Positions 1 through 64,000 of a stretch of DNA of 64,000 bases are shown piece by piece. The stretch is taken from positions 1,516,354 through 1,580,353 of the forward strand of contig OZ245032.1 in NCBI GenBank assembly GCA_965224015.1, written 5' to 3'. Numbering within the stretch: the first letter of the stretch is position 1; every line of letters starts with the position of its first letter. The notes below the pieces were generated by a model. It was not told the DNA's origin, made no database searches, and saw only the letters and a list, made by a program, of their open reading frames with translations. This DNA is from Hyphomicrobiales bacterium. Its GTDB lineage: Bacteria > Pseudomonadota > Alphaproteobacteria > Rhizobiales > CBDCVD01. The position numbers and the translations under genes were made by a program.

Positions 1-445
1 GGCCGACAAGGTGATGCTGCGCGACGTGATCATTGCCATGACCGCATCAAGTGATTCGGCCATGAATCGCAATACCTTTGCCGGGGTTGACTTTGCCCCT
101 TGCGCGGACTGGGGGTTGTTGAGCACCGCAGCCGCGATCGCCGCATCGCGCAAAATCCGCCATCACACGGGCGGGATTTACTCAAGTGATACGTTTTACG
201 GGCATCGCTTTGATCCCATACCGGTTTTGCGCGAACATGGTGTCCTGGCTGTTGAAATGGAAGCGGCGGCGCTCTATACGATTGCGGCTCGAAAAAATGC
301 CCGCGCCCTGGCCATCTGCACTGTCAGTGATCATTTGCTTACAAAAGAAGAACTCAGCGCCAAAGCGCGCGAGCAGAGCTTTGCAAACATGGTGGAGATC
401 GCTCTGGAGACCGCCCGCGTACAAGGGCAGGACGAAGCCACATAG
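1..445 (+). CDS. deoD: Purine nucleoside phosphorylase DeoD-type, C-terminal part; 5' end lies outside the window
   Basis: Translation (VLAVEMEAAALYTIA...CTVSDHL) matches the conserved C-terminal region of PNP family I; the reading frame is open to the window edge. Confidence 0.7.
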   Translation, partial: ADKVMLRDVIIAMTASSDSAMNRNTFAGVDFAPCADWGLLSTAAAIAASRKIRHHTGGIYSSDTFYGHRFDPIPVLREHGVLAVEMEAAALYTIAARKNARALAICTVSDHLLTKEELSAKAREQSFANMVEIALETARVQGQDEAT

Positions 446-1529
446 TATCCTCGACCGGGCCTATACCAGCGGCATCAGCCACTACCAGCGCACGGCGAGG
501 CCGAGGGAGCCCTTGAGGGCATAGCTGTCGCCAAAGTCCTCAAGGTCTGTCGAGACGCTCAACTCCCCATAAAGCGCATAAGCATCATCATTGAAGGCCC
601 GGGTAAAGCGCCCCCCTAGCTCGCCCGTCCAGCGGTGCTGGCCGCTCGTCAAGCGCGTCCCCGCAACATCAACACGAACCCCATCTTCAAACTCATGATA
701 AAGGTTCATGATCCCCTCAACGTGCAAGGCCTGCCCACCGCCATTGTCCTGCCAGGTGCGCTCATGGCTCGCCGCAACCCCCAGACGGGCCAGCACGCTC
801 GTGCCCTCACTGCCGGAGACCACCACCCCGGTACGGCTAGTAAAGTCATCATAAGACACCTTGGAGTAGGCCAGCTGCGCCTGTGGGGTCAGCGTCAGGC
901 CGTTCGCCAGCGCCATCGCCTTACCCACTTCGACACTCAGCCCATAGCCGGTGCCGTCAACGCCATCGGCAAGCTTGCCCACAAGATCCGATGTCAGGTC
1001 ACTGGAGTACCACGTATGGGCCCCCTGCACATCGGCATAAAAGCCCTGAGGCCCGTACCAGGTTCCGGTGAGCCCGACGCCAATACCCGTGGTCTTGATC
1101 TCCCCATTGCCGAAAACCGACGAAAAGTCCGTCTTGCCATGGCTCAAACTGGCGTTGAGGCCGAACACGGCGGTGTTGTCGTTATCATAAACGAACTCTG
1201 CGTCAACGCCCCCTTGCAGTTTGAAGACCTGGGTGTCGCGCTCCGCGACCCCTGTGGTCGAAGATCCGGGGGTTTGATGCGAGAGCCGCCCGCTCATTCT
1301 GGCCCAACTGGTAAGCCAGCGGTCAGGGCTTGCCTTAGCCCCACCGTCACCCTCATGCAAAAGCCCCGCATCCTGGCTTGCGGCCCCCAGGATTAGGGTG
1401 CTTTGCGACCTATTGGAGACCATGTGGGTCACCCGGCTGCCAACCCGCTCGTGCAGGCTCTCCATCCGGTTGAGCTCCAGGGCCGTATGCGCCAGGTTTT
1501 CGTAGGCAACCGCCCCGGGGGAGTAAATC

Positions 1530-2215
1530 CGAGGGCCACCGCCACCGCCCGTGCGATGCTGCTTACCGCCGCTTGGGCCACCGCTCCTACCAGGCTGGTT
1601 ACCGCCGCTTGGGCCACCGCCCGTGCCAGTGCCAGACTGGCCAGGTTGCTGGCCGCCACCGCCACCCTGGCCAGGTTGTTTACCGCCACCGCCACCGCCC
1701 GTGCGATGCTGCTTACCGCCGCTTGGGCCACCGCTCCTACCAGGCTGGTTACCGCTCGTGCCAGGCTGGTTACCTCCGCTTGGGCCACCGCCCGTGCCAG
1801 TGCCAGACTGGCCAGGTTGCTGGCCGCCACCGCCACCCTGGCCAGGTTGTTTACCGCCACCGCCACCCTGGCCAGGTTGTTTACCGCCACCGCCACTGCC
1901 CGTGCCAGACTGGCCAGGTTGCTGGCCGCCACCGCCACCCTGGCCAGGTTGTTTACCGCCACCGCCACCCTGGCCAGGTTGTTTACCGCCACCGCCACTG
2001 CCCGTGCCAGACTGGCCAGGTTGCTGGCCGCCACCGCCACCCTGGCCAGGTTGTTTACCGCCACCGCCACCCTGGCCAGGTTGTTTACCGCCACCGCCCG
2101 TGCCAGTGCCAGGTTGTTTACCGCCACCGCCACTGCCCGTGCCAGACTGGCCAGGTTGCTGGCCGCCACCGCCACCCTGGCCAGGTTGTTTACCGCTAGC
2201 GCCCGGTGTCGTTGG
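1530..2215. repeat. Tandem 30-nt (10-aa GGGGGKQPGQ-type) repeat array in the autotransporter linker
   Basis: Near-identical 30-nt units (cgccaccctggccaggttgtttaccgccac) with SGTGSGGGG variants. Open frames in all phases are a side effect of the repeat. Confidence 0.8.
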
Positions 2216-2899
2216 TGTCGGTGGTGTTGGTGCCATTTCCGAATTCAGAAACCAGTCCTTACCATCTTTCTGCAGGCGATAGGCGTAGACGCCCGCCGTT
2301 ACGAACTGCTCATTTCCGCCTCCAATATTAGGGTTGGTAAAGCCGCCGGTTAGCATGAACTTGCCGCCTGACGTGCCTCGAACTTCAATCAATTGAATTT
2401 TGGCTTTATCGGCACCCTTGCCACTTCGGTTTACGACATACACGTTTGTCGTGCCGCTGGTGGAGCCGGTGATGATTATCCTGTCGGTTTTAGAATTGCT
2501 ATCGCCCAGCACCGTGTCCATCCTGATAGTGCCGCCGCCGGTGTAATCGCCGGTAATTTTGAGCGTGCTGAAATTATTGTTCTGCATGTCGATAGTACTG
2601 CCGACGTTGTTGTGCACACTGCCGTTGATATTGTTCAACTGTGTACCGACAACGAGGGTACCGTCGTTGATGAGCGACAGCAGGCCTGTAGCACCACCGA
2701 GGTTCAGGGTTTGGCCGGTAAATTCGGTGGAACCGCCATCGATGGTGGCGCGTTCGAAACCTTCGAACTGGTCCGCATCCACCGCGGCGGCGTTGTTCGT
2801 GCGGTTCCTGAATACAATCCCATCTTGATTACCACCCCCGCCGTCGAATTCACCGTTTTTAACCTTAGAAAAATCAAAGTCGCGGAGAAAGATCACCTC

Positions 2900-5800
2900 A
2901 TCTTTGCCCCCGCCCAAGGTCACATCACCGTTGATCTTAGCCCCTTCATTGACCGTAAGTTGTGAGTTGCCGTCGCCATTGATAATGGCAGCGGTTCCCC
3001 CCCTGACATCGGCGTTGTCGTTAAGGGTGATCCTGGTCATCCCTCTCACTACTTCACGACTATCAATACCGTATTGGGTCCTGCCTTGCATCAGGCCATC
3101 GACCGCAATCACCGCGTTGCCGGAGCCCTGATGCTTGACAAAAATGCCATTATTTTCGCCGATCACGTTGCCGCTGCCGGAGGTGATCGTTAGGGCGTTG
3201 TTGTTATTTGTGTTATAAATCAATGCATTAATGCCATCTAGAGTTCTTCCGGTGACATTTCCGTTAGTCTCAATGGTCAAGGCTCCGGTACCTCTATGTT
3301 TGGCGAAGATACCGTCTAGGCCACCTTTCACCGCACCTGTGCCGGTGGTGATCGTTAGGGCGCTATCGTTTTGTAGATTGGTTACATAAACACGAATGCC
3401 ATAATGACTCCCTTGACCGGTGACATCCCCGCCACCGGTATTGATCGTCACAGCGCCCTTGCCAGAGTGCCCGGCAACAATGCCGTTTAGGGCACCTGTC
3501 ACCGCGCCTGTGCCGGTGGTGATCGTTAGGTCGTTTGTGTTATTGTTGTTAAAAATCTCTGTATAAATGCCATCATTTTTTGTTCCGGTGATATCTCCGT
3601 TGGTCTCAATGGTCAGGGCTCCGGCACCTTGATGTATGGCGTGGATACCGATTCGGCCTTTCACCGCGCCTGTGCCGGTGGTGATCTTTATGTCGTTTGT
3701 GTTATTTGCGTTAAAAATCTCTGCATAAATGCCATATTCATTTGTTCCGGTGACATTGCCATCGCCGGTGGTGACCGTCACAGCGCCCAGGCCATAATGC
3801 CGGGCGAAGATGCCGTGTTTGCCACCTTTCACCGCACCTGTGCCGGTGGTGATCGTTAGGGCGCTGTTGTTATTTGTGTTATAAATCAATGCATTAATGC
3901 CATCTAGAGTTCTTCCGGTGACATTTCCGTTAGTCTCAATGGTCAAGGCTCCGGTACCTCTATGTTTGGCGAAGATACCGTCTAGGCCACCTTCCACCGC
4001 ACCTGTGCCGGTGGTGATCGTTAGGGCGCTATCGTTTTGTAGATTGGTTACATAAACACGAATGCCATAATGACTCCCTTGACCGGTGACAGCCCCGCCA
4101 CCGGTATTGATCGTCACAGCGCCCTTGCCAGAGTGCTCGGCAACAATGCCGTTTAGGGCACCTGTCACCGCGCCTGTGCCGGTGGTGATCTTTAGGTCGT
4201 TTGTGTTATTGTTGTTAAAAATATCTGCATAAATGCCATCATTTTCTGTTCCGGTGATATCTCCGTTGGTCTCAATGGTCAGGGCTCCGGCACCTTGATG
4301 TGTGGCGCGGATACCGATTCGGCCTTTCACCGCGCCTGTACCGGTGGTGATCGTTATGTCGTTTGTGTTATTTGCGTTAAAAATCTCTGCATAAATGCCA
4401 TATTCATTTGTTCCGGTGACATTGCCATCGCCGGTGGTGATCGTCACAGCGCCCAGGCCACGGTGATCGGTGAAGATACCGTATTTGCCGCCTGTCACTG
4501 CGCCTGTGCCGGTGGTGATCTTTATGTCGTTTGTGTTATTCTGGTTAAAAATCTTTGCATAAATGCCATATTTATTTGTTCCGGTGACATCCCTGTCGCC
4601 GGTCTTGATCGTCACAGCGCCCAGGCCATAATGCTTGGCGAAGATACCGTATTGGCCACCGGTGACAGCGGCATTGGCGGTGATATTGAGCTCTCCGTTG
4701 CCGCCGGTGTTGTTTTTGTCCCCAATCTGTGCATCAATGCCAGCGACGGCTGTTCCGGTGATATCTCCGTTGGTCTCAATGGTCACGGCTCCGGTACCTG
4801 CATGTGTGGCGAAGATGCCGTATTGGCCACCTGTCACCGCGCCTGTGCCGGTGGTGATCGTCACAGCGCCCGTGCCATTGTGCTCCGCCCAGATACCGCG
4901 TCGGCCACCTTCCACCGCGCCTGTGCCGGTGGTGATTGTTAGGGCGCTATCGTTTTGTCGATTGGTTATAAAGCCAAAAATGCCGTCCTCCCCTTGACCG
5001 ATAACATCCCCGTCGCCGGTATTGATCGTCACAGCGCCCAAGCCACGGTGATGGGCGAAGATGCCGTATTTGCCACCTGTCACTTTGCCTGTGCCGGTGG
5101 TAATCTTTAGGGCGTTGTTGTTATCTACGTTATCAATCAATGCATTAATGGCATCTTTATTTGTTCCGGTGATATCTCCTTTGGTCTCAATGGTTACCGC
5201 GCCCTTGCCCTGGTGCTTCGCGAAGATGCCGTGTTTGCCACCTTTCACCGCACCTGTGCCGGTGGTGATCGTTAGGGCGCTGTTGTTATTTGTGTTATAA
5301 ATCAATGCATTAATGCCATCTAGAGTTCTTCCGGTGACATTTCCGTTAGTCTCAATGGTCAAGGCTCCGGTACCTCTATGTTTGGCGAAGATACCGTCTA
5401 GGCCACCTTCCACCGCACCTGTGCCGGTGGTGATCGTTAGGGCGCTATCGTTTTGTAGATTGGTTACATAAACACGAATGCCATAATGACTCCCTTGACC
5501 GGTGACAGCCCCGCCACCGGTATTGATCGTCACAGCGCCCTTGCCAGAGTGCTCGGCAACAATGCCGTTTAGGGCACCTGTCACCGCGCCTGTGCCGGTG
5601 GTGATCTTTAGGTCGTTTGTGTTATTGTTGTTAAAAATATCTGCATAAATGCCATCATTTTCTGTTCCGGTGATATCTCCGTTGGTCTCAATGGTCAGGG
5701 CTCCGGCACCTTGATGTGTGGCGCGGATACCGATTCGGCCTTTCACCGCGCCTGTACCGGTGGTGATCGTTATGTCGTTTGTGTTATTTGCGTTAAAAAT

Positions 5801-6480
5801 CTCTGCATAAATGCCATATTCATTTGTTCCGGTGACATTGCCATCGCCGGTGGTGATCGTCACAGCGCCCAGGCCACGGTGATCGGTGAAGATACCGTAT
5901 TTGCCGCCTGTCACTGCGCCTGTGCCGGTGGTGATCGTTATGTCGTTTGTGTTATTTGCGTTAAAAATCTTTGCATAAATGCCATATTTATTTGTTCCGG
6001 TGACATCCCTGTCGCCGGTCTTGATCGTCACAGCGCCCAGGCCATAATGCTTGGCGAAGATACCGTATTGGCCACCGGTGACAGCGGCATTGGCGGTGAT
6101 ATTGAGCTCTCCGTTGCCGCCGGTGTTGTTTTTGTCCCCAATCTGTGCATCAATGCCAGCGACGGCTGTTCCGGTGATATCTCCGTTGGTCTCAATGGTC
6201 ACGGCTCCGGTACCTGCATGTGTGGCGAAGATGCCGTTTTGGCCACCTGTCACCGCGCCTGTGCCGGTGGTGATTGTTAGGGCGCTATCGTTTTGTCGAT
6301 TGGTTATAAAGCCAAAAATGCCGTCCTTCTGGCCACCGGAGACAGCCCCGTCGCCGGTATTGATCGTCACAGCGCCCGTGCCAAATTGCTCCGCCACGAT
6401 GCCGTATTGGCCACCTGTCACCGCGCCTGTGCCGATGGTGATCGTTAAATCGCCGTCACTACCTGCGCGACCCACGGCTT
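2900..6480. repeat. Passenger-domain repeat array. It includes a near-identical direct duplication of about 1.2 kb (approximately 3805..4990 and 5221..6330, period 1416 bp, with an 84-nt indel) and degenerate sub-repeats of about 165 nt
   Basis: Identical DNA blocks sit 1416 bp apart (e.g. 4291 vs 5707, 3841 vs 5257). The ORF track shows identical antisense ORFs at 4295 and 5711. Confidence 0.75.
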
Positions 6481-6749
6481 GAAGCCCCGCATATGTGCCC
6501 CTTATCTCTTTGCTAGTGGTACTGGTGAACGTGATACCGCCCCCTGCGCTTGTGCTGACAGCGTCAATAGAAATGCCGCGTGTAAATTGAGTAGGCACGT
6601 TGACGGAAAAATCTGCCGAGGTGGTGATCTGGGCGTCTTTTACAGTGATGTCTTGCTGAGTTGTCTTAGGCTGTGGTGACAATTTAAGGAGTTTTGGGTT
6701 CTCAATTGACGACGAATCAGATTCATTACTGACTTTTGAGAGGTTAGTT

Positions 6750-7148
6750 ATGTCTGTTGATGAACTTCGTGATGATCAGTGGGAACGCTTGGAGCCTTTT
6801 ATCCCTGGAGGTCGCAAAGGCCGGCGTGGTCCTCGCAGCAACAACCGCCGTTTTCTTAACGGCCTTCTTTGGATGGCCCGTTCAGGGGCACGCTGGCGAG
6901 ACCTGCCGGAGCGATTTGGCCCCTATCAAACAGTTAAACGCAGGTACTATCGTTGGGTAGAGAACGGTGTTATTGAGCGTATGTTTGAGGCCCTGTCGAA
7001 AGAGGCAGATTTTGAATGGTTGCAGATTGATACAACTATCATCCGGGCACACAAACATGCGGCAGGAGCCCCGCAAAAAAAGGGGGCGCTGCATCCCAAG
7101 GGTTGGGTCGCTGCAAGGGCGGGTTCTCCACCAAACTCCATGCGGTAG
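6750..7148 (+). CDS. IS transposase OrfA (N-terminal part, HTH region)
   Basis: WERLEPFIPGG...NRRFLNGLLWMARSGARWRDLPERFGPYQT is typical of IS5/IS427-group OrfA. A slippery A7G motif lies at 7075..7086. Confidence 0.75.
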   Translation: MSVDELRDDQWERLEPFIPGGRKGRRGPRSNNRRFLNGLLWMARSGARWRDLPERFGPYQTVKRRYYRWVENGVIERMFEALSKEADFEWLQIDTTIIRAHKHAAGAPQKKGALHPKGWVAARAGSPPNSMR

Positions 7149-7510
7149 GCGATGGGTTGGGCCTTCCCGTGCGCTTTGGCGGAGGGCCAGGCCAGGAGAA
7201 CGACATGAAGCAAGCGCTTGATTTGATTGCAGGCTTTGCATCAAGTTATGTTTTTGGTGACCGCGCCTATGATGCAGACAATTTGGTGGAGGCAATTGTG
7301 AAGACCGGTGGTGAAGCGGTTATACCCCCACGCCGGCATCGCACAGATCAGCGTGCATATGACAAAGAGCTGTACAAGGAGCGCAACAGGATCGAACGTC
7401 TATTTGGACGGCTCAAGGAATTCAGACGGGTTGCGACGCGCTATGACAAACTGCTGGCGAATTTTCTTGGCTTCGTTAAACTTGCGGCAATCCAGCTGTG
7501 GCTCAAATAG
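7103..7510 (+). CDS. IS transposase OrfB (DDE domain), probably made as an OrfAB fusion by a -1 frameshift
   Basis: Contains GGFSTKLHAVGDGLGLP...AYDADNLV...NRIERLFGRLKEFRRVATRYDK. The frame is -1 relative to orfA, with the overlap downstream of AAAAAAAGGGGG. Confidence 0.75.
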   Translation: MGRCKGGFSTKLHAVGDGLGLPVRFGGGPGQENDMKQALDLIAGFASSYVFGDRAYDADNLVEAIVKTGGEAVIPPRRHRTDQRAYDKELYKERNRIERLFGRLKEFRRVATRYDKLLANFLGFVKLAAIQLWLK

Positions 7511-8213
7511 TTAAATTGTCACCACAGCCTAGTACCCTCGCAAAAAATTTCGTTTGGTTGTCCACCAGCTTTCAGGTCGCAGGCGGCCAGAGCGGAGGTG
7601 GTGCTGCCGAGGCCAATAAGGGCGCTCAGCCCCGCGCCCACAACACAGGACGCAAGGCCCAACCCGAGAGTCGGCGCCGCACTGGCCACCTGGCCTCGAA
7701 ATTTAACCACATGGCCGCCGCGCAAAACACGTGCGACAAGATTATCAAATGGTGACTTTAAAACGGGTATCCCGCCCTCGGCGCGTTCGTCCACAGCCGT
7801 TGGCTTTGTCGTGCCTTCTGTTCCCATTGATCCTGCCGGGCTCCTCATAATACAAACTCCCCGATGTTCAAAGCCCTTTCGCGTCTTAATAAAGAGCAAC
7901 CCGCAAAGGACTTTAACCGGTTTCACAACAAATTCCCTGATACGGCCGTTTTTTGATAATTATTCAATTGTTGGCAATAGGCTTGCTAACAAAGGAACGG
8001 GTGCCCGTCAACCCCTATATTGTATTCTTACACCGTTGTAATTTCAGGGAAAGTTACCGGTAGGCTGTGCTCGCCCGGCAGTACAAAATCCAGACGCCCA
8101 GACACCCAGACATCCAAGCGTTAAGAGCGTATTCGGTACAATCACAACCGTGATCTGGCTGCCTCAAACCGTGGGGAGGGTTTTAAGGGAAAGAAGCCCT
8201 AAGCAAGAGAATA

Positions 8214-8240
8214 ATACCAAGGGGCTTTGCCCCTTGCATC
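8214..8240 (-). terminator. Probable rho-independent terminator after the podJ-like gene
   Basis: Hairpin aaggggctttgcccctt, followed on the minus strand by a T-rich tract (ttggtattattctc). Confidence 0.4.
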
Positions 8241-8279
8241 ACTTGAGAGCGCTTTTTATCCGCTTAACCGCTTAACCGC

Positions 8280-10904
8280 TTATCCGCGCAAGACGTCCAG
8301 CAGGCGTTTGCTCACCTGCCCGTCTGTGGGAAGTCCGGACCTTTGCTGAAAGGCCCGAATCGCGGCCTGGGTTTTGGGCCCGATAATCCCATCAGGACGG
8401 CCAAGCTGATATCCCTGGTTGATCAGCAGCGCTTGAATTTCCATGATCATTTCTCGGCTCGGTTTTACCGACGCAACAGAAATGCCGGCACTGGCCATAT
8501 CCCAATCGGGATTAGCAGGGATTTTGTTGGCAGCCAAATTGATCGGCTCGGGCTTCCAGGCGTTAACAAGCAGATCGGTGGCGATGCGCATTTGCGGATC
8601 CAGATCGTTGGCAATCTGCGCCTGTTTGGTGGCCGCATCGGTATCACCATCGCGGGCCACAATCGAAAACCATTGATAGGCCTTGGGCAGGCTTTTGGGA
8701 ACGCCAAGGCCGCGGGCATTTAAAATACCCAGGTTGTACTGGCTATCACGCAAACCATGCTTGGCAGCCTGCGCGAACAGTTGCGAGGCCGACGCCAGAT
8801 CCTGTTCCCCGAACGCGCCCTCCGCATAGAGAACACCGAGATTGTGCATCGCCTTCACATTGCCTCGGCCGATGGCCCGTTGATACCAGATGCGGGCCAG
8901 ATCAGCATCCTTGGTGACGCCGCGGCCCTTTTCGTACATAGAGCCTAATCGATATTGCGCCGGCGCGTAGCCCTGATTGGCCGCATGCTCGTACCAGATG
9001 GCCGCCTGGCGCAGATCACGCCCGACCCCTACCCCATCAAGATACCGGGTTCCGATAACGAACTGGGCCTGGGGATCGCCTGCCGCCGCAGCTGCGCGCA
9101 ACTGTGCAGGCTGAATGACCGCAGGAGGTCTGGGTGGTGTCGCGGGGGCAGCCGACGCGGCAGGCTTTAGCTGATCAGCAGGATTATGGCTCGCCGATTG
9201 AATAAGCGCAGGCTCGCGATTGTTGGCCAGTCCGGATATGTCACGGCTTTGCGTGTTCGACGAAGTCGACGAGGTCTCGACAACGGTGCTGTTAACGGCT
9301 TCAGCCAGTTGCTCGGGGGTCGAGGTCGCGTTGTAGTAGTTGTAGACCGCAACGCTGCCGGCAATAAATGCGACCAAACACGCGCCCGCCGCGATGGCCC
9401 CACGATGGTTTTGTAAAAAATCGAACCGGCCCGGCTCCTCAGCCTGCATCTGGACCACGGGCGCGGCTTTACGCTTGGCAAAATGGGCGCGCGGGCGAAC
9501 CTGTGATGTGTTGCGCCGCTGCACGCGATTATGCCCGTGCGACAGCGCGGGACGCGATGACGGGGAAACAGGTGGGGATGGCGGTTCTTGTGCCGGCATG
9601 GGATCCGCTTTGCGGGGATCGTTATGGATCAACGCATCCCGTGCCCCATCCTCTGGCTCGACACCACGCACGGGGGCTGACATCTGTGATAAAATATCAC
9701 CTTGATTTTGATTTTCATCGTGTTCTTGATCGTGTTCTTGCAAGTCACGATCCTCGTCGCGATGCGCGGGTTCAGCCTGTTTAGCCGGTGTGGTTTGCTC
9801 AAGGTGGCTTTCATCTTCATGCAGCGAGAGTTGCTTGAACGAAAACGGCATACGCGGCTCTCGATCGGAGGCGACCTGTTTGGCAGCGGCCAGGCGCCCG
9901 GATTTGGCAAGTAAATCCGCAAGTGTCGTTCCCCCGCCTCTTGCACGGCTAGCGCGCGAGGGCGCGGCCACACGCGTATCAGGCGGCCTTATGGCGGCAG
10001 GTTTTGGAAGATTTTCCACCAATTGCTGCATTTCAAGAAGTTTTGTCTGGATGGAGTTGATTTCGCCAAATCGCTCAATCAGTCCGGAAACCTGCCGATC
10101 CAGGCGCAAAATATCACCATCCAGCCTCTTGATATTATCGCGGCTGTCGATGGTCTCAAGCTTGCGCGACAGGGTGCTGATGCGCGACAGGATATTCTTG
10201 TACCCCTTGTCTGGCAGTGCCGCGAGCAAGCGATGGATGGTGCCGATTTCGCGCCGCAAGTCGTCCACATCACCAGAGTTCATGGGGGTGGACATGGCCG
10301 CTTCAAGGCGCGTGGCCAGGCTGGACAGCTGGGCCTCAACATCGTCAAGACGTGTACCAAGGCTCCCCTGGGCAAAGTCAACGGTCTCTTCGATCGACGC
10401 TACCTTGGCTTCAAGAGCGCGTAAAGAACTGTTACCAGCGGCGCGCAAGAATTCCTGACGCATACGTTGCGCGGTAGACTCCATATTGTCGATGTCGCGC
10501 ATGACATCGACAGGATCACGATCAATATAGGTTTTCGCTACACGGCGAACATTTCCTGTCAAGCGCGCAAAGGCCTTTTGAAAATTTGGCCCTGCATTTC
10601 CCAAGCGCAGAATATTCCCCAAATCATTGATCCGTACCGTCAGTTTTTCCAACCGGCTATGGACTCGCGAAATCGGCATCTGCTGGCGCGGCGCCTCAAC
10701 GCTGTCGACATTATCGCTGGCATCAGGCTCCCCTATCCTGCCACCAAAGGATTCCATTTGCCTGCGCAAAGATTCCAACCGCGCGGCCAGTTCGTCTTTC
10801 TTGACCTGATCGAGTTCGCGGTCCATGGTCTTGAGCGCATCCTGCCGACGCTCATAGGCGCCATCGTCAATGTCGTAAGCCAATTGCTTTTGTGCTGAAG
10901 TCAT
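8280..10904 (-). CDS. podJ: PodJ-like polar localization factor: N-terminal coiled coil, one TM, periplasmic Sel1/TPR repeats and a C-terminal peptidoglycan-binding domain
   Basis: The N-terminal half is a long coiled coil. TM segment GACLVAFIAGSVAVYNYY. Three Sel1-like repeats (AQFVIGTRYLDGVGVGRD..., AQYRLGSMYEKGRGV..., AMHNLGVLYAEG...). C-terminal PG_binding_1-like motif (LINQGYQLGRPDGIIGPKTQAAIRAFQQRSGLPTDG). Confidence 0.6.
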   Translation of the reverse strand: MTSAQKQLAYDIDDGAYERRQDALKTMDRELDQVKKDELAARLESLRRQMESFGGRIGEPDASDNVDSVEAPRQQMPISRVHSRLEKLTVRINDLGNILRLGNAGPNFQKAFARLTGNVRRVAKTYIDRDPVDVMRDIDNMESTAQRMRQEFLRAAGNSSLRALEAKVASIEETVDFAQGSLGTRLDDVEAQLSSLATRLEAAMSTPMNSGDVDDLRREIGTIHRLLAALPDKGYKNILSRISTLSRKLETIDSRDNIKRLDGDILRLDRQVSGLIERFGEINSIQTKLLEMQQLVENLPKPAAIRPPDTRVAAPSRASRARGGGTTLADLLAKSGRLAAAKQVASDREPRMPFSFKQLSLHEDESHLEQTTPAKQAEPAHRDEDRDLQEHDQEHDENQNQGDILSQMSAPVRGVEPEDGARDALIHNDPRKADPMPAQEPPSPPVSPSSRPALSHGHNRVQRRNTSQVRPRAHFAKRKAAPVVQMQAEEPGRFDFLQNHRGAIAAGACLVAFIAGSVAVYNYYNATSTPEQLAEAVNSTVVETSSTSSNTQSRDISGLANNREPALIQSASHNPADQLKPAASAAPATPPRPPAVIQPAQLRAAAAAGDPQAQFVIGTRYLDGVGVGRDLRQAAIWYEHAANQGYAPAQYRLGSMYEKGRGVTKDADLARIWYQRAIGRGNVKAMHNLGVLYAEGAFGEQDLASASQLFAQAAKHGLRDSQYNLGILNARGLGVPKSLPKAYQWFSIVARDGDTDAATKQAQIANDLDPQMRIATDLLVNAWKPEPINLAANKIPANPDWDMASAGISVASVKPSREMIMEIQALLINQGYQLGRPDGIIGPKTQAAIRAFQQRSGLPTDGQVSKRLLDVLRG

Positions 10905-10953
10905 ATCTTCTATCGTTACCTAGAATTTATATTGGTATACTTTGCGTTCACCA

Positions 10954-12789
10954 TCACAAGGTTTGGGGCGTATGTTCACCGATCCGAAACCGGGATATCT
11001 CCGGGCGCTGCTTGTCCGCCGATAGGGTGTCATACGCGGTATCAGAGCCCCCAGACTGCGGCAACGTATCGGCCGACGGGAAAAAGGCATAGGGTTGAGG
11101 CCCATAGTTGCGGGGCGCATAGGACTGCGTCACATGCGGACGGGGGCCCAAATCACGTGTCGAGGGGCTTTGTTCCAAAGCAGCCAGACCGGCAACCGAT
11201 GACACCCGCCGGGCCGCAACATCGGGAGCGCTTGAACCCGGAAAGTTCGATGCCAGTGATAGCTCCCGCTGACGCTGTTCGATCTCCCACATGGAGCGCA
11301 AGAGCGTGTCGTTGGGTGCCTCGGCGCTTTCCTGCGTCGAAACCGGTGGCAAGGGGCGAACCGGCGTGCTCAGATCCGGCTTGCGGCTGCGTTCATGGGC
11401 ACGAACGGCCATCTTGTGTCGTAAATACGCCTGCATTTCGATGCGCGCACGCCTGACTATGGCATGCATGCGCTCAGACAACGCCCCTAACCGGGCATCA
11501 AGTTGCTTGAGGTCCTCATGGCGCACCGGCGCGTGCGTGGGTTCAGGCGCCAAAGCCTGCTGTGCCTGTAGCGCGTTTGACCGGGGCAATGTCCGTGAGC
11601 CGGCAGATGGTGTCGATTTTGATACTTTGATACTTTTCAGATGCTGCTCAAGAATACGCGCGATATCCGACAGCACCGCCCTGGACTGCGCCAGGCTAAC
11701 CTGTTCGGTGTCCGAGGCTGCATCATCATCCATACCCACAGGGGTTTGAACCGAGGCCTTTGCCCGTGTCTCCTGTGTGGGCGGAGAGAGTGGCGGCTTG
11801 GGCACACGTAGCGCATCCCACCGATGCGCGGTCAGTGCGGCCTCTGCGGCTGCGGTCGCGCTTCGACCATCTTCGGTCGACTTGTCGGCCTCATTGGGGC
11901 CTGACCGCACTTTTGCACCTTGCGCCGTGTGGCGTTGTGTCTTCATTTTACTATCGCGGAACGGGCGGGCGTTTGCCGACAAGGCCACTTGAGATACGCA
12001 AAGCGGGTCGCGATTTGGTTTCGCCGGCGCGCGCGCTTGCAAGGGCTTGTCACGCGCAATCCGTGCCCGGCGCGTATCGATTTCGGCGAGCAGTTCTTCC
12101 AATTCGTCCAGGATTGCGTCAAAGTGATCGCTTATGGAAGGAACGTTTTCGCTGTCTTCATTGGTGTCAAACGTGAGCGGCGAGCGGTTCGGCTCGGGCG
12201 CGTCCTGACTTTGCGGTGGGGGCGGTGGGGGCGGTGGGGTATGCGCCTCAATCAGGGGATCTGCTGTGGCGTTAACGGCGGCAGGTTCGTGAGTCTGCGG
12301 CTGAGCGGGCCGGGCGTTTGAGGCAACACCTGGAGAAAAAACCTCGGCGTCCACGTCTTCGCCGCCGAGTTCCTCTTCAAACGTGTGAATGCGCCGGGCG
12401 ATTTCATCAAGAGAGAACAGCGCATCCGGTTCATCCGGTTCATCCGGTTCATTCGGCTCAGGGTCGGCGACACCGTCCGGGCGCAAGGCCGACTCATGCG
12501 CCAAGCCCGCAACCTCCTGCCCATTCGGCGCCAAGATTTGCGGGGAATTCCGAGAGGCTTGAGAATCGTCCGACCCATCATCCGCCGCGGTTTTAGCAGC
12601 GGTTTTAAATGTGCGCGTGTTTTCCAGATGATGCAGTAACGCTCGAGCCGCTCCGATCAGGTCGGTTTTATCCGCCGTTTCAACAACTTGCCTAAAATCC
12701 GCCGTGCGCCTTGACGCAGCTTGCCGAGAGCCAAAATTCTTGTCTGATGATCTAAGCGCTGACATTGCCAACCTTCCATTGCTACCCAC
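10954..12789 (-). CDS. Hypothetical proline-rich, acidic, largely disordered protein
   Basis: 611-aa ORF with a PPPPPPPP tract and EPDEPDEPD repeats. No recognisable catalytic motif. Co-oriented with the podJ-like gene 50 bp upstream of it. Confidence 0.4.
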   Translation of the reverse strand: MGSNGRLAMSALRSSDKNFGSRQAASRRTADFRQVVETADKTDLIGAARALLHHLENTRTFKTAAKTAADDGSDDSQASRNSPQILAPNGQEVAGLAHESALRPDGVADPEPNEPDEPDEPDALFSLDEIARRIHTFEEELGGEDVDAEVFSPGVASNARPAQPQTHEPAAVNATADPLIEAHTPPPPPPPPQSQDAPEPNRSPLTFDTNEDSENVPSISDHFDAILDELEELLAEIDTRRARIARDKPLQARAPAKPNRDPLCVSQVALSANARPFRDSKMKTQRHTAQGAKVRSGPNEADKSTEDGRSATAAAEAALTAHRWDALRVPKPPLSPPTQETRAKASVQTPVGMDDDAASDTEQVSLAQSRAVLSDIARILEQHLKSIKVSKSTPSAGSRTLPRSNALQAQQALAPEPTHAPVRHEDLKQLDARLGALSERMHAIVRRARIEMQAYLRHKMAVRAHERSRKPDLSTPVRPLPPVSTQESAEAPNDTLLRSMWEIEQRQRELSLASNFPGSSAPDVAARRVSSVAGLAALEQSPSTRDLGPRPHVTQSYAPRNYGPQPYAFFPSADTLPQSGGSDTAYDTLSADKQRPEISRFRIGEHTPQTL

Positions 12790-13373
12790 GTATTATCAAC
12801 AAAGGGGAACTGATACTGGAGGGGCTTTAAGACATCGCCCACCGCTCAAGTGTTTGAACGTTAAACCTCGCGCAAGCTAACATTAAGGATGGTAAATATG
12901 GAGTTAACGCGGTTCATGTTTGCGGCCCGCTGATAACCGCTTGAGCGCGCTGGTGTTGTAGACGAGGCAACATGGAAAAACAAGCAAAGGTTGCGTGTGT
13001 TTTTTATTCATGCAACTTATTAGTTGTAACTCAATGATAGTAAACTTCTTTTTCCTTCTATGATTATTTTGATCCACATAGTGCAACCCATTACACCCTT
13101 TACCAAGAGACCTTTTAGCAGGTTGGAAAAAACGACTTGACGTTAACGTGAACGTAATGTAACCTTTTGTGTGAAACCTGGTCGCGAATCACCTTTGCGA
13201 CTAATATCGCCACGCAAACAAGGCGATCCCATGTGGGCTCCGTAAACAACCGATTCGCTGGAGAGTTTTTTGGGGTCCCGTAAATCAAAATGCACACGCA
13301 GGTATCGCACGGCACAAAAGTGTTCTGCATTTTGTTTCGGATATTATGCGATCACTATCCAGGCTGACGGCCC

Positions 13374-13817
13374 ATGATTCAAACCTTGGCACAAACACTT
13401 GGCAATACACGCAATGAGGTGGACAAACGCGCTGCTGTGTTTTCCATTGGCGATCTGGCAAGGGAGTTTAACGTCACCCTGCGCACTCTGCGGTTCTACG
13501 AGGACAAGGGGTTACTCTTTCCAAGCCGAAATGGCCTTACGCGCATTTACAGCCGCCGCGACCGGGCAAGGCTGAAGCTTATCCTTATGGGCAAGCGGGT
13601 GGGTTTCTCGCTCAACAAAATCAAGGAAATTCTCGACCTTTACGATTTGCAAGATGGGCAAGTGACCCAGTTGCGCGTGGCGTTGACGACATTTAAGGAG
13701 CAAATTGATCATCTGCAAACCCAAAAGTCAGATATTGAATGGGCAATTGCCGAATTGAAGAGCGCTAGCGAGGCTGCCGCTATTATGTTGAAACAGCGCG
13801 AAAGCGAACGATCATAG
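13374..13817 (+). CDS. MerR-family transcriptional regulator
   Basis: N-terminal HTH FSIGDLAREFNVTLRTLRFYEDKGLL followed by a coiled-coil dimerisation region. Confidence 0.75.
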   Translation: MIQTLAQTLGNTRNEVDKRAAVFSIGDLAREFNVTLRTLRFYEDKGLLFPSRNGLTRIYSRRDRARLKLILMGKRVGFSLNKIKEILDLYDLQDGQVTQLRVALTTFKEQIDHLQTQKSDIEWAIAELKSASEAAAIMLKQRESERS

Positions 13818-14242
13818 CCTGCGGACTCACGGTGCGCAGATTGTCCCTGTGACAATTCTTTCGACACGTGATCTCAGTAGATTGTCGTTGCCAAACTTTG
13901 ATATCAAGATCGGTATTAAACAAGATCGGTATTGCAAAAGACATGCGTCAGCCGTGTATCCCGTTACCCTTTGAAGTTGAGGGGTTATGGGAAAACAGCC
14001 GGGAAACCTGTTAGGGCGAGAACCGCCTTAACAGGTATTCCCAAAACAGCTTGGGAACAATCTGTCCTCATCCGTAATTATTTCGTTGCACCAGTGTGGC
14101 AACAAACAGGCAAAGTCATATATTCGGAGTCATCGCCCCCCACGACCATGACCGATACGAATGATTACGAATGATACGGCGTCCGGCGAACCGCCATCGG
14201 GTTCATAACATGCATGAGTTTAACAGCGCTTAGGATAAAGCC

Positions 14243-16030
14243 ATGCCAATCTATAAAGCCCCCATCGACGACACAATGTTTTTGCTTAATGACGTCTTCA
14301 CCATTGAGCGTTATGGCAATCTGCCTGGCTTTTCTGAGCTTTCCCCTGACGTGCTTGAGGCCATCTTGCGGGAGATTGGCAAGTTTGCCGAAGAGGAGGT
14401 TTTGCCCCTCAACCTGGCGGGCGATAAACAGGGCTGCACCCTTGATGATGGCAAGGTCACAACACCGGATGGTTACGCACAGGCGTATAAGACGTTTGTC
14501 GCGGGGGGCTGGAGTGGACTTTCTGTGGACCCTGCCCACGGCGGGCAAGGCTTGCCGCGGGTTCTGACGACGATCATGGATGAATGGCTCAGCTCGGCGA
14601 GCCTTGCCTGGTCCCTCTACCCCACACTGACCTTCGGTGCCCTTGCCGCGATCAACACCCACGCCAGTGATGCGATCAAGGCAACCTATTTGCCCAAAAT
14701 GACCGCCGGAGTATGGACCGGCACCATGAACCTCACCGAGGCCCATTGCGGCACCGACCTGGGCATGCTGCGCACCAAGGCCGTCCCCAATAACGATGGC
14801 TCCTATGCCATTACCGGAACGAAGATTTTCATTTCCGCCGGCGAGCACGACATGGCGGAAAACATCATTCACCTGGTCCTGGCGCGCATCGATGGCGCAC
14901 CCGAGGGAACCGACGGTATTTCCCTGTTCGTGGTGCCCAAGTTTTTGGTCAACGACGACCAGTCACTGGGCGCACGCAACGGTGTGTCCTGTGGTGCGCT
15001 TGAAGAAAAAATGGGCCTGCATGGAAGCGCGACCTGCGTCATGAACTTCGATAGCGCTACCGGCTGGCTCGTGGGAGAAGAAAACAAAGGCCTTCGGGCC
15101 ATGTTCACGATGATGAACGAGGCGCGCCTTGGCGTTGGCGCGCAAGGGTTGGCGGTTTCCGAGGTCGCTTATCAGAACGCCGCCGATTACGCCAGAGAAC
15201 GTCTTCAGGGGCGCGCGCTAACCGGCCCGAGCGCTCCGCATAAGCCCGCCGATCCCATTATCGTGCATCCGGACGTAAGGCGCATGCTCATGACCATGCG
15301 CAGTTTCAACGAGGCCGCACGCGCGCTTACCATCTGGGGTGGCATTCAAAACGACCTGGCCCATGTGGCCGAGGAGGAAAGCGAGCGTAAAAGCGCCGAC
15401 GACGCCCTTGCCCTCTTAACCCCGGTTATCAAGGGCGTCCTCACCGATCGCGGGTTTGAAAACGCCGTCGATGCCCAACAAATCTATGGCGGCCACGGCT
15501 ACATTGCCGAATGGGGTATGGAGCAATTTGTTCGCGACGCGCGCATCGCCATGATCTACGAAGGCGCCAATGGCATCCAGGCGCTTGACCTGGTGGGGCG
15601 TAAACTGGCGCGTAAAGGCGGCAAACCGGTCATGGCATTTTTCCAGGAGATTGATGCGTTCATGGCCCAAAATGAAGATGACACCATGAAGCGCTTTACC
15701 GCGCCATTGCGCGCTGGACGCAAGGACCTGGAAGCGGCAACCCTTTGGTTCATGAACAACGCCATGAAGGCTCCCAACCACGCCGGTGCCGGTTCAACTG
15801 ATTATATGCATCTTATGGGCACCGTGGTTCTGGGCTATATGTGGGCCCGTATCGCCAGAGCGGCCAACGACAAACTCGCCGATGGCGCTGACAACAAAGA
15901 CTATTTTGAAACCAAGCTTACTCTTGGTCGCTTCTTCATGGAGCGCATTATGCCCGAGACGGCCTTGCGTCTGGCGCGTATTCGCGCAGGGGCGGATACG
16001 GTGATGGCCCTGGATGCGGAAGCTTTTTAG
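14243..16030 (+). CDS. Acyl-CoA dehydrogenase (long, about 595 aa, FadE/AidB-like)
   Basis: ACAD middle and C-terminal motifs (GTMNLTEAHCGTDLG, YGGHGYI...IYEGANGIQALDLVGRK). Confidence 0.75.
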   Translation: MPIYKAPIDDTMFLLNDVFTIERYGNLPGFSELSPDVLEAILREIGKFAEEEVLPLNLAGDKQGCTLDDGKVTTPDGYAQAYKTFVAGGWSGLSVDPAHGGQGLPRVLTTIMDEWLSSASLAWSLYPTLTFGALAAINTHASDAIKATYLPKMTAGVWTGTMNLTEAHCGTDLGMLRTKAVPNNDGSYAITGTKIFISAGEHDMAENIIHLVLARIDGAPEGTDGISLFVVPKFLVNDDQSLGARNGVSCGALEEKMGLHGSATCVMNFDSATGWLVGEENKGLRAMFTMMNEARLGVGAQGLAVSEVAYQNAADYARERLQGRALTGPSAPHKPADPIIVHPDVRRMLMTMRSFNEAARALTIWGGIQNDLAHVAEEESERKSADDALALLTPVIKGVLTDRGFENAVDAQQIYGGHGYIAEWGMEQFVRDARIAMIYEGANGIQALDLVGRKLARKGGKPVMAFFQEIDAFMAQNEDDTMKRFTAPLRAGRKDLEAATLWFMNNAMKAPNHAGAGSTDYMHLMGTVVLGYMWARIARAANDKLADGADNKDYFETKLTLGRFFMERIMPETALRLARIRAGADTVMALDAEAF

Positions 16031-16066
16031 GGACGACGCAGGTAAGCGGCAAAGGAGGATAAGGTC

Positions 16067-17275
16067 ATGGCCGATTGTTATATTTACGATCATGTGCGGA
16101 CCCCGCGCGGGCGTGGCAAACCTGACGGGTCGTTACACGAGGTGACCAGCCTGGCTCTGGCGTCTTCGGCGCTCAAGGCGCTCAAGGCGCGCAACGAACT
16201 GAACACACGGCTTGTGGATGATGTAGTCATGGGCTGCGTTGATCCGGTCGGAGAAGCCGGTGGTGACATTGCTAGGGCTGCTGCCCTGAACGCTGGCTAT
16301 GGCGACCATGTTCCTGGCGTGCAGCTCAACCGGTTTTGCGCCTCGGGCCTTGATGCGGTGAACTTTGCCGCCGCCCAGGTGATGGCGGGCCAGCACGACA
16401 TGACGGTAGGCGGTGGGGTCGAATCCATGAGTCGGATCGGCATCGGGGCCTCAGGCGGCGCCTGGCCCATGGACCCGCAAATCGCTATCCCTGCGTATTT
16501 CATGCCGCAAGGGGTCTCCGCCGATCTGATCGCCACAAAATACGGCTTCTCCCGCGACGATGCGGATGCCTATGCGGTTGAGAGCCAAAAACGCAGCGCC
16601 CATTCCTGGGACAACGGATATTTCAGCAGGTCGGTCGTGCCCGTCACAGACGTCAACGACCTTATCATTCTTGATAAAGACGAGCACATGCGCCCAGGTA
16701 CCGACATGCAGTCGCTGGCCTCTTTGAAGCCTTCGTTCGAACAAATGGGGGATTTTGCCGGCTTTGATGCTGTCGCCATTCAACGCTACCCGGAGCTGGA
16801 GACCATCAATCACGTGCATCATGCGGGAAATTCCTCGGGCATTGTCGATGGCGCTGCGGCGGTTCTGCTTGGCAGCAAACGCGCCGGTCGCTCCGCCAAA
16901 CTCACACCGCGAGCCAAGATCAGGGCCTTTGCCAATATCGGCTCGGAACCGGGCATTATGCTGACCGGCCCGGTGGATGTCACCCACAAGTTGCTCAAAC
17001 GCGCGCGCATGACGCTTGCAGATATTGACTTGATTGAGATCAACGAGGCCTTTGCCTCCGTGGTGCTGCGCTACATGCAGGCCTTTGACATCGACCCCGA
17101 CAAGGTCAACGTCAATGGCGGCGCCATCGCCATGGGGCATCCTCTTGGTGCCACGGGAGCGATGATCCTGGGAACGGTTCTTGACGAATTGGAGCGGCGT
17201 GATCTCAACACCGCCCTTGTGACCCTTTGTATCGGCGCCGGCATGGGCACGGCCACCATCATTGAGCGAGTGTAA
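16067..17275 (+). CDS. fadA: Acetyl-CoA C-acyltransferase (3-ketoacyl-CoA thiolase)
   Basis: Thiolase signatures (RTPRGR...[26 protein letters not shown]-terminal CIGAGMG). Confidence 0.8.
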
Positions 17276-17280
17276 GAATT

Positions 17281-17859
17281 ATGAGAAAAACTGTAAAACA
17301 GGTTGTTTATGCGATGGTCATTGCCGGAATGCTTGCACCATTCGCTTTTGCTGAAGACGTGCCACAACCCTACAAGGGATTACAAACTCGGGACATCAAG
17401 GCCTTGTCACCCAAGCGGATTGGTGATCTTCTTGATGGGCAGGGCCTATCCTATGCCCTTGCTGCTGAATTAAATGGTCTGCCAGGGCCCCGGCACGTGC
17501 TTGATCTTGCTGATGAAATCGCCTTGAGCAAAGCTCAACGTATGAAAATTAGGGCGATATTTGTCGATATGCAGGCGACCGCACGCGCAATCGGTGCCAA
17601 GATTGTTGCACACGAACGCGCCTTGGATACAGCGTTCGCAAAGCGCGATATTTCGCCTGAACACCTCTCAGATCTGACGCATCGGATTGCCGTATTGGAC
17701 GGACGACTTCGGGCCAACCATTTGTCCGCACATCTGCAAACAGATCCAATTCTCACCGCGCATCAAAAACGGATCTACGCGAATGTGCGCGGCTACATGG
17801 ATAGTGGAACCACAGATAGTGCCCATGATAAGGTCGGGAACCACCACGGCAACAACTAA
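17281..17859 (+). CDS. Periplasmic Spy/CpxP-family-like protein embedded in the beta-oxidation operon
   Basis: Signal peptide [24 protein letters not shown]. Helical, with LxxxQ-type motifs ([24 protein letters not shown]). Confidence 0.4.
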
Positions 17860-17871
17860 GCGGGTGTAATC

Positions 17872-20115
17872 ATGGATTTATCATACAAGAACTTTGCAAT
17901 CGACATTGACGGTGACGGCATTGCCTTGATCACCTGGGACATGCCGGAACGCTCGATGAATGTGCTGTCGGAAAGCTCCATGAACGAGCTTGATGCCCTT
18001 ATTAACGCGATCACCATTCACGAGGACATCAAAGGCGCGGTCATCACCTCGGGCAAGGAGACATTTTGCGCCGGCGCCGATCTGACCATGCTGGAAGCCC
18101 TGACTGGAGAGTATCATCGAGCCGCGGCGGGGGGCGGCGATTTGCGCGATGCCAAGTCCCAGGTGTTTGCCCAAGGCCGCAAACTGTCACTCATGTTTCG
18201 CCGTTTGGAGACCTGTGGCAAGCCTGTAGCGGCCGCACTGACCGGCACCGCTGTTGGCGGCGGCTGGGAGCTTGCCCTGTCTTGTCATGCACGATTTGCA
18301 ACTGACAACGACAAAGCCAGGTTCGGTTTGCCCGAGGTCAAGGTCGGCCTGATGCCCGGCGCCGGAGGCACGCAACGGATTGCCCGCATGCTCAAACCCG
18401 ACGATGCGCTGCGGCTTTTGCTTCAGGGCACGCAATTGCCTGCAAAAAAGGCAAAAGCCAGCGGCCTTCTCAATGCCGTGGTGGCAAAGGATGAACTGAT
18501 AAAAACCGCAAAGGCGTGGGTGAAAGACAACCCAAAAGCCGTCGCCCCGTGGGACAAGTCCGACTTTCGCCTGCCAGGCGGACGGGTCTATTCACCAGGA
18601 GGCATGATGATTTTCCCCGCCGCCAACGCCATATACCGCAAAACCACCTACGATAATTATCCCGGCGCCCGCGCCATTCTTTCCGCGGTCTATGAAGGCC
18701 TCCTCTTGCCCATGGACCAGGCGCTTACCGTTGAGGCGCGGTATTTCGCCAATATCATGATGACCCCTGAGGCCAATGCGATGATCCGTTCGCTGTTTAT
18801 TTCCATGCAGGATCTGGGCAAGGGCGCGCGCCGGCCCGAGGGGGTGGCGCCGAGCACGATCAACAAGGTCGGGATTCTCGGGGCTGGATTTATGGGTGCC
18901 GGTGTTGCCTATGTGACGGCGGCAGCGGGTATGGACGTGGTCCTGCTTGATCGCGATCAGGCGGCAGCCGATAAGGGTAGGGCCCATTGCGACAAGCTCA
19001 TCTCCGAGCGTGTTGCCAAAGGCCGCGCTAAGGCAAACGACAAGACGGCCTTGCTGGCGCGCATTCAACCCACCACCAATTATAACGATCTTGGCGATTG
19101 CGACCTGATTATCGAGGCGGTTTTCGAGGATGCTGAGATCAAGGCGGGGGTGATCAAAAAGACGCAAGCGGTTATTGACAAGGACTGTATTTTCGCCTCC
19201 AACACGTCCACCCTGCCGATCACCGATCTGGCTAAAAACTTTAGCCGTCAGGATCAGTTTGTCGGGATCCATTTTTTCTCGCCGGTGCATAAGATGATGC
19301 TGGTTGAAATTATCAAGGGCAGGAAAACCGGCGACAAGGCCCTTGCCACGGCGCTTGATTACGTGCGGGCGATCAAAAAGACGCCCATCGTGGTCAACGA
19401 CAGCCGAGGGTTCTACACCTCAAGAGTTGTGGGCACCTATATTGGCGAAGGGCATGAAATGTTGGCAGAGGGTATCCCCCCGGCTTTTATCGAAAACGCC
19501 GCACGCATGGCCGGCATGCCCGTCGGCCCCCTGTCGCTCAACGATGAAGTGGCCCTTGATCTGAGTTTAAAGATCATGACGGCAACAAAAAAAGCGTTGG
19601 GCGACAAGTACCGGCCTGGTGCCGGAGACGTGATTATCAACGATATGGTCACAAACCGCACGCGCCTGGGGCGCAAGAACAGCAAGGGGTTTTACGATTA
19701 TCCGGAAAAGGGCAAAGGCAAAAAGCGTCTGTGGCCGGATATCCATCAGGTGAACGGTGTCGCAGATTATCGCGAGATGGACATCACCCACGTGGAAGAG
19801 GTCAAGCAGCGCCTTTTGGTGCGCCAGGCCCTTGAGACGGCGCGTTGTTTTGAAGAGGGTGTTTTAAGCGACGTGCGCGAGGGCGATGTGGGCTCAATAC
19901 TCGGCTTTGGCTTTGCGCCCTACACCGGCGGCGCGCTGTCTTATATTGATGGCATGGGGGTTGCGAATTTCGTCAAACTGTGCCGCACGTTTGCACGCAA
20001 ATACGGCCCTCGTTTCAAGCCATGCCGACTGCTGAACCAAATGGCAAAAAACGACGAGACGTTTTACTCCCGCTTTCCCCCGCCTCAGACCATGGCCCGC
20101 GACAAGGCGGCATAA
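17872..20115 (+). CDS. fadB: Bifunctional enoyl-CoA hydratase / 3-hydroxyacyl-CoA dehydrogenase
   Basis: N-terminal crotonase fold (FCAGADL) and C-terminal NAD-binding GILGAGFMGAGVA 3HCDH domain; 747 aa. Confidence 0.8.
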   Translation: MDLSYKNFAIDIDGDGIALITWDMPERSMNVLSESSMNELDALINAITIHEDIKGAVITSGKETFCAGADLTMLEALTGEYHRAAAGGGDLRDAKSQVFAQGRKLSLMFRRLETCGKPVAAALTGTAVGGGWELALSCHARFATDNDKARFGLPEVKVGLMPGAGGTQRIARMLKPDDALRLLLQGTQLPAKKAKASGLLNAVVAKDELIKTAKAWVKDNPKAVAPWDKSDFRLPGGRVYSPGGMMIFPAANAIYRKTTYDNYPGARAILSAVYEGLLLPMDQALTVEARYFANIMMTPEANAMIRSLFISMQDLGKGARRPEGVAPSTINKVGILGAGFMGAGVAYVTAAAGMDVVLLDRDQAAADKGRAHCDKLISERVAKGRAKANDKTALLARIQPTTNYNDLGDCDLIIEAVFEDAEIKAGVIKKTQAVIDKDCIFASNTSTLPITDLAKNFSRQDQFVGIHFFSPVHKMMLVEIIKGRKTGDKALATALDYVRAIKKTPIVVNDSRGFYTSRVVGTYIGEGHEMLAEGIPPAFIENAARMAGMPVGPLSLNDEVALDLSLKIMTATKKALGDKYRPGAGDVIINDMVTNRTRLGRKNSKGFYDYPEKGKGKKRLWPDIHQVNGVADYREMDITHVEEVKQRLLVRQALETARCFEEGVLSDVREGDVGSILGFGFAPYTGGALSYIDGMGVANFVKLCRTFARKYGPRFKPCRLLNQMAKNDETFYSRFPPPQTMARDKAA

Positions 20116-20450
20116 CCCGGGTTTACGGTGCGGCCTCCTGCTTGATCGGACCACCTGAAAACCTATTGACGGACTTGGGCAGGTAGATGCCCATGAATCC
20201 CATTAAACGCATTTTGCTATAGAACGCCATAGCGCCATAGCGCCATGATTGGCAAAGCCTTAACAGGAGGGGCAAGTTTATTCTCAACTATACGTTTTAT
20301 TAATATAGACAATATATCTTAAAGTTGCATGTCATGAAACGTGCAAGTGCAGAGAGCTTATCACCCAATGGGTTCTCTGGAATGCCTTATCACCGCCCTT
20401 GCCAGGGTCGTCTCACGATGGCCCTGGCATTCTCTTATGCGCAAAGCTAC

Positions 20451-21617
20451 CTACAGAGGCAGAGCCCGCTCGGCGAGGCGGGCGAAAAACGAACAGCCAT
20501 AGGGAATGGCTTCGTCGTTGAAGTCATAACCCGGGTGGTGCAGGCCCGCCGTGTCGCCATTGCCCATAAAGATAAACGCTCCGGGCTTTTCCTTCAGATA
20601 GAAAGAAAAGTCCTCAGCCCCCATGGTGGGTTTGCGATCACGGTCAACGCGGTCACGACCGACGATCTCGTCACCGATTGTGGCGGCGAACTCTGTCTCT
20701 TGCTCATGATTGACCGTGGGGGGATATCCATGGATGTAGGAGAAGTCGGCGCTGGCGCCGTGCATGGCGGCAATGGACGTTGCAATTGATCGGGTGCGCT
20801 CTTCAAGCCACGCGCGGGTTTCGGGCACCAAAGCACGCACGGTTCCGCTCATGACAGCCTTGGGCGGAATAACATTGTCCGTGGTGCCCGCGTCGATTTT
20901 TGTGATCGAAATTACCGCCGTGTCAACGGGATCGAGATTGCGCGCAATCACCGTCTGATAGGCATTGACAATTTGCATGGCGATCATCACCGGATCAATG
21001 GTGTTGTGGGGCATGGCCGCGTGTCCGCCCTGGCCGTTTATGGTGATTTTGAGCGTGTCTGCGGAGGCCATTAAAGGACCGCTGCGAATGGCGAAGTCTC
21101 CCACATCGACACCGGGGAAATTGTGCAGGCCATAGATTGCCTCAGCAGGCCAGCGAGAAAACAGCCCGTCATCGATCATCGCTTTGGCGCCCGCACCTCC
21201 CTCCTCAGCAGGTTGAAACACCAATACGACCGCCCCATCGAAGTTGCGCGTCTCGGCCAAATACCGGGCCGCCCCCAGCAACATCGCCGTATGGCCATCG
21301 TGGCCACAGGCATGCATACGCCCGGGGATTGTCGAAGCCCAGGGCTTGTCCGTCTCCTCGTGAATGGGCAGTGCGTCCATGTCTGCGCGCAAGGCCACGG
21401 CACGACCGCTCGCATTCTGCTTGCCGCGAATGACCCCCACCACGCCGGTCTTTCCCACCCCGGTGACCACTTCGTCGCAGCCAAAGTCACGCAGCAATCC
21501 TGCGACCTTATCGGCTGTGCGATGGAGCTCGTACTGGAGCTCCGGATGGGCATGAATATCACGACGCCACGCGCTAATATCAGCCTGAAACTCCGCCATG
21601 CGATTTATGATTGCCAT
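20451..21617 (-). CDS. M20D-family amidohydrolase (hippurate hydrolase / N-acyl-amino-acid amidohydrolase-like)
   Basis: HAHPEL...HACGHDGH metal-binding motifs of peptidase M20D. The true start is likely the internal Met (MAIINRM) rather than the extended ORF start at 21689. Confidence 0.7.
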   Translation of the reverse strand: MAIINRMAEFQADISAWRRDIHAHPELQYELHRTADKVAGLLRDFGCDEVVTGVGKTGVVGVIRGKQNASGRAVALRADMDALPIHEETDKPWASTIPGRMHACGHDGHTAMLLGAARYLAETRNFDGAVVLVFQPAEEGGAGAKAMIDDGLFSRWPAEAIYGLHNFPGVDVGDFAIRSGPLMASADTLKITINGQGGHAAMPHNTIDPVMIAMQIVNAYQTVIARNLDPVDTAVISITKIDAGTTDNVIPPKAVMSGTVRALVPETRAWLEERTRSIATSIAAMHGASADFSYIHGYPPTVNHEQETEFAATIGDEIVGRDRVDRDRKPTMGAEDFSFYLKEKPGAFIFMGNGDTAGLHHPGYDFNDEAIPYGCSFFARLAERALPL

Positions 21618-21685
21618 GCGAATCGCCTTCCATTTGTATTTTGTAGGAGGAAACGCAACGGCGCTCCCGTTGGTTTCATCAAGAT

Positions 21686-22954
21686 TCAAGTAACTCCGGC
21701 GCGAATGTGATATTGGGGCTTACGCCACTCTTCGTGTGCAAGGCACGTTAGCAGACAATGGGCCGCATCCCAAACATCAACATAGCGCAAATAATAGGGG
21801 GAAAAGCCAAAACGCATCAAGTCAGGGGCGCGAAAATCACCAATAATATTGCGCCCGATCATTGCCTGAACAAGGGCATAGGCATGATCCCAATAATAGG
21901 ACACCTGAGCGCCGCGCTCGTCGCAGCAGCGCGGTGAGGCCAGTTTGAGACCGTATGAGGCACCAGCATCGGCACTATCAATCAAAGTGATGAACAGGTC
22001 CGCTAATTTTTGTGATTTATCACGCACCAGTGCCAGGTTCGCCCCCCTGGCAATATCAAGCCCCGCCTCCATGGCGCGCATGGAGAGAACCGGCTGGGTG
22101 CCACACAAAAACCTGGCAATACCCGGATCCGGTTGGTACGCCTTGTCGAAGTCGAAGGGGCGGGCGTGCCCCCACCAGCCACAAAGAGGTTGCCGAATTT
22201 GGCTCTGATGACGCCTTGCACAATAGACAAAAGCAGGAGAGCCCGGCCCGCCGTTAAGATACTTGTAGGTACACCCCACCGCCAGGTCGACATTGTGAGC
22301 GCTCACATCTACAGGAACAACTCCGGCACTATGGGAAAGGTCCCAGATCATGAGCGCTCCAACGTCATGGACCGCCTTGGTTATAGCACCAAGGTCAAGC
22401 AAATACCCGGTGCGGTAGTCCACATGAGACAGAACAACGACGGCAACCTGCGCGTCAAGGGCCGCTTCGAGCTCCGTATCGGCGCGCCTGAGCAATCGAC
22501 GCTGGATATTCTTGCGCGCGCCCATCGCACCTTCCAGTATATAGAGATCTGTGGGAAAACTTGACGCCTCGGATACAATAACCGTGCGCTCAGGGCGAAG
22601 GGCCAACGCTCCCATAACCGCCTTATATAAGTTTATTGACGTCGTGTCGGTAACGACAACTTCACCCTCTCTTGCCCCAATAAGAGGAGCGAGCTTATTG
22701 CCGAGATGCTTTGGCAGGTCAAACCAGCGGGCGTCGTTCCAACTGCGAATGAGTCCGTCTCCCCACTCCTGGCTTACCGCGTGCGCAATCGCATCCCTTG
22801 CAGCCACCGGCAGGAGTCCGAGAGAGTTCCCATCAAGATAGATCGTATTGTCAGGCAACGAGAATTTGTGACGCAAGGGTGCCAAGGGGCATTGTTCATC
22901 GCGCGTTTGACAATCGGCGCGAGATATCGACAAGATTGGCTTGCTTTGGCCCAT
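21686..22954 (-). CDS. kynU: Kynureninase
   Basis: LPDNTIYLDGNSLG start motif, PLP-fold class V, and a C-terminal FSPYYLRYVDVWDA-like region. The true start is probably MGQSKP at 22954; the long upstream extension is unlikely. Confidence 0.7.
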   Translation of the reverse strand: MGQSKPILSISRADCQTRDEQCPLAPLRHKFSLPDNTIYLDGNSLGLLPVAARDAIAHAVSQEWGDGLIRSWNDARWFDLPKHLGNKLAPLIGAREGEVVVTDTTSINLYKAVMGALALRPERTVIVSEASSFPTDLYILEGAMGARKNIQRRLLRRADTELEAALDAQVAVVVLSHVDYRTGYLLDLGAITKAVHDVGALMIWDLSHSAGVVPVDVSAHNVDLAVGCTYKYLNGGPGSPAFVYCARRHQSQIRQPLCGWWGHARPFDFDKAYQPDPGIARFLCGTQPVLSMRAMEAGLDIARGANLALVRDKSQKLADLFITLIDSADAGASYGLKLASPRCCDERGAQVSYYWDHAYALVQAMIGRNIIGDFRAPDLMRFGFSPYYLRYVDVWDAAHCLLTCLAHEEWRKPQYHIRAGVT

Positions 22955-23108
22955 TGATGTATTGCTCCGACGCCGCGTTCGGCCTACATTAATGTTAGTA
23001 CTTGTATTTATGGCGCACCACCATCTGGCTCCAACAGGAGCCAGCGTGCTGATCGCGCACCCATTCTTGATCAGGCCATGAGGCCTGCGCCAAGGCACGA
23101 TACCAACA

Positions 23109-23945
23109 ATGACCCGGCGCCAAAAGCGTCAACAACAGATTTCCGGGATAAAGCTTTTGTTGTCTGTGGACAAACTATCAAAACGTTTCGGTGGCTTTTA
23201 TGCACTCAATGATTGCTCCCTGACGGTCGAGGCGGGAACGATCACCGGCATCATCGGCCCCAACGGCGCCGGGAAAACAACTCTGTTCAATCTTGTTGCG
23301 GGCGCTTTTGCACCCACGCAAGGGGTTGTTCGTTTTATGGACGATGATGTGACCGGACTTAAGTCCCACGAACTGTTTGCCCGCGGTATCTTGCGCACTT
23401 TTCAAATTCCTCATGAATTTGCCAAATTGTCGGTCCTTGAAAACTTGATGGTTGTCCCGCCGTTTCAGTCGGGTGAACGGTTGCGCGCCAACTGGATTGA
23501 CCGTAAGCGGGTCGTTAATCAGGAGGCAAAGACACGCGAAAATGCGCAGGAAGTTCTTGATTTTCTGGAACTCGGCCATGTAGCCAAAGAGCGCGCGGGC
23601 AACCTGTCTGGCGGTCAGAAAAAGCTCCTTGAGCTTGGTCGCACCATGATGACCGATGCCAAACTGGTACTGTTGGATGAGCCGGCGGCGGGAGTTAACC
23701 GCACCCTGTTAAAAAAGCTCAGCGCCAATATTCGCCACCTCAATAAGGCGCGCGGCTATACGTTCTGTGTCATTGAGCACGACATGGACTTCATTGAGGA
23801 CCTTTGTGATCCGGTGATTTGCATGGCACGGGGAAGCGTTTTGACGCAAGGGACCTTCGATCAGGTGCGCCGTAATGCAGCCGTTTTGGAGGCTTATCTC
23901 GGCGCCCCCGAAACTGTGACCGGTGCTGTCGAGGGATGCCCATGA
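23109..23945 (+). CDS. livG: ABC transporter ATP-binding protein (branched-chain amino acid type, LivG-like)
   Basis: Walker A GPNGAGKTT, signature LSGGQKKLLELGR, Walker B LLDEPAAG. Confidence 0.75.
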   Translation: MTRRQKRQQQISGIKLLLSVDKLSKRFGGFYALNDCSLTVEAGTITGIIGPNGAGKTTLFNLVAGAFAPTQGVVRFMDDDVTGLKSHELFARGILRTFQIPHEFAKLSVLENLMVVPPFQSGERLRANWIDRKRVVNQEAKTRENAQEVLDFLELGHVAKERAGNLSGGQKKLLELGRTMMTDAKLVLLDEPAAGVNRTLLKKLSANIRHLNKARGYTFCVIEHDMDFIEDLCDPVICMARGSVLTQGTFDQVRRNAAVLEAYLGAPETVTGAVEGCP

Positions 23946-24646
23946 GCCTTCTCGACATGCGCAATCTCACCGCCGGATACACAGAGGCCGATATTCTGTT
24001 CGACCTGTCCTTGCGAGTGGAGCAAAACGAGATCGTGGTGATTATCGGCCCCAACGGCGCGGGCAAATCAACGGCCATGCGCGCCGTGTTTGGCTTGTTG
24101 CATGTGCGCCAGGGCACAATCACGTTCGATGGTGCCGATATTACCACATGGCGCCCCAATGCCATCGCCGAGCAGGGCGTCTCTTACGTGCCTCAGGTTG
24201 ACAATATTTTTCCCTCCATGACCATTGAGGAAAACCTGGAAATGGGCGCCTTTCTCTTGCGCAGCGGTCTTGGAGAGCTTAAAGCCAATGTCTATAATCT
24301 GTTCCCGCCGCTGCGCGACAAAAAACACGATCTGGCGGGCGCACTTTCGGGCGGTTTGCGGCAGATGGTGGCGATGGGACGCGCGCTCATGCTGGAGCCT
24401 AAGCTCATTTTGCTTGATGAGCCAACAGCGGGCCTGTCGCCGAAATATATGGATCAGATCTTTCACATCGTAAAGGACCTGAACGATTATGGGGTGGCGA
24501 TCCTGATGGTAGAGCAAAACGCCAAACAGGCGCTGCGCATCGCCGATCGCGGCTATGTCCTGGCAACAGGACGCAATCGGTTTGAGGATACGGGTAAGGC
24601 GCTTCTCAATAACCAGCAAATGGCCGCATTGTTCTTTGGCGGCTGA
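23936..24646 (+). CDS. livF: ABC transporter ATP-binding protein (LivF-like)
   Basis: GPNGAGKST, LSGGLRQMVAMGRAL, LLDEPTAGLSP. Overlaps the upstream gene. Confidence 0.75.
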   Translation: MPMSLLDMRNLTAGYTEADILFDLSLRVEQNEIVVIIGPNGAGKSTAMRAVFGLLHVRQGTITFDGADITTWRPNAIAEQGVSYVPQVDNIFPSMTIEENLEMGAFLLRSGLGELKANVYNLFPPLRDKKHDLAGALSGGLRQMVAMGRALMLEPKLILLDEPTAGLSPKYMDQIFHIVKDLNDYGVAILMVEQNAKQALRIADRGYVLATGRNRFEDTGKALLNNQQMAALFFGG

Positions 24647-24691
24647 GGGCTTCGACAGCCCCTGGACGCAAATCATATCAACGGGATTGCG

Positions 24692-25576
24692 ATGGAATTT
24701 ATCAATTTTTACGTTATGCCGGGCCTGCTGTCCGGGTGCATTTATGCCCTTGGGGCAATCGGCGTAACGTTGATTTTTGGCGTCTTGCGGTTTGCCCATT
24801 TGGCCCATGGGGATATGCTAACCTTTGGTGGCTTTGTGGGGTTGGCGTTCGTACAGACGCTGGGGATTTCTCCCTACATGGCCTTGCCTCTGGCAATGGT
24901 AGGCGGGGCCATGGTAGCGGTGGCCATTGATGAGACCTTTTATTCGCGCCTGCGCACACGTCCTGCGATTATTGTCGTGATGTCATCATTGGGTGTGGCG
25001 CTTATGTTGCGGGCTTTGGTGTTGACGATCTGGGGCGCCGATCCCTTTCTCTATGTCAAAGGCATCCAACGCCCCAACGATATTGCTGGTCTGCTTGTTA
25101 AAAATCGCGAACTGGTTATTCTGGGTGCGACGGCTGTGCTGGTCCTGGTTCTCCACATATTTTTGACACGCACCCGCTGGGGAAAGGCCATGCGGGCCAT
25201 GTCGGACAACCGCCAACTGGCGCAATTTTGCGGCATTGATACCCGCGCTGTCACCCGATTAACGTGGATCGTTGGCGGTGGTCTGGCGGCGGCGGCGGGG
25301 GTGTTCATGGGGCTCAACAATGCGGTTGATTCTCACATGGGCTGGGGGGCGTTGCTGCCGATCTTTGCCGCCGCCATTCTTGGTGGTGTCGGCAATCCCC
25401 TGGGCGCGGCAGCCGGAGGGCTCATTATCGGTCTGGCCGAGGAGCTTTCGACCTATCCCTTCATCGGTGCAAGTGCGCTCATCTCCCCTGCCTACAAAAC
25501 CGCTGTCGCTTTTGCCATTCTCGTTGCCCTCCTGTTGTGGCGCCCCACGGGATTGTTCAAGGGCAAGGTCCTGTAG
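24692..25576 (+). CDS. livH: Branched-chain amino acid ABC transporter permease (LivH-like)
   Basis: Polytopic membrane protein of the LivH/BPD_transp_2 type. Confidence 0.7.
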   Translation: MEFINFYVMPGLLSGCIYALGAIGVTLIFGVLRFAHLAHGDMLTFGGFVGLAFVQTLGISPYMALPLAMVGGAMVAVAIDETFYSRLRTRPAIIVVMSSLGVALMLRALVLTIWGADPFLYVKGIQRPNDIAGLLVKNRELVILGATAVLVLVLHIFLTRTRWGKAMRAMSDNRQLAQFCGIDTRAVTRLTWIVGGGLAAAAGVFMGLNNAVDSHMGWGALLPIFAAAILGGVGNPLGAAAGGLIIGLAEELSTYPFIGASALISPAYKTAVAFAILVALLLWRPTGLFKGKVL

Positions 25577-25594
25577 ATGCGGAAAAGGTGCTGA

Positions 25595-26578
25595 TTGATG
25601 ACCGGCTACTACCTCTATCTGGTTAGCTTTTTAACCTCAGTGGGCATATTTGCCGTCCTGGCATTGGGGCTTAATATCCAATGGGGCTTTACCGGTTTGT
25701 TTAACGTGGGAATTGCCGGATTTTTTGCGGTTGGCGCCTACACCAGCGCAATATTGACGACACCGGAGAGCAGCAATCATCTGGGTGGTTTCGGATTGCC
25801 GATTCTTGTTGGCTGGGTGGCGGCAGCACTGGCGTCAGGGGTGGTGGCCTTTTTGATCGGCAAGGTCTGCCTGCATCTACGCTCCGACTATTTGGCCATC
25901 GGTACGATCGGCATCGCCGAAATTCTGCGTTTGATTATGAAAAACGAAGACTGGCTCACCAGCGGTGCCAATGGAATTGACAAAATCCCCAGCCCATTTG
26001 ATGGGTTTGGCCCTGTTATGACGCAATCCCTGTACCTTGCGCTGGTGCTCGGTGTGGTAGTGATTGTATACGTTGCCAGTGAGGCGCAAATTCGCGCACC
26101 GTGGGGGCGGATGATGCGGGCCATTCGCGATCGCGAGGTTGCCGCGGCGGCAATGGGCAAGGACATCGACGCGCGCCGTCTTGAGGCGTTTATTCTGGGA
26201 GCGATGATCATGGGGCTTGCGGGCGCTTTGCAGGCGCATTTTTTCAAATTCTTCGCCCCTGAATCGAGCGACCCGATGATCGCCACGTTTCTCGTGTGGG
26301 TGATGTTGATTCTCGGCGGCAGTGGCAACAACCGAGGCGCCATTCTTGGCGCTTTGCTTGTTTGGGCAATCTGGTCAGCCACCGAGTTTATAACGCAAAA
26401 CCTGCTACCCGGCGAATACGCCATTACAGCCGCTTATTTTCGTATGTTCTTGATTGGCTTTGTGCTACAAGTCATTTTGATCCTGCGCCCGGAGGGAATT
26501 TTACCCGAGCCGGAGGCGCAAATCCGCGCATCAGGCGATGATACACAGGAACAGGTTCGTCATTCACGCATCGATTGA
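25595..26578 (+). CDS. livM: Branched-chain amino acid ABC transporter permease (LivM-like)
   Basis: Polytopic permease paired with the LivH-like gene. Confidence 0.7.
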   Translation: MMTGYYLYLVSFLTSVGIFAVLALGLNIQWGFTGLFNVGIAGFFAVGAYTSAILTTPESSNHLGGFGLPILVGWVAAALASGVVAFLIGKVCLHLRSDYLAIGTIGIAEILRLIMKNEDWLTSGANGIDKIPSPFDGFGPVMTQSLYLALVLGVVVIVYVASEAQIRAPWGRMMRAIRDREVAAAAMGKDIDARRLEAFILGAMIMGLAGALQAHFFKFFAPESSDPMIATFLVWVMLILGGSGNNRGAILGALLVWAIWSATEFITQNLLPGEYAITAAYFRMFLIGFVLQVILILRPEGILPEPEAQIRASGDDTQEQVRHSRID

Positions 26579-26614
26579 CTATAATGACGTGAAATTTGTT
26601 AGGAGGAGAGAACG

Positions 26615-27817
26615 ATGATAAGGAAACGAATAGCCGCCGTGGGTCTGGCTTTGGCCGTGAGTCTCGGCACGGCGATGGCCGATGAGGTCAAGGTGGGTTT
26701 TGCGGGCGGTATCACCGGCCCCATCGCGTCCCTGGCCCCCCCGATTCTGCAGGCTGCTCAGATGGCCATTGATGAATACAACGCTGCTGTGGGCGATGAG
26801 GGGTTGAAAATCGCGGTTGTGACCGGCGACAGCCAGTGTAATCCGCAAGCCGCGGTGGACACAGTGACGAAAATGGTGAACGTGGACCAAGTCGCCGCCG
26901 TCTTTGGACCCATGTGCTCAGGCGCCACCATTGCCGCTGCAAATTCAGTAACCATTCCCAACAATGTTGCGATTCTGTCGGCAACGGCCACCGCACCGGA
27001 GGTAACGAACCTTGATGACAGGGACCTGGTGTTTCGCGTCGCCCCCTCGGACGACTATCAAGGCAAGATTTCGGCCGAATATGTTTACAACACCATGGGT
27101 AAAAGAAAGGTCGCCGTTACCTACGTCAACAACGACTATGGCAAGGGCCTGAACAAGGCGTTTCTCGCCCGCTTTGCCGAACTCGGCGGTGAGATTACCG
27201 GCACAAGCGCTCACGAAGACAAAAAACAGACCTACCGTTCCGATCTGGCCACATTGGCCAAAGGCGGCGCCGATACGCTGGTGATCTTTGCCTACGGAGA
27301 GGGATCGGGCCTGACAATCCTGCGCGAGTCCCTGGAAAACGGACTGTTTAAGGCGTTTGTCGGTGGCGATGGTATGAAGAGCGACAAGGTGATCAGCGAA
27401 TTGGGCGCCGACAATCTGAAAACCTTTACGGTCACCCATCCTTTTACTGATAAAGCCGAAAACTCCTGGGATGCATTTGAAAAGGCCTTTATTGCCCGCA
27501 AAGGAGATCCGAACTCAACGTTCGTTGGTCAGGGCTACGACGCGGGCATGATCCTCGCTCTGGCCATTGCCAAGGCCGGTGGTGGTGATCGTGCTGCTGT
27601 TGCCAAAGCGATCCGCGACGTGGCGACGGAGCCGGGTGAGATCGTTCGCCCCGGTGAAATCAAAAAGGCGCTGCAATTGATAAAGAACGGCAAGGCCATT
27701 GATTATTCGGGGGCGACCGGGTTTCATGACTTTGACAAAAATGGCGATGTTGGCGGCACCTATGCGGTAAACGTCGTCAAAGACGACAAATACGTACAAA
27801 CGGCGATCTTAAAATAA
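26615..27817 (+). CDS. Periplasmic substrate-binding protein of a Liv-type ABC system (family 4 SBP)
   Basis: Signal peptide MIRKRIAAVGLALAVSLGTAMA. VKVGFAGGITGP...VFGPMCSG is typical of Leu/Ile/Val-binding protein folds. Confidence 0.7.
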   Translation: MIRKRIAAVGLALAVSLGTAMADEVKVGFAGGITGPIASLAPPILQAAQMAIDEYNAAVGDEGLKIAVVTGDSQCNPQAAVDTVTKMVNVDQVAAVFGPMCSGATIAAANSVTIPNNVAILSATATAPEVTNLDDRDLVFRVAPSDDYQGKISAEYVYNTMGKRKVAVTYVNNDYGKGLNKAFLARFAELGGEITGTSAHEDKKQTYRSDLATLAKGGADTLVIFAYGEGSGLTILRESLENGLFKAFVGGDGMKSDKVISELGADNLKTFTVTHPFTDKAENSWDAFEKAFIARKGDPNSTFVGQGYDAGMILALAIAKAGGGDRAAVAKAIRDVATEPGEIVRPGEIKKALQLIKNGKAIDYSGATGFHDFDKNGDVGGTYAVNVVKDDKYVQTAILK

Positions 27818-27854
27818 TCTCTTGAATGATTGTTTCGTGATTGTTGCTGCCATC

Positions 27855-27900
27855 GCTGCTTGTTTTCGGCGATGGCGGCTTCGTTTTGTCTGGAACATTT
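27855..27900 (+). terminator. Rho-independent terminator after the SBP gene
   Basis: Hairpin gccatcgc...gcgatggc followed by cttcgttttgtc. Confidence 0.45.
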
Positions 27901-27940
27901 TGTTGTTCGGTCGAACCAAAAAGGGCTTGGGAAGTCTCCC

Positions 27941-29074
27941 ATGAAGTTCTGGCTCATTGTCGCAACCTGTTGTTTGTGTGGGGTGGCGTTTGCAAAAAGC
28001 GCGCAAGCGCGTGATAGAACCAGCAAGACTGTTGGCCCTGCGCAAATTACCGCCTCGCGGCCACAACTGGTTTTCAACGTTGACACAGGGGCTGTGATCC
28101 GTGCGCGTCATGTGAACCAGAGCTGGTATCCCGCATCACTTACCAAATTGATGACCGCCTATGTGACGTTCGAGGCGATCAAAAGCCGAGCTCTCAAGCC
28201 CGGCGATCGGGTGCGCGTGTCCAAGCGCGCGCATAATCAGCCGCCAAGCCGAACGGGTCTTTCCGTGGGAGTCGAGGTCCGTGTGCAGGACGCGCTGAAG
28301 CTCCTCATTGTCAAATCGGCCAATGATATTGCTGTGGCTTTGGCTGAGCGAGTGGCGGGCAGTGAGGCCGCATTTGTTGGACGTATGAACCAGGCCGCGG
28401 CACGCCTTGGCATGAACAACACGCGCTTTATCAACCCCCATGGGCTTCCGGGCAAGGGGCAATATACCACAGCCCACGACCTCGGACTGCTGGCACGGGC
28501 GCTCCTTCGCGATTATCCGCAACACGCAAGTCTGTTTGCCCTATCAGCTGTTGCGCTGGACGATAAAGTTCTGCGCTCTCACAACAGTCTGCTGTTGACC
28601 TATCCAGGGGCTACGGGAATGAAGACCGGGTTTATCTGTGCTGCGGGCTATAACCTTGTCGCTAGCGCGCGGCGCGGCCGCACCCACATTGTTGCTATCG
28701 TCCTGGGTGCAGATGGTCCGATTGCACGGGAGAGAATGGCAGAAAAATTACTGGATCTTGGCTTCAGCAAGCCGCGGCGAACGGGTGTGACGTTGGCGCG
28801 CCTGCGATTTTCCACAAATGCGCCCACCCAAACGTCTGTCCGCCCGCCAAATTTGCGCGCACGGATCTGCTCTGCGGAAATGGCCGCCAGGCGCAAGGCT
28901 GCACGCAAAGCCAAACAGGATGCCATTTTCAAGGCCCTTGTTTATCCCGCGCGTCCTGCCGAAGTTTCCAGATTTTCAGGTCTTTCAGCATTCATCAGTG
29001 CGAACCGCCACATATTCGGTAACCGGCGATTATCGCAACTGGCGCGCATCAAAGTGTATGAGGCGGACAGATGA
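27941..29074 (+). CDS. Serine-type D-Ala-D-Ala carboxypeptidase (PBP5/6-like)
   Basis: Signal peptide MKFWLIVATCCLCGVAFA, SxxK motif ASLTKLMT, SxN (SANDIAVAL) and KTG (GMKTGF). Confidence 0.75.
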   Translation: MKFWLIVATCCLCGVAFAKSAQARDRTSKTVGPAQITASRPQLVFNVDTGAVIRARHVNQSWYPASLTKLMTAYVTFEAIKSRALKPGDRVRVSKRAHNQPPSRTGLSVGVEVRVQDALKLLIVKSANDIAVALAERVAGSEAAFVGRMNQAAARLGMNNTRFINPHGLPGKGQYTTAHDLGLLARALLRDYPQHASLFALSAVALDDKVLRSHNSLLLTYPGATGMKTGFICAAGYNLVASARRGRTHIVAIVLGADGPIARERMAEKLLDLGFSKPRRTGVTLARLRFSTNAPTQTSVRPPNLRARICSAEMAARRKAARKAKQDAIFKALVYPARPAEVSRFSGLSAFISANRHIFGNRRLSQLARIKVYEADR

Positions 29075-30126
29075 ACAGACGCTCCCACCGAATTATCAAG
29101 GATGTAAGGAGACTTGCCGTGAAAGCCTATGTAGTGGACAGTTATGGCCAAGATGCCCGCTTTCGTGAAGTTCAGATTGCAGAACCCACCTTAAAACCGG
29201 GTCATGTCATCATCGACGTGAAGGCCAGCAGTCTTAACCCGGTTGATCACAAAATCCTCACCCTTGATGTGCCTGTTCGTCCCGAACCTCCGGCTATTCT
29301 GCATATGGATGTGGCAGGCATTGTCAGCCAGGTCGGCGAGGGCGTAAGCGGATTTAAAATCGGAGACGCGGTTTATGGATGCGCTGGAGGCTTGCAGGGA
29401 GCAGGCGGCAAAATCGACGGAGCCCTGGCCGACTTTATGCTCGCCGATGCCTCTTTGTTGGCGCAAAAGCCAAAAAGCCTGGACTTTGCCACGAGCGCAG
29501 CTCTGCCCCTTGTCAGCATCACCGCCTGGCAAGCCCTCATGGATCGGGTGAACATCGGTCCTGACGATCGCGTTCTCGTCCACGCGGCTACCGGCGGCGT
29601 GGGCCATATTGGCGCGCAACTGGCAAAGCAGGCCGGTGCGCAGGTGTTTGCCACGGTGTCAACGCCGGAGAAAGCCGCTCTGGCCAAAAGCCTCGGCCTT
29701 GAGGATGCAGAGCTTATCTATTATCGCGATGAACCTGTTGACCAGTATGTACAGCGTTTGACCAACGGCGAGGGTTTCGATGTGGTATTCGACACCTTGG
29801 GCGGCGACAATCTCGAGACTTCCATGCGCGGCGCGCGCAACTATGGGCAGGTCGTGGGCATAGTGGGTACGAACCGCTACGACCTCAGCACGGCCCATGC
29901 GAAAAGCCTGAGCCTGCACTTTGTGTTTATGCTTTTGCCCATGCTGACCGGTGTGGGGCGCGCCCATCACGGCTATATTTTAACTGAGATCGCCAAGCGG
30001 GTTGACCGGGGCGAGCTTAAGCCCCTCGTGCACCCGCAACACTTTACATTTTCGCAAGCCAACGAGGCGCACGCCCTTTACGCCCGCAACGGCCATACCG
30101 GCAAGATCGTCCTTGTGAACGCCTAG
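29071..30126 (+). CDS. Zinc-type alcohol dehydrogenase / quinone oxidoreductase (MDR superfamily)
   Basis: GroES-like N-terminal domain and the Rossmann motif AATGGVG. The true start may be a GTG near 29119 (VKAYVV). Confidence 0.65.
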   Translation: MNRRSHRIIKDVRRLAVKAYVVDSYGQDARFREVQIAEPTLKPGHVIIDVKASSLNPVDHKILTLDVPVRPEPPAILHMDVAGIVSQVGEGVSGFKIGDAVYGCAGGLQGAGGKIDGALADFMLADASLLAQKPKSLDFATSAALPLVSITAWQALMDRVNIGPDDRVLVHAATGGVGHIGAQLAKQAGAQVFATVSTPEKAALAKSLGLEDAELIYYRDEPVDQYVQRLTNGEGFDVVFDTLGGDNLETSMRGARNYGQVVGIVGTNRYDLSTAHAKSLSLHFVFMLLPMLTGVGRAHHGYILTEIAKRVDRGELKPLVHPQHFTFSQANEAHALYARNGHTGKIVLVNA

Positions 30127-30223
30127 GGCATCGGGCGTTTAAATTGCAGCAATAACCCTAGTTATGGATAAGGGACTTTTTCTCAGGTTTTATCGGTTCA
30201 TGTCTATACGAAAGGCGCTACCA

Positions 30224-30358
30224 GCCATTTATCTGATCATGAGCCCTGACCCCGGCGGCTGCGGTGTGTCAAGGGCTGCTCACGCGCCGCCTTTGGCGGT
30301 TCTTGAACCCTTGACACACAGCAAAGCCGCCGGAAAAAAGCAATGACCAGATAAATGG
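30224..30358. repeat. MITE-like palindromic element, family C, copy 1
   Basis: 16-bp terminal inverted repeats ccatttatctgatcat / atgaccagataaatgg with an internal hairpin tgtgtcaaggg...cccttgacacaca. A second copy lies at 32622..32754. Confidence 0.6.
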
Positions 30359-30371
30359 AAACGTCTATTTG

Positions 30372-30452
30372 CGACCTGGCCAGCCCACTCCCCCTCCCAA
30401 CCACCCATAGGGTACCGTTGTGCGGGTGGTTGGGAGGGGGAGTGGGCTGGTG
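30372..30452. repeat. Large perfect hairpin (26-bp arms) built from the family-D motif
   Basis: cagcccactccccctcccaaccaccc ...20 nt... gggtggttgggagggggagtgggctg. Confidence 0.6.
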
Positions 30453-30761
30453 ATGCCCGTTCATGGAGATGCACAAATGGCTTCACGGGCTGAAAAAGGA
30501 TAAAGAGGCCACAGTGCAAGGCCCCATTTTCGTCTTTCTCTTATCCGGAACCGGGGTTGTTGTTGCAAATTAAACGCCCGACGCTCACATCTAGAGGATT
30601 CGTATTCGTATCCCTGTTTAGGCTTGCAGGGCCGAGGAAAGTCATCTATAAACGTCGCCCCCAGCCAGAAGCGAGGCATGTTTAGCGGTCGGACTTCGTG
30701 AATGTCCGCTGGCGCAGGCGGCCCTGCCAGCCCTGTGTACCAAATGTGATCGCAGGCTGGG

Positions 30762-30833
30762 TGATTGATAGCTGAATGGTAGAAGCGGCGAACTAAGACT
30801 TCGCAATTATGGGTTCGAGTCCCATTCAATCAT
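30762..30833 (+). tRNA. tRNA-like sequence 1, probably a degenerate or pseudo tRNA (apparent anticodon AAG)
   Basis: Perfect 7-bp acceptor stem tgattga/tcaatca, T-arm atggg-ttcgagt-cccat, anticodon stem gcgaa/ttcgc. The D-arm is degenerate (gctg...aagc) and no CCA is encoded. Confidence 0.35.
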
Positions 30834-30904
30834 TGATGTAGCTCAATTGGTAGAGCATCAGATTAGGGATCTGAGGGTAGAGGGTTCGATTCCCTCCATC
30901 TCCA
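30832..30904 (+). tRNA. tRNA-like sequence 2, with a defective acceptor stem (apparent anticodon AGG)
   Basis: Canonical D-arm tagctcaattggtagagca, anticodon stem tcaga/tctga, T-arm gaggg-ttcgatt-ccctc. The acceptor pairs only 4 of 7 positions (attgatg vs catctcc). Its 5' end overlaps the 3' end of sequence 1. Confidence 0.35.
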
Positions 30905-31250
30905 TCCACAACCCTAAACCGGTTGTACGGATATGATGACTGGCGCGTCCTGGACGTGCTGGAATTGGGTGTCGGGATCGGCTTGCCGGACCAGCGCGCA
31001 ACCCGAGTGCCCGAGGGCGCCTGGGAAACGCCTGATTCGGTCATTACGCTGAGCCGGCCAATGGTGACGATCAGGACGGGGGCATTGCCAGCAGCGGGTG
31101 GCGCGCGGCGCTTGGCGCCGCCAAAACCTGATGTTCGCATGCCTTCCTCGCTGTTCCGCTCCCGGCGGCCTGTCAGGCGCAATGCCAGCCGACCCCGGCA
31201 TTCGCTATTGCGTCGCTTTTTGGCATGATTGGCAATTGGTGCATCGGATT

Positions 31251-31353
31251 ATACCAGCGGTATTGCCTTTATAGACACGCCGACTGGTGTACGGCCTTGA
31301 TAACATACTTGCTTGACGCTAAGCCATGAGTCATTGTTAAAGACCCTTGGTAT
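31251..31353 (+). repeat. MITE family A copy (103 bp, ATACCAGCGGTAT...ACCCTTGGTAT)
   Basis: Member of an 8-copy family with imperfect terminal inverted repeats ataccagcgg/cccttggtat. Confidence 0.8.
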
Positions 31354-31418
31354 TATAGCAAAATGCATTTAAGTGGAATGATCGGCACTCCCGTATTCTT
31401 CTCACATTTTGCTATAGA
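31353..31418. repeat. Family B palindromic element (tatagcaaaatgc...cattttgctata)
   Basis: Inverted ends tagcaaaatg/cattttgcta. At least 7 related copies in the window. Confidence 0.65.
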
Positions 31419-31429
31419 GGAATGAAGCC

Positions 31430-32572
31430 ATGAAATATAAACCGCTTTACCGAATCTTCGGTATCGAAAGCTTTATCGTCAACGAAAACGAGCGCGTTGT
31501 TGCACTCAAGAAAGGACGTTTCCGCGGCATTCTGGGCCCTGGCGAGCATCGTTTGGCCGGGTTCAGTAACGTTGAACTGGAGTGGCACACGTTGTCCGGC
31601 CATGTCTTCGACTCCGACTATGACACGGCACTTTTTCGCGTCGTGCCGCACGAAGCCAACAAGCACTTGACCGAGATCGTCACAGGAAAACATGAAGTTG
31701 GGGTAATATTCCGTGACGGTCGCTTCTATGGCGTGCAAAACCCGGACACCCGTCAGGTCGTCTGGAAGGACGCGGGACCGTGGACCGTCGAGCGCTATGA
31801 GGTTGCCGAGACTCCCGATGTTCCACCCCCCTTGGCGAAACGGTTGGCGCATAAAGCGGTGCCGGAAGAAATCGCCGACATAGAGATCGGCCATGGCAAG
31901 GTTGGCTTGCTGTTTGTTGATGGTGTCTACAAGCGTGAACTGCCGCCGGGGCGCCACATGTTTTGGAACGCCGGTCCCCTGGTTAAAGTCAAGCAGATCG
32001 ATACGCGCCAGCAGTCCCTTGATGTTAGCGGGCAAGAGGTTTTGACCAAGGATCGGGTCACGATACGCATTAACCTGACAGCACAGTACCGCATTGCCGA
32101 TCCGGTAAAGGCGGCTACCGAAATCGCTGACTTCGCCGATGCCCTTTACCGGGCGTTGCAGTTGGCATTCCGCAAGGCGCTCGGCGCCAAGACCCTCGAT
32201 CAGGTCCTGAGCGAGAAGGTCACCATCGACACCGAGGCGACCAAGAAGGTAGCCGCGAAAATGGCGGCCATTGGCATTGAACTTGGCGATATTACGTTGA
32301 AGGACGTTATTCTACCCGGGGAAATGCGTGACATTCTCAACCAGGTTGTCGCTGCTGAAAAGGAAGCGGAGGCGAATGTAATCCGTCGCCGTGAGGAGAC
32401 CAACGCCACCCGATCCCTGCTGAACACAGCCAAGGTCATGGCGGACAACCCGGTCATGTTGCGCTTGAAGGAACTTGAGGCCCTTGAGGCTATTGCTGGT
32501 AAGGTCGAGCGCCTAACGGTCAACAACGGCACAGATGGTCTCTTGAATGAGATCGCGCGCTTGCGGGACTAG
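31430..32572 (+). CDS. SPFH/band-7 (stomatin/prohibitin-like) domain protein with an extra N-terminal domain of about 130 aa and no obvious TM
   Basis: SPFH core QIDTRQQSLDVSGQEVLTKDRVTIRINLTAQYRIADPVKA, then a coiled-coil tail (EKEAEANVIRRREETNATR). The N-terminal region partly resembles a second degenerate SPFH start. Confidence 0.6.
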   Translation: MKYKPLYRIFGIESFIVNENERVVALKKGRFRGILGPGEHRLAGFSNVELEWHTLSGHVFDSDYDTALFRVVPHEANKHLTEIVTGKHEVGVIFRDGRFYGVQNPDTRQVVWKDAGPWTVERYEVAETPDVPPPLAKRLAHKAVPEEIADIEIGHGKVGLLFVDGVYKRELPPGRHMFWNAGPLVKVKQIDTRQQSLDVSGQEVLTKDRVTIRINLTAQYRIADPVKAATEIADFADALYRALQLAFRKALGAKTLDQVLSEKVTIDTEATKKVAAKMAAIGIELGDITLKDVILPGEMRDILNQVVAAEKEAEANVIRRREETNATRSLLNTAKVMADNPVMLRLKELEALEAIAGKVERLTVNNGTDGLLNEIARLRD

Positions 32573-32621
32573 ATGTGTAACGCCAAGAGGTTGTCCCTGG
32601 TAAATCCATCGGGTGCAGGTG

Positions 32622-32754
32622 GCCATTCGTCTGATCATGAGAGATGTTCGATTTCTCCCGCGTTGTCAAGGGCGCTTCGCGCCGCTTTCAGCGGTTTTTA
32701 AACCCTTGACAGCGCGGGAGAAATCGAAAAAAAAGCAATGATCAGATGAATGGT
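32622..32754. repeat. MITE-like palindromic element, family C, copy 2
   Basis: TIRs ccattcgtctgatcat / atgatcagatgaatgg with a 24-bp internal hairpin (cgatttctcccgcgttgtcaaggg...cccttgacagcgcgggagaaatcg). Confidence 0.6.
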
Positions 32755-32881
32755 CCGATATGGCCTTGCTGGCGGCAATGGCCGTAATAACACTGATTTC
32801 AGACCTGTCACCTTGAGAACAACTTATTGAAAGATTACAACTAGTGCATGTCAGCAAGGATCACAACAAAGGGATAGAGGC

Positions 32882-33676
32882 ATGAGCGAGGCCGCCCTAA
32901 ATGGCAAATGCGCCATCGTAACCGGATCGACCAGTGGTATAGGCGCGGCCATCGCCGAGGCCCTTTGCCGCACGGGTCTGAACGTGATGCTGAACGGGTT
33001 CGGCGAGGAGCAGGCGATCGCACAACAGCGCGAACACCTTCAGACCAGCTATGGCACCCAGGTCGGCTATCACGATGCTGACATGCGCGACCCCGATGCC
33101 ATAGCCCGGCTTGTCGCGCACACCCGCACCTCCATGGGCCCTGTCGATGTGATTGTGTGCAATGCCGGCATTCAGTTCGTGTCTCCCATTGAGGACTTTC
33201 CCGTTGAAAAATGGGAAGACATTATGGCCATCAATCTCTCAAGTGCATTTCATCTCGCCCGCCTGACCTTTGCCGATATGAAGGCGCGCCAATGGGGCCG
33301 GATTATCAATCTTGCATCTGCCCATGCCCTGGTAGCCTCGCCTTTCAAGAGCGCCTATGTGGCGGCAAAACACGGGTTACTGGGGCTAACAAGAACTCTT
33401 GCCTTGGAGGGGGCTGAGCACGGGATCACAGCCAATGCAATTTGCCCTGGCTATGTGCGCACCCCGTTGGTTGAAAAGCAAATTCCTGCAACCGCCGCCG
33501 CGCGCGGTATTAGCGAAGACAAAGTCGTACATGATGTGATGCTCGCGCCACAACCGACAAAGACATTTGTAAGTACGGACGAAGTTAGCGCCCTAACGGT
33601 CTTTCTCTTGTCCGATGCAGCGGCATCGATAACCGGCGCAGCCCTTCCCATAGACGGGGGCTGGACAGCGCATTAA
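32882..33676 (+). CDS. bdhA: 3-hydroxybutyrate dehydrogenase (SDR family)
   Basis: TGSTSGIG cofactor motif and catalytic YxxxK (YVAAKHG). Overall the sequence is typical of BdhA. Confidence 0.75.
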   Translation: MSEAALNGKCAIVTGSTSGIGAAIAEALCRTGLNVMLNGFGEEQAIAQQREHLQTSYGTQVGYHDADMRDPDAIARLVAHTRTSMGPVDVIVCNAGIQFVSPIEDFPVEKWEDIMAINLSSAFHLARLTFADMKARQWGRIINLASAHALVASPFKSAYVAAKHGLLGLTRTLALEGAEHGITANAICPGYVRTPLVEKQIPATAAARGISEDKVVHDVMLAPQPTKTFVSTDEVSALTVFLLSDAAASITGAALPIDGGWTAH

Positions 33677-33704
33677 GGACTGGTTCTATTACGATATGAC
33701 ACGC

Positions 33705-33788
33705 TCTAGATCAGCATGTGTTTATAGCAAAATCCGTTTAATTGGAAGCATGGGCATTGCCGTATTCTTCTCGCATTTTGCTATAAGT
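33705..33788. repeat. Family B palindromic element
   Basis: tctagatcagcatgtgtttatagcaaaatccg...cgtattcttctcgcattttgctata. Confidence 0.6.
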
Positions 33789-33792
33789 CATT

Positions 33793-34494
33793 TTGATGAA
33801 ACACGGCATGGATAACAAGCGACTGACCCCGGGCAAAAAGCGCTCCGAGTCGTCACGCCGCTGGCTGCGCCGCCAACTGAGTGATCCTTATGTAGCAAAG
33901 GCGCAGGCCCTGGGGTGGCGCTCGCGGGCGGCATTCAAGTTGCTCGAAATTGACGCCAAATATCATATTCTGACGCCAGGTGCCCGCGTAATCGACTTGG
34001 GCTCGGCACCCGGTGGATGGTGTCAGGTCGCTGCCCGTGCTGTCGGGTCAACACCTGATAGGCCCCTGATCATCGGCATTGATATTGTGGACATGGAGGC
34101 CATTGCCGGGGTTATGTTCATGCGCGCGGATTTTACTGAAAACGAAACCCCGGCGGCACTGAACAAAATGATCGATGGCGGCGTTGACGTGGTGCTGAGC
34201 GATATGGCGCAGCCGGCAACGGGGCACAAAAAAACTGACCATTTGCGCATCATGCATCTTTGCGAGTTGGCCGCGGACTTTGCCGGCAAGACGCTCAAGC
34301 CGGGAGGGCACTTTCTTGCCAAGGTGCTAAAGGGCGGCACCGAGACACAACTTCTGACCCGACTTAAGCGCGAGTACACCCGCGTGCATCATGTCAAGCC
34401 GCCGGCAAGCCGTAAGGGATCGGCGGAGGCCTATGTGCTCGCCCAGCACTTTCGCGGCAACCGGGAACAAGCACGCCAAGGCCACCAAGCATAA
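33793..34494 (+). CDS. rlmE: 23S rRNA (uridine-2'-O)-methyltransferase RlmE/FtsJ
   Basis: RSRAAFKLLEIDAKYHIL...DLGSAPGGWCQVA SAM-binding motifs of FtsJ. Confidence 0.75.
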   Translation: MMKHGMDNKRLTPGKKRSESSRRWLRRQLSDPYVAKAQALGWRSRAAFKLLEIDAKYHILTPGARVIDLGSAPGGWCQVAARAVGSTPDRPLIIGIDIVDMEAIAGVMFMRADFTENETPAALNKMIDGGVDVVLSDMAQPATGHKKTDHLRIMHLCELAADFAGKTLKPGGHFLAKVLKGGTETQLLTRLKREYTRVHHVKPPASRKGSAEAYVLAQHFRGNREQARQGHQA

Positions 34495-34556
34495 CCAGCA
34501 ACGTTGGCTTCGCTCTGGGGGTGGCCCGCGAGGGGGAGTGGGCAGGTCGATGCCCG

Positions 34557-34700
34557 CTATAGCAAAATGCGTTTAATTGGAATCATGAGCATTCAGCATT
34601 GTTTTTGCATTTTTTGCTATACATTTAGAGGGCGATCAGCTTTATGCGCTTAGCTGACCCCTGGCAAAATGGGTACACCTAAACCCATGCCGATCTAATG
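34557..34700. repeat. Family B composite palindromic element (module 1 + module 2)
   Basis: ctatagcaaaatgcgtttaattggaatcatgagcatt...cattttttgctata, then agagggcgatcagctttatgcgcttagctgacccctggcaaaatgggtaca. Confidence 0.65.
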
Positions 34701-34745
34701 GAGATACCCACAAGTCAGCGTGTACAAAAGCCAATACCGCCGGTA

Positions 34746-35258
34746 TTACCTGTCGCGCGTAAAGCCCTTCCAATTCGACGTGAAAATCGCGCCAATATTC
34801 ATTTTGTTGGCGGCCTGTTGCAACTCTTCAGGCACGGAGCCGCGGAATATAAACGGACCCGGCGTAGCAATTTGCACCAGTTGTGGAAAATACTTGGCCG
34901 CAACGCCGGAAAGGTGAAACGCCAGCGCCTCGCTGTTTTCGAAAACCTCGTGGATAACAATCTTTTCTCCGCCGTTGACGATCGATATTTCGTATTTCAA
35001 CAGGCCAGGCTCGTTGGCATTCAGGGCTTCACCCACCGCGTCATAAGCGCCGGCAAGCTGTGCGCTCATACCCGGCTTTGCTGTCCATACATAGGTCAGG
35101 TCGATTTCATCACCATCAGCGTGGGCATTGGTGCCGGCGAAAAAAACAACGGCCACCGCGACCAGCGTCAGAGAAATAACTTGCCTTATTGTCCGTTGCC
35201 ATATCATGGCGGACTTGATCTTACTGCCTTTCGTCATCAGTCTCTCCTTAAGTGACAA
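34746..35258 (-). CDS. Secreted hypothetical protein, possibly of the ABM/Dabb-like fold
   Basis: Signal peptide (VISLTLVAVAVVFFAGTNAHA). KYEISIVNGGEKIVIHEVFENSEALAFHLS resembles antibiotic-biosynthesis-monooxygenase domains. Confidence 0.4.
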   Translation of the reverse strand: MSLKERLMTKGSKIKSAMIWQRTIRQVISLTLVAVAVVFFAGTNAHADGDEIDLTYVWTAKPGMSAQLAGAYDAVGEALNANEPGLLKYEISIVNGGEKIVIHEVFENSEALAFHLSGVAAKYFPQLVQIATPGPFIFRGSVPEELQQAANKMNIGAIFTSNWKGFTRDR

Positions 35259-35436
35259 ATCGCATTACTGTATCTAATACCTGACACGCTCCAATAGAGA
35301 GGTCCATCCCATTCAGGGTTCGGGTATGGCCCTATTGAAGTTTCATACCATGTCGTGCATAATAGAACACGGTTTTGGACGATCAATAACCTTTCGTCCA
35401 TGATTCATGATAATTTGTCCGAAAGATACGAAATCA

Positions 35437-36378
35437 ATGGATGTTCTATCAAGCGTACTTAAAGGCCTTGAACCGCGCGGCCAGGTCTTTTGTCGCGGAG
35501 ATCTCAGCGCGCCTTGGGCGTTCTGTGGTGAGTTTGACCAACCGTTGTTTCATGCCTTTGTATCCGGCCAGGGATACGTTCTCTACCAGGACGGCCCCGC
35601 GGCGCCGGTTCAGGCCGGCGATATTGTTTTGCTGGTGCGCGGGGGAAAACAAACCCTGCTGAATGATCCATCGAGCGAGCCCAGGCCTTTCCATGAAGCC
35701 GTCTCATATCGTCAGGATGATCCTTTGGGAGAAATCTCGTTGGAGGGAGGTGGGGTCAGAACGCGAATCGTTTGCGGGACGTTCGCGTTCAGCGGCGCAC
35801 GCGATCATCCCCTTCTGCTGGCCTTGCCTGATGTTATCGTTGTGCGCTGCGGTCTGGCGGGCTGGCTCGAATCAACCCTTGGCCTTCTTTACGATGAGAT
35901 TTCCACCGGTAAGCCCGGAAGCGAACTCGTCGCTACCCGGTTGACCGAGATCCTGCTGGTGAGCGCGCTGCGCACATATATCGAACAGAACGCCGCGCAC
36001 GCAAGCGGTTTTCTGGCCGCACTCAGCGATGCCCACATTGGCCATGCATTGGCCCTGATTCATCAGGATCCGGCGCGCCGCTGGAGCGTTGCTGACCTGG
36101 CGCAACACGTGGGCATGTCGCGCTCGGCTTTTTATGCCCGGTTCACCAACCTTGTCAAACTCCCCCCTGCACAATACGTCACCAGCGTCGGGATGCAGCG
36201 TGCGGCCACCAGGCTCATTGAGGAAGTTCCCCGCCCCCTAATCGCAGATCTGGCAGGAGAATTGGGATATGGCTCCGAAAGCGCCTTCAGCCGTGCCTTT
36301 ACCCGCTATCACGGACACTCGCCGAGCGCTTTTCTCGCCCATGCGGCAAGCCAATCTCACAGCGGTTCGGTTCAGTGA
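35437..36378 (+). CDS. AraC-family transcriptional regulator (cupin-like N-terminus, HTH C-terminus)
   Basis: C-terminal AraC HTH (WSVADLAQHVGMSRSAFYARF...GYGSESAFSRAF). N-terminal MDVLSSVLKGL is typical of the cupin-type AraC subfamily. Confidence 0.7.
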   Translation: MDVLSSVLKGLEPRGQVFCRGDLSAPWAFCGEFDQPLFHAFVSGQGYVLYQDGPAAPVQAGDIVLLVRGGKQTLLNDPSSEPRPFHEAVSYRQDDPLGEISLEGGGVRTRIVCGTFAFSGARDHPLLLALPDVIVVRCGLAGWLESTLGLLYDEISTGKPGSELVATRLTEILLVSALRTYIEQNAAHASGFLAALSDAHIGHALALIHQDPARRWSVADLAQHVGMSRSAFYARFTNLVKLPPAQYVTSVGMQRAATRLIEEVPRPLIADLAGELGYGSESAFSRAFTRYHGHSPSAFLAHAASQSHSGSVQ

Positions 36379-36532
36379 ATTCACGCAAATGCGCTTCGTT
36401 ACACTTAACACAAAGCCGAAGGGCTTTTCACGTTTCGTCACGACCAGAGCGTGACAATGTGGCGATGTGGCAACGTGGCAATAATGCAAGTCGGCCGATG
36501 ACACAGGATCGGCCAATGAGACGGGACTGGCA

Positions 36533-37405
36533 ATGACGGTACTGGGCAACAAGTTTCTTACCAAGATTGGTGCCTTTCTGGTTCGCGCCCTGGAGCGTGA
36601 GGACAGCCGCTACACCCCTTACACCCCCTTTGATATTGCGACTTTAAGGCGCGTTTTGCGGCCAGGAGATGTCATTCTAATTGAAGGCAACCAGCGCATT
36701 TCATCAATCATCAAATACCTGACCCAATCGACCTGGTCCCATGCCGCACTCTATATCGGGGCGCATCAGGACCTTACGGAGCGCATGAAAAGCGCGGACA
36801 CACCCTCACAGGAAAACCCGACAGACCCGACAAGCACGGACAACGCACCCAACGCGCCACCTGAGGATACGCTTTGGCTGATCGAAGTGCTCATGGCTGA
36901 TGGATGCATTTGCGTGCCGTTGTCCAAGTACGCCACGTATAACATCCGTATTTGCCGCCCCGTGGGGCTTTCAAACGACGATATCGATACCATTGTCGAT
37001 TTTATGATTGGCAAGATCGGAACCCACTATGACCTGAAGAACATTATCGATATGCTGCGGTACTTCATCCGTCTGCCGTTGCCGGCGGCGTATCGTCGCA
37101 GGGCGATTGCCTTTGGTGCCGGGGATCCCACCCGCGCCATTTGTTCGACACTCATTGCCCAGGCCTTTCAACGGGTTCGCTATCCCGTACTACCCATCAT
37201 CGAGAACCGTGACGATTATTCATCAATTGTCAAAAGTTCGTATTCGCGGCCGGAAATCATGCATATTCGCCATCACTCGCTCTATGCACCGCGGGACTTT
37301 GACTTATCACCGTATTTTCGCGTGGTAAAACCAACCCTGGAGACAGGATTTGACTACAAGACCCTGCAATGGAGCGATCAAGGGCTCCTTAATGTCGATC
37401 CGTGA
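36533..37405 (+). CDS. YiiX/YaeF-like permuted papain-fold protein (putative amidase or lipid-modifying enzyme)
   Basis: N-terminal His motif (STWSHAALYIG) and C-terminal Cys motif (AICSTLIAQAF), in the circularly permuted order seen in the YiiX family. Confidence 0.45.
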   Translation: MTVLGNKFLTKIGAFLVRALEREDSRYTPYTPFDIATLRRVLRPGDVILIEGNQRISSIIKYLTQSTWSHAALYIGAHQDLTERMKSADTPSQENPTDPTSTDNAPNAPPEDTLWLIEVLMADGCICVPLSKYATYNIRICRPVGLSNDDIDTIVDFMIGKIGTHYDLKNIIDMLRYFIRLPLPAAYRRRAIAFGAGDPTRAICSTLIAQAFQRVRYPVLPIIENRDDYSSIVKSSYSRPEIMHIRHHSLYAPRDFDLSPYFRVVKPTLETGFDYKTLQWSDQGLLNVDP

Positions 37406-37732
37406 CATGGTTTGGTCATCCGGGCCTTGCTATTAACTGGCTAGCCAGGTGGTCAATAGACGTTTCCATCTGGAAAGATTATTGAAAATTTAATCAGAGA
37501 ATGCATTTGCGGCACAACATAATCTTAAAGTTGTTATTTTGCCCTTGACTCAAAGGAGAAAAATATGCTCGCATAAAGCGCACTGTTGACCGAACTTGAC
37601 TATGCGCAAAAAAAGCGTTTGCTCCGTATTTTTCCACATGGTAATTTAACGTCCTTAGTTGAGGGAGTGGAATGCGTAGTCGTGAGCTGTTGGTCAGCAA
37701 AAGTCCACGAACCCTAAATGATGGAGTAAACA

Positions 37733-37921
37733 ATGACACCCTTGCAAATTGCGCTGGAGCGTATTGATAATACGCGCAATGAGATTGAAAATCTTCGCGC
37801 TGAAATTCAAACGCTGGAACAGTTCGTCGCTCTTTATAAAAAGCTTGCCGAGGAACAAAACCAAGCACCGGTCAATAAAAGCAATTCGAAAACCGCTAAT
37901 GGTGTTCACAGTTCCTATTAG
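37733..37921 (+). CDS. Small coiled-coil protein (62 aa), hypothetical
   Basis: GGAG is 7 nt upstream of the ATG. The protein is helical (ERIDNTRNEIENLRAEIQTLEQFVALYKKLAEE). Confidence 0.3.
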   Translation: MTPLQIALERIDNTRNEIENLRAEIQTLEQFVALYKKLAEEQNQAPVNKSNSKTANGVHSSY

Positions 37922-38343
37922 CGCCTGTTGTCGGTGTGGTTTGACGGCAGATCAGGAACTGGGTGATCGCCTTGTCCCCATTGGGTAGAGCCAGGGCTTC
38001 CTTTAGAAGCGGGTCGGCGCAGACGTGGGCGACAAGGGCGGCAATGCGAGCGCCATGTGTGTGGATCCAGACTTGGAAGGACCCAAGTGAATTGTTTGAA
38101 TGATGCGTTTGGCAACTGACAGGCGGCGCAACGCGAGTTACGTCGCTTTTGTTTTGCCTGCTTTCAGAAGAAAATCCGGCCGTGACAAGTGAAAACGTCT
38201 GAGGCGACGGTTTTGAACCTACCTGTATCCCAGGAGTCAAATGCAAAGGCCCTTGATATTATATGGGATGGTATTTGTATCGACAAGAAAAACCGCGCTG
38301 CGGTCATCTCAAGCATATTCGGCTTGCGGGGGTACCCGTGCTG

Positions 38344-39045
38344 TCAGGCGCTCTCGCGGATATCCTGCTCATCCGGCTCACGCAAAACATATCCGCGTCC
38401 CCAGACGGTCTCAATGTAGTTTCTGCCATCGGTGGCAGCTGAGAGCTTTTTACGCAGCTTACAAATAAAGACGTCAATAATTTTAAGTTCCGGCTCGTCC
38501 ATGCCCCCGTAGAGATGATTGAGAAACATCTCCTTGGTTAAGGTTGTCCCTTTGCGCAGCGAAAGCAGCTCAAGCATCTGATATTCCTTGCCCGTCAAAT
38601 GCACCCGCTGGCCATTGACTTCAACGGTCTTGGTATCAAGATTGACGCGCAGTTCACCGGTTTGGATCACCGATTGGGCATGGCCCTTGGAGCGGCGCAC
38701 GATCGCGTTGATCCGCGCAACAAGCTCGTCTTTGTGGAAGGGTTTGGTCATATAGTCGTCGGCACCAAAGCCCAGACCCCGGACCTTGTCTTCAATACCT
38801 GCCAATCCTGAAAGGATGAGAATGGGGGTTTTGACCTTGGAAACCCGAAGTGTCCGTAGCACTTCATAGCCGCTCATATCCGGCAGGTTCAGGTCGAGAA
38901 GAATAATGTCATAGTCATACAATTTGCCGAGATCAATGCCCTCTTCGCCCAAGTCGGTTGTATAGATGTTAAAACCCTCAGATTTCAACATTAACTCTAT
39001 GCTTTGCGCCGTGGCACCATCGTCTTCGACTAATAACACTCGCAT
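38344..39045 (-). CDS. ctrA: Cell-cycle master response regulator CtrA
   Basis: Near-identical to canonical CtrA over its length (MRVLLVEDD...[44 protein letters not shown]...GYVLREP). Confidence 0.9.
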
Positions 39046-39615
39046 GCCGGTCCCCTTACGTCGTCCTTGCCGTACCTTACTAATATGATTTCCACGGCGG
39101 TCTAAGTTGGAAAGCCCGATTCGCAGGCTATACCGAAATGGTTAACAAAAACTGATTCACCAACGCAAGGGTTAATAACCCTGCGCCCTGGTTTTCCCCC
39201 AACACTTTGATTCAGCATCTAGATTCGCAACTATATTTATTAACTTCTTACTTTAAAAAAAGCCAATAAACGACTCAAACCATTCTTCTAATAAGCGCTT
39301 TTGTTTAAGCACCAGTGATTTACCGGACTTTAAGGCCTTTGCGCCATCATTAACGCTAGACGTAAATGAAGTGTTACGATTTAGAGTCATCAAGCGTCTT
39401 TATCGTGTGCATGGGACGTTTCGAACATGTCTTATTCCGGGTACTGGGAGGTCAGCTTGATTGCCGGGCGAAAAGGGCCAACTGGTCATGCCCGTTAATA
39501 GAGAGACCCAGCTCAATCTGCAGGGAATTGCTGCTGAACACCCCATATCGCACAGCCAGACCCAAATCTCCTTCAAGCGATTAGGACCACGGGACCCGCT
39601 TGAGGTGTTCGTTAT

Positions 39616-39719
39616 AAAACCAAGGGTCCTTAACAATGACTCATGGCTTAGCGTCAAGTCAGTATGTTATCAAGGCAGTACACCAGTCGGCGTGTCTATA
39701 AAGCCAATACCGCTGGTAT
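39616..39719 (-). repeat. MITE family A copy (reverse orientation)
   Basis: accaagggtcc...aagccaataccgctggtat. Confidence 0.8.
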
Positions 39720-39742
39720 AAATCTGTGACAGTTGATCGTTT

Positions 39743-40171
39743 TTGTTTGGAGTAACAATCATGAAGTCGCGTGAGAACATAATACAACTAAAAAAATTCC
39801 AGGTGGACGAAAACAAGCGAAGCATTGAACAAATTGAAGCGATGATCGCCGATTTTGACCGTATGGCACAGGAACTGATGACTCAGATCGAGTCAGAACA
39901 AAGCCGTACCGGAATTACCGACAGTAATCACTACGCCTATTCCACATTTGCCAAGGCGGCGGTTGAGCGTCATAAAAACCTTCAGGACTCCATTGCCGGG
40001 TTGAAAGAACAGCAGGAGAAGGCGCAGGGCGCGCTGGAAGAATCCCTCGCGGAGCTGCGCAAATATGAAAAAATTGAAGAGCGCGATCAATCTTCTGATG
40101 TCGGCAACACGCCAGATCCGGAGCAGGAAATGATCGACGCCTTTGGAATCAAAACCATCAGCTACCGATAA
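39743..40171 (+). CDS. fliJ: Flagellar export chaperone FliJ-like coiled-coil protein
   Basis: 142-aa all-helical protein (IQLKKFQVDENKRSIEQIEAMIADFDRMAQEL...). As established knowledge, ctrA is often adjacent to a fliJ-like gene in Rhizobiales. Confidence 0.5.
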   Translation: MFGVTIMKSRENIIQLKKFQVDENKRSIEQIEAMIADFDRMAQELMTQIESEQSRTGITDSNHYAYSTFAKAAVERHKNLQDSIAGLKEQQEKAQGALEESLAELRKYEKIEERDQSSDVGNTPDPEQEMIDAFGIKTISYR

Positions 40172-40202
40172 TTCCTGGGAAGGCCTTGGGGCCAACGCTC
40201 TA

Positions 40203-40305
40203 ATACCAAGGGTCTTTAACAATGACCCATGGCTTAGCGTCAAGCAAGTATGTTATCAAGGCCGTACACCAGTCGGCGTGTATATAAAGCCAATACCGCT
40301 GGTAT
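40203..40305 (-). repeat. MITE family A copy (reverse orientation)
   Basis: ataccaagggtcttt...ccaataccgctggtat. Confidence 0.8.
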
Positions 40306-40314
40306 AACCTGCTA

Positions 40315-41055
40315 TCAGCACACAAGGCTACGCGCAATGTCCCGGCGGCGTTTAACAGTCGTTACACAGCGGCGCTTGCTGGTAATTGTCAGATAGGACG
40401 CGCCCCTTGGCACCCCCACAGCGCTCACACCCACCGGGCCAACAAAGCGATGTGGAAAGATGGCCGCTATATCTATATTGCGCGATATCTGCTCTTTTTG
40501 CGTCCCTTTATGCGCAAATGTAACCTGCGTTGCCAGCGCATACTGGGCCTGATAGGAGCGCGTGAGCGCGCGAGCCGGCCAACGCCGTGCATTTGGCAAT
40601 CCCGGCACAGCCTGACGATAGACAGTGCCGATCAGACGAAGCAGCGTTCGAAAGTTTCGCAAGCTGATTTTTCTGTTCCGCACAATAAAACGTATGGTGT
40701 GTAAACGCTGATCAACGCCAGCCATGACAATTATGAATGGTGTGTTCGGGCGCTCAATCAGCCAGACTGTTTCTTTCGGCCCGACCTCCTGCTTTAGACG
40801 CCGTGCCAATGCGCGCCACTGCGCGCGCGTGCGCAACTTTCCTTGACGCTCATGATTGGCAAAACCTGCCGCCAGCGCCGCAGTTAAGTCATACATATCA
40901 CTTTTGGCGAACACTCTGGCCTTAACAAAGGGTTGTAGAACGGCCTCCTTGCTGATCGGCAATGAAAGCACGGACGTTCGCGCGTCCTGTGCCCCGGGGC
41001 TTGAAATGAGTGCGCCCCCGGCGATCAAGAAAGCCAGAACCCGTACCAGAGCCAT
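40315..41055 (-). CDS. Hypothetical secreted protein; the likely start is at the internal Met that precedes a signal peptide
   Basis: MALVRVLAFLIAGGALISSPGAQD looks like a signal peptide. The rest of the sequence has no motif I recognise. The ORF track extends it to 41181. Confidence 0.35.
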   Translation of the reverse strand: MALVRVLAFLIAGGALISSPGAQDARTSVLSLPISKEAVLQPFVKARVFAKSDMYDLTAALAAGFANHERQGKLRTRAQWRALARRLKQEVGPKETVWLIERPNTPFIIVMAGVDQRLHTIRFIVRNRKISLRNFRTLLRLIGTVYRQAVPGLPNARRWPARALTRSYQAQYALATQVTFAHKGTQKEQISRNIDIAAIFPHRFVGPVGVSAVGVPRGASYLTITSKRRCVTTVKRRRDIARSLVC

Positions 41056-41249
41056 CAAATGTGTCCGAGGATCATATCTGAACCCCTGCCCGTGTGTCCT
41101 GTTGTAGTAAGCCATGGGCCGTTCCTCCAGCATAAAACCGACAAGCGAAATGTCATAGCTGGCCACGTCTATTGACGACATGGCCAGCCCGCTCCCCCGG
41201 CTATGGGCAAGCGTAGACGATTGCGTCTTTCGTTATGGTTAATGCAAGG

Positions 41250-41290
41250 TTAGATCAGCATGGGGTTAGCTGTACCCATTTTGCTATAAA
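41250..41290. repeat. Family B palindromic element fragment
   Basis: tagatcagcatggggttagctgtacccattttgctata. Confidence 0.5.
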
Positions 41291-41490
41291 CACTTTTGCC
41301 TCCAGGCCGAACCGAAGAGGCGGGCAAAAGCGCGTGTGAGAGGTTGCAAACTTGCTTTACTATTAACCAGAAGTTGGCATTTCTTATAAATTTCTATACA
41401 AAATGCTTGTAACACAATAAAACGGGAGGTGATTTTTGCCGTTGGCACGCTCTCGGGCTGGCAACAGAGCCCCGAAGGCGCATCACGACC

Positions 41491-41764
41491 TAGAGCGTAT
41501 CAGGTTTTAATAGAACCATTCTGACGGAGCGATTTTGCGACAAGATGGGCCTTAAGTCTCGCAGGATATAGTGGGGCTATTTGCAAGAGGCTTAAGGCCC
41601 ATATTGGCGCAAAAGCGCCCGTCCCTTCGGGTTTCCGATTGGCGGACGCCCACGCCCAAGCCGCTCTCGAGAGATGGATAAACATCGCTCTTCGATCGCC
41701 TTGAGCGTGGTTCGCCTCGCCAATCAAGAAACAGAATTGATTCTATTAAGACCTGATACGCTCT
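41491..41764. repeat. Roughly 270-bp element bounded by long imperfect inverted repeats (30-45 bp) and containing nested hairpins
   Basis: Left tagagcgtatcaggttttaatagaaccattctg (41491..41523) pairs with right cagaattgattctattaagacctgatacgctcta (41732..41764). Internal hairpins gggccttaag...cttaaggccc and cgtcccttcgggtttccgattggcggacg. Confidence 0.6.
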
Positions 41765-41845
41765 ATGGGGTCGCACAGTATTTTGCGCTGTTTTGTTGTA
41801 TTGCGTATACGGTTGCCTGTTTGCGTTGAGTTAGGAGTAGCGGGC

Positions 41846-44641
41846 GTGGTCTCGGAGCGGGATATTGAGTACAGCAGATCCATTGGTGATCAGGTTCGCA
41901 AAACGACCTGCTACATGTGTGCCGGGCGCTGCGGTATTAATGTGCATTTGCGCAAAGGTAAGATCAACTACATCGAAGGCAACCGCGACCACCCGACGAA
42001 CAAAGGGGTGCTGTGCGCCAAGGGTGCAGCGGGTATCATGCAGCATTATTCGTCGGCACGCCTGCACGCTCCCCTGTTGCGCGTAGGAAAACGCGGTGAA
42101 AACAGGTTCAAGGAAATCAGTTGGAAAGAGGCCCTGGATGTTGCGCTTTCCTGGCTGCAGCCGATTCGCGAGACGGATCCGAAAAAACTCGCCTTTTTTA
42201 CAGGCCGTGACCAGTCCCAATCCCTGACATCCCTATGGGCACAGCAATTTGGTACGCTCAATTACGCCTCCCACGGGGGACTTTGTTCCGTCAATATGGC
42301 AGCGGCGGGAATTTACACGATTGGCGGCTCGTTCTGGGAATTTGGGCAGCCGGATTGGGATCATACGAAGTTGCTGTTGCTGTTTGGCGTAGCCGAGGAT
42401 CACGATTCCAATCCCATCAAGATGGGGCTTGCGAAAGTGCGTGATAACGGATCGCGCATTGTCTCCATCAATCCCATAAAAACCGGCTACTCGGCAATTG
42501 CCGACGATTGGATCGGTATCCGCCCTGGGACCGATGGTTTGTTTATTCTCTCGCTTGTTCACGAACTGTTGCGTTTGCGCCGCGTCGATCTCGACTATCT
42601 GTTGCGCTATACCAACGCCCCGTGGCTGATTACGATTGATCCCGGAGGCCCGAACGACGGCATGTTCGCACGTAACGATGCCGGCACGCCGCTGGTTATC
42701 GATCGCAAGACCAAAAATCTGGTGCCCTTCAACGCAGACATCCAGCCAGCCCTGCATGGAACTGTTACCACATATGATGGCAATCGGGCGATGCCCGTCT
42801 TTGAAATCATGGCGGGGCAATATCTGGACAAGCGCTACGCACCCGAGACGGTGGCCCCGATAACCGGCGTCGAGGCGCGAACGATCCGTAATCTGGCCAT
42901 TGAGCTGGCCCGGGTCGCATTTGAAGAGGAAATTCGTATTCCTCAGCGATGGCTTGACGTGCGTGGCAATGTCCACGCGCATTTTATCGGGCGTCCCGTA
43001 TCCGTGCACGCCATGCGTGGCATTGCTGCCCATTCCAATGGCTTTCAAACCTGCCGGGCATTACACATTTTGCAGCTTCTGCTGGGCAGTGTCGATTGCC
43101 CGGGGGGATTTCGTTTTAAGCCTCCTGATCCCAGGCCCCATTACCTGCAAAACCGCCCAGGACGACCGCAAGGGCGTTATTCCTCGGGCAAGCCTCTTGA
43201 TAATCCCCCTCTTGGATATCCGCGCGGACCTGAGGATTTGCTCGTCGATGAAAACGCCAAGGCCCTGCGCATCGACAAGGCCTTCTCCTGGGAGGCCCCT
43301 CTGGCCGTTCACGGCATGATGCATACGGTGATCGCCAACGCCCACGCTGGTGATCCCTACCCTATTGATACGTTGTTTCTCTATATGTCCAACCTGGCAT
43401 GGAATTCGACGATGAACACCCGAGAGGGGCTGCACATGCTCGTCGACCAGGACGCGGCAACCGGCGAATACCGGATCCCCCATATAATTTGCAGTGACGC
43501 ATATGCTTCGGAGATGGTCGCTTATGCCGACCTGGTGCTGCCGGACACAACCTATCTGGAGCGTCACGATTGCCTTTCGCTTAACGATCAGCCTATCGGG
43601 AATCCGGATCTGTTGGCCGATGCGGTTCGCTGGCCGGTGGTTCAGCCGGACCGGGATGTGCGCGGATTTCAGTCGGTCCTGATTGATCTGGGCGCCAGGC
43701 TGGGCTTACCGGCGTTTACCGATCAACAGGGAGCGCCGCGCTACAGGGATTATGCGGATTATATGGTTAATCATCAGCCTCGTGCGGGAACTGGCGCCCT
43801 TGCCGGCTGGCGCGGAGACGGAGGGCTGGATACGGGCCGAGGCGCACCCAATCCCGACCAGTTGGATGCCTATATTATCAATGGCGGCTATTGGAGCCAG
43901 CCACTCCCCGAGGACGCGCGCTATTTCAAACACGCCAATCAGGCTTATCAGGATTTTGCCACCCGCATGGGATTGATCGAAGCCGCATCCCCGGCGATCT
44001 TTCAGCTTTATTCGGATGTCTTGCAAAAATTCCGGCTTGCCGCACTGGGACACGGTCCGGTACAACCTCCGGCATCGCTGCGCAGTCAGATTGAGCGGTA
44101 CTTCTCTCCCCTTGCACAGTGGTATCCCCCCCTTGAGGGTAGTCTTATTGATGATCATGACTATCCGCTGCACGCGCTGACCCAACGGCCTATGGCGATG
44201 TACAATTCCTGGGGCTCGCAAAATACCTGGCTACGCCAAATTCACTCCCATAATGTCCTTCATGTCCCCGCCCGGGTTTGCAACGAGCAAAACCTGAAAT
44301 CCGGCGACTGGGTTTGGGTGGTCTCCCATCATGGGCGTGTCAAGGTCATGATCAAACGTATTGAGGGCGGGAGCGAACACACCGTCTGGACCTGGAACGC
44401 CATTGGCAAGAAGCCGGGCGCATGGCGGTTGTCCGCTGATGCCGACGAGGCGCGACAGGGCTTTCTTCTTAATCATCTTGTGCACGAGTTATTGCCAGCA
44501 CGCGGGGCGCGACAGCGATGGCTGAATGCCGACCCCGTGACAGGGCAAGCGGCGTGGTTCGACTTGCGGGTACGCCTGGAGAAAACCGCGCCCGGCGACA
44601 GGATCACGGAACCCGTGTTCCCGGCGCAGATGCCCCTATAG
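41846..44641 (+). CDS. Molybdopterin oxidoreductase catalytic subunit of a complex iron-sulfur molybdoenzyme. It has no Tat signal and is SoeA-like (a putative cytoplasm-facing sulfite dehydrogenase)
   Basis: N-terminal FeS motif CYMCAGRCG, then a molybdopterin-binding fold of about 930 aa. No RRxF twin-arginine motif. A GTG start at 41846 sits 9 nt downstream of AGGAG; the ATG at 41765 adds a non-signal extension. Confidence 0.55.
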   Translation: MVSERDIEYSRSIGDQVRKTTCYMCAGRCGINVHLRKGKINYIEGNRDHPTNKGVLCAKGAAGIMQHYSSARLHAPLLRVGKRGENRFKEISWKEALDVALSWLQPIRETDPKKLAFFTGRDQSQSLTSLWAQQFGTLNYASHGGLCSVNMAAAGIYTIGGSFWEFGQPDWDHTKLLLLFGVAEDHDSNPIKMGLAKVRDNGSRIVSINPIKTGYSAIADDWIGIRPGTDGLFILSLVHELLRLRRVDLDYLLRYTNAPWLITIDPGGPNDGMFARNDAGTPLVIDRKTKNLVPFNADIQPALHGTVTTYDGNRAMPVFEIMAGQYLDKRYAPETVAPITGVEARTIRNLAIELARVAFEEEIRIPQRWLDVRGNVHAHFIGRPVSVHAMRGIAAHSNGFQTCRALHILQLLLGSVDCPGGFRFKPPDPRPHYLQNRPGRPQGRYSSGKPLDNPPLGYPRGPEDLLVDENAKALRIDKAFSWEAPLAVHGMMHTVIANAHAGDPYPIDTLFLYMSNLAWNSTMNTREGLHMLVDQDAATGEYRIPHIICSDAYASEMVAYADLVLPDTTYLERHDCLSLNDQPIGNPDLLADAVRWPVVQPDRDVRGFQSVLIDLGARLGLPAFTDQQGAPRYRDYADYMVNHQPRAGTGALAGWRGDGGLDTGRGAPNPDQLDAYIINGGYWSQPLPEDARYFKHANQAYQDFATRMGLIEAASPAIFQLYSDVLQKFRLAALGHGPVQPPASLRSQIERYFSPLAQWYPPLEGSLIDDHDYPLHALTQRPMAMYNSWGSQNTWLRQIHSHNVLHVPARVCNEQNLKSGDWVWVVSHHGRVKVMIKRIEGGSEHTVWTWNAIGKKPGAWRLSADADEARQGFLLNHLVHELLPARGARQRWLNADPVTGQAAWFDLRVRLEKTAPGDRITEPVFPAQMPL

Positions 44642-44712
44642 CTGGGGTGAGGCGCTTTGGACCCCACACGGATCGCCGCTAAGTGAATTTTGCTCGAAAC
44701 CGAGGAAACAGT

Positions 44713-45507
44713 ATGACGACTTTGCCACCCTTAGGTGACAGAAAATTGGGCCTGGTGATTGATCTGGACATTTGCGTTGGATGCCATGCGTGTGCCGTTA
44801 GTTGTAAGGCGTGGAACACCTTACCTCACAGCGCGCCGTTGCCAGATCAGGCCCCGAACGATAACGACACCGCAAACGCATGGGCGAACCGCATCCACAC
44901 GTATGAGATCGACCGCGGTCAGGAGACGTTGACGGTTCATTTTCCCAAGTCATGCTTGCATTGTGAAGACGCGCCGTGCGTACGCGCCTGCCCTACGGGA
45001 GCATCCTACAAGCGCGAGGAGGACGGTATTGTCCTCATTGATGCGGATCGGTGCATCGGCTGTGGACTGTGTGCATGGAGTTGCCCCTATGGGGCCCTGG
45101 AGATGGATGCGGCTGAGGGTGTGATGACAAAATGCACCCTTTGCGTGGACCGGATTTACAATTTGGCCCTACAACCCGAGGATCGCGAGCCTGCCTGTGT
45201 GCGCACATGTCCAGCCAGTGCGCGTCATTTTGGAGATCTGAATGATCCAGGCTCTCACGTCTCGCGTTTGGTTGCGGAACGCGGGGGGCCGGATCTGATG
45301 CCGGAGATGGGAACAAAACCGGTCAACAAATACTTGCCCCCGCGCCGACGCCGCGGTCTTCATAAGACGGAGAACGTTTTCGTTGACGAAACGGGGCTCT
45401 TCGCGGACGCAGATTATCTGAACGCCAGAGGTGGAGGTATCGAGTCGTTTTTTGCTTGGGTTGACCGCACCCTGGATCGCCTTGGCGGGGATACGGTGCA
45501 ACGATGA
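44713..45507 (+). CDS. 4Fe-4S ferredoxin-type iron-sulfur subunit (PsrB/DmsB/SoeB-like)
   Basis: Multiple CxxCxxCxxxCP clusters (CVGCHACAVSCK, CLHCEDAPCVRACP, CIGCGLCAWSCP, CTLCVDR). GAGGA RBS upstream of the ATG at 44713. Confidence 0.7.
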   Translation: MTTLPPLGDRKLGLVIDLDICVGCHACAVSCKAWNTLPHSAPLPDQAPNDNDTANAWANRIHTYEIDRGQETLTVHFPKSCLHCEDAPCVRACPTGASYKREEDGIVLIDADRCIGCGLCAWSCPYGALEMDAAEGVMTKCTLCVDRIYNLALQPEDREPACVRTCPASARHFGDLNDPGSHVSRLVAERGGPDLMPEMGTKPVNKYLPPRRRRGLHKTENVFVDETGLFADADYLNARGGGIESFFAWVDRTLDRLGGDTVQR

Positions 45508-45556
45508 CATTAATCGCGCCATATGGCATAGATGCTGATTTAAGAAGATAAAGCCT

Positions 45557-46480
45557 ATGCATCCGGCATATTCGGTAATCGCCTTTACAACCCTCTCGGG
45601 CGCGGGGTTCGGGCTTGGTTTTTTTCTAAGCCTGGGTGTGTTGCCTTTGACGCAGGAGGTTGGCATCGCGGCCTGGGGAAGTGTATTCGCACTAATCATA
45701 AGCGGCCTGATAGCGTCCCTTGTTCATTTAAAACAGCCCCAGCGGTTTATTTTAGCGCTAACACAATGGCGCTCAAGCTGGCTGTCCCGTGAAGCCGTGC
45801 TGGCGCTTGCAACACTGGTTCCGTTCGCAATCTGCGCCTTTGGATGGATCGTTTATGGCGTATTCTGGTGGGTTGCGGGACTGGCGGGTGCCATATTGGC
45901 GACGGCAACGGTCTATGCCACGGCGATGATTTACGCTAGTCTGAAACCGATACGCCACTGGGCCCATCCCGTCACACCTTTCCTTTATCTGGGATTTGCA
46001 CTTTCCAACGGCGCTGGCTTATTTCTCGTTCTGGGTACCTGGTCCATGCGGATTCCAAGTTCGTGGATACTTACCACCGGCCTTGCGATCGTGTTTGCCA
46101 TGCTCACCCAAATGTTATGGTGGATCAGCAATGATAACGCCCGTTCAAGCGCAACCATCGGGAGCGCAACGGGGCTCGCACGCTTTGGCAAGGTCAAGGA
46201 ACTCACCCCACCGCACACCCAGGAAAACTATGTGCAAAAAGAAATGGGATTTCGTATAGCGCGCAAGCATCGCCTTAAACTTCGTTTTATCGCCACTCTT
46301 TTGGGACTTGTGATGCCTTTGTTGTTCCTCGCGCTGGCTTACATGCTGGAAGGTTTGTGGGGAATTTTGTTCCCGATGGCCGCGGCGGCACATTTTATTG
46401 CCACTTTGATTACAAGGTGGTTGTTTTTTGCCGAGGCACGGCATACGGCCATGCTGTATTATGGTGAAGAGAGAACCTGA
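45557..46480 (+). CDS. NrfD/PsrC-like integral membrane anchor subunit (SoeC-like)
   Basis: 8-TM hydrophobic protein directly downstream of the FeS subunit. Confidence 0.6.
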   Translation: MHPAYSVIAFTTLSGAGFGLGFFLSLGVLPLTQEVGIAAWGSVFALIISGLIASLVHLKQPQRFILALTQWRSSWLSREAVLALATLVPFAICAFGWIVYGVFWWVAGLAGAILATATVYATAMIYASLKPIRHWAHPVTPFLYLGFALSNGAGLFLVLGTWSMRIPSSWILTTGLAIVFAMLTQMLWWISNDNARSSATIGSATGLARFGKVKELTPPHTQENYVQKEMGFRIARKHRLKLRFIATLLGLVMPLLFLALAYMLEGLWGILFPMAAAAHFIATLITRWLFFAEARHTAMLYYGEERT

Positions 46481-46582
46481 TACCAGCGGTATAGGCTTTA
46501 TAGACACGCCGACTGGTGTATTGCCTTGATAACACAACGCTTTGACGCAAATGCATGAGTCATTGGCAAGGACCCTTGGTAT
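46480..46582 (+). repeat. MITE family A copy abutting the stop of the membrane-anchor gene
   Basis: ataccagcggtataggctttatagacacgccgactggtgtattgcc...gacccttggtat. Confidence 0.8.
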
Positions 46583-46672
46583 GAAACCTATCGCTCGAAA
46601 TGTAAGGGAAGGCGTTCCTTGTGCATTCCACAGGCCTGACAAAAGAGAAACGTCCATTTGTGACCTGCCCGC

Positions 46673-47353
46673 ATGTCTGATCAACCAGCCTTGAATATTC
46701 CTGCGCCCGTGGTGCTTGTGTGCGTCTTGCTGCTGGGCTTGCACGCCTTTGGCACTTGGGGGCTGGATTTTGACAGCCTGGTGGCCTGGTATGACAAACT
46801 GGCGTTCCTTGGGTTCGATGCAAGCCGGCCGTGGACAAGTCTGTCCTACGCGCTGCTGCATGGGGGGTGGCTCCATGTCTGGCTTAACGTACTTTGGCTT
46901 GTTGCCTTTGGCTCGCCGGTGGCACGGCGCCTAACAGGCCGTAATTTTATGACATTTTTGACCGTATGTGTGGTGATTGCGGCGTTTACCCATGCGGCCT
47001 GCTACGGCTTTTCCACGGCGCCGGGGCTTATTGGCGCCTCGGGCGGCGTTGCCGGCGTGATGGGAGCCGCTTGCAGGTTCGCGCTTGGTTTTCACGGCGA
47101 AAAACGCGGACAAGCCTGGCTGAGTACACGTCCGCGTCTGACCCTGCGCCAGACGATTGCGCATAGACCCGCGCTCGGGCTGATTCTGTTCTGGGTTGGC
47201 ATGAACCTGGCTATCGCGCTCTTTGAGGCGTTTGCACAGGAAAGTGGTATTGGCTGGCAAGCGCATTTGGGTGGTTTTTTTGCTGGCCTTGTTCTGTTTT
47301 CTTTTTTTGATCCTGTTGATCACAGGAGGGGAGCGGGAAACTCATTGCCGTGA
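46673..47353 (+). CDS. Rhomboid-family intramembrane serine protease
   Basis: Rhomboid catalytic motifs GASGGVAGVMGA and the downstream His (HLGGFFAGL); multi-TM. Confidence 0.7.
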   Translation: MSDQPALNIPAPVVLVCVLLLGLHAFGTWGLDFDSLVAWYDKLAFLGFDASRPWTSLSYALLHGGWLHVWLNVLWLVAFGSPVARRLTGRNFMTFLTVCVVIAAFTHAACYGFSTAPGLIGASGGVAGVMGAACRFALGFHGEKRGQAWLSTRPRLTLRQTIAHRPALGLILFWVGMNLAIALFEAFAQESGIGWQAHLGGFFAGLVLFSFFDPVDHRRGAGNSLP

Positions 47354-47511
47354 AATGTTTGACAGGCCATTGCTCTGACCCTTTGATCTGGTTTAAAATA
47401 GGGCTCGTATAAACCTGGTGTTGCTGGAGCGCGGCAAACAACCCGGCCCTTGGGTACCGCTTATTAGAGCCCGTTGCCCAACCAGCCCCAGAATTGGATT
47501 AGGAGGCAACC

Positions 47512-47943
47512 ATGACAGTCGGGTCCATTCTAACCGTTAAGGGCGAAGACGTCGTTACCGCAGGACCGAACCACGCAATGGCGGATTTGTGTGCATTGCT
47601 GACCAAACACCGCATTGGTGCAGTCGTGATCGTGGACGATACCGGAGCCATTGCGGGGATTATTTCCGAGCGGGACATTGTTCGCGCCATTGGACAGTTG
47701 GGCAGCGAAATATTGAAACAACCGGCTCACGAATTCATGACAAAGTCCGTCGTGACATCATCGCGCAGCGACACCATTGACATGGTGATGAACCGCATGT
47801 CCCAGGCGCGGTTTCGCCACATGCCTATCGCCGAGGAGGGAAAGCTCGTGGGCATCGTTTCCATTGGCGATATTGTCAAAGCGAAAATCGCCGCCGCGGA
47901 GGAAGAATCCGAAGCCATGCGTTCATATATTGCGACAGTATAG
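47512..47943 (+). CDS. CBS-pair domain protein
   Basis: Two CBS motifs (IGAVVIVDD...IISERDIVRA and HMPIAEEGKLVGIVSIGDIVKA). Confidence 0.7.
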   Translation: MTVGSILTVKGEDVVTAGPNHAMADLCALLTKHRIGAVVIVDDTGAIAGIISERDIVRAIGQLGSEILKQPAHEFMTKSVVTSSRSDTIDMVMNRMSQARFRHMPIAEEGKLVGIVSIGDIVKAKIAAAEEESEAMRSYIATV

Positions 47944-48170
47944 GCTTTATGCGCCTGCGGTATCCGAAACATCGGATACATCTGAAGTGTTCGGATGGTG
48001 TATGGCTAAGCGGCTAAATTTGATTATATTTTTTGGAGGCCGGAACGGCCAGCGCTTGGGCGCCGCCTACGGGGCGGGTTACTGGTATGGCCCGCGTAAC
48101 TGTTGAGCGAGGGAGCGGGCCAGGTCGCAAATAGACATTTCCAGCTTTGCCATATGTTGTGAGTTGATCC

Positions 48171-48821
48171 ATGATTGCCCCCCGCATCACCACGATTGCA
48201 ATAACCGCCGCCTTCCTGACCGGCGGCTGTGCGAACATGGCGTTTCAGTCTCCTGACAATTGGTTCAAGGAGCGCGATATCGCCGCGCCAAGCGCTCAGC
48301 GGTTGAGTTACTGCAGCGGCTTCGCTTGCAAATTCGTAACCCCGATTCCCTTTTCCCGATCCAGACATCGACACCTGGCCGCGATCCTGGCGCGCGGCCG
48401 CCACAGTGCCAAGGCCGAGCGCGCAGCCCTTTCCAAAGCCGTTCAATGGTATGAAACCATGACCGGACCCATCGCCGGGACAAGCCAGGATCAGGGCGGA
48501 TGGGACCTTTCCAAATCCGGTACCCGCGGTGCCACCGATTGTCTGGACGAGGCCACCAACACGACCAGTCTGCTGATCATCGCCGAGGCGCGAAAATTAC
48601 TGAAATTTCACCGAACTGGCCGCCCTGTATCACGCGGCATGCTTATTGATGGGCGTTACCCTCACGCCACCGCGGTCGTTATCGACACCACCACCGAAAC
48701 ACCCTGGGCAATCGATTCGTGGGTTCGCGACAATGGCGAGCCGCCAGACGTAATGCCCCTTGCGGATTGGTACGCGCGGCGTCAACGGCAAGGCCCGTCA
48801 GGTTTTGACCGAACGCGGTGA
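48171..48821 (+). CDS. Hypothetical lipoprotein
   Basis: Lipobox AAFLTGGC after a hydrophobic leader. No recognisable domain. Confidence 0.45.
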   Translation: MIAPRITTIAITAAFLTGGCANMAFQSPDNWFKERDIAAPSAQRLSYCSGFACKFVTPIPFSRSRHRHLAAILARGRHSAKAERAALSKAVQWYETMTGPIAGTSQDQGGWDLSKSGTRGATDCLDEATNTTSLLIIAEARKLLKFHRTGRPVSRGMLIDGRYPHATAVVIDTTTETPWAIDSWVRDNGEPPDVMPLADWYARRQRQGPSGFDRTR

Positions 48822-48822
48822 C

Positions 48823-49080
48823 TTACTGCAAGGGATCAACGGAAACAAAGGTGCGCCCATTGGCTTTGGTGCGAAAAGTCACCTGTCCCTCAACAAGGGC
48901 AAAAAGGGTGTGATCCTTGCCGATCCCAACATTCTCGCCCGGGTGCCATTTCGTCCCGCGCTGGCGAATAATAATATTGCCGGGGATCACGTGCTCGCCG
49001 CCGTATTTTTTTACACCAAGGCGGCGCCCGGCGGTATCGCGGCCGTTGCGTGACGAGCCGCCTGCCTTTTTATGTGCCAT
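48823..49080 (-). CDS. rpmA: 50S ribosomal protein L27
   Basis: [48 protein letters not shown] is the canonical L27 sequence. Confidence 0.9.
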
Positions 49081-49131
49081 AATATCTCCTGAATATCTTC
49101 CGTCCTGTTTGGCAAATGCCGCGGTACATAG

Positions 49132-49275
49132 GTTCTAGATCAGCATGGCGTTAGCTGTACCCATTTTGCCAGGGGTAAAGCTAACGCCATAAAGCTGATC
49201 GCCCTGAAATCTATAGCAAAATGCGAGAAAAATACGGAATGCCTATGATTCCAATTAAACGCATTTTGCTCTAGG
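49132..49275. repeat. Family B composite palindromic element inside the rplU-rpmA spacer
   Basis: tctagatcagcatggcgttagctgtacccattttgcc...ctatagcaaaatgcgagaaaaatacggaatgcctatgattccaattaaacgcattttgctctag. Confidence 0.65.
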
Positions 49276-49303
49276 TTGATCGCGTTATGTGATCCGCGAA
49301 AGC

Positions 49304-49413
49304 CCGACTCATACCAAGGGTCCTTAACAATGACTCATGGATTAGCGTCAAGCAAGTATGTTATCAAGGCCGTACACCAGTCGGCGTGTACATAAAGCCA
49401 ATACCGCTGGTAT
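49304..49413 (-). repeat. MITE family A copy ending exactly at the rplU stop codon
   Basis: ataccaagggtccttaacaatgactcatgg...aagccaataccgctggtat. The terminal tat overlaps the stop TGA (complement 49413..49415). Confidence 0.8.
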
Positions 49414-50093
49414 CAGTCACCGTCCTTGCCACCGGATGTCTCAACGCCGGCTGCCTCGGCAGCCTTCTGATCGATTTTGGCACGAGGAGCCTTGCCCGCC
49501 ACCAGCTCCCTGGCCTGCTCTATCCATTCTTCCCGCGCGCTACGTCCCTGCAAGTCCAAATTTTCATCAAGCGCGGCCATTTCATCCTGACTGAGGTTGG
49601 CGATCTGCTGAAATTGCGTATACCCGGCCTCGTTGAGCTTTTTCACAATAACGGGTCCGACGCCGGAAATCAGCGACAAGTCATCGGAAGCGGGGTCGGA
49701 TTTTGTGGTTTCGTTCGGCGCGCTGGCTTTTTCCTGCCCCTTTACCACCCGATCAGCGACCTCGACGGGTTTGGGTTTATCCCCGGCACCCACAATATCG
49801 GTCACGCGGACAACCGTTTGATATTGCCGGTGCCCCTTGGTGCGACGATATTTCTTGCGTCGTTTTTTCTTGAAAACAATAATCTTCCTGGCACGCTTTT
49901 GCTCAACAATGCGGGCGCTCACGCTCGCCCCCGCCACAAGAGGGTCACCAATTACCGGCGCCTCTCCACCGATCATCAACACCTCTGCAAATGTAACCGT
50001 ATCGCCGGCCGCACCCGTCAGTTTTTCAACCGTTAACACATCGTTAGCGGCAACACGATACTGCTTGCCGCCGGTCTTAATGATTGCGAACAT
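49413..50093 (-). CDS. rplU: 50S ribosomal protein L21 with a long C-terminal extension
   Basis: N-terminus MFAIIKTGGKQYRVAANDVLTVEKL is canonical L21. Beyond about 105 aa comes a Lys/Glu-rich extension with a helix-hairpin-helix-like LISGVGPVIVKKLNEAGYTQFQQIANLS segment. Confidence 0.85.
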   Translation of the reverse strand: MFAIIKTGGKQYRVAANDVLTVEKLTGAAGDTVTFAEVLMIGGEAPVIGDPLVAGASVSARIVEQKRARKIIVFKKKRRKKYRRTKGHRQYQTVVRVTDIVGAGDKPKPVEVADRVVKGQEKASAPNETTKSDPASDDLSLISGVGPVIVKKLNEAGYTQFQQIANLSQDEMAALDENLDLQGRSAREEWIEQARELVAGKAPRAKIDQKAAEAAGVETSGGKDGD

Positions 50094-50283
50094 CGCCCTT
50101 CACCTAATTTTTCGCGCCCTGCGGTGCCGATATTCTCGGTCTTTACGCTACAGATCGGCAAATGTAGAGCCTGCAATTTCTGCAAGCCCATTTCATATTG
50201 CCATCTCAAGCAACCTCAAGCAGCGATTTCCCCTCGGGGACCTGAAACCAAATAGCAATATCGGGTTTTACAAGCACCAGCTT

Positions 50284-50386
50284 ATACCAGCGGTATTGGC
50301 TTTATAGACACGCCGACTGGTGTACTGCCTTGATAACACATCTCTTTGACGCTAAGCCATGAGTCATTGTTAAAGACCCTTGGTAT
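50284..50386 (+). repeat. MITE family A copy upstream of rplU
   Basis: ataccagcggtattggctttatagacacgccgactggtgtactgccttgataacaca...gacccttggtat. Confidence 0.8.
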
Positions 50387-50622
50387 TAAAGCGCCCAAAA
50401 CCCGATATCGCAAGTCTTTTATCACAAACAGCCGTCAATATCCACCTCCATTGCCAAAACCAAAGAGGCCTCCTGCAACTGTTTGTTTGTTAACGTACCC
50501 CCATGCGCTTTGGTGCAAATGCCTCTCCCAAGCCTGCACCGCACAGCAACATAGGCAAAGGTGCGAGAAAGTCAACACACCTGGCCTTATAACCTTACCA
50601 CCTGACGGAATAATACCAAGGG

Positions 50623-50715
50623 TCCTTACCAATGACTCATGGATTAGCGTCAAGCAAGTATGTTATCAAGGCCCTACACCAGTCGGCGTGTCTATAAAGC
50701 CAATACCGCTGGTAT
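50623..50715 (-). repeat. MITE family A copy (reverse orientation)
   Basis: ataccaagggtccttaccaatgactcatggattagcg...ccaataccgctggtat. Confidence 0.8.
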
Positions 50716-50895
50716 TATTTCCCGGGGATTTGCTCAAAAACACTCAGATATTGGTGTTTTCGGAAAATGTCAGGTGGTGAGGCTTCATTGTTATGCCTCT
50801 TGGTTATGCCTCTTGACACCTTAGGCCACACGGCCTATATTTTAAGTATACAGCGCGGGCAAAGTGCCCCGCCTTTTTAAATAAAGGAGATTACA

Positions 50896-51063
50896 ATGAC
50901 AGACCAAGAACAACGCCTTGCTGATGATAAGATGCGGGCGGAAATTGCTAAATTGTTGGCTGAAACCAAGCAAATCAGCGTCAATACGTTCCTGTCACCG
51001 TTTCTTGCCGCTGCTGGTTTGATGGGAGCCACAGCAGCGCTCGTTAAGCTGCTTTACACATGA
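50896..51063 (+). CDS. Small (55 aa) protein with a C-terminal hydrophobic membrane anchor
   Basis: AAGGAG is 7 nt upstream of the ATG. MTDQEQRLADDKMRAEIAKLLAETKQ is followed by a TM-like FLSPFLAAAGLMGATAALVKLLYT. Its TGA overlaps the next gene's ATG (ATGA). Confidence 0.45.
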   Translation: MTDQEQRLADDKMRAEIAKLLAETKQISVNTFLSPFLAAAGLMGATAALVKLLYT

Positions 51064-51263
51064 CACCCGCTGAATTCAAAAAGGCCCGACACAAGCTGGG
51101 CCTTACTTTATCAAAATGCGCTCAACTGATTGGGTACACCGGCGCGCATGCGCAACAGCAAGTGCGGCGTATGGAAACAGGGGAGCGTGAAATCCGCGAG
51201 GCGCAACAACGCTTGATGCAGGCCTATCTTGATGGTTATCGCCCCAAGGATTGGCCGCGATAG
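51060..51263 (+). CDS. Small XRE-family helix-turn-helix protein (67 aa)
   Basis: HTH segment FKKARHKLGLTLSKCAQLIGYTGAHAQQQVRRME; translationally coupled to the upstream 55-aa ORF. Confidence 0.55.
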   Translation: MTPAEFKKARHKLGLTLSKCAQLIGYTGAHAQQQVRRMETGEREIREAQQRLMQAYLDGYRPKDWPR

Positions 51264-51418
51264 GGTGGGCAAAAAAAAACGCCGCGAATCGAAGTAACCG
51301 ATTCCAGCGTCGCCTCTCACGATGGTATCAAGTCCCTTCAAACCGCCGTCTGACAACGATTGTCACCCCCTTTTGGGCATGTTCCACCCGTGCGGTTCAA
51401 GCGCAAAGCGAGGGTTTG

Positions 51419-51521
51419 ATACCAGCGGTATTGGCTTTATAGACACGCCGACTGGTGTACTGCCTTGATAACATACCTCTTTGACGCTAAGCCATGAGTC
51501 ATTGTTAAAGACCCTTGGTAT
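51419..51521 (+). repeat. MITE family A copy
   Basis: ataccagcggtattggctttatagacacgccgactggtgtactgccttgataacatacctctttgacgctaagccatgagtcattgttaaagacccttggtat. Confidence 0.8.
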
Positions 51522-51685
51522 GACTTGCGTTTCAATGCCATCCCCCTTATTGGAAAACGCGGATCTATCTCCGTGCTTACCATAAAGGCCCATAAAGACG
51601 GTGCGCGGGATTGGATAACACCGTTGTTTGTTCCTAGGCTGACAGAACCCCATGTCACGTGAGCAGGCTTGATGAATTGGAAACT

Positions 51686-52609
51686 ATGAACACGCCCTTT
51701 TATCTGTGTATTGACGGTGGCGGTACCAAAACCCATGGGGTTTTGCTGTCCGCCGGCGGCGAAAATCTCGCCGAGGGACGCACAGGACCGTCGAATTTAC
51801 ACACGGATTTCAGCCTGGGGATTACCAACATCTCGTCACTTTGGGAGCAACTTGCTCACAAGGCTGGGCTTGAGCCACGCCAGGCGTGTGCCGAAACCCA
51901 TTTTGCGCTTGGCGCTGCTGGGCTCGATCTTTACGATCTGCGCCTCAAAATGGCACGGCAATTCATGCATTTTGCGGCCATTACACAGGTGTCCGATGGA
52001 TACGCCGCCTTAATTGGGGCGTCCAATGGAAAACCCGCCGGATTGATTGCAGTGGGCACAGGGGTGATCGCCTATCGCATTGACCACAAGGGACAGGTGA
52101 TAACCCGTGAGGGCTGGAGCTGGATTGCCGGAGACCGCGGCAGCGGCATGTGGATTGGACGCAAGGCGCTTTATGCTTATCTGGAGGCCCACGATGAGGA
52201 GGTGACTTTCGAAACGCCCCTGTTTCGCCGCCTGGCGGACCATATCGGGCGCGAACGCCAGTCCATTTTTGCATGGATACAGAAGGCCAACCCCGCCGGA
52301 CTAGCGGAGTTGGCGCCCCTGGTATTCGCCGCGCAAAAAGAACAGGACCCGCTCGCTGGTGACATACTGGATGCCGCCTTGCAAAAAATCGTCAACACCA
52401 TCCACTCTCTTTCCACACCTGACGATGATCCCCTTTATGTGGTTGGCAGTGTGGGGCTGGCTCTACGCACACAGATTGAACACAAGCTCAGGCGCAGCCT
52501 TAGCGATCCGTTGCACGGACAAACACACGGCCTTTATCTGATCGCACAAGGAAATGTGCCCCCCGACTGTGATCTCAGCTATCCAACAAATGCCGGCACC
52601 CAGAGATAA
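51686..52609 (+). CDS. N-acetylglucosamine kinase-like ATPase (BadF/BadG/BcrA/BcrD family)
   Basis: N-terminal ATP-binding motif FYLCIDGGGTKTHGVLL and a second ASKHA-fold motif WSWIAGDRGSG. Confidence 0.65.
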   Translation: MNTPFYLCIDGGGTKTHGVLLSAGGENLAEGRTGPSNLHTDFSLGITNISSLWEQLAHKAGLEPRQACAETHFALGAAGLDLYDLRLKMARQFMHFAAITQVSDGYAALIGASNGKPAGLIAVGTGVIAYRIDHKGQVITREGWSWIAGDRGSGMWIGRKALYAYLEAHDEEVTFETPLFRRLADHIGRERQSIFAWIQKANPAGLAELAPLVFAAQKEQDPLAGDILDAALQKIVNTIHSLSTPDDDPLYVVGSVGLALRTQIEHKLRRSLSDPLHGQTHGLYLIAQGNVPPDCDLSYPTNAGTQR

Positions 52610-52612
52610 GTT

Positions 52613-53755
52613 ATGGCGGCGCGTATTATTCACGAGCAACCTGCCTATATTTTAACCCCGCGGGGCTGGATACACGGGCTCCTGGAACATGAAGCGGGAA
52701 CGATCACAGCCGTCGTACCGTCTGACGCCAAAGCGCAAACACGGCCCATTCCCCGCCACGTGACCCCGAGCGGTCCCTATGCCATCCCCGGCTTCATTGA
52801 CCTGCACAACCACGGAGGCGGGGGCGCGGATGCCATGGCCGGAGAGGCAAGTGTACGCCAAATGGCACGCTTTCACGCCAGTCGCGGCACGACCGCGCTC
52901 TGCCCCACCACACTCACCGCCCCCACAGAAGAGATCGCCACCGCGCTTGTCGGCATTGAGGCCGTCCGCAAGACCGCCGGTGAAGGGGAAGCACGGGTGC
53001 TGGGGGTCCACCTGGAGGGCCCCTTTATCAATCCTGACAAGCTGGGCGCACAGCCGGATTTCCCAATGGTGCCGGACCTGGCTCTGGTCAATACGTGGAT
53101 GGACCTGGCGCGCATTACGGTTACAACCGTTGCACCGGAGCTTGACGGGGCTCACAGCCTGATTTCCCAATTGCGGCGTACCGGCACCCGCGTTCAGTTG
53201 GGCCATACTTTGGCAAGCAGCACACAGGCCGAACAGGGGTTTGCCGCAGGCGCCACCGGCATCACCCATCTGTTTAACGCCATGAGCGGCAGCCATCACC
53301 GTGACACGGGGGTCGCGGGTTTTGCCCTGGCTTGTGCCCAATATGCAGAGATCATTTGCGACCTGCAGCACGTGTCGTCGTCTATGATTCTGGCCGCATT
53401 CAGGGCCATTCCACACCTTTATTGCGTGAGCGACTGTATTCACGCCGCCGGCCTTACTGACGGAGAGTACTGTTTGGGAAGGCATTTGGTAAAGAAAACG
53501 GCAAATCGCGTGACCCTGGTGGACGGAAGCACCCTGGCGGGGAGTGTTTTGACCATGGATCAGGCCCTACGCAATCTCGTTGTGATTGGGATTTCCCTGG
53601 CGGACGGTTCCGCCATGACATCGACACGTCCGGCACAATATCTTGGACTTGATGACATAGGCGTAATCGCCCCGGGCTACCGGGCCGCCATCGTTTATCT
53701 TGACGAAAACCTGAATGTGATGGATACGGTAATCGACGGCACACTTATCGGTTGA
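52613..53755 (+). CDS. nagA: N-acetylglucosamine-6-phosphate deacetylase
   Basis: PGFIDLHNHGGGG metal-binding motif and the TIM-barrel amidohydrolase layout; immediately downstream of the kinase gene. Confidence 0.75.
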   Translation: MAARIIHEQPAYILTPRGWIHGLLEHEAGTITAVVPSDAKAQTRPIPRHVTPSGPYAIPGFIDLHNHGGGGADAMAGEASVRQMARFHASRGTTALCPTTLTAPTEEIATALVGIEAVRKTAGEGEARVLGVHLEGPFINPDKLGAQPDFPMVPDLALVNTWMDLARITVTTVAPELDGAHSLISQLRRTGTRVQLGHTLASSTQAEQGFAAGATGITHLFNAMSGSHHRDTGVAGFALACAQYAEIICDLQHVSSSMILAAFRAIPHLYCVSDCIHAAGLTDGEYCLGRHLVKKTANRVTLVDGSTLAGSVLTMDQALRNLVVIGISLADGSAMTSTRPAQYLGLDDIGVIAPGYRAAIVYLDENLNVMDTVIDGTLIG

Positions 53756-53974
53756 AGTCGGAACATAGAAACATAGATCCGCATGGATTTCGCTGAACCC
53801 ATTTGCTAGAGCGTGTCACCGGGTCTCTCTATTTACGACCTGGCCAACCCGTATCGTCAGAAGGGGTCTTTAAGACCTGACAGGCTCTAAGACAGGACAC
53901 GCTCTATTGCTCCGCAATATTGAACTTGCATTCGCGCTATGATCAAGCCCTGAAACAACCCGAAAGGCGACACC

Positions 53975-54796
53975 ATGGAAGCCCTGAGCCTGTTATTTTC
54001 TCTGGAGAATCTGTTCACCCTCATGATGCTTGTTATGCTGCAAGCGGTCCTGGGGTTCGACAACCTGCTTTACATTTCAATCGAGTCGCGCCGGGTTGAT
54101 CCGGCACAGCAGGCGCGGGTGCGCCGGATTGGCATCGGTCTTGCCATTGTCCTGCGCATTGTTCTTCTCGTACTGATCCTTAGCGCCGTTCAGTACCTGC
54201 AAGACCCACTGATCTCCATTGATTTAGGCATTTTTGTTCATGGAGAATTTAATCTGCACAGCCTGGTGGTGCTGTTTGGCGGCGCCTTTATCATTTATAC
54301 GGCGATCAAGGAGATCTATCACCTGCTTTCGGTCCATGATATTGAGCACGAAGAAGGGCATGGCATGCGCACCGTGCTCGGTGCCATTTTCTGGATAGTG
54401 GTCATGAACCTCATCTTTTCATTCGACAGCATTCTCAGCGCCATGGCCCTAACCGACAATATCTGGGTCATGTCCCTCGCTATTGTTGCCAGTGGCGTGA
54501 TGATGATCTGGCTCGCAGATGGCGTCTCTGCATTTTTGAAGCAAAATCGCATGTACGAAGTCCTGGGCCTTTTTATTCTGTTTATTGTCGGGATTATGCT
54601 GGTCTCCGAGGGCGGTCATCTGGCGCACCTCACGCTCTTTGGCTATGCCGTCGAGCCATTGGCAAAAACAACGTTTTACTTTACCTTGTTTGTTCTGGTG
54701 ATTGTCGATATTGTCCAGAGCCAGTATCAAAAGCGCCTTTTAGCCAAGCGCGAGGCCGAGAGCAAGGCAGCAGCGAAGGGTGCAAGCTTGAGGTAA
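53975..54796 (+). CDS. TerC-family integral membrane protein
   Basis: MLVMLQAVLGFDNLLYISIESRRV... is the characteristic TerC N-terminus; multi-TM. Confidence 0.7.
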   Translation: MEALSLLFSLENLFTLMMLVMLQAVLGFDNLLYISIESRRVDPAQQARVRRIGIGLAIVLRIVLLVLILSAVQYLQDPLISIDLGIFVHGEFNLHSLVVLFGGAFIIYTAIKEIYHLLSVHDIEHEEGHGMRTVLGAIFWIVVMNLIFSFDSILSAMALTDNIWVMSLAIVASGVMMIWLADGVSAFLKQNRMYEVLGLFILFIVGIMLVSEGGHLAHLTLFGYAVEPLAKTTFYFTLFVLVIVDIVQSQYQKRLLAKREAESKAAAKGASLR

Positions 54797-54839
54797 GACT
54801 GTCCCATTTGCCGGCACCGAAATGCTTAAAGGTATCTAT

Positions 54840-55281
54840 CATGTCGAACCAAGCCAGAACCGTTGTGGACTTTACCGTTGCTTATATCGTTATTTCGATA
54901 ATTCTAACCGTCGTCCTCATCGCACTGGATGCCATGTTCGGTTTAAATCCCGGTTCTGCGGCGGCGGTGGCCTCCCTTTTCGGGGCAGCCTACTGGGCCG
55001 GTGACCGGCATGTCGCACGCACCAACACACTACCCACAAGCCGCGAATGCTGGATGTTGGCTCTATATTTTTCTGCTGTGGTGAGCGTGATGAGCTTGGC
55101 TATCTTCTTTGCGCTTTTGGCTATTGGTGACATGGAGACATCCAATGTCGTGTCCGTATTGGGGGGGTCTGCCCTGACCATAGTATTGATTGCCGCCCTA
55201 ATCATTTGCTTTCTCATGCTGCGGTTTGTGTTTTCATTTTCCGCCAGGATGGCAATGAAGAATCGCTCCAAGGATGGCTAG
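54840..55281 (+). CDS. Hypothetical membrane protein (4 TM)
   Basis: Start at MSNQARTVVDFTV; hydrophobic segments throughout. The ORF track begins 32 nt earlier. Confidence 0.4.
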
Positions 55282-55405
55282 GTCGAGGATTAATGCACCG
55301 TCCAACTTTACTGGAAGCGTCCTTTCTTGGTGCCGCAGGCGCTTTGGCTGACACAATTGGCATTTTTATCTCGAAGGCCGATCGCGGGGTCGGTAGTCCG
55401 ATCTT

Positions 55406-55445
55406 ATACCAGCGGTATTGGCTTTAGATGCACGCCGCCTGGTAT
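55406..55445 (+). repeat. Mini or truncated MITE family A copy (40 bp)
   Basis: ataccagcggtattggctttagatgcacgccgcctggtat keeps both termini but lacks the middle. Confidence 0.55.
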
Positions 55446-55463
55446 AAATGGAAGTTTCCCAAT

Positions 55464-55823
55464 ATGACCAACCCACCCGCCCATGACGATCCCCTGACCC
55501 CAGAGCAGGAGCGTATCGTGCGCCGTATCAGGCGCCTTTCGTTTTTGAGTGCAGGCATTATGGTCTTGGGCCTGGCGGCGGTGTTTTCGGTGATCGCTTA
55601 CCGGCTTTACACCGCCGAGCCCTCCAGCGCACAGACGCCGTCACAGAAAGAACTTTCGCTGATTGCGGCAGTCCAACTGCCCAAGGGGGCCCAGCCTCTA
55701 AACGCCAGTCTGGACGGTCACAGGCTTGTGGTTACGGTAATGCTCGATAACGCTCTGCAGGTGATCGTCTATGACGCAGAGAACGGAACCGAACTCAACC
55801 GCGTGCGCATTCAAAGTCCCTGA
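55464..55823 (+). CDS. Hypothetical single-pass membrane protein
   Basis: MTNPPAHDDPLTPEQERIVRRIRRLSFLSAGIMVLGLAAVFSVIAY: TM, then a soluble domain. Confidence 0.35.
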   Translation: MTNPPAHDDPLTPEQERIVRRIRRLSFLSAGIMVLGLAAVFSVIAYRLYTAEPSSAQTPSQKELSLIAAVQLPKGAQPLNASLDGHRLVVTVMLDNALQVIVYDAENGTELNRVRIQSP

Positions 55824-55904
55824 TCTTCACAATGCGCATTGATGAGTATCAGGAATAATGATAAAAGGGTGAGTACGACAGGGCGATCCAGTTTTCTCGT
55901 CATA

Positions 55905-55980
55905 GCTCCCTTCGTCTAGTGGCCTAGGACGCCGGCCTCTCACGCCGGAAACAGGGGTTCGAGTCCCCTAGGGAGCGCCA
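55905..55980 (+). tRNA. tRNA-Glu (anticodon CUC)
   Basis: Cloverleaf: acceptor gctccct/agggagc, D-arm gtctagtggcctaggac, anticodon stem ccggc/gccgg with loop ctCTCac, T-arm aggggttcgagtcccct, encoded CCA. Closely resembles bacterial tRNA-Glu. Confidence 0.85.
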
Positions 55981-56118
55981 CGCGCCGGCCTTGATACCGA
56001 GGGGTTTTGCGTTTGACTCTTGCGCCCCAGGTTGAAAACCCTTGTCTTATCAGCACGATACAAGAAGGACACGTCTATTGACGACCTGGCCGGCCCCCTC
56101 CCCCTCTAGCGCGTAAGT

Positions 56119-56907
56119 TTACCGCGAGACCTTTTTGACCCATGCGCGCCAGGTTTTCTTGCTGCCGTTAAAGGCATTGAGATCCACATGCCCCTTAATG
56201 CCCTCAATCCTGCCCGTCCCCGAATATTGCCACAGCAGCCAGTTTTTAACGTCGTACTTTTTGCGCGGATGCGCTGTAACCGAACGTAGCCAGTAGTGAT
56301 GATCCTGAAACGCCCCTCGCAGGTTCGCCCGATAAAAATCCACCGTCGTGTAGATGATCGGTTTTTTGCCGTAGTGCTTTTCAATTATGTTCATGAAAAT
56401 CCGCATGCGCTTTAAGACCCCTTTACGCGGAGGTCTTTTTTTGCATGTGGGGGATTTGTGGTTCCACTCGATATCAAGAACCGGTGGCAGAGCCGCGGGG
56501 TCTCGGGGGACCTTGCTTATAAAGTAGCGCGCCTGGGTGGATGCGGGCGTGCAAAAATAATAAAAGTGATAGGCGCCACGCTTGACACCTGCCTTCTTGC
56601 TGTTGCGCCAGTTCTGGCGAAACTTCTCGTCATAGTGATCCCCGCCCTCGGTGGCCTTGATAAACGCGAACGTAACCCCGCGCCGTCTGGCGGTTTTCCA
56701 ATCAATATTGCCCTGGTATTTGGAAACGTCGATACCATGGACCGGAAAAGCTTTGGGTGAGGTCCCTGCAAATTTGACCGGATCCGCATCGCGAAAACGC
56801 GGAGCAAACACCTCCGCGGCCAGCGTTATGCCACTCCCGCTCAAAAGCAAAAGAGACGCCACAGCCGACGGCGCTGCAACAGGTATAAAAGACTTGATCA
56901 TACGCAA
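56119..56907 (-). CDS. Glycoside hydrolase family 25 lysozyme (muramidase) with a signal peptide
   Basis: GIDVSKYQGNIDWKTARRRGVTFAFIKATEG...YHFY are GH25 motifs. N-terminal signal MRMIKSFIPVAAPSAVASLLLLSGSGITLA. Confidence 0.75.
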   Translation of the reverse strand: MRMIKSFIPVAAPSAVASLLLLSGSGITLAAEVFAPRFRDADPVKFAGTSPKAFPVHGIDVSKYQGNIDWKTARRRGVTFAFIKATEGGDHYDEKFRQNWRNSKKAGVKRGAYHFYYFCTPASTQARYFISKVPRDPAALPPVLDIEWNHKSPTCKKRPPRKGVLKRMRIFMNIIEKHYGKKPIIYTTVDFYRANLRGAFQDHHYWLRSVTAHPRKKYDVKNWLLWQYSGTGRIEGIKGHVDLNAFNGSKKTWRAWVKKVSR

Positions 56908-57406
56908 TCCCTATTACTATTGCGACACGGCTACATAACAAGCCGCCCTGGCTACGGCTGTTAAACCCAAGACCCCATTCCGCGCCCTCAAGTGAACGCA
57001 AAAGAGAATATCGACGGCACCGGCATCGTCCTGCGCCGACGCCCGACAAAGCAAATATACCAGCAATGCGACATTTTCGTGCAATGCGGCTTCAGGCGTC
57101 TTGTAGGCTGCCCGTCATACCCATTCTCCCATAGGGTGCCGCCAGTGCAGGTGGCCCGCGCGGGGGAGCGGGCCGGCCAGATCGCAAATAGACGTTCCCA
57201 AGCGCACTTTACTGTGTTTATTTATCCTTAAAATAGTGTGTTTATTTATCCTTAAAATAGTGTGAATCATCGTTTATGAGGATCAAGACAGCGCTTCTTT
57301 GGGCACTTTCCTCATCATCGGTTTCTGTTAAAGTCGATTTCTGTTAAACTGGCCCACAAGTGGGTTGCTTTTCTTGCCAGTATCGACGGGAGGCGGGTTT
57401 CAAACC

Positions 57407-58408
57407 ATGAGCACGCATCGGTTTTTCTGCATTGATGCGCACACCTGTGGCAACCCGGTGCGCGTGGTGGTTGGGGGCGCACCGGCGCTTATTGCGGGCA
57501 CCATGAGCGCGCGCCGCCAGCATTTCATGGCGAACTTTGATTGGATACGCACGGGATTGATGTTTGAACCGCGCGGCCATGACATCATGTCGGGAACCGT
57601 TCTTTATGAGCCGCAACGCGAGGATTGCGATCTGGGCGTTCTTTTCATTGAGACCTCTGGCTGTTTGCCCATGTGCGGGCACGGGACCATCGGCACCGTC
57701 ACGGTGGCACTGCAGGAGGGGTTGGTTTACCCCAAGACCCCCGGCATACTCAGGCTGGATGCTCCCGCCGGTGTCATTGAGGCTGCATATGAACGCGCCG
57801 ACGACAAAACCATAGCCAGCGTGCGCATACGCAACGTTGCCTCATTCGTCTACGCAACAGGGGTTAGCGTTGACGTCGCCGGGCTCGGCCCTCTCGTCAT
57901 GGATATCGCCTATGGAGGCAACTTCTACGCCATTATTGAGCCTCAGACCCATTATGATGGCCTGGATTCACTTTCCATCTTCGATATCCAACGCCTTTCC
58001 CCACACATCCGTGACCTCTTGAACAAGAAACTAACCGTCGCCCACCCGCAAGACGCAAGCATCAATCGCGTGACCCACGTGCTATGGACCGGAAGGGCGA
58101 AAAGCCAAAAGGCTGACGCTCGCAACGCTGTGTTCTATGGCGAAAAAGCCATCGACCGTTCCCCCTGCGGTACCGGCACTTCAGCACGCATGGCGCAGCT
58201 CGTTGCCCGCGGTGACCTGAAAGTCGGCGATCATTTTGTCCATGAAAGCATTATCGGCTCCCTCTTCTACGGGCGCGTGGAGGCCGCAACAAAGGTGGGC
58301 TCGCAAGACGCCATCATCCCCAGTATCAAGGGCCAGGCTTGGGTCACCGGCTATAACACTATCGTTCTTGATGATCGAGACCCCTTTGTAAAGGGCTTTA
58401 CGGTTTAG
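57407..58408 (+). CDS. Proline racemase family enzyme (4-hydroxyproline 2-epimerase-like, two-Cys type)
   Basis: FFCIDAHTCGNPVRVV, catalytic Cys motifs MCGHGTIG and DRSPCGTGTSARMA. GGAGG RBS upstream of the ATG at 57407. Confidence 0.75.
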   Translation: MSTHRFFCIDAHTCGNPVRVVVGGAPALIAGTMSARRQHFMANFDWIRTGLMFEPRGHDIMSGTVLYEPQREDCDLGVLFIETSGCLPMCGHGTIGTVTVALQEGLVYPKTPGILRLDAPAGVIEAAYERADDKTIASVRIRNVASFVYATGVSVDVAGLGPLVMDIAYGGNFYAIIEPQTHYDGLDSLSIFDIQRLSPHIRDLLNKKLTVAHPQDASINRVTHVLWTGRAKSQKADARNAVFYGEKAIDRSPCGTGTSARMAQLVARGDLKVGDHFVHESIIGSLFYGRVEAATKVGSQDAIIPSIKGQAWVTGYNTIVLDDRDPFVKGFTV

Positions 58409-58574
58409 GATTTGTTGCAATCCCTGAAACGGGCCCACCTTGCCGCTTTGTTAATCCAACAATGTTAAACCCATATCCGTTCATCTGCAGCCAATGCAGT
58501 GTTTGTACGACCTGGAAACGTCTATTGATGACCTGGCCAGCCCGCTCCCCCTGGAGCGTGTCATGTTTTAATAG

Positions 58575-61139
58575 GTGCATGCCATGAGAAACGAAGCCGG
58601 GACCTCCCCCATCACCGACGGCAAAGCCACCGCCTCCGGCCCCTCATCGGACATCTACATGCAAATGATGTCGTTCCTTGAGATCCTGCCTGACGGCTAC
58701 GCGTTGTTTGACGCCGATGAACGCCTTGTGGCTATCACCAGGGCGTTCATGCATGTTTGCGAACTTCCCGAGCTGCCTGAAATCGGAACCTTCATTGAGG
58801 ACATGCTAAGCGAGGCGGCAAACAGAATAATCTGGGACATTACCCGGGGGAACGAAGAGGAATGGGTGCGCTCGCACCTTGCACAAATACGCTCTTCAGG
58901 CCGTGAACGGGAAGTGCAACTGCGCTCGGGGCGCTGGTTGCGCCTTGTTGATCGTCGCCTGGACGACGGCTTTACTTTATGTGTACGCACCGACATCACG
59001 GCCCTTAAAACCAGCGCACAGCGTTTGCGTCAGGCTATGGATGCCTCAATGAGCGCCCTCGTCATTATCAATGCGGCGGGGATTATCGAAGATTTCAATC
59101 CCGCCGCGGAGGCAATATTTGGATACAAACGGGACCAGGTGATCGGTGCCGTCATGAAGGAGCTTTTGATACCAGAGCGCTATCGCCAGGCTCACGAAGA
59201 TGGCATACAGCGCTACTTGCAAACGGGTAAGGCTAAGATCCTCGACAAACGTATTGAAATTGAGGCCATGCGTGCAGACGGCAGCGAGTTCCTGGCGGAG
59301 TTGACGATCAACCATGGCGCAGATCCCACGGGACCGATATTTTTTGGCTCGGTGCGCGACATCACAAAGCGAAAGCGCTCGGAAAATGCGCTCATTGCGG
59401 CAAAGGAAAAGGCGGAACATGCCAATCGGGCGCAGGCGGATTTTCTCGCCATGATGAGCCACGAAATCCGCACCCCCCTAAACGGCTTATTGGGTATCCT
59501 GAGCCTGCTGAAAGATAATGATCTTACAAACGAGCAGTTAAGTTACGTCAGGATTGGCGAACGCTCAGGCCAGGGACTGTTACGCATTATCAACGATATC
59601 CTCGACTACTCGAAGATCGAATCTGGAGAATTCAGCTTTCACGCGGTCCCTTTTGATCTTAATGATCTTGTTGCCGGGGTGATCGATATTATCTCCCCAA
59701 ATGCGCAGGAAAAGGGGCTGACGCTGGACTTCAGTATCGACAGCGATGAACGGATCTACCTTGAGGGAGACGAGGAGCGTTTGCGGCAAATCCTGGTCAA
59801 CCTTGCCGGCAATGCGGTCAAGTTTACCGATGAAGGATCTGTAACCATTCGCGTGCATCCCGATCATGCCGGACCTCAGAAGGTTCATCTCTTCTTTTCG
59901 GTCATTGATACCGGCATCGGCATTGACGACGGCAAAGCCAGCGACCTGTTCAAAAAGTTCTCCACCGCCTCGCCTTCCTATCAACAAAGAGAGGGCGGAA
60001 CAGGACTGGGGCTGGCCATTTGCAAGACATTGGTAACCGCAATGGGCGGCAAAATCGGCGTCCAGTCCAATCCCTCGGGCGGCTGTACGTTTTGGTTCAC
60101 GGTAACCCTGGACGCCTCGAACGAAAAGATCGTAAACGCCTCGGATGAGAGTCTGACCGATCGATCCCATATTCTTGCTGCCACGGACGGTGAAAAACTC
60201 AAAATCCTGATCGCCGAGGACAACACGACAAACGCCCTCATCGCACGCGTTATGCTCCAGGACGCAGGATACGAGATCCATGTTGTTGGCGATGGAGAAC
60301 AGGCTGTCGAGGCTGTTATGGGCGAGAACTTTGATCTTGTCTTGATGGATATCGGCATGCCGGGCGTGGACGGGGTTGAGGCGGCGGCCAGAATACGCAA
60401 ACTGCCCGGACGTAAAGCCAACATACCCATCATCGCTTTGACTGCCCATGTGTTAAAGGACCAGCGCATGTATACGATGATGCGTGACATGGATGACTAT
60501 ATCGCCAAGCCAATTCAGCGCGAGGCCATGTTGGTGACCGTGGCCAATTGGGCCCTTGGGTTGCGAACACGCACGGCCTATATCCAGCAGACCGAAGACC
60601 CCCGCACGGACCACGCGCAGATCGAAGCGGGCTCTCCTGCTCCACCGGATCCCGACACCGAAGACAGGCAGACAGCTCACGCGCGCATCAACACAGGTCC
60701 CCACCCCCCGCGCCAGAAACTGCGCACCCCTGGCGCCATGGACTACTCGTGCCGAAAGCTTCTTGACGGACAAGCGTTAAAGCGCCTGAGCGATGACACA
60801 TCACCAGAAATCGTGACGGAATTGATCAGCGACTTTCTGCATCACTCTCGTGAACGTCTGGATGCCATGTGCCAGGCGGTTCGCTCGGCATCTATCACAG
60901 GTGACACAGCAGATTTATGCCTGCATGCCCATGCCCTCAGTTCAAGTGCGGCCACTTTTGGGGCTTTGCGCCTGCACGCCTTGACAAGGGATATCGAGGC
61001 GGCGTGTATAGAAGGGGAGCGGGAGGTTGCGTTGGCGCTTGGAGACCTGATAGATCCGATCGGCAGTGCCTCTTTGCAGGTCTTAGAGCGTGTCAGGCAA
61101 ATTGCCCGCGAGCAAACCGCAGCAGCTAAACTGGCTTAA
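58575..61139 (+). CDS. Hybrid sensor histidine kinase (PAS/PAC - HisKA - HATPase - receiver - Hpt)
   Basis: H-box MSHEIRTPLNG, G-boxes (DTGIGI, GGTGLGLAICK), receiver ILIAEDNTTNALIARVMLQDAGY...MDIGMPGVDG, and C-terminal Hpt (LHAHALSSSAATFGA). Confidence 0.8.
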   Translation: MHAMRNEAGTSPITDGKATASGPSSDIYMQMMSFLEILPDGYALFDADERLVAITRAFMHVCELPELPEIGTFIEDMLSEAANRIIWDITRGNEEEWVRSHLAQIRSSGREREVQLRSGRWLRLVDRRLDDGFTLCVRTDITALKTSAQRLRQAMDASMSALVIINAAGIIEDFNPAAEAIFGYKRDQVIGAVMKELLIPERYRQAHEDGIQRYLQTGKAKILDKRIEIEAMRADGSEFLAELTINHGADPTGPIFFGSVRDITKRKRSENALIAAKEKAEHANRAQADFLAMMSHEIRTPLNGLLGILSLLKDNDLTNEQLSYVRIGERSGQGLLRIINDILDYSKIESGEFSFHAVPFDLNDLVAGVIDIISPNAQEKGLTLDFSIDSDERIYLEGDEERLRQILVNLAGNAVKFTDEGSVTIRVHPDHAGPQKVHLFFSVIDTGIGIDDGKASDLFKKFSTASPSYQQREGGTGLGLAICKTLVTAMGGKIGVQSNPSGGCTFWFTVTLDASNEKIVNASDESLTDRSHILAATDGEKLKILIAEDNTTNALIARVMLQDAGYEIHVVGDGEQAVEAVMGENFDLVLMDIGMPGVDGVEAAARIRKLPGRKANIPIIALTAHVLKDQRMYTMMRDMDDYIAKPIQREAMLVTVANWALGLRTRTAYIQQTEDPRTDHAQIEAGSPAPPDPDTEDRQTAHARINTGPHPPRQKLRTPGAMDYSCRKLLDGQALKRLSDDTSPEIVTELISDFLHHSRERLDAMCQAVRSASITGDTADLCLHAHALSSSAATFGALRLHALTRDIEAACIEGEREVALALGDLIDPIGSASLQVLERVRQIAREQTAAAKLA

Positions 61140-61189
61140 TACCAGCGGTGTGAGAGTTTTTCGCGGGGTTCGGCAACACAGACAAGAGC

Positions 61190-61335
61190 CTATAGCAAAA
61201 TGCGTTTAGTTGGAATCATGAGCATTTGCGTATTCTTCTCGCATTTTGCTATAGATTTAGAGGGCGATCAGCTTTATACGTTTAGTCGTCCCCATAGCAA
61301 AATGGGTACAACTCAACGTATGCTGATCTAACGTA
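61190..61335. repeat. Family B composite palindromic element overlapping the 3' end of hrcA
   Basis: ctatagcaaaatgcgtttagttggaatcatgagcatttgcgtattcttctcgcattttgctatag + agagggcgatcagctttatacg...ccatagcaaaatgggtaca. Confidence 0.65.
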
Positions 61336-62389
61336 TCAACTCGCTTACGACCTTTGCCGTGTAATCCACCAAAGGAATAATGCGGCCATAATTAATGCGT
61401 GTCGGGCCAATAACCCCGAGCACGCCGACGACATTACGCTTCTTGTCCGTATAGGGCGCAACAATCAAAGATGAGCCCGAAAGGGAAAACAGTTTGTTTT
61501 CCGAGCCGATAAACAACCGGACCCCCTCCCCAGCCTCAGCCAAATCGAGAAGCTGCATCAGCGAACGTTTGCTCTCGAGATCATCAAACAGCAAGCGGAT
61601 ACGCTCCAGATCCTCAAGGGCGCTCACATCGTCAAGCAGATTGGCCCGTCCTCTTATAATCAGTTGTTGCGGGCGCCCCTCCTCCGCCCCGGCCCAGGTC
61701 GCAAGGCCCGCCTCAATGGCGCGCTGGGTTAACTTGTCCAGCTCTGCCTCGCGCGCATTGCGCAAACGTCGTAACAACACCAGCGCTTCGTTGATCGTTT
61801 TCCCGGCCAACACCTTGTTGGCATAGTTCGACGCCTCAACCAGCGCCGACAGGGGCAGTCCAGAGGGCATATCGGCAATGCGATTTTCCACCGATCCATC
61901 CTCACCCACCAATACAACGAGCAACTTCCTGGCTTCAATTTGAACGAACTCTATATGTTTGAGGCGCAGATCACTCTTGCTGCTCAATACCAGCCCGGCG
62001 CCATGCGAGAGGCCCGACAGTGCCCGGCTCGCCTCATCCAGAACCGACTCAAGAGACTGCCTGGCGCCACCGGCCAGCTCCGCCGCGATGTGTTCACGCT
62101 CGCTGGAGTTCAGATTACCCACCTCAAGCATGGCATCGACAAACAGCCTCAGCCCCTGCTCGGTGGGCATGCGCCCGGCACTCGTATGCGGCGCATAGAT
62201 CAGGCCGCTGTCCTCCAGGTCAGCCATGACATTGCGGATCGAAGCCGGAGACAGGGTCGTTGTCAGGATACGGCTTAGATTGCGTGAGCCCATCGGCTCG
62301 CCGGTGCGCAAATAGCTCTCGACGATGGTACGGAAAATCTCTCGCGAGCGCTCGTTCAAGACAACAACTGAAAGAGAACTGTCGTTCAT
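61328..62389 (-). CDS. hrcA: Heat-inducible transcription repressor HrcA
   Basis: N-terminal winged-helix [30 protein letters not shown] and the conserved C-terminal region ([15 protein letters not shown]). Confidence 0.85.
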
Positions 62390-62804
62390 ATCTCTAAAGT
62401 CCTGGTACGGCCAACCTGTCCGCAGGCGATAACGTTTCGCGACTAACGGATTGCGTCAACAGATCCATCATAAAGCCTAACCGGTCATTGTGACAATCCA
62501 AATGGCCCGTTGATCATGGATTTCACAAAGGAGATAATGCCAGCGGTATTGGCTTTTGTATACGCTGACTTGTAGGCATATCCATTAACGGGCATCTACC
62601 GGCCCGCGCCCTTGCATATCGTGCTGATAAGACAACAGTTTTCGAATTGGGCCAACTGTCAAACGCAAAGCTCCTTGGTATCAGTCCCTAACGACATCTT
62701 TTACAATAACAAGCAGGGGCAAATCTGCACTTTGCTTTTAGGTCAATTCATGCGACAAACTTGTGCAAAGAGATGCGGCTCTCTTGCAGTAACAAGATGC
62801 GATC

Positions 62805-63533
62805 ATGACCACCACTTATACCCGACCATCCGGTCGTGACTTTGCGCAGATGCGAAACGTGTCCCTGGAGCGTGGTGTAGCCAAACACGCTGAGGGTTCC
62901 TGCCTGGTTAAATGCGGTGATACCCATATTTTATGTACCGCTAGTGTGGAGACTCAGGTCCCCCGCTGGATGCGAGGGCTTGGCACGGGATGGGTGACAG
63001 CGGAATACAGTATGTTGCCACGCGCGACCCATCAGCGCACGCGACGCGAGGCGAGTATTGGCAAACAGTCCGGTCGCACCCAGGAAATTCAACGCCTTAT
63101 CGGTCGCAGCCTGCGCGCTGTTATTGATGTCAATAAAATTGCGGATATACAGATCACCCTCGACTGCGATGTCATACAGGCCGATGGAGGCACGCGAACC
63201 GCCGCCATAACAGGCGCGTGGGTGGCCTTGAGTGATTGCGTCGAATGGATGATGGAGCGCGATATGATCAAGGACAGCCCGCTCAAAGATCGGGTTGCCG
63301 CCATTTCCTGCGGCATCATCGCCAACACGCCAATACTTGACCTGGATTACGCGGAGGATTCCAGTGCAGATATTGATGCCAATTTCGTCATCACCGGCTC
63401 AGGCGACCTGGTTGAAGTGCAGTGCACGGCTGAAGGTAATCCGTTTTCCACCGACGATTTGCAACACCTGCTCGGTCTGGCGCAAGCCGGCACCACACGC
63501 TTGCTGGAATTGCAAGAGCTGGCCGTTGCTTAA
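62805..63533 (+). CDS. rph: Ribonuclease PH
   Basis: [29 protein letters not shown]...[26 protein letters not shown] are the canonical RNase PH motifs; divergent from hrcA, as is common. Confidence 0.85.
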
Positions 63534-63564
63534 CCCGGAAATCTGAAGCAAGAACAGAACTTTA

Positions 63565-63975
63565 TTACGATAATGATCGCAGGCAATCCAGCGCGCCTTG
63601 CAAAATAAATGCGGCGGCGCTCTTATCAATCCTTGATTTCCGCTTAGCCCGACTCATGTCGGCTGCAAGCATCGCCCGATCGGCGGCAACCGAAGAAAGT
63701 CGCTCGTCCCACAGCACCATTGGCACCTTCGCATATGTCGACAAATTACGCGCGAATGCGCGCGTGCTCTGGGCCCGTGGTCCCACACTGCCATCCATAT
63801 TGTAGGGCATGCCAATCACCAACGCAACAATCTCATGGGCATGGATAAGCGCCTCCAGATGGGCCGCATCGTCGGCAAACTTTGCCCGCCGCATAACATC
63901 TAAAGGCGTAGCAATGATTCGCCTCGTGTCAGACAGCGCCAACCCGATTGTCTTGCTGCCTACGTCAAGACCCAA
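63565..63975 (-). CDS. ruvX: Putative Holliday-junction resolvase-like protein RuvX/YqgF; the 5' end may extend toward the window edge
   Basis: GLDVGSKTIGLALSD N-terminal motif and a C-terminal SSVAAD...IDKSAAAFILQGALD, as in the YqgF family. Confidence 0.7.
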   Translation of the reverse strand: MGLDVGSKTIGLALSDTRRIIATPLDVMRRAKFADDAAHLEALIHAHEIVALVIGMPYNMDGSVGPRAQSTRAFARNLSTYAKVPMVLWDERLSSVAADRAMLAADMSRAKRKSRIDKSAAAFILQGALDCLRSLS

Positions 63976-64000
63976 AATCCGCCCCTGCTCAGGAATATGG

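What the first reader, a model, noticed from the sequence alone, without database searches (positions are those of the whole stretch)
6667..7531. IS711/IS427-like element inserted into the 5' end of a giant autotransporter gene, with an apparently reversible in-frame disruption
The 861-bp IS has perfect 20-bp terminal inverted repeats and an OrfA/OrfB pair with an A7G slippery site. It sits between TA copies at a TTAG target (YTAR, the preference reported for IS711-type elements).

It splits a roughly 2,190-aa autotransporter ORF into two pieces. The signal-peptide-encoding 5' piece (7519..7926) now reads into the right IR and stops. The passenger plus beta-barrel piece (482..6682) restarts from a TTG inside the left IR.

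Removing 863 bp (the IS plus one TA) restores a continuous frame: ...FCEGT|KTTQQDITVK... The insertion therefore looks recent and non-degenerative. The adhesin would be switched off, or expressed without a signal peptide from an IS-borne start, and precise excision could switch it back on.
Basis: seen in the sequence. Interest (0 to 1): 0.7.

Follow-up and report, generated by a model that had tools for sequence, protein, structure and literature searches.

The report
Insertion sequence splitting an autotransporter gene
An intact 861-bp jumping gene of a common type (IS5 family, IS427 group) has recently landed just after the signal-peptide region of a very large surface-protein (autotransporter) gene and knocked it out; this is an ordinary kind of mutation, and nothing here shows that it acts as a reversible switch.

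Summary
Window 6669-7529 is an intact 861-bp IS with perfect 19-bp (not 20-bp) terminal inverted repeats. It is flanked by a duplicated TA at a TTAG site. It carries OrfA/OrfB with an in-phase A_AAA_AAG -1 slippery site. The fused 253-aa transposase is an IS5-family DDE enzyme; the nearest named relative is ISRel11, at 63% aa identity with near-identical IRs.

The IS interrupts a type Va autotransporter gene on the minus strand, 16 codons after a signal-peptide-like segment. Removing 863 bp in silico restores a 2193-codon frame.

The closest homolog, in a Hyphomicrobiales MAG, is uninterrupted across this site. That MAG holds two 98.4%-identical IS copies elsewhere, both at CTAG with TA duplicated.

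The "reversible switch" and "IS-borne restart" readings have no support:
- I found no outward promoter and no Shine-Dalgarno sequence before the TTG.
- No empty-site allele turned up in metagenomes.
- The gene holds 29% of the window's YTAG targets, so it is a large target.
- The MAG homolog is independently broken by an IS630-like element, which looks more like decay than switching.

Verdict: a recent, ordinary IS knockout by a new member of a known IS group. Interest is low.

The parts
6669..7529 (+). Complete 861-bp insertion sequence (IS5 family, IS427-group type). The transposase is on the + strand, antisense to the interrupted gene.
   Evidence: Only one copy in the window.
6669..6687 (+). 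Left terminal inverted repeat GGCTGTGGTGACAATTTAA
   Evidence: perfect 19-bp match to the right IR; 0 expected by chance
7511..7529 (-). Right terminal inverted repeat (reverse complement of the left IR)
6667..6668 (.). Left copy of the duplicated target dinucleotide TA (target TTAG)
   Evidence: The same TA duplication is seen at CTAG in two MAG copies and in ISRel11.
7530..7531 (.). Right copy of the duplicated TA
6750..7148 (+). OrfA (132 aa; DUF4096 N-terminal DNA-binding-type domain)
7076..7082 (+). A_AAA_AAG heptamer in the OrfA frame; candidate programmed -1 frameshift site joining OrfA to OrfB
   Evidence: The two-piece organisation is conserved in most relatives. ISRel11 has an A5G6 run at the same position. 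Frameshifting itself is inferred.
7082..7510 (+). OrfB frame after the slip (DDE catalytic region, contains YKERNRIERLFGRLK, i.e. the Y(2)R(3)E(6)K signature). The fused OrfAB is 253 aa.
   Evidence: The motif was read directly from the translation.
7532..7848 (-). 5' fragment of the autotransporter gene. The probable start is ATG 7848, preceded by GGGGAG. The open frame extends up to GTG 7926, and the mechanical ORF 7519-7926 ends 3 codons into the IS.
7579..7710 (-). Signal-peptide-like segment. It has a basic n-region (VKFRGQ), a ~30-aa hydrophobic core and a SALA|AC cleavage or lipobox-like motif. It ends 16 codons before the insertion point.
   Evidence: hydropathy and sequence reading. 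No dedicated signal-peptide predictor was available.
482..6668 (-). 3' fragment of the autotransporter gene: repetitive passenger, autochaperone, Gly/Pro-rich linker, beta-barrel and stop codon
2345..2605 (-). Autochaperone domain type 1 (PF18883)
   Evidence: E=1.3e-15. The nearest solved structures are AIDA-I 4mee and IcsA 3ml3.
563..1306 (-). Autotransporter beta-barrel domain (PF03797). The protein ends ...LGLAVRW.
   Evidence: E=2.4e-33; TIGR01414 E=3.3e-61
8019..8047 (-). Only sigma-70-like promoter match in 6300-8300. It lies upstream of the autotransporter start. Weak evidence.
   Evidence: 9 of 12 matches; number of sites not above the shuffle expectation. The region is conserved in the MAG homolog.

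Best explanation
A recent simple transposition of an active IS5-family (IS427-group type) insertion sequence into a TTAG site in the 5' region of a ~2170-2190-codon type Va autotransporter gene.

Shown:
- The element is structurally complete: perfect IRs, a TA target duplication, and OrfA/OrfB with an in-phase A_AAA_AAG site and an intact DDE/YREK region.
- It separates the signal-peptide-like region from the passenger, autochaperone and barrel.
- The upstream fragment terminates 3 codons into the IS.

Inferred:
- The gene is now a null allele. Anything translated from the downstream fragment would lack a signal peptide and could not reach the outer membrane.
- The insertion is young, because the direct repeats and IRs are undamaged and 6.2 kb of downstream frame is still open.
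- It most likely hit this gene because the gene is long and unusually rich in the IS's YTAG target. It is probably not an evolved switch.
- Reversion by precise excision is possible in principle, as for any simple insertion, but is expected to be rare and is not evidenced here.
For: IS anatomy. Transposase family: (NF033580 at 290 bits, DUF4096, DDE_Tnp_1).

Group traits match published IS5/IS427 elements of Alphaproteobacteria: 832-865 bp, IRs of 13-21 bp, a 2-bp DR, and two ORFs with a frameshift motif (PMC3281130). They also match IS711's TA duplication at YTAR (PMC2266754).

Named relative ISRel11: 862 bp, IRs identical at 17-18 of 19 positions, CTAG target with TA duplicated, 63% aa identity.

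Activity in the lineage: two copies, 98.4% identical to the window's and identical to each other, sit at different CTAG sites in Hyphomicrobiales MAG OZ244974.1.

Gene identity. In-silico excision gives one 2193-codon frame.

The closest homolog runs uninterrupted across the site, at 92% nt identity upstream and 88% downstream.

The gene contains 36 of the window's 123 YTAG sites in about 10% of its length.

No outward promoter was found. An IS427-group element tested experimentally (IS1248) gave no outward transcription (PMC3281130).
Against: - No strain with the exact empty site (TTAG) was found. The only homolog has TCAG there and lies in a different genomic neighbourhood, so orthology by synteny is not shown.
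- Recency is inferred from intactness, not dated.
- Loss of function is inferred, with no expression data.
- Precedents exist for reversible IS insertion in surface-structure genes (IS1301 in siaA, IS492 in eps, IS5 at fucAO; PMC5493358), so a switching role cannot be excluded.
Confidence: 0.85

Rival explanations
1. IS-mediated phase variation. The IS inserts into and precisely excises from this site at a useful frequency, switching the autotransporter adhesin off and on in the population, as reported for IS1301 in the meningococcal siaA gene.
For: - Removing the IS plus one TA restores a perfect frame, and neither fragment carries secondary damage.
- Precise-excision switching is documented for IS1301/siaA, IS492/eps and IS5/fucAO (PMC5493358).
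- The target is a large surface protein, a typical class of phase-variable gene.
- The homolog in the related MAG is also IS-disrupted.
Against: - No empty-site allele was found in two metagenome scans, and there is only one homolog among 5.8 billion proteins.
- The MAG disruption is by a different IS (IS630-like), at a different site, with additional frame changes and a stop codon. That pattern looks like decay rather than a dedicated hotspot.
- The direct repeat is only 2 bp, which gives little substrate for slippage-type excision (inference).
- An IS427-group element formed co-integrates, suggesting replicative rather than excisive transposition (PMC3281130).
- The gene is simply target-rich.
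Confidence: 0.09
2. The IS drives or permits expression of the downstream fragment. This could be from an outward or hybrid promoter and the TTG in the left IR, or by read-through from the native promoter. The result would be a signal-less passenger-barrel protein with some function.
For: - An open frame runs from TTG 6682 inside the IR through 2066 codons.
- The outward-facing IR end contains TTGTCA, which matches the -35 consensus at 5 of 6 positions (read).
Against: - The promoter scan finds no sigma-70-like site at either IS end, and no acceptable -10 lies 16-18 nt after TTGTCA (read).
- No Shine-Dalgarno sequence precedes the TTG. The upstream sequence is ttgagaacccaaaactccttaaa.
- Two terminator-like hairpins lie on the minus strand inside the IS.
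- IS1248 of the same group gave no outward transcription (PMC3281130).
- An autotransporter without a signal peptide cannot be exported (established knowledge of type Va secretion).
Confidence: 0.03
3. Assembly artefact: a repeated IS was wrongly placed into the gene by the assembler.
For: The IS is a multi-copy element in the related genome, and repeats are classic sources of misassembly.
Against: The junctions have the exact signature of real transposition. The IR ends are complete, a TA duplication is present at a YTAG site, and the flanks rejoin to give the uninterrupted homolog sequence base for base apart from one SNP.
Confidence: 0.02

Closest known systems
ISRel11 (IS5 family) of Rhizobium etli plasmid p42d, as annotated by PGAP
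   Same: Length 862 vs 861 bp. IRs GGCTGTAGTGACAAATTAA / GGCTGCAGTGACAATTTAA against GGCTGTGGTGACAATTTAA. CTAG target with TA duplicated. Two-frame transposase with an A/G run at the same position.
   Different: Only 67% nt and 63% aa identity. The slippery run is A5G6 there and A7G5 here. By the usual ISfinder practice (my knowledge) this would count as a separate, new IS.
IS711 (IS6501) of Brucella
   Same: Size class (842 bp), ~20-bp IRs, two overlapping ORFs thought to be joined by a -1 frameshift, and TA duplication at YTAR (PMC2266754). All of these traits are present here.
IS427-group elements of Paracoccus (IS1248, ISPaes1, ISPam4 and others)
   Same: 832-865 bp, IRs of 13-21 bp, a 2-bp DR, two overlapping ORFs with a conserved frameshift motif, and a DDE motif that is complete only in the fusion protein (PMC3281130).
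   Different: Not compared at sequence level here. IS1248 appeared to transpose replicatively and lacked an outward promoter. Whether that also applies to this element is unknown.
IS1301 insertion/excision in Neisseria meningitidis siaA; IS492 in Pseudoalteromonas eps
   Same: A small IS sits inside a surface-structure gene, and its removal restores the gene (PMC5493358).
   Different: In those systems both states and the precise excision were shown experimentally, at a single hotspot. Here only the 'off' state is seen, with no evidence of a hotspot or of excision.
AIDA-I / IcsA-type (type Va) autotransporters
   Same: C-terminal PF03797 barrel, AC_1 autochaperone with best solved-structure matches to AIDA-I (4mee) and IcsA (3ml3), a repetitive Gly-rich passenger, and a C-terminal aromatic residue.
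   Different: The passenger has no Pfam match and only one detectable homolog. There is a long N-terminal extension without the ESPR motif, a lipobox-like LAAC, and an unusual GGGGKQPGQ-type linker.

Membership tests
IS5 family, IS427 group | DDE transposase of the IS4/IS5 type (DDE_Tnp_1) with the Y(2)R(3)E(6)K signature | tested here: met
   PF01609 E=1.4e-18, NF033580 at 290 bits against a cut-off of 110. YKERNRIERLFGRLK was read in the fused protein.
IS5 family, IS427 group | Small size (~0.8-0.9 kb), short terminal IRs and a 2-bp target duplication | tested here: met
   861 bp, 19-bp IRs, TA/TA. Published range in PMC3281130 Table 2.
IS5 family, IS427 group | Two overlapping ORFs with a frameshift motif; the complete DDE is present only in the fusion | tested here: met
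   OrfA and OrfB are in the 0 and -1 frames with A_AAA_AAG in phase. Relatives match in two pieces. Actual frameshifting cannot be tested here. No downstream stimulatory structure was detected (z=+1.8).
IS5 family, IS427 group | Target YTAR with the central TA duplicated (described for IS711) | tested here: met
   TTAG here. CTAG at both MAG copies and at ISRel11. Reference: PMC2266754.
IS5 family, IS427 group | Sequence similarity to the type elements IS427 / IS711 themselves, or ISfinder assignment | not tested
   No ISfinder access and no IS711/IS427 reference sequence was held. The nearest named relative found is ISRel11.
Type Va (classical) autotransporter | C-terminal 12-strand beta-barrel translocator domain ending in an aromatic residue | tested here: met
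   PF03797 E=2.4e-33, TIGR01414 E=3.3e-61. The protein ends ...AVRW.
Type Va (classical) autotransporter | Passenger with an autochaperone region preceding the barrel | tested here: met
   PF18883 AC_1 E=1.3e-15. PDB matches to AIDA-I and IcsA autochaperones.
Type Va (classical) autotransporter | N-terminal Sec signal peptide | tested here: inconclusive
   A basic n-region, a ~30-aa hydrophobic core and ALA|AC are present in the 5' fragment, but no signal-peptide predictor was available. No ESPR Pfam hit. The MAG homolog has a TAG just before the hydrophobic core.
IS-mediated phase variation (IS1301/siaA type) | Filled and precisely restored alleles coexist in one lineage | tested here: inconclusive
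   No empty-site allele in JGI metagenomes. The window's genome is not in the protein or contig collections. The only IS-free homolog is a diverged copy with TCAG at the site.
IS-mediated phase variation (IS1301/siaA type) | Insertion hotspot used recurrently | not testable with these tools
   Only one instance of this insertion is known. The homolog's disruption is by another IS at another site.
IS-mediated phase variation (IS1301/siaA type) | Demonstrated precise excision restoring expression | not testable with these tools
   This needs an experiment.

The most novel reading that the evidence does not exclude
In this uncultured Hyphomicrobiales lineage the giant autotransporter is switched off and on by IS traffic. 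The IS427-group element would insert at the TA just after the signal peptide and excise precisely. The independent IS630-type hit in the sister genome would then reflect recurrent, selected IS-mediated silencing of the same surface protein. That would make it an IS1301/siaA-like phase-variation system in an environmental alphaproteobacterium.
Probability: 0.08. Interest if true: 0.45.

Novelty: new member of a known kind. Interest (0 to 1): 0.2.

Why it matters
The practical value is mainly for annotation. The two ORFs 7519-7926 and 482-6682 should be annotated as one IS-disrupted autotransporter pseudogene, not as two genes. The IS is a new, apparently active ISRel11-like element that could be deposited in ISfinder.

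If reversible switching were shown, it would extend IS-mediated phase variation of surface proteins to environmental Hyphomicrobiales. Nothing here indicates that it occurs.

Tried and rejected
- Exact-pattern scans of JGI metagenome contigs found nothing. I tried the empty site (GGGTACTRAGACAACTCAGCAAGACATCACTGT) and a conserved 26-mer next to it.
- Exact-protein look-ups for OrfA, the neighbouring Sel1/PG-binding protein and a thiolase returned nothing. The window's genome is therefore not in that collection, and I could not compare strains.
- I looked for a frameshift-stimulating structure downstream of the slippery site and found none. The segment folds less stably than shuffled sequence (z=+1.83).
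- I looked for an outward or hybrid promoter at the IS ends and found none. The IR-junction DNA has no notable hairpin.
- Rfam found only three tRNAs in the window and nothing in or near the IS.
- The IS630-like element that breaks the MAG homolog has no copy in the window. The only matches there are to passenger sequence included at the edge of the query.
- Full-length Pfam scanning of the 2066-aa fragment missed the barrel domain. It appeared only when I scanned the C-terminal 405 aa alone.
- My first attempt to fuse the ISRel11 ORFs at an A6G motif failed, because that element has A5G6 instead. I redid it by hand.
- I considered and rejected the idea that the IS is related to the two MITE-like repeat families in the window. 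Their termini are unrelated.

Full report
**1. Checking the observation**

I read window 6400-8100 directly and listed ORFs.

The element spans 6669-7529, which is 861 bp. Its ends are GGCTGTGGTGACAATTTAA and the exact reverse complement. With up to 3 mismatches allowed, this motif occurs only at those two places in the 64-kb window, and none is expected by chance.

TA flanks both ends (6667-6668 and 7530-7531), and the reconstructed target is TTAG.

Deleting 863 bp (the IS plus one TA) fuses the two minus-strand ORFs into one 2193-codon frame with the junction ...NEIFCEGT|KTTQQDITVK.... In the interrupted state the upstream ORF ends FCEGT-RLW*, three codons into the right IR. The downstream ORF is listed from a TTG inside the left IR.

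**2. What the element is**

OrfA is 6750-7148, and a second frame runs to 7510 in the -1 phase. The A7G run at 7075-7082 is phased A_AAA_AAG in the OrfA frame, which is the classical -1 slippery heptamer.

The conceptual 253-aa fusion protein matches:
- DUF4096 (E=1.7e-25) and DDE_Tnp_1 (E=1.4e-18) in Pfam;
- NCBIfam NF033580 "IS5 family transposase" at 290 bits against a cut-off of 110.

The C-terminal part contains YKERNRIERLFGRLK, which is the Y(2)R(3)E(6)K signature of IS4/IS5 transposases (family knowledge applied to the translation).

tblastn against plasmids finds about 2,800 records. Most match in two pieces, so the split-frame layout is conserved. The best identity is 68%. At DNA level the best matches are about 67%, to rhizobial elements annotated as ISRel11.

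I fetched the ISRel11 copy of R. etli p42d. It is 862 bp long, and its IRs are identical to the window's at 17-18 of 19 positions. It sits at CTAG with TA duplicated and has an A5G6 run at the same position. The fused transposase is 63% identical.

These traits match two published descriptions:
- IS5/IS427-group elements of Alphaproteobacteria: 832-865 bp, IRs of 13-21 bp, a 2-bp DR, and two ORFs with a frameshift motif (PMC3281130).
- IS711: 842 bp, ~20-bp IRs, a -1 frameshift, and TA duplicated at YTAR (PMC2266754).

I found no stimulatory RNA structure after the slippery site.

**3. Other copies**

One exact-IR scan of 185,579 species-representative genomes returned 52 stretches. BLAST of the IS against them shows two full-length copies at 98.4% identity in a 3.39-Mb Hyphomicrobiales MAG (OZ244974.1). 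All the others are at or below about 68%.

The two MAG copies are identical to each other. Both have one mismatch in the right IR. They sit at different CTAG sites with TA duplicated, in places with no long ORF. So the element has moved recently in this lineage, and 4 of 4 inspected sites are YTAG.

**4. What it hit**

*C-terminal part.* The C-terminal 405 aa match the autotransporter beta-domain PF03797 (E=2.4e-33) and TIGR01414 (E=3.3e-61). Upstream lies an AC_1 autochaperone (E=1.3e-15), whose best solved-structure matches are AIDA-I and IcsA. The protein ends ...LGLAVRW.

*Passenger.* The passenger is built from 165/330-bp tandem repeats, and a GGGGKQPGQ-type linker precedes the barrel.

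*5' fragment.* This fragment has no Pfam or NCBIfam hit. It contains a basic stretch (VKFRGQ), a ~30-residue hydrophobic core and SALA|AC. These are signal-peptide features with a lipobox-like LAAC, and they end 16 codons before the insertion. The best-looking start is ATG 7848, which is preceded by GGGGAG.

The IS therefore separates the export signal from everything that has to be exported.

**5. Is the uninterrupted state real?**

A 234-aa query spanning the junction found a single homolog among 5.8 billion proteins (P0001, 84% identity). It is encoded in the same Hyphomicrobiales MAG.

Its DNA aligns to the in-silico-restored window sequence straight across the site, at 93% identity over 1059 bp. 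It reads GGGTACTGAGACAAC where the restored window reads GGGTACTAAGACAAC.

There are three caveats:
- The empty site there is TCAG, not the predicted TTAG.
- The homology block (window 8186 down to 461) has different neighbouring genes in the two genomes, so orthology by synteny is not shown.
- The MAG copy is itself broken by an IS630-like element (HTH plus DDE_3), at least two frame changes and a TAG before the hydrophobic core. Some of these could be errors in a 15x MAG assembly.

A rough dN/dS between the two copies is 0.29 for the barrel. It is about 1.6-1.7 for the N-terminal 100 codons and the first 200 passenger codons, based on small counts. This pattern fits a fast-evolving or decaying passenger attached to a historically constrained barrel.

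**6. How it most likely works**

Shown:
- The IS is complete and inserted in antisense orientation.
- All three minus-strand frames through it are closed within 9 codons.

Inferred:
- The gene is a null allele.
- The insertion is young, because the DRs and IRs are undamaged and 6.2 kb of frame remains open.
- The gene was hit because it is a large target. It holds 36 of the window's 123 YTAG sites in about 10% of the sequence.

**7.

*(a) Expression from an IS-borne start.* The TTG at 6682 is simply the first start codon after a stop. The sequence before it has no Shine-Dalgarno match (read). The consensus scan finds no promoter at either IS end, and the only hit is upstream of the native gene start at 8047-8019. 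An IS427-group element tested experimentally gave no outward transcription (PMC3281130). A signal-less autotransporter also cannot be secreted.

*(b) Reversibility.* Genuine precedents exist: IS1301/siaA, IS492/eps and IS5/fucAO (PMC5493358). The idea is therefore legitimate, but the sequence offers nothing beyond the trivial fact that removing an insertion restores the gene. Two metagenome scans for an empty or neighbouring allele were blank. Exact-protein look-ups show that the window's genome is not in the collections. IS1248 of the same group appears to transpose replicatively. The independent, messier disruption of the MAG homolog looks like gene decay.

**8. Comparison and novelty**

The element meets every IS5/IS427-group criterion I could test. 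Direct similarity to IS711 and IS427 themselves, and ISfinder assignment, were not testable. At 63% aa identity to ISRel11 it is a new member of a known group. IS disruption of a large surface-protein gene is commonplace.

I put the probability of a real on/off switch at about 0.08.

**9. Verdict**

The functional part (reversible switch, IS-borne restart) is unsupported. Interest is 0.2.

Noticed in passing
window 49311-49416, 40200-40305, 50613-50715, 31251-31353, 51417-51523, 39619-39719, 50281-50386, 46477-46584 (partials near 55403, 34709, 62537); also L001 9200-9306: An interspersed ~105-bp intergenic repeat family, with at least 8 full copies in 64 kb at 86-96% identity. Its ends are ATACCAAGGG...CCGCTGGTAT, which are inverted, so it looks like a MITE. 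It has no Rfam match and is unrelated to the IS ends.
   Followed up: partly
window 41491-41765; L001 9134-9509 and 16837-17111: A ~275-bp element with ~34-bp terminal inverted repeats. In the related MAG, two inverted copies, one carrying a nested 105-bp repeat, exactly bracket the autotransporter homology block. In the window the single copy lies 33 kb away. The autotransporter block has different neighbours in the two genomes, which suggests rearrangement or mobility of the block.
   Followed up: partly
L001 12672-13629 (MAG OZ244974.1): The homologous autotransporter in the related MAG is interrupted by an IS630-like element (HTH plus DDE_3 ORFs). It also has at least two frame changes and a TAG codon before the signal-peptide core. 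This is either an independent pseudogenisation or partly assembly error.
   Followed up: partly
window 3175-4861 and 5004-6286 (- strand gene): The passenger domain is built from 165/330-bp (55/110-aa) tandem repeats, with kilobase-scale segmental duplications. The window copy is longer than the MAG copy through repeat expansion.
   Followed up: no
window 1541-2205 (- strand gene): Gly/Pro/Gln-rich 30-bp-period repeats encode a GGGGKQPGQ-type low-complexity linker between the autochaperone and the beta-barrel. This is unusual for autotransporters.
   Followed up: no
window 7579-7590 (- strand): The signal-peptide-like region ends in LAAC, a lipobox-like motif. The autotransporter may therefore have been a lipoprotein, as a few others are. 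This was not tested with a predictor.
   Followed up: no
window 8256-8287: An 8-bp unit, TTAACCGC, is repeated four times in tandem at the 3' end of the Sel1/peptidoglycan-binding gene (8280-10904, - strand).
   Followed up: no
L025 4130-5855 and L048 2302-4027 (Roseibium MAG); many loci of Rhodospirillales MAG OZ243926.1: Related IS elements (~66% identity) with the same 19-bp IR occur as back-to-back tandem pairs in a Roseibium MAG. They also occur in more than 25 copies in one Rhodospirillales MAG.
   Followed up: no
window 30762-30900: Two tRNA genes lie directly adjacent, with a 1-bp gap, and a third tRNA is at 55905-55977.
   Followed up: no

Follow-up and report, generated by a model that had tools for sequence, protein, structure and literature searches.

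A coupled gene pair between ribosomal protein genes and a NagK-like kinase gene

The window, a stretch of 64,000 nucleotides from the genome of a Hyphomicrobiales bacterium, carries two small genes on its forward strand. Gene 1 (50896-51063, +) encodes a 55-amino-acid tail-anchored peptide, and gene 2 (51060-51263, +) encodes a 67-amino-acid helix-turn-helix (HTH) protein of the XRE/Cro type that is coupled to gene 1 through a 4-bp ATGA overlap. Genes for the ribosomal proteins L21 and L27 flank the pair on one side, and genes for a BadF/BcrA-type kinase (NagK-like) and an amidohydrolase (NagA-like) lie on the other. Copies of a repeat, MITE family A, are found to the left (50614-50714, -) and to the right (51420-51520, +) of the pair. 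An earlier, sequence-only reading of this DNA had described a translationally coupled two-gene cassette inserted between ribosomal protein genes and nagK, and our analysis agrees with it in both respects. Its mention of strong ribosome-binding sites holds for gene 1 alone, which has the Shine-Dalgarno sequence GGAG (50886-50889, +), because gene 2 has no obvious Shine-Dalgarno sequence of its own and depends on the overlap.

When compared by blastn with the sister genome L010, the locus shares only positions 50803 to 51260, at 92.6% identity. Across genomes the conserved unit is this same segment, comprising the promoter and both genes. Relative to L010, gene 1 has a pN/pS of 0.05 and gene 2 one of 0.19; in comparison with the Rhodobacterales copies, pS is at saturation (0.76-0.95), whereas pN reaches only 0.12-0.16. 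Judged by these substitution patterns, both small genes are real and are evolving under purifying selection. The source genome also contains two paralogues of gene 2 (P0122 and P0144).

The gene 1 product belongs to the phrog_6330/9071 superfamily and to no Pfam family. Its AlphaFold2 model (pLDDT 82.8) consists of helices at residues 3-24 and 29-54, of which the first is amphipathic and predicted to be cytosolic and the second is a predicted Ala/Gly-rich C-terminal transmembrane (TM) helix with small-xxx-small motifs (AAAGLMGATAA). The maximum of the 19-residue Kyte-Doolittle hydropathy is ~1.5 (residues 31-49), and on the basis of hydropathy and family comparison the TM segment is marginal but plausible, in keeping with the helical N-terminus and C-terminal TM segment described earlier. 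The cytosolic helix is hyper-conserved (LADDKMRAEIAKLLAET). At 50% identity the peptide family forms at least 216 clusters, distributed among Alpha-, Beta- and Gammaproteobacteria and their temperate phages. Searched against Pfam, NCBIfam and PADLOC, this family gave only coiled-coil matches attributable to chance, such as APS kinase, SipD and JetC.

Gene 2 matches phrog_14076 (E=1.8e-23), and its AlphaFold2 model (pLDDT 94.9) adopts a four-helix XRE fold, which, as modelled, is the helical HTH fold of the 434 Cro/C1 type and bears out the description of a minimal XRE protein. Members of the gene 2 family share an invariant C-terminal motif, RLxxAYLDGYRPxDWP. The model superposes on restriction-modification controller (C) proteins, HigA2, Aca2 and Aca10 (TM 0.6-0.76, rmsd 1.1-1.9 A), and further fold matches include HipB, MqsA and SinR; the profile matches Aca3 (1.8e-5) and the 434 repressor. 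Against the Pfam HTH_3 and HTH_31 models, gene 2 scores 16.8 and 17.3 bits, below the respective cut-offs of 23 and 27, whereas an XRE relative of a second subtype (type ii) passes the Pfam HTH cut-off at 31 bits. Toxin, antitoxin and defence models in Pfam, NCBIfam and PADLOC yielded only sub-threshold matches, namely an MqsA subfamily for gene 2 (21.4 versus 61.8 bits, E=1.6e-4) and 'Control_protein' (E=0.057), and PADLOC gave no Rosmer match. The antitoxin RmrA joins an XRE HTH to a zinc-peptidase (ImmA/IrrE-like) domain; the 67 residues of gene 2 comprise the HTH only, with neither a Rosmer peptidase domain of this kind nor the zinc domain of MqsA.

A palindrome and a covarying hairpin precede the pair

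Gene 1 is preceded by a sigma-70-type promoter (50813-50841, +) with 11 of 12 matches, in which TTGACA and TATATT are separated by 17 nt. A tandem duplication of 13 nt (gttatgcctcttg twice; 50790-50815, +) abuts the -35 hexamer; L010 has a single copy of this repeat, and the homology to L010 begins at 50803. The promoter spacer contains a perfect palindrome, TAGGCC-acac-GGCCTA (50822-50837, +), which occurs once in the window and is a putative operator for the XRE protein. Among loci that carry both genes, the -35 hexamer is kept in 20+ cases, and in all of these paired loci equivalent palindromes (TAGCGCCAnTGGCGCTA and others) occupy the same position and vary with the XRE subtype. From this position and this co-variation, we infer that the XRE protein binds the palindrome.

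The 5' untranslated region (UTR) forms a hairpin, GCGGGC-aaagt-GCCCCGC (50855-50872, +), and the T-run directly after it makes the structure terminator-like at this locus. The hairpin is kept across the paired loci with compensatory changes in 3/4 pairs, and it is 92.8% paired, compared with 34-53% when slid. An Rfam search of positions 48500-52500 (E<=1) gave no match, and hence neither the hairpin nor the MITE is among the known RNA families. The layout of the module thus runs from the -35 hexamer through the spacer palindrome, the -10 hexamer, the covarying hairpin and the ribosome-binding site to the peptide gene and the coupled HTH gene. Downstream of gene 2, a terminator scan found no terminator-like site before the NagK-like kinase gene, which is on the same strand; there is just a weak AT-rich hairpin with a T-run around 51351-51375. 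With no clear terminator 3' of gene 2, the self-contained nature of the module is only partly shown.

Phages carry the same pair

Equivalent gene pairs reside in several phages. In Paracoccus phage vB_PkoS_Pkon1, p72 and p71 have the 4-bp overlap, promoter palindrome and 5'-UTR hairpin seen in the window copy, and they lie antisense between an amidase endolysin gene and a holin gene. The order in Serratia phage vB_SspM_BZS1 is p26, p25 and then an O-acetylase gene, and gp34/gp33 of phage IFTN8 adjoin the integrase gene; outside Pkon1, the pair thus sits near tail-fibre or integrase genes. The Pkon1 and BZS1 pairs combine the same two families (PHROG 6330/9071 with 14076/20491) in the same order, with the C-terminal-TM peptide first and the HTH protein second. 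The window copy differs from them in that it has no phage genes adjoining it, no recognisable prophage around it and no cargo gene after it. Its XRE protein also represents a different subtype, the ...DGYRPKDWP family, for which the putative operator is TAGGCCnnnnGGCCTA.

In the Serratia and Bordetella phages and in viral contigs, the HTH partner is only distantly related (phrog_20491). Among 21 peptide relatives in IMG/VR, 19 are followed by an 87-aa HTH protein of this second family, which is weakly related to phrog_14076. The gene 2 family itself is found in 46 viral contigs, where a variety of small ORFs precede it and the junction is often a -4 overlap; when nine different partners of this kind were scanned against PHROG, none matched a family. 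In prophages of Serratia and E. coli, the HTH gene stands at the head of cargo operons that include an acyltransferase. An earlier paper had noted this pair and that it recurs in Serratia prophages, with 'no clue about the role', and had found an acetyltransferase always adjacent in Serratia (PMC7556043).

The characteristics of phage morons, namely an own promoter, a position between or antisense to phage genes and variable presence among related phages, are found for this family in Pkon1, BZS1, IFTN8 and the viral contigs. Together with the PHROG assignments of both proteins, these copies substantiate the phage ancestry that had been suspected, and on sequence grounds the pair is a conserved phage-type cassette made of catalogued but uncharacterised families. 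The more specific proposal of a prophage immunity remnant fails. The module has no divergent repressor pair and, in phages, lies outside the immunity regions as an antisense moron, on which grounds a cI/cro remnant is rejected.

The peptide gene often lacks an XRE partner

The sequence-only reading had left the conservation of the pairing to be checked. Pairing of the peptide with an XRE protein of the gene 2 type, through a -4 or -1 overlap, was found in 23 of 78 genome loci, and about two dozen genomes show this layout, in heterogeneous contexts. When the 120 ORFs flanking 24 paired loci were scanned against Pfam and PHROG, no neighbour recurred, and most Alphaproteobacterial copies have neither cargo nor a consistent downstream gene. 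In 54 of the 78 loci, the peptide is encoded without any XRE protein, often with a near-identical sequence and in a conserved position upstream of mutL. These solitary genes have a promoter different from that of the paired ones; the peptide gene also occurs alone, with no adjoining XRE gene, among toxin-antitoxin genes on Paracoccus plasmids. At one locus an intact peptide gene lies beside a frameshifted XRE gene.

Where a partner is present, it varies. Gene 1 relatives are joined to at least four HTH types, and the three XRE subtypes found with the peptide have no conserved partner-binding region in common, the RPxxWP tail being absent from type iii. The peptide helix is conserved whatever the HTH subtype. 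Conversely, in E. coli genomes the sole match is the HTH gene of the Serratia type, linked to an acyltransferase gene and without the peptide.

A proposed operon of payload and autorepressor

We favour the interpretation, at a probability of roughly 0.55, that the window contains an orphan copy of a two-gene operon of the moron type, self-contained and carried by phages, which encodes a payload and its autorepressor. According to this model, the XRE protein would bind the palindrome between the -35 and -10 hexamers and repress its own promoter, and it might bind the 5'-UTR hairpin as well. On entering a naive cell, such an operon would first produce a burst of peptide and then keep it at a capped low level, a logic that acr-aca operons, C proteins and toxin-first toxin-antitoxin operons would share. 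The tail-anchored peptide would be the payload, acting in the inner membrane, probably by way of its Ala/Gly-rich TM helix and its cytosolic helix, on a conserved host or phage target. Plausible roles include exclusion, defence, counter-defence or an envelope modification that aids the lysogen. From the solitary peptides behind another promoter and the intact peptide gene beside a frameshifted XRE gene, we infer control at the level of transcription rather than obligate neutralisation.

Alternative interpretations

The sequence-only reading had likened the pair to type II toxin-antitoxin (TA) or abortive-infection modules. If so, the peptide would oligomerise and depolarise the membrane, the XRE protein would neutralise it by direct binding and regulate its own synthesis, and loss of the antitoxin upon phage attack or loss of the element would free the toxin. 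The architecture is indeed TA-like, with adjacent small genes in toxin-first order, joined by ATGA here and by overlaps of -4 or -1 at 20+ loci, and with a palindromic putative operator from which autoregulation is predicted. In effector-first order, coupling, palindrome and mobility, the module resembles HigBA, MqsRA and RosmerTA. Mix-and-match promiscuity of both partners is typical of TA networks, the module is mobile and independent of context, prophages included, and the solitary genes on Paracoccus plasmids keep company with TA genes. The small-xxx-small motifs, the weak MqsA-subfamily match and the likeness of fold to HigA2, HipB and MqsA also fit. Among phage TA toxins, Kita RmrT already provides a case with a C-terminal membrane segment, and Rosmer toxins with such a segment can depolarise cells (PMC10440598). 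However, the frequency of solitary peptides weakens the classical TA reading, since a toxin that depended on its cognate antitoxin would not be expected alone in 54 of 78 loci, nor beside a frameshifted XRE gene. The lack of a common partner-binding region among XRE subtypes also counts against this reading. Neither partner has above-threshold homology to a known toxin, antitoxin or defence family, HigB, MqsR and RmrT among them, and prophages of Serratia and E. coli have the HTH protein at the head of acyltransferase operons, which in E. coli lack the peptide. A literature search on tail-anchored TA pairs returned nothing relevant. The TA resemblance therefore stands for the architecture, whereas the specific TA function is, in our estimation, unlikely.

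The peptide could instead be a membrane-tethered modulator of the HTH protein, be it as anti-repressor or as sensor partner, along the lines of SinI and SinR, such that the two jointly control downstream cargo. Here, that cargo could be reached by read-through into the NagK-like kinase gene and then the NagA-like gene. The order of small partner and then XRE protein is that of sinI-sinR, and the fold matches include SinR. The pair heads operons in phages of Gamma- and Betaproteobacteria, in which variable cargo, including acyltransferase genes, lies directly after the HTH gene, and the terminator scan gave no terminator-like site in the stretch from gene 2 to the kinase gene. Against this arrangement, most Alphaproteobacterial copies lack cargo, solitary peptides have no HTH protein to modulate, and the peptide helix is conserved irrespective of the HTH subtype with which it is paired. 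A 101-nt MITE and about 400 nt also separate gene 2 from the kinase gene, and altogether we consider a regulatory partnership improbable.

The position of the Pkon1 pair between endolysin and holin genes brings to mind a membrane factor resembling a holin, an antiholin or XhlA, which a decayed lysis cassette would have left behind together with its regulator. The topology, a tail-anchored coiled coil and a TM segment, would suit such a role, and one member of the gene 1 family weakly matches the 'hemolysin' family phrog_1193. In the Pseudogemmobacter copies L020 and L022, a stem-loop before the module promoter resembles one in Pkon1 that closely follows the amidase gene and precedes the pair. 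In Pkon1, however, the pair has a promoter of its own and is on the opposite strand from the lysis genes, other phages carry the pair elsewhere, and no lysis genes are near most genomic copies. Constitutive, autoregulated expression would moreover be ill suited to a late lysis function, and an accessory role in lysis is very improbable.

The two MITE copies had been taken to bracket the module and perhaps to mobilise it as a composite unit. The repeats are real, inverted and 92% complementary, with 703 nt between them, although their limits had to be corrected to those given above. Each copy is 101 nt long (TACCAGCGG...CCCTTGGTA for the left one), and the family has the usual features of a MITE, being short, non-coding and multicopy, with terminal inverted repeats (TACCAGCGGT/TACCAAGGGT, 8/10 match) and a 3-bp TNA target duplication in seven of its eight copies. 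The right copy has a perfect TGA duplication of its own (51417-51419 and 51521-51523), whereas the left copy is flanked by TAA (50611-50613) and TTA (50715-50717). The outer flanks of the pair, TAA and TGA, differ, and so no target duplication, for which a check had been suggested, encloses it. In L010, the module lies at a different locus between inverted repeats of another MITE family, a parallel that might favour joint movement. Nevertheless, the sequence between the MITEs outside 50803-51260 has no match in L010 or in any fetched locus, and the Rhodobacterales and phage copies of the module have no MITEs. The bracket is nothing special, as the window holds eight family A copies against 0 expected, four of them within 2.2 kb (49300-51532), and rplU is likewise bracketed by inverted copies. 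The flanking MITEs are unrelated, independent insertions that are incidental to the module; the bracket would be a coincidence of an intergenic region that is a MITE hotspot, and the composite-transposon reading is largely refuted and has next to no probability left. For annotation, the lesson is that in MITE-rich genomes an inverted MITE pair around a gene does not signal a mobile cassette.

Relation to known regulatory operons

Read as an operon of payload and autorepressor, the module invites comparison with the acr-aca systems of Aca1, Aca2, Aca3 and Aca10. In both, a small payload gene, putative here, precedes the gene of a small HTH protein, an inverted repeat overlaps the promoter and the 5' UTR has a conserved stem-loop, as it does for Aca1 and Aca2; in both, too, the HTH family is promiscuous, having diverse upstream partners in phages. 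The fold of gene 2 is close to those of Aca2 and Aca10 and its profile matches Aca3, a likeness of layout and fold that does not imply membership in the Acr or Aca families. The payload here is a membrane-anchored peptide rather than a soluble Cas inhibitor, and the sequence of the hairpin is unlike that of the operator. Because the known Acr proteins are, to our knowledge, unlike membrane peptides, the analogy is limited to regulation. In this regard, Aca proteins use a promoter inverted repeat together with 5'-UTR hairpins (PMC13551039, PMC6765145).

The best structural matches to gene 2 are C proteins of restriction-modification systems (C.Kpn2I, C.BclI, C.Csp231I and C.AhdI), small XRE autoregulators that act as dimers on palindromes overlapping the promoter of their own gene, and the palindrome of the module is likewise in its promoter. 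Unlike gene 2, a C gene precedes the gene that it controls and its product both activates and represses, and there are no restriction-modification genes here. Phage morons that encode small membrane proteins, such as HK97 gp15 and the D3 Iap peptide, have their own promoter in the lysogen and sit between, or antisense to, structural or lysis genes. We know of no coupled HTH gene in morons of this type, and their topologies differ from that of gene 1; the likeness, as these morons are generally described, is one of setting and expression.

A broader proposal, which we advance tentatively, is that the peptide family with its interchangeable HTH partners constitutes a new and widespread class of membrane-acting phage effector. 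Its members might be depolarising TA or abortive-infection toxins, or else counter-defence or exclusion factors that target a conserved inner-membrane protein of the host, and the HTH protein may exert an Aca2-like control at two levels, through the DNA operator and the 5'-UTR hairpin. The promoter palindrome and the covarying hairpin offer concrete handles for experiments. If the peptide is an effector, be it for defence, exclusion, counter-defence or toxicity, this would provide a function for two PHROG families of unknown role, which are found repeatedly on many Rhodobacterales chromosomes and among the temperate phages of three classes of proteobacteria. With this module, a membrane-anchored payload would then join the design of payload plus HTH autorepressor that acr-aca and TA operons employ.

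Architecture and conservation of the gene pair

The module comprises two plus-strand genes, ORF1 (gene 1, 55 aa; 50896-51063) and ORF2 (gene 2, 67 aa; 51060-51263), with an ATGA sequence in which the stop codon of the first overlaps the start codon of the second. The sizes and overlap given in an earlier sequence-only reading are borne out. That reading also credited both genes with strong ribosome binding sites, which is half right because gene 1 has a GGAG Shine-Dalgarno sequence 7 nt 5ʹ of its ATG, whereas gene 2 has none of note and its translation is predicted to depend on the overlap. In an AlphaFold2 model (45 homologues, pLDDT 82.8), the gene 1 product forms helices at residues 3-24 and 29-54, the second being Ala/Gly-rich with a Kyte-Doolittle 19-residue maximum of about 1.5. 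Only two residues extend beyond this second helix, and the protein is therefore predicted to be tail-anchored. The gene 2 product is modelled as a four-helix XRE domain (AlphaFold2, pLDDT 94.9).

On one side of the module lie rpmA (L27; 48823-49080) and rplU (L21; 49413-50093), both on the minus strand, and on the other a BadF/BcrA-type, NagK-like sugar kinase gene (51659-52609, on the same plus strand as gene 2) and a NagA-like amidohydrolase gene (52613-53755). The L21 protein encoded here has 226 aa, of which a C-terminal extension of ~125 aa carries a helix-hairpin-helix (HHH_5) motif. A scan of the plus strand between the gene 2 stop codon and the NagK-like start (51264-51658) revealed no terminator-like site, and thus read-through from the strong module promoter, across the right-hand repeat element, into nagK-nagA could occur.

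Homologue searches identified relatives of both genes in other genomes, where the pair recurs. For gene 1 these comprise more than 130 close homologues and, by profile search, at least 216 clusters at 50% identity, nearly all of 45-135 aa; for gene 2 the number of close homologues is 34. In species-representative genomes, 80 loci were identified, mainly from Rhodobacterales (including Paracoccus, Amaricoccus, Ketogulonicigenium, Marivita and Ruegeria) with a few from Hyphomicrobiales. Relative to the closest locus, L010 from a sister genome (OZ244974.1, ‘MAG: Hyphomicrobiales bacterium’), pN/pS is 0.05 for gene 1 and 0.19 for gene 2, and comparisons with Rhodobacterales copies give pN of 0.12-0.16 and pS of 0.76-0.95, near saturation of synonymous sites. 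Judged by these substitution patterns, selection acts on both genes. Almost invariant in gene 1 are the cytosolic helix LADDKMRAEIAKLLAET and the transmembrane residues P35, A39, A40 and T46.

Promoter, palindrome and 5ʹ hairpin

Approximately 20 paired loci share the same upstream order: a -35 element (TTGACA, TTGACG or TTGCA), a palindrome that occupies the spacer, a -10 element, a short hairpin, GGAG and ATG. The promoter in the window (50813-50841, plus strand; TTGACA-17-TATATT, 11/12 matches) is the best promoter-like site in 50000-51800, and its palindrome TAGGCCacacGGCCTA (50822-50837) occurs once in the 64 kb. Palindromes accompanying the common type ii XRE are TAGCGCCAnTGGCGCTA and close variants, those accompanying the window-type XRE (motif DGYRPxDWP) are TAGGCCnnnnGGCCTA and GTATGCCgcttGGCATAC, and type iii is accompanied by GGGGCCAATGGCCC. 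Mainly because the palindrome co-varies with HTH subtype, an indirect argument, gene 2 is predicted to bind this site and to repress its own operon.

The hairpin (50855-50872, plus strand; to 50879 in a second delineation) has counterparts at the equivalent position in 20 other loci. Its stem is preserved by compensatory changes (GGGC/GCCC, GAGC/GCTC, GGAC/GTCC and AGGC/GCCT), with double changes in three of the four pairs and 92.8% of cells able to pair versus 34-53% when the partner strand is slid. The loop also tracks XRE subtype, reading AATGAA with type ii, AAAGT with the window type and AACGGT with type iii. A run of T residues lies 3ʹ of the hairpin in the window, in L010 and in one further locus (L018), and for this reason the structure scores as terminator-like; Rfam returned no match. 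The hairpin may act in attenuation, stabilise the 5ʹ end of the mRNA or, by analogy with Aca1 and Aca2, provide the HTH protein with an RNA site. Operons of the acr-aca type carry a promoter-overlapping inverted repeat and conserved 5ʹ untranslated region hairpins, and their Aca2 and Aca1 proteins bind RNA as well as DNA (PMC13551039, PMC6765145).

The mobile unit

The MITE-A elements that bracket the module are real repeats, with eight copies of a 39-mer core in the window versus none expected. Alignment of the copies with their flanks delimits a 101-nt element (TACCAGCGG...CCCTTGGTA) that has weak 10-nt terminal inverted repeats and, in seven of eight copies, a 3-bp TNA target-site duplication. 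The left copy (50614-50714, minus strand) is flanked by TAA/TTA and the right copy (51420-51520, plus strand) by TGA/TGA; each therefore carries its own insertion footprint. The earlier proposal that the pair might mobilise the module as a composite unit is contradicted by several observations. A target-site duplication outside the pair, the check that the earlier reading had proposed, is absent, the outer trinucleotides being TAA and TGA, and its absence argues against a composite transposon. The interval 49300-51532 holds four copies, arranged - + - +, and the first two (49312-49412, minus strand, and 50285-50385, plus strand, 5ʹ of rplU) flank rplU and its upstream region in a geometry identical to that of the module. 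In this genome, an inverted pair therefore does not identify a cassette, and the bracket is what a MITE hotspot predicts. The first of these copies resides in the rplU-rpmA operon spacer with flanks at 49309-49311 and 49413-49415, and since its duplication (TGA, minus strand) is the rplU stop codon, this element inserted exactly at the end of the L21 gene.

Comparison with L010, whose gene 1 is 98% identical, delimits what is shared. The sole common segment is 50803-51260 (92.6% nucleotide identity), corresponding to the promoter and two genes. The L010 flanks differ, carrying phage-like genes, a DUF5131/Gp37-Gp68-type protein and an ORF judged by eye to be HK97 gp10-like. There the module sits between inverted copies (5380-5655 and 6611-6883) of a different MITE of 276 nt with ~30-nt terminal inverted repeats (AGAGCGTATCAGGT.TTAATAGAA...), represented once in the window (41490-41765). 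Because L010 shares the operon alone, and because the spacers between the window MITEs and the module match no fetched locus, the travelling unit is the 460-bp operon rather than the MITE-bounded segment; a composite transposon is essentially refuted.

A 13-nt tandem duplication (gttatgcctcttg twice; 50790-50815) abuts the -35 hexamer and is single-copy in L010. Sequence immediately 5ʹ, tcattgttatgcctcttgg, resembles the MITE-A terminus tcattgttaaagacccttggta, with TTGACA aligning to the terminal TTGGTA.

Phage relatives and known regulators

A phage origin is supported, as the pair occurs in several phages and in viral contigs. The whole length of gene 2 aligns with phrog_14076 (‘transcriptional regulator’; E=1.8e-23). 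In the gene-1 family, phrog_6330 is matched by 75 of 88 members and phrog_9071 by 50; neither PHROG has an assigned function, and the Pfam search gave no family. The module thus belongs to a catalogued, uncharacterised phage pair, phrog_6330/9071 plus phrog_14076. In Paracoccus phage vB_PkoS_Pkon1, p72 (62 aa) and p71 (XRE) overlap by 4 bp, have the promoter palindrome and hairpin too, and lie antisense, flanked by the amidase endolysin and holin genes, a classic moron position. In Bordetella phage IFTN8, gp34/gp33 adjoin the integrase, and in Serratia phage BZS1 p26 and p25 are succeeded by an O-acetylase. The BZS1 report drew attention to the pair, to how similar it is to p72/p71 of Pkon1 and to its repeated occurrence among prophages of Serratia, without assigning it a role (PMC7556043).

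In IMG/VR contigs, 19 of 21 gene-1 relatives are followed by an 86-89-aa HTH gene, either 31-44 nt 3ʹ or with a 1-nt overlap, that belongs to phrog_20491, a family weakly related to phrog_14076. A variable cargo gene, for example an acyltransferase, often lies 3ʹ of this HTH gene. For the enterobacterial versions, a SinI/SinR-like pair in which the membrane peptide modulates a regulator of cargo is possible, but this arrangement leaves solitary peptides unexplained. At two loci (E. coli PCN061 prophage, 2926-4280; BZS1, 2471-4094), the phrog_20491 gene is the first of an O-antigen-type acyltransferase operon that lies opposite an O-acetylesterase or tail gene; the peptide gene accompanies it in Serratia but is missing from the E. 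coli version.

The predicted fold of gene 2 superposes (TM scores 0.6-0.76) on controller proteins (C.Kpn2I, C.BclI, C.Csp231I and C.AhdI), on toxin-antitoxin proteins (HigA2, HipB and MqsA) and on Aca2 and Aca10, and its profile matches Aca3 (1.8e-5). However, gene 2 lacks the zinc domain of MqsA and the peptidase domain of Rosmer. The window protein scores under the Pfam HTH_3 cut-off, which its relatives pass, and searches of Pfam, NCBIfam and PADLOC revealed no toxin or Acr homology. By the tests run, the module lies outside the acr-aca, controller-protein and toxin-antitoxin families, although its predicted regulation resembles that of acr-aca, controller-protein and toxin-first toxin-antitoxin operons.

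Partner exchange and solitary peptides

In Alphaproteobacteria, one peptide occurs with three XRE subtypes, and different peptide subtypes occur with one XRE subtype. In 46 viral contigs, members of the DGYRPxDWP family lie 3ʹ of small ORFs of diverse kinds, in many cases with a -4 overlap; a single one of these upstream ORFs resembles gene 1, and none falls in a known PHROG. A Paracoccus MAG locus (L047) has the reversed order, with a gene-2-type XRE ~100 nt 5ʹ of a distant gene-1 relative (5710-5898 and 6001-6192). Neighbours of paired loci are heterogeneous and include housekeeping genes, terminase, tail fibres, Ant, transposases, a restriction-modification pair and MazF.

This promiscuity, the operon architecture and a published precedent, the phage toxin-antitoxin toxin Kita RmrT, which ends in a membrane segment (PMC10440598), lend some weight to the toxin-antitoxin or abortive-infection module originally suggested. 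However, 54 of 78 genome loci carry the peptide without a gene-2-type XRE, and many solitary peptides, such as MTHQEQALADDKMRAEIAKLLAETKQINVNTFLAPALAAAALMGGTAALVKLVF, are nearly identical to paired ones. Upstream regions of these solitary copies differ from those of paired copies. At one locus (L008/L071), an intact 72-aa peptide gene (4001-4219 in L008) is followed by a type iii XRE frameshifted into two reading frames (4249-4415), a likely pseudogene, with an insertion sequence (rve) nearby. In addition, the XRE subtypes share no partner-binding region, and no known toxin, antitoxin or defence model was matched. The module is a real, mobile, phage-type operon that is toxin-antitoxin-like in form, but it is probably not a classical toxin-antitoxin system, and we consider a toxin-antitoxin or abortive-infection function unlikely.

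Solitary homologues in Marivita and related Roseobacter-group genomes occupy a conserved position directly 5ʹ of mutL, preceded by an upstream region that is itself conserved but differs from that of paired copies (peptide gene at ~6001-6165, mutL start 60-100 nt 3ʹ; L026, L038, L049, L054, L063-L066, L070, L072, L076, L085 and L086), and this looks like a domesticated chromosomal form. Two other loci (L027 and L028) have no mutL after the peptide gene and instead possess a second, tandem paralogue whose transmembrane segment differs. In Paracoccus denitrificans (L005, CP087987.1), the peptide gene overlaps the end of a pentapeptide-repeat gene by 4 bp, after the anti-restriction gene ardA, with small same-strand ORFs and a tyrosine integrase gene nearby (2453-4165 and 5477-6502), a context resembling an anti-defence island.

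Interpretation

A role as a lysis accessory is suggested only by the Pkon1 position, and is contradicted there by the antisense placement of the pair relative to the lysis genes. The module, established as a conserved operon of defined limits with a phage distribution, is best explained as an autonomous operon of phage derivation that combines a payload with an HTH autorepressor. The XRE protein would bind the palindrome, and perhaps the hairpin, so that feedback would limit the dosage of a peptide that may act at the membrane. Nothing in the module overturns expectations, and small phage modules of this kind are common, yet this family combines a wide distribution with striking conservation and lends itself to experiment.
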